Shown here one piece after another: positions 1-13,471 of a stretch of DNA of 13,471 nt (its first letter is position 1; each line of letters begins with the position of its first letter). The position numbers were made by a program, and so were the translations under genes. The DNA is from Promethearchaeota archaeon Loki_b31. Its GTDB lineage: Archaea > Asgardarchaeota > Lokiarchaeia > Sigyniarchaeales > SOKP01. The stretch is from positions 1-13,471 of the forward strand of contig NJBI01000077.1 in NCBI GenBank assembly GCA_005222975.1. Direction: 5' to 3'. The notes under the pieces were generated by a model, which was given only the letters and a program-made list of their open reading frames with translations, was not told where the DNA came from and did no database searches.

Positions 1-1012
1 AAAAGTCATTATCTCTTGTAAAATTTAAAACTTCTTCAAATGTGGGAATTTGTATGCCCCTGTAATTGTCTCCGTCTTCTTTTGAAATACGACCAAAAGC
101 TAAAGCCCCGTATGGATCTTTGTCCGCAAACCAACTACCAGCGTCTAATTGTCTGAGTTCAGAAAGCGTGAATGTTTCAGCGCGATCGTTCTTACGATTT
201 GGAAAAATATCCTCTACATTAGTGGTTCGAGTTAGAGTATCATCATGCAACAAAAATAATTCTCCGTCAACAGAAATTCTTATGTCGACTTCCCAACCTA
301 CAGCCCCGTGTTCTACCGCTAATTCTCCCGCTACGATAGTGTCTTCTGGGGCTAAATGCGATGCACCTCTATGCGCTGTTATGTTGGGTTTGGGAGGTAG
401 ATCGCCGAAAATCACATTTGAGGGGATAAACAATAGCGGGGATGCGAAAGCAAAAAAATATCCCGTAAGTAAGAGTCCTAAAATAATTTTTGACTTTATT
501 TCTTCATTTAATATCCTATTTGATAAATGATTTTTCCACTGTGGGATTGATTTTATCAAAGGATATAAGCCCAAAATAAGTAAGAGCGAAAGTGGTATTG
601 TTAAAAATATACTATAAAATTCAATAACTTGAGGAATTAATCGGGAGTATTGTTCTAAAGAGGATAATAATAGTGCGAATAGACTTGAATATATGAACAT
701 TAGAACTATTGGAAAAATTTTGTTTAGGATACAAGGTTTAATTTCGTTATTTTTTTTAATATTCCTAAGATGCACATGAAGAATCGCAGCTCCATAAATC
801 AACGGAAGTAATACGATCACAACAATTATAAATACGAGATTTATATCAAAACCAATATAATCAGAAACAATTAAATTAATATCTCCCCAATATACATGAA
901 AAATCAGCATTATCAACGTTAAAACAACCATGTTTATTATTAATGCCAAATCAAGGAGCAACCATTTTTTTCCTTTTCTTCTTAGAAACGAGTTGATATC
1001 CATTTTTACCAT
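1..1012 (-). CDS. Multi-pass membrane glycerophosphodiester phosphodiesterase (GDPD), GDE2/3/6-like architecture; 3' end truncated by the window edge
   Basis: Translated by hand: open frame from ATG 1012 (alternative ATG 1003) to the window edge, 337 codons with no stop. MVKMDINSFLRRKGKKW is followed by five hydrophobic segments, then DLPPKPNITAHRGASHLAPEDT...GWEVDIRISVDGELFLLHDDTLTRTTNV...LRQLDAGSWF...IPTFEEVL. These contain the GDPD motifs HRG, E-x-D, HD and IPT-x-EE. Confidence 0.93.
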   Translation of the reverse strand, partial: MVKMDINSFLRRKGKKWLLLDLALIINMVVLTLIMLIFHVYWGDINLIVSDYIGFDINLVFIIVVIVLLPLIYGAAILHVHLRNIKKNNEIKPCILNKIFPIVLMFIYSSLFALLLSSLEQYSRLIPQVIEFYSIFLTIPLSLLLILGLYPLIKSIPQWKNHLSNRILNEEIKSKIILGLLLTGYFFAFASPLLFIPSNVIFGDLPPKPNITAHRGASHLAPEDTIVAGELAVEHGAVGWEVDIRISVDGELFLLHDDTLTRTTNVEDIFPNRKNDRAETFTLSELRQLDAGSWFADKDPYGALAFGRISKEDGDNYRGIQIPTFEEVLNFTRDNDF

Positions 1013-1265
1013 TTATTTATTAAATTATTTATTAATAAGTTAGACTTCGAATTTTTTGTTAATAAGCGTTATGGCAATTTGTTGAAGAAAAAAAATTAAA
1101 TAATAGAAAAAAAAATTTGTGATCAAAATTAATTAAAATATTTATTTTTGCACTTTAAGAAAATTATTTTCTACCTAATGCTTCTACATTTAAATTGTAG
1201 AGTAACTTCATTTATTTTATTATAAATATTAAAATGAATTTCAATAAAATAAATTTTGAATTGAA

Positions 1266-1682
1266 ATGTATTGTTCTAAATGTGGTCTAGAAATACTTGA
1301 TGATGCAAAATTTTGTGGTTTTTGTGGAGAACCTACTGATCCCTTAACTAGCCGTCAAACTCAACCAACTCAACCAACTCAGCCAACACCAATACCCTTT
1401 CAAGGAACTTCAGTTACCCCACCAAGATCATCGAGTAATACAGGTAGAATTATTGCAGCTGTTTTTATAGTTGGAATCCTATTGTTTATTTTTGGAACAC
1501 AAATGGTAAACACAATGCCCAGTACAGGAATAACGATATTTGTAGTAGGGGCTATTGTAATTATTTGTATAGGATGTAGTGTATGTAGCCCTGGAAGACG
1601 CCGAAGAGGTTATGGCGGAGGCGGTTGCGGCGATTGCGGTGGCTGCGATGGTTGCGGTGATTGCGGAGGTTGTGATTGCTAG
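1266..1682 (+). CDS. Zinc-ribbon membrane protein with Pro/Gln/Thr linker, two TM helices and a Gly/Cys/Asp-rich C-terminal tail
   Basis: N-terminal YCSKCG...AKFCGFCG zinc ribbon; low-complexity linker; hydrophobic IIAAVFIVGILLFIFG and GITIFVVGAIVIICIGC; RRRR; tail GGGGCGDCGGCDGCGDCGGCDC*. Confidence 0.88.
   Translation: MYCSKCGLEILDDAKFCGFCGEPTDPLTSRQTQPTQPTQPTPIPFQGTSVTPPRSSSNTGRIIAAVFIVGILLFIFGTQMVNTMPSTGITIFVVGAIVIICIGCSVCSPGRRRRGYGGGGCGDCGGCDGCGDCGGCDC
1359..1391 (+). repeat. 9-bp coding tandem repeat (ACTCAACCA, about 3.5 copies) encoding TQP repeats
   Basis: actcaacca actcaacca actcagcca acacca read directly from the sequence. Confidence 0.85.
1623..1676 (+). repeat. 27-bp coding tandem duplication encoding (GCGDCGGCD)x2
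   Basis: ggttgcggcgattgcggtggctgcgat / ggttgcggtgattgcggaggttgtgat; the four differences are all synonymous third positions. Confidence 0.85.
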
Positions 1683-1778
1683 AGCTCCCGTTCTTGCAAT
1701 CCATTTGTTTCAATTAATAAGGACTAATGCACAATTTAATGATCATAAAATTTTACATAATAGAACTAGAATAGAAAG

Positions 1779-2270
1779 ATGCATCACCAAAATGATGATC
1801 TTCAAAAGGATAAAAAAGTAATCCATTGGTTAGCACATCATAATCCAAAACGCGACGATTTCGATGATCATGTATTTTACATATTTAACTATGCTATTTG
1901 TATAGGATGTTTTGCTTTTGTTTTGGGTGCTGCTTTTGCATTAATAATAGGCAATGTATTTTATTATTATATTGTAAATTCCATTAGTTTGCCTACATTT
2001 CTCATGATTTTTTTAGTTTGCTGGACACCCTCAATTTTCCAATATACAATTCAAATTGCGGGAAAAAAATCACTTAAAAATCGAACAGTTAAATTTATAT
2101 GTCGTGTTCTTTATCCAATTGGCAGCATTTTATTAATATTCAAATCTCCACTATGGGGATTTGTTATTTCAATTCCTGCTGGTTATTTGATAATAATTAT
2201 TAGAAATAAAAAGAATAAAACTTTAATCTCACAACGCAAGCTAAGAAAAAAAGAAATAGAGCATGCTTAA
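1779..2270 (+). CDS. Integral membrane protein with HH...H...CxxC motif (DUF2085-like, putative metal-binding)
   Basis: LAHHNPKRDDFDDHVFYIFNYAICIGC resembles the DUF2085 pattern CHQ..ERSF...CARC.G; 3-4 hydrophobic segments follow, then a basic tail. The ORF is well supported; the family call is tentative. Confidence 0.7.
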   Translation: MHHQNDDLQKDKKVIHWLAHHNPKRDDFDDHVFYIFNYAICIGCFAFVLGAAFALIIGNVFYYYIVNSISLPTFLMIFLVCWTPSIFQYTIQIAGKKSLKNRTVKFICRVLYPIGSILLIFKSPLWGFVISIPAGYLIIIIRNKKNKTLISQRKLRKKEIEHA

Positions 2271-2288
2271 ATTAATTCTGAAGAATTT

Positions 2289-2313
2289 AAAAAATTAAAA
2301 AAAAATTAAAAAA
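2289..2313 (-). terminator. Oligo-T tracts (T6-AA-T9-AA-T6) just after the helicase stop; candidate archaeal intrinsic terminator
   Basis: Three A-runs on the + strand in the convergent gap 2271-2318. Confidence 0.45.
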
Positions 2314-2318
2314 GGAAT

Positions 2319-4487
2319 TTAGTCGTAATCCTTTATGAAGTGCACTTCTTTGGTAGATCTTTTAAGATACCCTAAATAGCAAGCTTGATTAAAATGAGCA
2401 TAAAATTTCTTTTCAATTATATCTTCTTCTTCAGCAAATTCTTTAAAATCAGAAAGAGACATTTTCCCGTCTACGCTATAAGTTTTAGCAATTCTTATTA
2501 ACGTTTTTACGTTATGATTTAAATAAATTTTTCTTTCTGTCATTTTCTTATTTTTTTTTTTTTCTTCTTGATTTCCTTTTAATTTTAATATAGAAGTTTT
2601 CAATTTCAATTTATCCAAACCTATTACATCGGAATAAAAAGTTACACCAGAATCTTTTAATTTTTTAAACTCATTGCTTTGGACGAAATTATCAAGTTCT
2701 GAAATGATTTCTTCAATGGAACGATTTGCAAGAAGTTCTTTTTCTCTTTTACGCCGTTCTTTATAATTTTTAATTAAATCTAATTCTGAAATTTTATTAG
2801 AAACTACCTTAAAGCATATCTGTTCTCGGTTAACTACATCACATAAATCCAATTGTTTTGAATCGGATAGTACCGAATTCATAGCCATTTCTTTTCGCTC
2901 GGCGGCTTTGTAAAAGGGGATGTCTATAGTCCCTCTAGCTATTAACAAATAGCACCTTCCAGGGGCGTGTCGTCCGGTTCTACCTCGTCTTTGAATTAAC
3001 CTTATCTCAGAAGGTACTGGCTCGTAAAAGATAATAGCGTCGATATTTGGAATATCAAGCCCTTCTTCTGCAACACTTGTAGCCACAAGAATGTCTATCG
3101 CACCAGCTTTAAACTGTTTTATTATTTCTCCTTGCTGATATTGTGAAAAACCTATATCATTTATCTTGGTTGACTGACCTATAAATTTTTCTACACTCAA
3201 TCGAGTTCCAAAGCGTTCCTTTAGTTTTACTTTCAATAATTCTGCCATTTCTCGGTACTGAGTAAAAACTATGATTTTATTATTAAGAAATTCTTCGATT
3301 TCTTCAGTTATAATTGAAAATAACTTTTCAATTTTAGAATGTAAGTAATTATCACGGTTGTCCTGCTCAAAAATGTTTTTAATGAACTTATAGTGATCGG
3401 AATTAATAATTCTCTTAGCTGAAAGAATGTCATGACCAGATTTATATTCTAATTTTTCTAAAAATGTTTCAAATAACGAGATATTCTGAGATTCTAGCAA
3501 ATCTTTCCCATGCAATAAAGAAATACAGCTTGAACTGTAAGAATAAATCGATTCGATATTGAGCGAATTTTCTTTTACTAAATCTATGATTCGTGGAGAT
3601 TGAAAATAAAGAGCATTTTGGTACTCTTCTTCTGATAACTCGGGTAAATAGCCATTATTATACCTTAGAGAGAGCGTTAAATCTCGCGATATTCCTAAGA
3701 AATCCAACTTAGAGTAATAACGCTTATTGGGTGGAATTAATTTTTTTTCGATAAAGAATCTTAGAAATTTTTCAAATAAGTTATACCAAATCGCACTTAA
3801 CTCTAAAACTTTAATAGGCAAATCGACAAATTCTAAATACATGTCAATATCGTAAATATACTGTTTTACATCTTTATCTTCGTAGGTTTTAAATATAACA
3901 TTCTCAATAAACAAATTATCGCACAATTGTTGAATGTGAAAATAACTTTTTCCTGGAGATGCAGTTAGGCCTAAAACAAGCGGGTCTTTACACGTATTAA
4001 GATATTCGGTTGAAATAAAACAATAGGCGTAATTTCCTCTCGTTCTGTGTGCTTCGTCGAAAATTATTAGAGAAACATGCTTCAAATCGTATCGACCCCT
4101 TTCTACATCGTTTTTTATTACTTGAGGAGTCGATACAATAATTTTAGAATTGTTGAAAAGTAAAATTCTCTTTTCTGGCGAAATCTTGCCTGTAAATGAA
4201 GTAATTAAATTAGAATCAATATTTAAAAAGGCTTCACATGAAGCTTTATGTTGCGAAACTAAAGGTCTAGTTGGGGCAAGAATAATGATCTTTGATTTTG
4301 AATATTTTTCTAGAGCTTTACCTATAAGTAAAATCCCTATAATTGTTTTTCCCAAGCCAGTTGGTAATACTACTAACGAATTTCTTCCTATACACTTTTT
4401 AATAATATTATTTTGGTATTGTCGATAAACAACTCTATTCTTTTTTAAGAAAGGTTCGTTAAAATATCCAGATACTTCACTTTGCAA
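2319..4487 (-). CDS. hef: Hef/FANCM/Mph1-family SF2 DEAH-box helicase lacking an ERCC4 nuclease domain
   Basis: Motifs LPTGLGKT (I), LAPTRPLVSQH (Ia), STPQ (Ib), DEAH (II), LTASPG (III), IVFTQYR (IV), FIGQ, ATSVAEEGLDIP (V), SEIRLIQRRGRTGR (VI). TTG start, so the exact start is uncertain. Confidence 0.92.
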   Translation of the reverse strand: MQSEVSGYFNEPFLKKNRVVYRQYQNNIIKKCIGRNSLVVLPTGLGKTIIGILLIGKALEKYSKSKIIILAPTRPLVSQHKASCEAFLNIDSNLITSFTGKISPEKRILLFNNSKIIVSTPQVIKNDVERGRYDLKHVSLIIFDEAHRTRGNYAYCFISTEYLNTCKDPLVLGLTASPGKSYFHIQQLCDNLFIENVIFKTYEDKDVKQYIYDIDMYLEFVDLPIKVLELSAIWYNLFEKFLRFFIEKKLIPPNKRYYSKLDFLGISRDLTLSLRYNNGYLPELSEEEYQNALYFQSPRIIDLVKENSLNIESIYSYSSSCISLLHGKDLLESQNISLFETFLEKLEYKSGHDILSAKRIINSDHYKFIKNIFEQDNRDNYLHSKIEKLFSIITEEIEEFLNNKIIVFTQYREMAELLKVKLKERFGTRLSVEKFIGQSTKINDIGFSQYQQGEIIKQFKAGAIDILVATSVAEEGLDIPNIDAIIFYEPVPSEIRLIQRRGRTGRHAPGRCYLLIARGTIDIPFYKAAERKEMAMNSVLSDSKQLDLCDVVNREQICFKVVSNKISELDLIKNYKERRKREKELLANRSIEEIISELDNFVQSNEFKKLKDSGVTFYSDVIGLDKLKLKTSILKLKGNQEEKKKNKKMTERKIYLNHNVKTLIRIAKTYSVDGKMSLSDFKEFAEEEDIIEKKFYAHFNQACYLGYLKRSTKEVHFIKDYD

Positions 4488-4607
4488 TATAAAGAAAATT
4501 TGAAATTAAGCCTTTTTAATTCAAAGAGAGTTAAGATTTTTATAACATCAAGTAAAGACATTAAATAACATTTTTTTTCTATTTTAAAAATTATATTTGA
4601 GTTTAAT

Positions 4608-6025
4608 ATGATTGAACAAAAAAACACATTATTTGAGGAAAAAGTACCAACGCGCTCCAAATTTGCATATGGAGGAGCAGTTTTCGCCAACGGAATACTT
4701 TCAGGTTTAGGATTAGGACCAATCACATACTATTACAATATAACATTGGGTTTAAGCGGATATTTACTAGGTTTGGCATGGATGATATTTATCGATGGAA
4801 CGCAATTAACGATCCATTATTTGGATTCTTGGAAGACCGTACTAAATCAAAGAAATATGGACGTAGAATCCCATACATTCGATTTGGGGCGCCAGTTTAT
4901 TCAATATTGTTTATGTTTTGTTGGTTCCCCCTTGTTGACATAAACAACGATGTAGCACTGTTTTTCAACTTTTTAATTATTCTTTATGCTTTTGATACGA
5001 TTTATACGATAATTGGTCTTATCACATATTCGTTACCGGCAGAAATGGCAATATCATCTAAAGCTCGAGCAGGAATAATGATTTTCAGCTCAATTTTTAG
5101 CGGTTTAGCACTTCTAATCACTTTTTTACTACCTACTCTATTGTTAACGGGCGAATCTTCGCCACCTGTTGATGTTTTCTTAACAGCTATGGTAATTATT
5201 GGTATAGCTTGTGGTATTATTTTGTTTATTAGTAGTTATTACCTAAAGGAAAATAAATATACGCAGCTTGAAGAACCGTTAGGATATTGGACTAGCTTGA
5301 TTGAAACTTTTAAAAACAAATCGTTTTTAATTTTTGAAGTCTCAAATTTCTGCTTCACGATTGCACAATACATTCTTACGACTTCTGTGTTTTATTATAT
5401 AGGTTTCGTTTTAATGGTTGAGGGAATATTATCGATGGTGCCATTACTTATATTTTTTGTCGTTATTTTTGCGTTCACTGTCGTTTACAACAAAATTTTA
5501 GGAAAGTACGAATTAAAAAAAGTGTACTTTTTAATATTGTTAATGACGGGGTTAAGCTTCATAGTGTTCTTCTTTATAGGATGGAAGTTTATTTCTGCTA
5601 TACTCGGAATGGTTCTTTTAGGAATTGGTTTTTCTGGATATTTCATGACTGGACAATTAATGATGGCTGATGTTATTGATTACGACGAGATACGCACGAA
5701 AAAGCGTCGCGAAACGAGTTATTCTGGGGTCAACGCGTTATTAACTAAGCCTGCTGTATCAATTGCCCCTTGGCTTTTCCTGACAATAATCGCGGTTTTT
5801 GGATTTGATAACGAAGCAGCAACTCAAACACCAGACGCCCAATTGGGAATAATGATTGGTTTTACAATTATACCAGCGGTACTTATTTTAATCGCTGCTC
5901 TTGTTATAAAATTCTTCCCTTTAAGCGGTCCTAAATGGAAAGAACAGAAAATGGAGCTACAAAGAATTCACGCGGAAAAAGAAAAAGCCTATTTAGAGCA
6001 TCTTAAAAAGGAAGGTAAGATTTAA
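4608..6025 (+). pseudogene. GPH/MelB-family (MFS_2) glycoside:cation symporter interrupted by a 1-bp deletion near 4794-4795 (sequencing error or recent frameshift)
   Basis: ORF 4608 gives the GPH N-terminus (SKFAYG...YYYNITLGLSGYLLGLAWMIFI); the other frame continues WNAINDPLFGFLEDRTKSKKYGRRIPYI and later MMADVIDYDEIRTKKRRETSYSG. The junction reads ATC GA TGG; adding one base gives a single 472-aa protein. Confidence 0.88.
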
Positions 6026-6026
6026 G

Positions 6027-6065
6027 AAGGAACTATTTCTAATTATTATTTATTCCTTTTTTTTT
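6027..6065 (+). terminator. Candidate terminator after the MFS gene: AAGGAA...TTCCTT inverted repeat running into T9
   Basis: aaggaa at 6027-6032, ttcctt at 6053-6058, T-run at 6057-6065. Confidence 0.4.
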
Positions 6066-6157
6066 AATTTAAGTCAATAGAGAAGTACCACTCGCCCTTT
6101 CTTATAACTTAAAACAAAAAGTGATAAATTTTTTTTTTACTACAATCAATAATTTTT

Positions 6158-7540
6158 TTAACTTTCAAAATGAGGGAGCCATTCTTTTTCGGCATCAAAC
6201 ATATCATCTACCATTTCTCTAATTTCTTTTGGAGAACACACGCTTGCTGTATTAGGATCGAGTAATACTGCGTGATAAATTTTTTCTCGATCTAATTCAA
6301 GAGCGCCTTCAACCGCCGCTTTTTGGACCATAATGTTTGATATACACAATGCTTGACAGATAGTAGGCAATTTTATTCCACCCTGGGGATGTATTCCATG
6401 ATAATCAGCAAATACAGGTACCTCGACACAGCAATCCTTTGGTAAATTTGTTATCAAAGCTCCTTCTTTGTTAATTACATTACCATTAAACCTAAAAGGT
6501 TTATTCGTTTCTATTGCGTTTATAATATGTGAAGCGTATTCATCAGTAGGAGTTTTTTTTAATTTAAGTTTTTTACGTTCAATTCGTCTTTTTAGACGTT
6601 TTTCTAGTTTGTCCGCTTCAATAGTATCAAATCTTAATACCTCTCCGTGTATCAGGCTGTTATGGAAAGTTTCAGCACCTTTATAATGTTCGAGCAAAAC
6701 TTTCCTTTTTCTGTAATATGGTAAATATTCACTTAGATGCCCTGAGGATTCAGTCATAAAATATCCAGTAGCGTCCATCATATCCCAACGGATTTTTTCA
6801 CTTCCAACTAATTCAGGGTTCTTTTTGTAGGCTTCATATAATAACGGATATATGTTTTTCCAAGTTTTATTTGGATCAGTAGGGTTTTTATACCATGCTT
6901 TTAAGAACCAAGCCATATGGTTGATTCCCGCACATAAATAACTGAAATCTACGCGTTTTACACCTATCCAATGCCGTAATAGTACTGCTGTTCCTTGTAC
7001 GCCATGGCATAGTCCTACAGTTGAATCGGGATAAATGGAATTAGAGTACCAGGTATTCATTGCCATTGGATTAGCATAGTTAAGTAATAAGGGTTTTAAT
7101 TCAGAATTATATCCAACTTCTTTGATTAATTCAACTATTTCCTTAAGTGCTGTGGATTGGCGTAAAAATCGAAATATTCCTCCTGGACCGAGAGTATCCC
7201 CTACACACTGAGTAACACCGTACTTAAATGGGATTTCTATATCGAGCTTAAAAGCATTTAATCCACCCACATGAATAGCACTGATTAAATATTTGGCGTT
7301 AGTGATAGCTTTTCTAAGATCAGTTGTCTTCTCAAACGATACGCCCTCCAACTTTTCAGGGTTTGATTCCTTATACTTTAGCATTAATTTATACATTAAA
7401 TCTAAACGAGTCGGATCGATATCCTCTAGGCAAATGAGAGTATCTTCTCTTAGAGCAGGATGTGCAAGGATGTCTGTGAGGATATTTTGCCCAAATACGA
7501 TACTTCCTGCTCCGATCATAGTAATTTTCAGATTTTTCAC
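6158..7540 (-). CDS. melA: NAD+/Mn2+-dependent glycoside hydrolase family 4, alpha-galactosidase (MelA-like)
   Basis: KITMIGAGS Rossmann start, QCVGDTLGPGG, NYANP, GLCHG, AGINHMAW, TESSGHLSEYLPYYRK, ITNLPKDCCVEVP, DPNTAS; GTG start. Substrate specificity within GH4 is inferred. Confidence 0.9.
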   Translation of the reverse strand: MKNLKITMIGAGSIVFGQNILTDILAHPALREDTLICLEDIDPTRLDLMYKLMLKYKESNPEKLEGVSFEKTTDLRKAITNAKYLISAIHVGGLNAFKLDIEIPFKYGVTQCVGDTLGPGGIFRFLRQSTALKEIVELIKEVGYNSELKPLLLNYANPMAMNTWYSNSIYPDSTVGLCHGVQGTAVLLRHWIGVKRVDFSYLCAGINHMAWFLKAWYKNPTDPNKTWKNIYPLLYEAYKKNPELVGSEKIRWDMMDATGYFMTESSGHLSEYLPYYRKRKVLLEHYKGAETFHNSLIHGEVLRFDTIEADKLEKRLKRRIERKKLKLKKTPTDEYASHIINAIETNKPFRFNGNVINKEGALITNLPKDCCVEVPVFADYHGIHPQGGIKLPTICQALCISNIMVQKAAVEGALELDREKIYHAVLLDPNTASVCSPKEIREMVDDMFDAEKEWLPHFES

Positions 7541-7603
7541 CTATAAAAAAATTAAATTGAAATTTTCAAAATATAAGATAATGATAATTAAATTAACTAA
7601 ATA

Positions 7604-8614
7604 TTAATTATTTATTGGATAAAACTTTATCTCTTTCTTTTCTTCAATTCGCTTAATTAGGTTTTCTTTTTCCAACATTTTTATTGTAAGACACACCCAT
7701 CCCCTTACCATTTCGAATCGTATCTTCTTTCCATTTGGATATAATTCTCGAATAATGTCGTTGGGAGATATACCCTTTTCAGGATAAGCTTCAATAATAT
7801 CTAATAAATTTTGAGTCCGTTCTTTTCTATGTTTTAAAATCTCAATACTTCGCTCTCTTGGATTATTAATAATGTTTCCATGAGCGGCTAATATTATTTT
7901 AAGATTAGGTAAGTTTTGAATCGTTTCAACAGATTCAATATAATCCTCTACGCTGCAATTTGGAGGACCAAGCCAAGTAGTCATAGAATTTAAAATATTA
8001 TCTCCAGAAAATAAAATTCCCTTTTCTTCATTGTATAAAGAGATATGGTCTATTGCATGTCCGGGCGAATGAAAAATTCTCCAATTCTCACCGTTTATTG
8101 AAATTTCAGTATTATCTTTAATAATTTCATCTGGATCGGTAACAAATGAAAGCCCATATAACCGTTTAAAAAATAGATGTGTTAATATTTTTTGTAAGAA
8201 GCTCCTTATTCTATACCGAAACCCTTTTTGTATGATTAGATAATCCTCATAACTATCTGCATTAAAAGATTTCATAAAACTTTTCTTATTCTTTATAATT
8301 TCAGCTGTTTTCTCTGTTAGTGCAATTTTAACTCCTAATGACTCCCTTATCTTTATTAACCCTGCAAAATGATCAGGGTGGCCATGCGACACAAGGATTC
8401 GCGTTATTTTAAAATCTTCTTTTTTATCCCTATACATCTGTTCTATTTTGTTTATTTCTTTAATAAGGAATTTTACCATCTTTTTATTACCAAAACCAGC
8501 GTCAAAGATTAATCCATCAGGACCGGCTATAACATAAATGTTTTCTGAAGGCTTAATTCGCTCGAAACCACTTTTTTCTTTAATCAAAAATATACCGGGA
8601 ATTACTTCTTCCAT
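7604..8614 (-). CDS. Metallo-beta-lactamase-fold hydrolase with probable C-terminal winged helix (LACTB2-like architecture)
   Basis: IFDAG, SHGHPDHFAG (HxHxDH), SPGHAIDH, FSGDNIL, AAHG; C-terminal segment ISPNDIIRELYP...IKMLEKENLIKR. Confidence 0.88.
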   Translation of the reverse strand: MEEVIPGIFLIKEKSGFERIKPSENIYVIAGPDGLIFDAGFGNKKMVKFLIKEINKIEQMYRDKKEDFKITRILVSHGHPDHFAGLIKIRESLGVKIALTEKTAEIIKNKKSFMKSFNADSYEDYLIIQKGFRYRIRSFLQKILTHLFFKRLYGLSFVTDPDEIIKDNTEISINGENWRIFHSPGHAIDHISLYNEEKGILFSGDNILNSMTTWLGPPNCSVEDYIESVETIQNLPNLKIILAAHGNIINNPRERSIEILKHRKERTQNLLDIIEAYPEKGISPNDIIRELYPNGKKIRFEMVRGWVCLTIKMLEKENLIKRIEEKKEIKFYPINN

Positions 8615-8676
8615 GATAAATAATCATTTAAATAAATAAATGAATTTAAAAAAAGATTTGGTATATAATTGGTTTA

Positions 8677-8686
8677 TATAAAAAGA
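8677..8686 (-). promoter_or_regulatory. Candidate archaeal TATA box (TCTTTTTATA) for the MBL hydrolase
   Basis: 63 bp upstream of ATG 8614; an identical 10-mer sits at the same distance before the esterase. Confidence 0.4.
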
Positions 8687-8710
8687 ATATTTCTAATAAT
8701 ATCAAAGAAA

Positions 8711-10297
8711 TTAAGTTTGTTCACTTATTACTTCTTTAATTTTATCGTGTGCTAAGATTTTGGGCAGATGATTTTGTTGTGAGGCTTTTACGACAGATTT
8801 TTCGCTGGAAATATAAATATCCTTCATCAGTTCCTCTGGATTCTTTAATTCGTCAGATATGACTTTGGTGGTAATTCCTTGGGTGTACAACATGCCCAAT
8901 CCACCTAAAACTCCTTGTTTTATTAATCTACCCATACATGAAAGCATCCAATTAAATTTTCCAAAAGGATTCATATACTCTTTTGCTCTTCTTATAATCC
9001 AACTTCTTAAGTAGAAAGCAGCATAACCTTCAGCAACTAATTGAAGAAAATCTTTAGACGACAATTCTTCAGTTCTCATCATTGGATGAAACAAATCATA
9101 AAACTTGTAATTATTAGTAGTTATCATGCCCTTTTCTTTCATTTCGTCGTAAAATTCGGTCCCAGGAAAAGCGGTAATCGGTGTAAACTGAACAATATCT
9201 AAATCTAAGTCAATTGCATACTGAATAGTTTGCCGAACCATCCGTTTTGTTTCCCCCGGGAAGCCAATAATAACTCCTCCAAAGATGGATATACCTTTAT
9301 CTCGTAGGCTTTTTACCACTTTTTGAACCATAGCTGGCGTTGTATTTTTCTTATTCATAGCATCTAAACTTTGTTGATGTACTGATTCAATTCCTAGAAA
9401 TACTTGCTTAAATCCAGCTTTATAAAGTTTATCGATTAATACAGGGTTTCTATACAATGTATCAACCCGTGATTGGCAGGAAAAGTGCATCTTATTTGGG
9501 ACACCCGACTTTATAATTGTGTCTAAAATTTTATGGGTTCGTTTTACGTTTATGGTTAAATTATCCTCGCAAAAGAATATAAAATCGTTTTTCCAATCTA
9601 CATCATAAATTTCTCGCATAATTCTTGAAATTGATTTAGTTCTGTAAGTAATAGGTTGATTCGAATTTCGCCACATCTTTATAATACAACAAAACTTGCA
9701 ATTGTGTGGACAACCTCGAGAAGTCTCAACTTGTTGAGTTGTTGTTCCTAAATAAGTGTAAAGTTTCCCTTTTAAAAGATCTCTGCGAGGCATCGGAAAA
9801 TTATCTAAATTGCATTCCAATTGTCGCTCATTATTGTGGATTATTTTACCATCTTTATTTAAGTAGGATATTCCATCAATTTCTTTTATAGAAACATTGT
9901 TTTTGTTGCCATCGATATAATCAATAATCTCTTTAAAGGTATGTTCTCCCTCTCCTCGAACGGTAAAATCTACATATTCATGCTTAGCTACGAATTCAGG
10001 TACTAATGTAGGATGATATCCTCCTACAATTGTGATACATCCTTGCTTTTTAGCCATATTCGCAACTTCTAATGCGGAATAAATCTGAGGGGTCATACTT
10101 GTAATAGCTACTACGTCGTACCGATTTAGTTCACTACGAAATTGCTTTTCACGATATTTATCTACCTTAAAATCAAACAATTTTGCTTCGTGCTCTGGTA
10201 CCATAGCAGCTATTGAAATTAAACTTAGGGGCGAACCCGTAATTATTGAGTCTAATCCCGACTGTAAACGAGCAGGATTTATATATAATATCTTCAT
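8711..10297 (-). CDS. Cobalamin-binding radical SAM enzyme (BchE/HpnR-like group)
   Basis: N-terminal B12-binding domain (KILYINP...PLSLISIAA...DVVAITSMT...GGYHPT...RGEGE), ETSRGCPHNCKFC (CxxxCxxC), EDNL, LGIES, IIGFPGET, FPGTEFY. Confidence 0.93.
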   Translation of the reverse strand: MKILYINPARLQSGLDSIITGSPLSLISIAAMVPEHEAKLFDFKVDKYREKQFRSELNRYDVVAITSMTPQIYSALEVANMAKKQGCITIVGGYHPTLVPEFVAKHEYVDFTVRGEGEHTFKEIIDYIDGNKNNVSIKEIDGISYLNKDGKIIHNNERQLECNLDNFPMPRRDLLKGKLYTYLGTTTQQVETSRGCPHNCKFCCIIKMWRNSNQPITYRTKSISRIMREIYDVDWKNDFIFFCEDNLTINVKRTHKILDTIIKSGVPNKMHFSCQSRVDTLYRNPVLIDKLYKAGFKQVFLGIESVHQQSLDAMNKKNTTPAMVQKVVKSLRDKGISIFGGVIIGFPGETKRMVRQTIQYAIDLDLDIVQFTPITAFPGTEFYDEMKEKGMITTNNYKFYDLFHPMMRTEELSSKDFLQLVAEGYAAFYLRSWIIRRAKEYMNPFGKFNWMLSCMGRLIKQGVLGGLGMLYTQGITTKVISDELKNPEELMKDIYISSEKSVVKASQQNHLPKILAHDKIKEVISEQT

Positions 10298-10515
10298 TTT
10301 TAACTTGAGAGTTTTTTATTTTCAAAAATTGAGCGTAACTTTAACAATCGCGAAATAGATAGGCTACAATTCATTTAGTTAATAATTTTAAAGAAAATAT
10401 AATATTTAAATTTGTTGATTCTACATAGTTTTTGTTTATTCAATATAGTGATATTTTCTTTTTCTTTCCTAATTTTTCTTATTAATATATATAATATTAA
10501 TGATTATGAAATGTT

Positions 10516-11382
10516 ATGGTATTCTCCAAATCAATAATTGATATTATAAAGCACCGGACATCTTGGAGAACTTATTCTAAACGGTTACTTGAAGAACAAA
10601 TAAAGGAAAAGCTCTATGAAATTTTAAAATTGCGTAATTTTAAAAGTCCGTTTAGCGAGATTGCTGGAAATTGTCGATTTGATTTAATAGGTATGCCAGA
10701 ATTTGACCCGGATGAAAAGAAAAAATTGGGAACCTATGGTTTAATAAAGGGCGCCCAAGAATTTATTGTTGGAGCAGTTGAAAAATCTGATTATGACCGG
10801 GAAAATTATGGTTATCTTTTAGAAGCTATTATTTTATCTGCAACTGATATGAATTTAGGCACATGTTGGTTAGGAGGTTTTTTTAATCAAAGTCTTTTTT
10901 CTAAAAAAATCGAATGCGAACCTAACGAAGTTGTACCCGCAATTACACCTGTAGGACACCCCGCAGAAACTAGAAGAGCAAAAGAAAAAATGATCCGTTC
11001 GTTCGTAAAAGCTAACGCAAGGTATCCATGGGATCAGCTTTTTTTTGAACGAGATTTCTCTACTACTCTTTCTCAAGAAAATATTGGTAAATATGCAACT
11101 TTACTAGAAATGGTTCGTCTTGGCCCATCTGCAGGTAATAAGCAGCCATGGAGAATAATAAAAGAGCTGGACGCTGATAAGTTTCATTTTTACGTAAGGT
11201 TTTCAAAAGATAAAAAAGGTTTGATTTATAACAAATTTGTACGTCTCGATATTGGGATTGCTGTATGTCACTTTGATCTGAGTGCGAAAGAAGTCGGAAT
11301 AGGTGGAAAATGGGCGTTTTCAGAGCCAAATATTGAGAAGCCCGAAGAATTAAAATATGTAATATCGTGGGATGGTATGTAA
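10516..11382 (+). CDS. Nitroreductase-family flavoprotein (TM1586-like, long form)
   Basis: IKHRTSWRTYS, GYLLEAIILSATDMNLGTCWLGG, VRLGPSAGNKQPWR, LDIGIAVCHF. Confidence 0.9.
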   Translation: MVFSKSIIDIIKHRTSWRTYSKRLLEEQIKEKLYEILKLRNFKSPFSEIAGNCRFDLIGMPEFDPDEKKKLGTYGLIKGAQEFIVGAVEKSDYDRENYGYLLEAIILSATDMNLGTCWLGGFFNQSLFSKKIECEPNEVVPAITPVGHPAETRRAKEKMIRSFVKANARYPWDQLFFERDFSTTLSQENIGKYATLLEMVRLGPSAGNKQPWRIIKELDADKFHFYVRFSKDKKGLIYNKFVRLDIGIAVCHFDLSAKEVGIGGKWAFSEPNIEKPEELKYVISWDGM

Positions 11383-11524
11383 CCTTCTAAATTATATACT
11401 TTTTTTAAAGAGATAAAGATTTTTTATTATTTTTAAATCGTGAAACACTCATTTTACGAATTCATTTCCATAACTGATTTTTATAGGATTCTGTACTCAA
11501 AATATTTATAAAATTTTTGCAGAT

Positions 11525-12598
11525 CTAAATTTTGAATAATAGGTTAGTGAAGTCAGCTATCTTACTAATGGCATCTTTAGCTTCCGGAATAAGTTCATAT
11601 ATTAATCCTTGAAATACATGCGACATATCATCCCATGATTGTAATATTGCGTTTGTTCCTGCCTTCTTAGCTTTTTCAACAAAGCGAGTAGCGTCACTAT
11701 AAAGCATTTCACATGAGCTTGCTTGTACTAATATTGGAGGTAGTCCCTTTAAATCCGCGAATAATGGCGAGATATATGGATTGCGAGGGTCCTCTCCAGC
11801 AAGATAGGCGACATACCACCAAAATACGCCGACATCTGCCAATGAGGGATCGGTTTCAGCATTTTTAAAATAGGAATCATCAGCTAAAGTAAAGTCTGTC
11901 GCAGGTGATAGGCAAATTGCTCCAGCAGGTAAGTCAATTCCTAGATCTCTTATTTTTAAAAGAGTTGTTAGAGTTAAATTTCCTCCAGCAGAATCTCCCG
12001 CTATGATTATATGGTCACTTTTAAATCCATTTGCCAATAACCATTTGTATGCGTTGACACAGTCTTCTAACGGAACGGGGAATGGATGTTCTGGGGCAAG
12101 ACGATAATCAATACTAAGAATTTTAAGGCGTGTAGCTTCAACTATAGAAGAATTTAACCTCCGGCAAGTTAAAGGAGAACCAAGTATCCATCCACCCCCG
12201 TGAAGATATAAAATTATATGATCTTCTATTGGATCTGAGGGTAGAACCCACTCAGCAGGAATTTTTTCAAGCATTGTAGATTTGATCTCAATTTCCTTCG
12301 GAATGGGATAGTCTTCTAATTCTTGGATTGCTGAATGTTCAATTGCATACCGTAATAATCCTGTTATATAATTCCTTTCTTCACCAGTTAATTTATCATG
12401 GAGCTCAACCATTCCAGCTTTTTTTTTAAAGAAAAGTTCATTTAAATCCAGAACTTTCTTATAGATTTTAAGAAAATTAAATTGCTTATTTTCTTCGAGT
12501 TCCGTAAATTGAAGAATAAATTTCATTATTTCTTTAAACCCTTCATCCCATATTTTGAGAATATCAGGTCGAATTTTTTTTCGGTCTAAAATTGTCAT
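11525..12598 (-). CDS. HSL-family (family IV) alpha/beta-hydrolase esterase/lipase
   Basis: LYLHGGGW oxyanion motif, DYRLAPEHPFP, GDSAGG nucleophile, CEML (acid) and MSHVFQ (His) completing the triad. The true start may be upstream at 12633. Confidence 0.93.
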   Translation of the reverse strand: MTILDRKKIRPDILKIWDEGFKEIMKFILQFTELEENKQFNFLKIYKKVLDLNELFFKKKAGMVELHDKLTGEERNYITGLLRYAIEHSAIQELEDYPIPKEIEIKSTMLEKIPAEWVLPSDPIEDHIILYLHGGGWILGSPLTCRRLNSSIVEATRLKILSIDYRLAPEHPFPVPLEDCVNAYKWLLANGFKSDHIIIAGDSAGGNLTLTTLLKIRDLGIDLPAGAICLSPATDFTLADDSYFKNAETDPSLADVGVFWWYVAYLAGEDPRNPYISPLFADLKGLPPILVQASSCEMLYSDATRFVEKAKKAGTNAILQSWDDMSHVFQGLIYELIPEAKDAISKIADFTNLLFKI

Positions 12599-12660
12599 TT
12601 TTTTTCCTTACTCTCTTTTCTTAGATTTTTCATTAGTTAGTATATAGAATGACTTTTTTG

Positions 12661-12670
12661 TATAAAAAGA
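12661..12670 (-). promoter_or_regulatory. Candidate archaeal TATA box (TCTTTTTATA) for the esterase
   Basis: 63 bp upstream of ATG 12598 and 28 bp upstream of ATG 12633. Confidence 0.45.
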
Positions 12671-12719
12671 TTTATATGTAGAAGACAACCGCTATACTAA
12701 ATTAAAATTGATTAATTTT

Positions 12720-13268
12720 TTATAATTTAACATAATAATAGGTATTAATATCTTGCTTGACATCCTTTAACTCTAATTTATACGACAATTTCAGAATCTT
12801 CTCAAAATTTTTCAACGGATATTTAAAAGATATGACGATTGCTCCTGTTTTTGCTGTTAAAAACACGTGTTTTAATAATCTTTGCATTGTAGGCAAGGAA
12901 AAAATATAAATAAAGTCATAATTTTTTAGAGAAATGTTAAATAAGTCTTTAGTTATTAATTTAATTTTGCGAAATAACTTTTTCTTATATTTCTTTTCTC
13001 TTTTTAACATTTTTACTTTTTGTTTTGCTTCAATAATTAAATTCACATTAATTTCAATACCAAATGACTTTATTCCGTAATTTAAAGCAGAATAAATGAT
13101 TATTTGACCATTCCCCGCCCCCAAATCTACGAGTTTTTGGTTAGAGTTTCTCGTTAAACCAAATTTAACTTGAAGAATATAAAATATTTCTTCCAGCAGA
13201 TCGAGGGGGGTTTCTGAAAAAGGTAATTGAAGTTGTGAAAGAAAATTCTCTCTATTCTTCTTTAACAT
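12720..13268 (-). CDS. Class I SAM-dependent methyltransferase, FAM173/archaeal aKMT-like protein lysine methyltransferase
   Basis: LPFSETP, VDLGAGNGQII (motif I), GIEIN, DLFNISLKNYDFIYIFSLP, GAIVISFKYPL, terminal TYYYV; the order matches the aKMT/FAM173 pattern as I recall it. Confidence 0.8.
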   Translation of the reverse strand: MLKKNRENFLSQLQLPFSETPLDLLEEIFYILQVKFGLTRNSNQKLVDLGAGNGQIIIYSALNYGIKSFGIEINVNLIIEAKQKVKMLKREKKYKKKLFRKIKLITKDLFNISLKNYDFIYIFSLPTMQRLLKHVFLTAKTGAIVISFKYPLKNFEKILKLSYKLELKDVKQDINTYYYVKL

Positions 13269-13471
13269 GTTGAAATTTCACAGATTAACTAAGAATTTTG
13301 TTTGAGTCAATAATTTTATTATTATTTTTTTCAATTAAAATTTAAGCTAAAAAAGAAGCAAATTATATAAAATGAAAAATTCTAATTCTCCTATTTTCCA
13401 TACTCTTAAGGGTGACAAACCCCAATATTTTAAGAAGCTTTAAAAACCAAATTTAATGATTTTAAATATTC

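Follow-up and report, generated by a model that had tools for sequence, protein, structure and literature searches.

Whether the six-helix surface phosphodiesterases GDE2, GDE3 and GDE6 (GDPD5, GDPD2 and GDPD4) have full-length counterparts in prokaryotes, and how such genes would relate to those of eukaryotes, is the question raised by one end of a lokiarchaeal contig. These enzymes, studied as vertebrate surface enzymes in relation to neuronal differentiation, neurodegeneration and uPAR shedding, display five transmembrane (TM) segments followed by an extracellular GDPD domain and a sixth TM, with both termini inside the cell (PMC7033719, PMC5576486). The window analyzed here (the whole stretch of 13,471 nucleotides) is the entire contig C56 of the genome of Promethearchaeota archaeon Loki_b31 (3.5 Mb, 92% complete), and an initial annotation had placed at its start a gene for a protein of this kind. 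The claimed ORF is real: it runs on the minus strand from position 1012 to 2, encodes 337 aa and stays open at the contig end. Its Pfam GDPD match covers residues 214-336 (E 9e-19), and all the features that had been described, namely the basic RRKGKK motif (residues 11-16), five hydropathy peaks, the GDPD domain and the sequons NIT (210) and NFT (330), were located.

The rest of the gene lies on another contig of the same assembly. The first 127 bases of the window are the last 127 of contig C98, an exact and unique overlap of a type that is also present at other contig ends of the assembly, and the joined sequence encodes a 514-aa protein in which five TMs precede the GDPD barrel, with the sixth TM and a basic tail, KKRKE, after it (Table 1). 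The sixth TM, which the initial annotation had proposed to seek by extending the contig, is present at residues ~481-507; hydropathy of the joined protein and an AF2 model of its 97%-identical relative both show the six-helix layout. The C98 part adds four more sequons, for a total of six in the 514-aa protein, every one of them in the barrel. In support of the join, a database protein of 514 aa (P0003) is 97% identical to the joined product, and in strain ABR02 (L003) the upstream and downstream neighbours follow in the same order on one contig. The gene is single-copy in Loki_b31, its GC content (0.33) matches that of the genome (0.315), and the closest named relatives of its product belong to Promethearchaeota/Lokiarchaeia. 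A scan for sigma-70 signals upstream of the gene, with models ill-suited to archaea, gave nothing.

Table 1. Features of the six-TM GDE-family gene of Loki_b31 (window coordinates unless another contig is named; residues refer to the 514-aa protein)
Feature	Position	Strand	Remarks
5' 337 codons of the 514-aa six-TM GDE-family (predicted) phosphodiesterase	2..1012	-	ORF and overlap join
3' rest of the gene	contig C98 31980->31321 (L001:9342-10001)	-	rest of barrel (D342, K344, H350, W456), TM6 ~481-507, tail KKRKE
Alternative start, Met4			start of many 511-aa relatives
Basic cytoplasmic N-terminal motif RRKGKK, residues 11-16	965..982	-	
TM1, ~residues 17-40	893..964	-	W17 nearly invariant in Asgard
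Outer loop 1, residues 41-56	845..892	-	acidic, helical; conserved N46, G54; gap-free against loop 1 of animal GDE2/3
TM2, ~residues 57-80	773..844	-	Y73 also in eukaryotes
TM3, ~residues 97-118	659..724	-	K98 also in eukaryotes (HK motif)
TM4, ~residues 130-153	554..625	-	
TM5, ~residues 174-196	425..493	-	P192 family-wide
N-terminal half of the (predicted) extracellular GDPD TIM barrel, residues 205-337	2..400	-	
Catalytic H214-R215-G	365..373	-	equivalent to mammalian GDE3 H229/R230 and GDE2 H233
PEDT variant of PENT motif (N224D)	338..349	-	same in a subset of close relatives
Metal ligands E241, D243	284..292	-	role per established GDPD chemistry
Second catalytic histidine, H256-D257	242..247	-	
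Sequon N330-F-T	17..25	-	in 53% of Asgard rows

The Loki_b31 protein is a full-length homologue within the six-TM GDE subfamily. The AF2 model of P0003 (pLDDT 92.7) matches that of a chordate protein over residues 5-514, with 491 residues matched and a TM score of 0.82, against 0.50 for the bacterial PF10110 membrane GDPDs (membrane GlpQ); its matches in the PDB cover the barrel only. When a profile of the Asgard barrel plus TM6 was compared with proteins longer than 532 aa, animal GDPD2, GDPD5 and GDPD4 (together with a few unnamed proteins) came right after eight prokaryotic or unnamed matches, with E values from 1e-59 to 1e-75. For the TM region alone, hhalign of the Asgard and eukaryote profiles gave a probability of 98.8% (E 1e-16, 188 columns), with scores of about zero for shuffles, and a eukaryote-only TM profile ranked the window ORF first among 3,870 ORFs of the genome (33 bits, E 1e-8; the next at 10.8). 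In pairwise BLAST the TM region had no significant match to turtle GDPD5 (E 0.22), so that profiles are needed, and the gap-free register originally drawn between the first membrane loop and GDE2 recurs with this turtle protein from the database (H39/H, N46/N, G54/G). The subfamily is also marked by D342 (E in 11 of 12 outgroup rows), H350, PPxxHPY, W456, P477 and, within TM6, Y486 and W490, and in GDPD phylogenies the protein falls outside the ordinary GlpQ/UgpQ proteins, in a six-TM clade with GDPD5/2/4 that is supported at 100/100 (95-98 SH-aLRT with other outgroup sets).

An ordinary membrane-anchored GlpQ/UgpQ protein that came to resemble GDE2/3/6 by convergence would fit the insignificant BLAST result for the TM region, as well as the behaviour of the two barrel motifs that had been quoted as matching GDE2 (HDxxLxRTTNV..FP and LDAGSWF..DP), which are not diagnostic and occur in soluble bacterial outgroup GDPDs too. 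This explanation is scarcely credible, and is ruled out by the full-length fold match, the TM-only profile matches far over shuffles, the common TM6 and barrel signatures and the fully supported clade apart from ordinary GDPDs. Soluble GlpQ/UgpQ proteins (PDB 2pz0, 5t91) and PF10110 membrane GDPDs are alike in their TIM barrel and HRG/ExD/HD core, but they have no homologous TM bundle (TM score 0.40-0.50 by query), carry E and not D at 342, lack PPxxHPY, W456, P477 and TM6, and are separated by a long, fully supported branch. The PF10110 membrane domain has no match in the Loki_b31 protein, and NCBIfam scores lie far under the cut-offs. As for the PENT motif, it is present in 111 of 112 animal matches, and PEDT is found in the window protein and 11 of 106 Asgard relatives. 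When the TM bundle was modelled by itself, its PDB matches were only generic helical bundles, the best of them (Z 9.8) a designed protein, so it offers no functional lead and does not indicate a new fold.

Compared with the vertebrate enzymes, the archaeal protein is equally related to the three paralogues (about 29-34% identity) and alike in the 5+1 TM layout, the catalytic His/Arg, the subfamily signatures and a sequon-rich barrel. It differs in keeping K344 and D340 without W450, in a host genome where no GPI machinery was detected, and in its very short cytoplasmic tails, so that the long trafficking tail at the C-terminus of GDE2 has no counterpart in it. PDB searches returned no solved six-TM GDE structure, which makes the compact prokaryotic members of ~500 aa candidate structural proxies.

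Both in the Loki_b31 protein and family-wide, K and R abound at the N-terminus, in loops 2 and 4 and in the C-tail, whereas loops 1 and 3 are acidic (K+R of 4.5/4.7/6.3 in the inner loops and 0.3/0.9 in the outer ones). Since the barrel comes after TM5, these positive-inside charges support a topology in which it would face the outside of the cell, with both termini inside, and the computed sequon enrichment of the family agrees with the outward-facing catalytic domain that had been proposed. Asgard barrels carry 4.25 sequons versus 2.26 expected and animal barrels 5.6 versus 1.75, in contrast to those of Anaerolineae, which are depleted (0.53 versus 1.11). The six sequons of the window protein are themselves an excess (p 0.037) that its cytoplasmic neighbours do not show, and STT3/AglB is encoded in the Loki_b31 genome. 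The GDPD barrel is probably N-glycosylated. The two sequons first pointed out, NIT and NFT, are both present, but the former (N210) is not a conserved sequon and the latter (N330) occurs in 53% of Asgard rows.

In GDPD chemistry, two histidines act as general acid and base, and a glutamate and two aspartates bind a divalent metal. All six catalytic and metal residues of the Loki_b31 protein are intact (H214, R215, E241, D243, H256 and D342), as the initial annotation had stated for the catalytic set. H214/R215 align with H229/R230 of mammalian GDE3 and H233 of GDE2, whose mutation kills activity (PMC5576486, PMC11314389, PMC7033719). However, at three conserved positions the protein does not follow the consensus of the family (N224D, P351L and N421K), so the activity of this copy may differ; P351L and N421K are found throughout the Loki_b31 sub-clade, and N224D in part of it. 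Such changes, together with the more consensus-like paralogue that close relatives often have as a tandem neighbour (L004, G071, G162), would be in keeping with a diverged paralogue of altered or reduced activity. This is unlikely, given that the catalytic set is complete and that P351L and N421K are common to more than 20 intact relatives of 82-97% identity, which points to selection and not to decay.

The genome tallies, which scored only few candidates per genome and may be too low, found a patchy distribution among Asgard archaea, where 38 of 301 genomes carry the gene, from 13 of 70 genera. Named carriers come from Promethe-/Loki- (including P. syntrophicum), Hel-, Hermod-, Thor-, Heimdall- and Hodarchaeota, and in the Heimdall class 16 of 83 genomes have the gene, although they represent just 2 of 18 genera. 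In bacteria, single-protein queries detected the gene in 2 of 201 Chloroflexota genomes, and the tally for Anaerolineales was 8 of 301, each count including the seed genome. There is a large metagenomic bacterial family whose named members are Anaerolineae/Chloroflexi, and some bacterial six-TM GDPD genes are located on clearly bacterial contigs (RuvB, QueA, PTS). The 'Nanopelagicaceae' sequence L004 (DATKTW010000045.1, an actinobacterial MAG) was rejected as a bacterial carrier; beside its 91%-identical copy lie a paralogue in tandem and a Hef helicase resembling that of the window, and the contig, read as probably mis-binned Asgard DNA, was left out of the bacterial count. Among the best 150 matches listed, the eukaryotic carriers are animals, the ichthyosporean Chromosphaera, the Archamoebae Mastigamoeba and Pelomyxa, and protist contigs, and the eukaryotic copies form one clade. 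In Mastigamoeba balamuthi, three neighbouring genes (P0372, P0422, P0482) carry GDE-family domains; one contains three GDPD segments in a row and another is joined to a region annotated as pumilio, which are possible gene-model artefacts. Apparently intronless six-TM GDE genes of unidentified protists were also seen on two gene-dense eukaryotic metagenome contigs (L086 and L087), with genes for MAP65, Rad21 and ceramidases, and for YL1 and PH.

The six-TM GDPDs of Anaerolineales (Chloroflexota; P0242, P0391) have the same 5+1 architecture and signatures, and of all single BLAST scores against the window protein theirs are the highest (about 217-219 bits). They differ in forming a clade of their own (100/100), in their sequon-depleted barrel, in their rarity and, in many cases, in a shorter TM region (that of the largest group has ~162 aa). 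No description of them was found in the literature searched, and full-text searches, with most subscription papers outside their scope, returned none of any prokaryotic six-TM GDE; some JGI auto-annotations already name Asgard copies as the GDPD2 enzyme. The entire six-TM GDE architecture, which occurs across Asgard archaea, in Anaerolineales and also in eukaryotes other than animals, is a prokaryotic invention, and the subfamily is probably of old prokaryotic origin, with its greatest diversity in Asgard.

How the eukaryotic genes arose from this subfamily depends on the tree. In an ingroup tree of 91 rows (LG+C20 PMSF), where many Asgard-like rows are metagenomic proteins placed by the tree itself, three clans were recovered, Asgard-like (100), eukaryotes (97) and bacteria (100). 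A rooted tree of 61 rows, with 12 soluble GDPDs as the outgroup, resolved the six-TM clade (100/100), Asgard (98/89), eukaryotes (99/93) and a group of eukaryotes plus bacteria (99/92). The best trees are therefore of the form (Asgard,(eukaryotes,bacteria)), a topology that is retained when long branches are removed and two other outgroup sets are used (89 and 73), and in a barrel-only FastTree the Asgard rows are paraphyletic around the same eukaryote-bacteria group. The narrow Anaerolineales branch would accordingly be the best-supported sister of the monophyletic eukaryote clade, and an Asgard ancestry of the eukaryotic copies appears somewhat disfavoured by these sequence comparisons. The initial annotation had suggested an unlisted eukaryotic-signature protein; its Asgard-eukaryote full-length homology stands, but absence from bacteria does not, since rare full-length members occur in Anaerolineales genomes and on bacterial contigs, with the eukaryotes as their sister group, and the Asgard distribution is patchy.

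An acquisition by eukaryotes from an Anaerolineae-like bacterium, itself linked to Asgard by an older transfer, would make the Asgard protein a cousin and not an ancestor of the eukaryotic ones. This scenario, plausible though somewhat less likely than not, agrees with the eukaryote-bacteria clade of all unconstrained trees, with the derived barrel residues common to both (I340, F/Y341 and W450, where Asgard keeps an outgroup-like D/N340 and K344) and with the hhalign scores of the barrel (661 for bacteria-eukaryote versus 615 for Asgard-eukaryote). The eukaryotes are, however, sister to the bacterial clade and not nested inside it, so the direction of transfer is not shown; moreover, the bacterial range is very narrow, the root rests on a long outgroup branch of GDPDs without a membrane part, and a grouping of Asgard with bacteria is compatible with the AU tests (0.20 and 0.11). 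Vertical inheritance from Asgard to eukaryotes, as in a true signature protein, would instead require that the Anaerolineales copies were transferred from stem eukaryotes or from an Asgard lineage missing in the sampling. The spread of the family over Loki/Promethe, Hel, Hermod, Thor and Heimdall lineages, the few Chloroflexota and Anaerolineales carriers, and the single eukaryote clade that includes Archamoebae and an ichthyosporean would all fit, as would the membrane parts, where Asgard is more eukaryote-like than bacteria (hhalign 106 versus 52 for TM1-5 and 42 versus 24 for TM6). The grouping of Asgard with eukaryotes is borderline in the AU tests, not being rejected in the multi-tree ones (0.075 and 0.058) and having 0.034 in a two-tree test, whereas the Heimdall genus g40 with eukaryotes is rejected (0.002 and 0.003) and g40 with eukaryotes and bacteria gave 0.07 and 0.033 (IQ-TREE). 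With the bacteria as sister of eukaryotes in the best trees, the Asgard rows in a clade of their own, the derived barrel residues outside Asgard and the scarcity of carrier genera in the Heimdall class, vertical descent is doubtful, although far from negligible. In any case, the barrel and membrane-part signals conflict and the outgroup has no membrane part; the homology to the six-TM GDE subfamily is firm, whereas Asgard ancestry is a possible but somewhat disfavoured reading.

As regards function, GDE3 is an ecto-enzyme that hydrolyses glycerophosphoinositol and lyso-PI, and also GPI anchors (PMC11314389), and GDE2 frees choline from glycerophosphocholine (PMC7033719). The Loki_b31 genome encodes an inositol-1-phosphate synthase, three CDP-alcohol phosphotransferases and three PIG-L-family deacetylases. 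Sugar-transporter or glycosidase genes recur beside the gene, as MFS_2 in a Heimdall genus, GH2 (L006), GH42/PTS (L083) and MFS_2 plus GH4 in the window; no conserved operon appeared across 33 loci, so these neighbour hints are weak and lineage-specific. From these three sources we infer that the protein is probably a phosphodiesterase that faces outward and cuts (lyso)lipid head groups or glycerophosphodiesters, for scavenging or remodelling. The explanation preferred as a whole, with a rough probability of 0.62, is an intact six-TM ecto-GDE, with the barrel outside, that would cleave membrane-inserted or membrane-adjacent phosphodiesters without being a dedicated sheddase. The five-helix bundle and the C-terminal sixth helix would hold the barrel at the outside of the cell membrane, where H214 and H256 would serve as general acid/base and E241, D243 and D342 would bind the divalent metal. 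The substrate cut there might be a (lyso)phospholipid head group or a free glycerophosphodiester, with inositol-type head groups as the leading guess. The cell would then scavenge the freed polyol or phosphate, or else remodel its surface lipids in this way. Archaeal lipids are built on ether-linked G1P, which a GDE-type site may or may not accept, and this counts against the preferred explanation.

A more specific role, in which the enzyme would shed Asgard surface proteins from a GPI-like lipid anchor and be a functional forerunner of GDE2/GDE3 shedding, would agree with the predicted ecto-topology and the catalytic set of GDE2/3, and with a genome that makes inositol phosphate and has PIG-L-family deacetylases; proteins of the latter family are, however, common in bacteria. 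Searches of the 92%-complete genome found no matches to Peptidase C13 (GPI8), Gaa1, PIG-M, PIGA, PIG-V or PIG-B, which are weak negatives, since four of these models were also silent in every control genome. The bacterial members presumably work without GPI. On the other hand, a preprint gives Asgard origins to components of GPI synthesis and to the transamidase (PMC12338589), which leaves room for an anchor-cleaving role. Such a role is nevertheless very unlikely for this protein, which is probably not a dedicated protein-anchor sheddase, and it would be a long shot that the family both came from the Asgard ancestor of eukaryotes and already cut inositol-lipid anchors or head groups at the Asgard surface; if it did, the phospholipase-driven shedding of surface proteins, related in animals to Notch and Wnt development, would predate eukaryotes. 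A cultured carrier, Promethearchaeum syntrophicum (P0115), makes the pre-eukaryotic substrate directly approachable.

Several observations concern the neighbouring genes. Divergent from the GDE gene, a 138-aa protein (window 1266-1682, plus strand) carries a zinc ribbon (PF13240) at its N-terminus, along with PTQ repeats, a pair of hydrophobic segments and an RRRR patch, and in its Gly/Cys/Asp tail every third residue is Cys; its gene is syntenic in L003 and missing beside the gene in L004. It is followed by a 163-aa membrane protein with a His-rich N-terminus (1779-2270, plus strand), conserved in L003 and with no Pfam or NCBIfam match. A three-gene module of the GDE gene with window 1266-2270 was considered and rejected, as it is syntenic in one close relative only (L003) and missing beside the gene in L004. 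Further along, a Hef/FANCM-like helicase (DEAD and Helicase_C; 2319-4487, minus strand) has no ERCC4 nuclease match in Pfam, and the MFS_2 sugar-transporter gene (4608-6025, plus strand) is apparently split by a frameshift near 4780-4940, where a 111-aa N-terminal ORF overlaps one of 415 aa, both matching full-length homologues of ~460 aa. On the C98 side, a 1,470-aa coiled-coil protein with a C-terminal TM (L001:4911-9323, plus strand), syntenic in L003, is encoded by a convergent gene that ends 19 bp from the GDE stop, and at L001:69-881 (plus strand) a 270-aa protein has an N-terminus that is longin/roadblock-like by eye, followed by several TMs.
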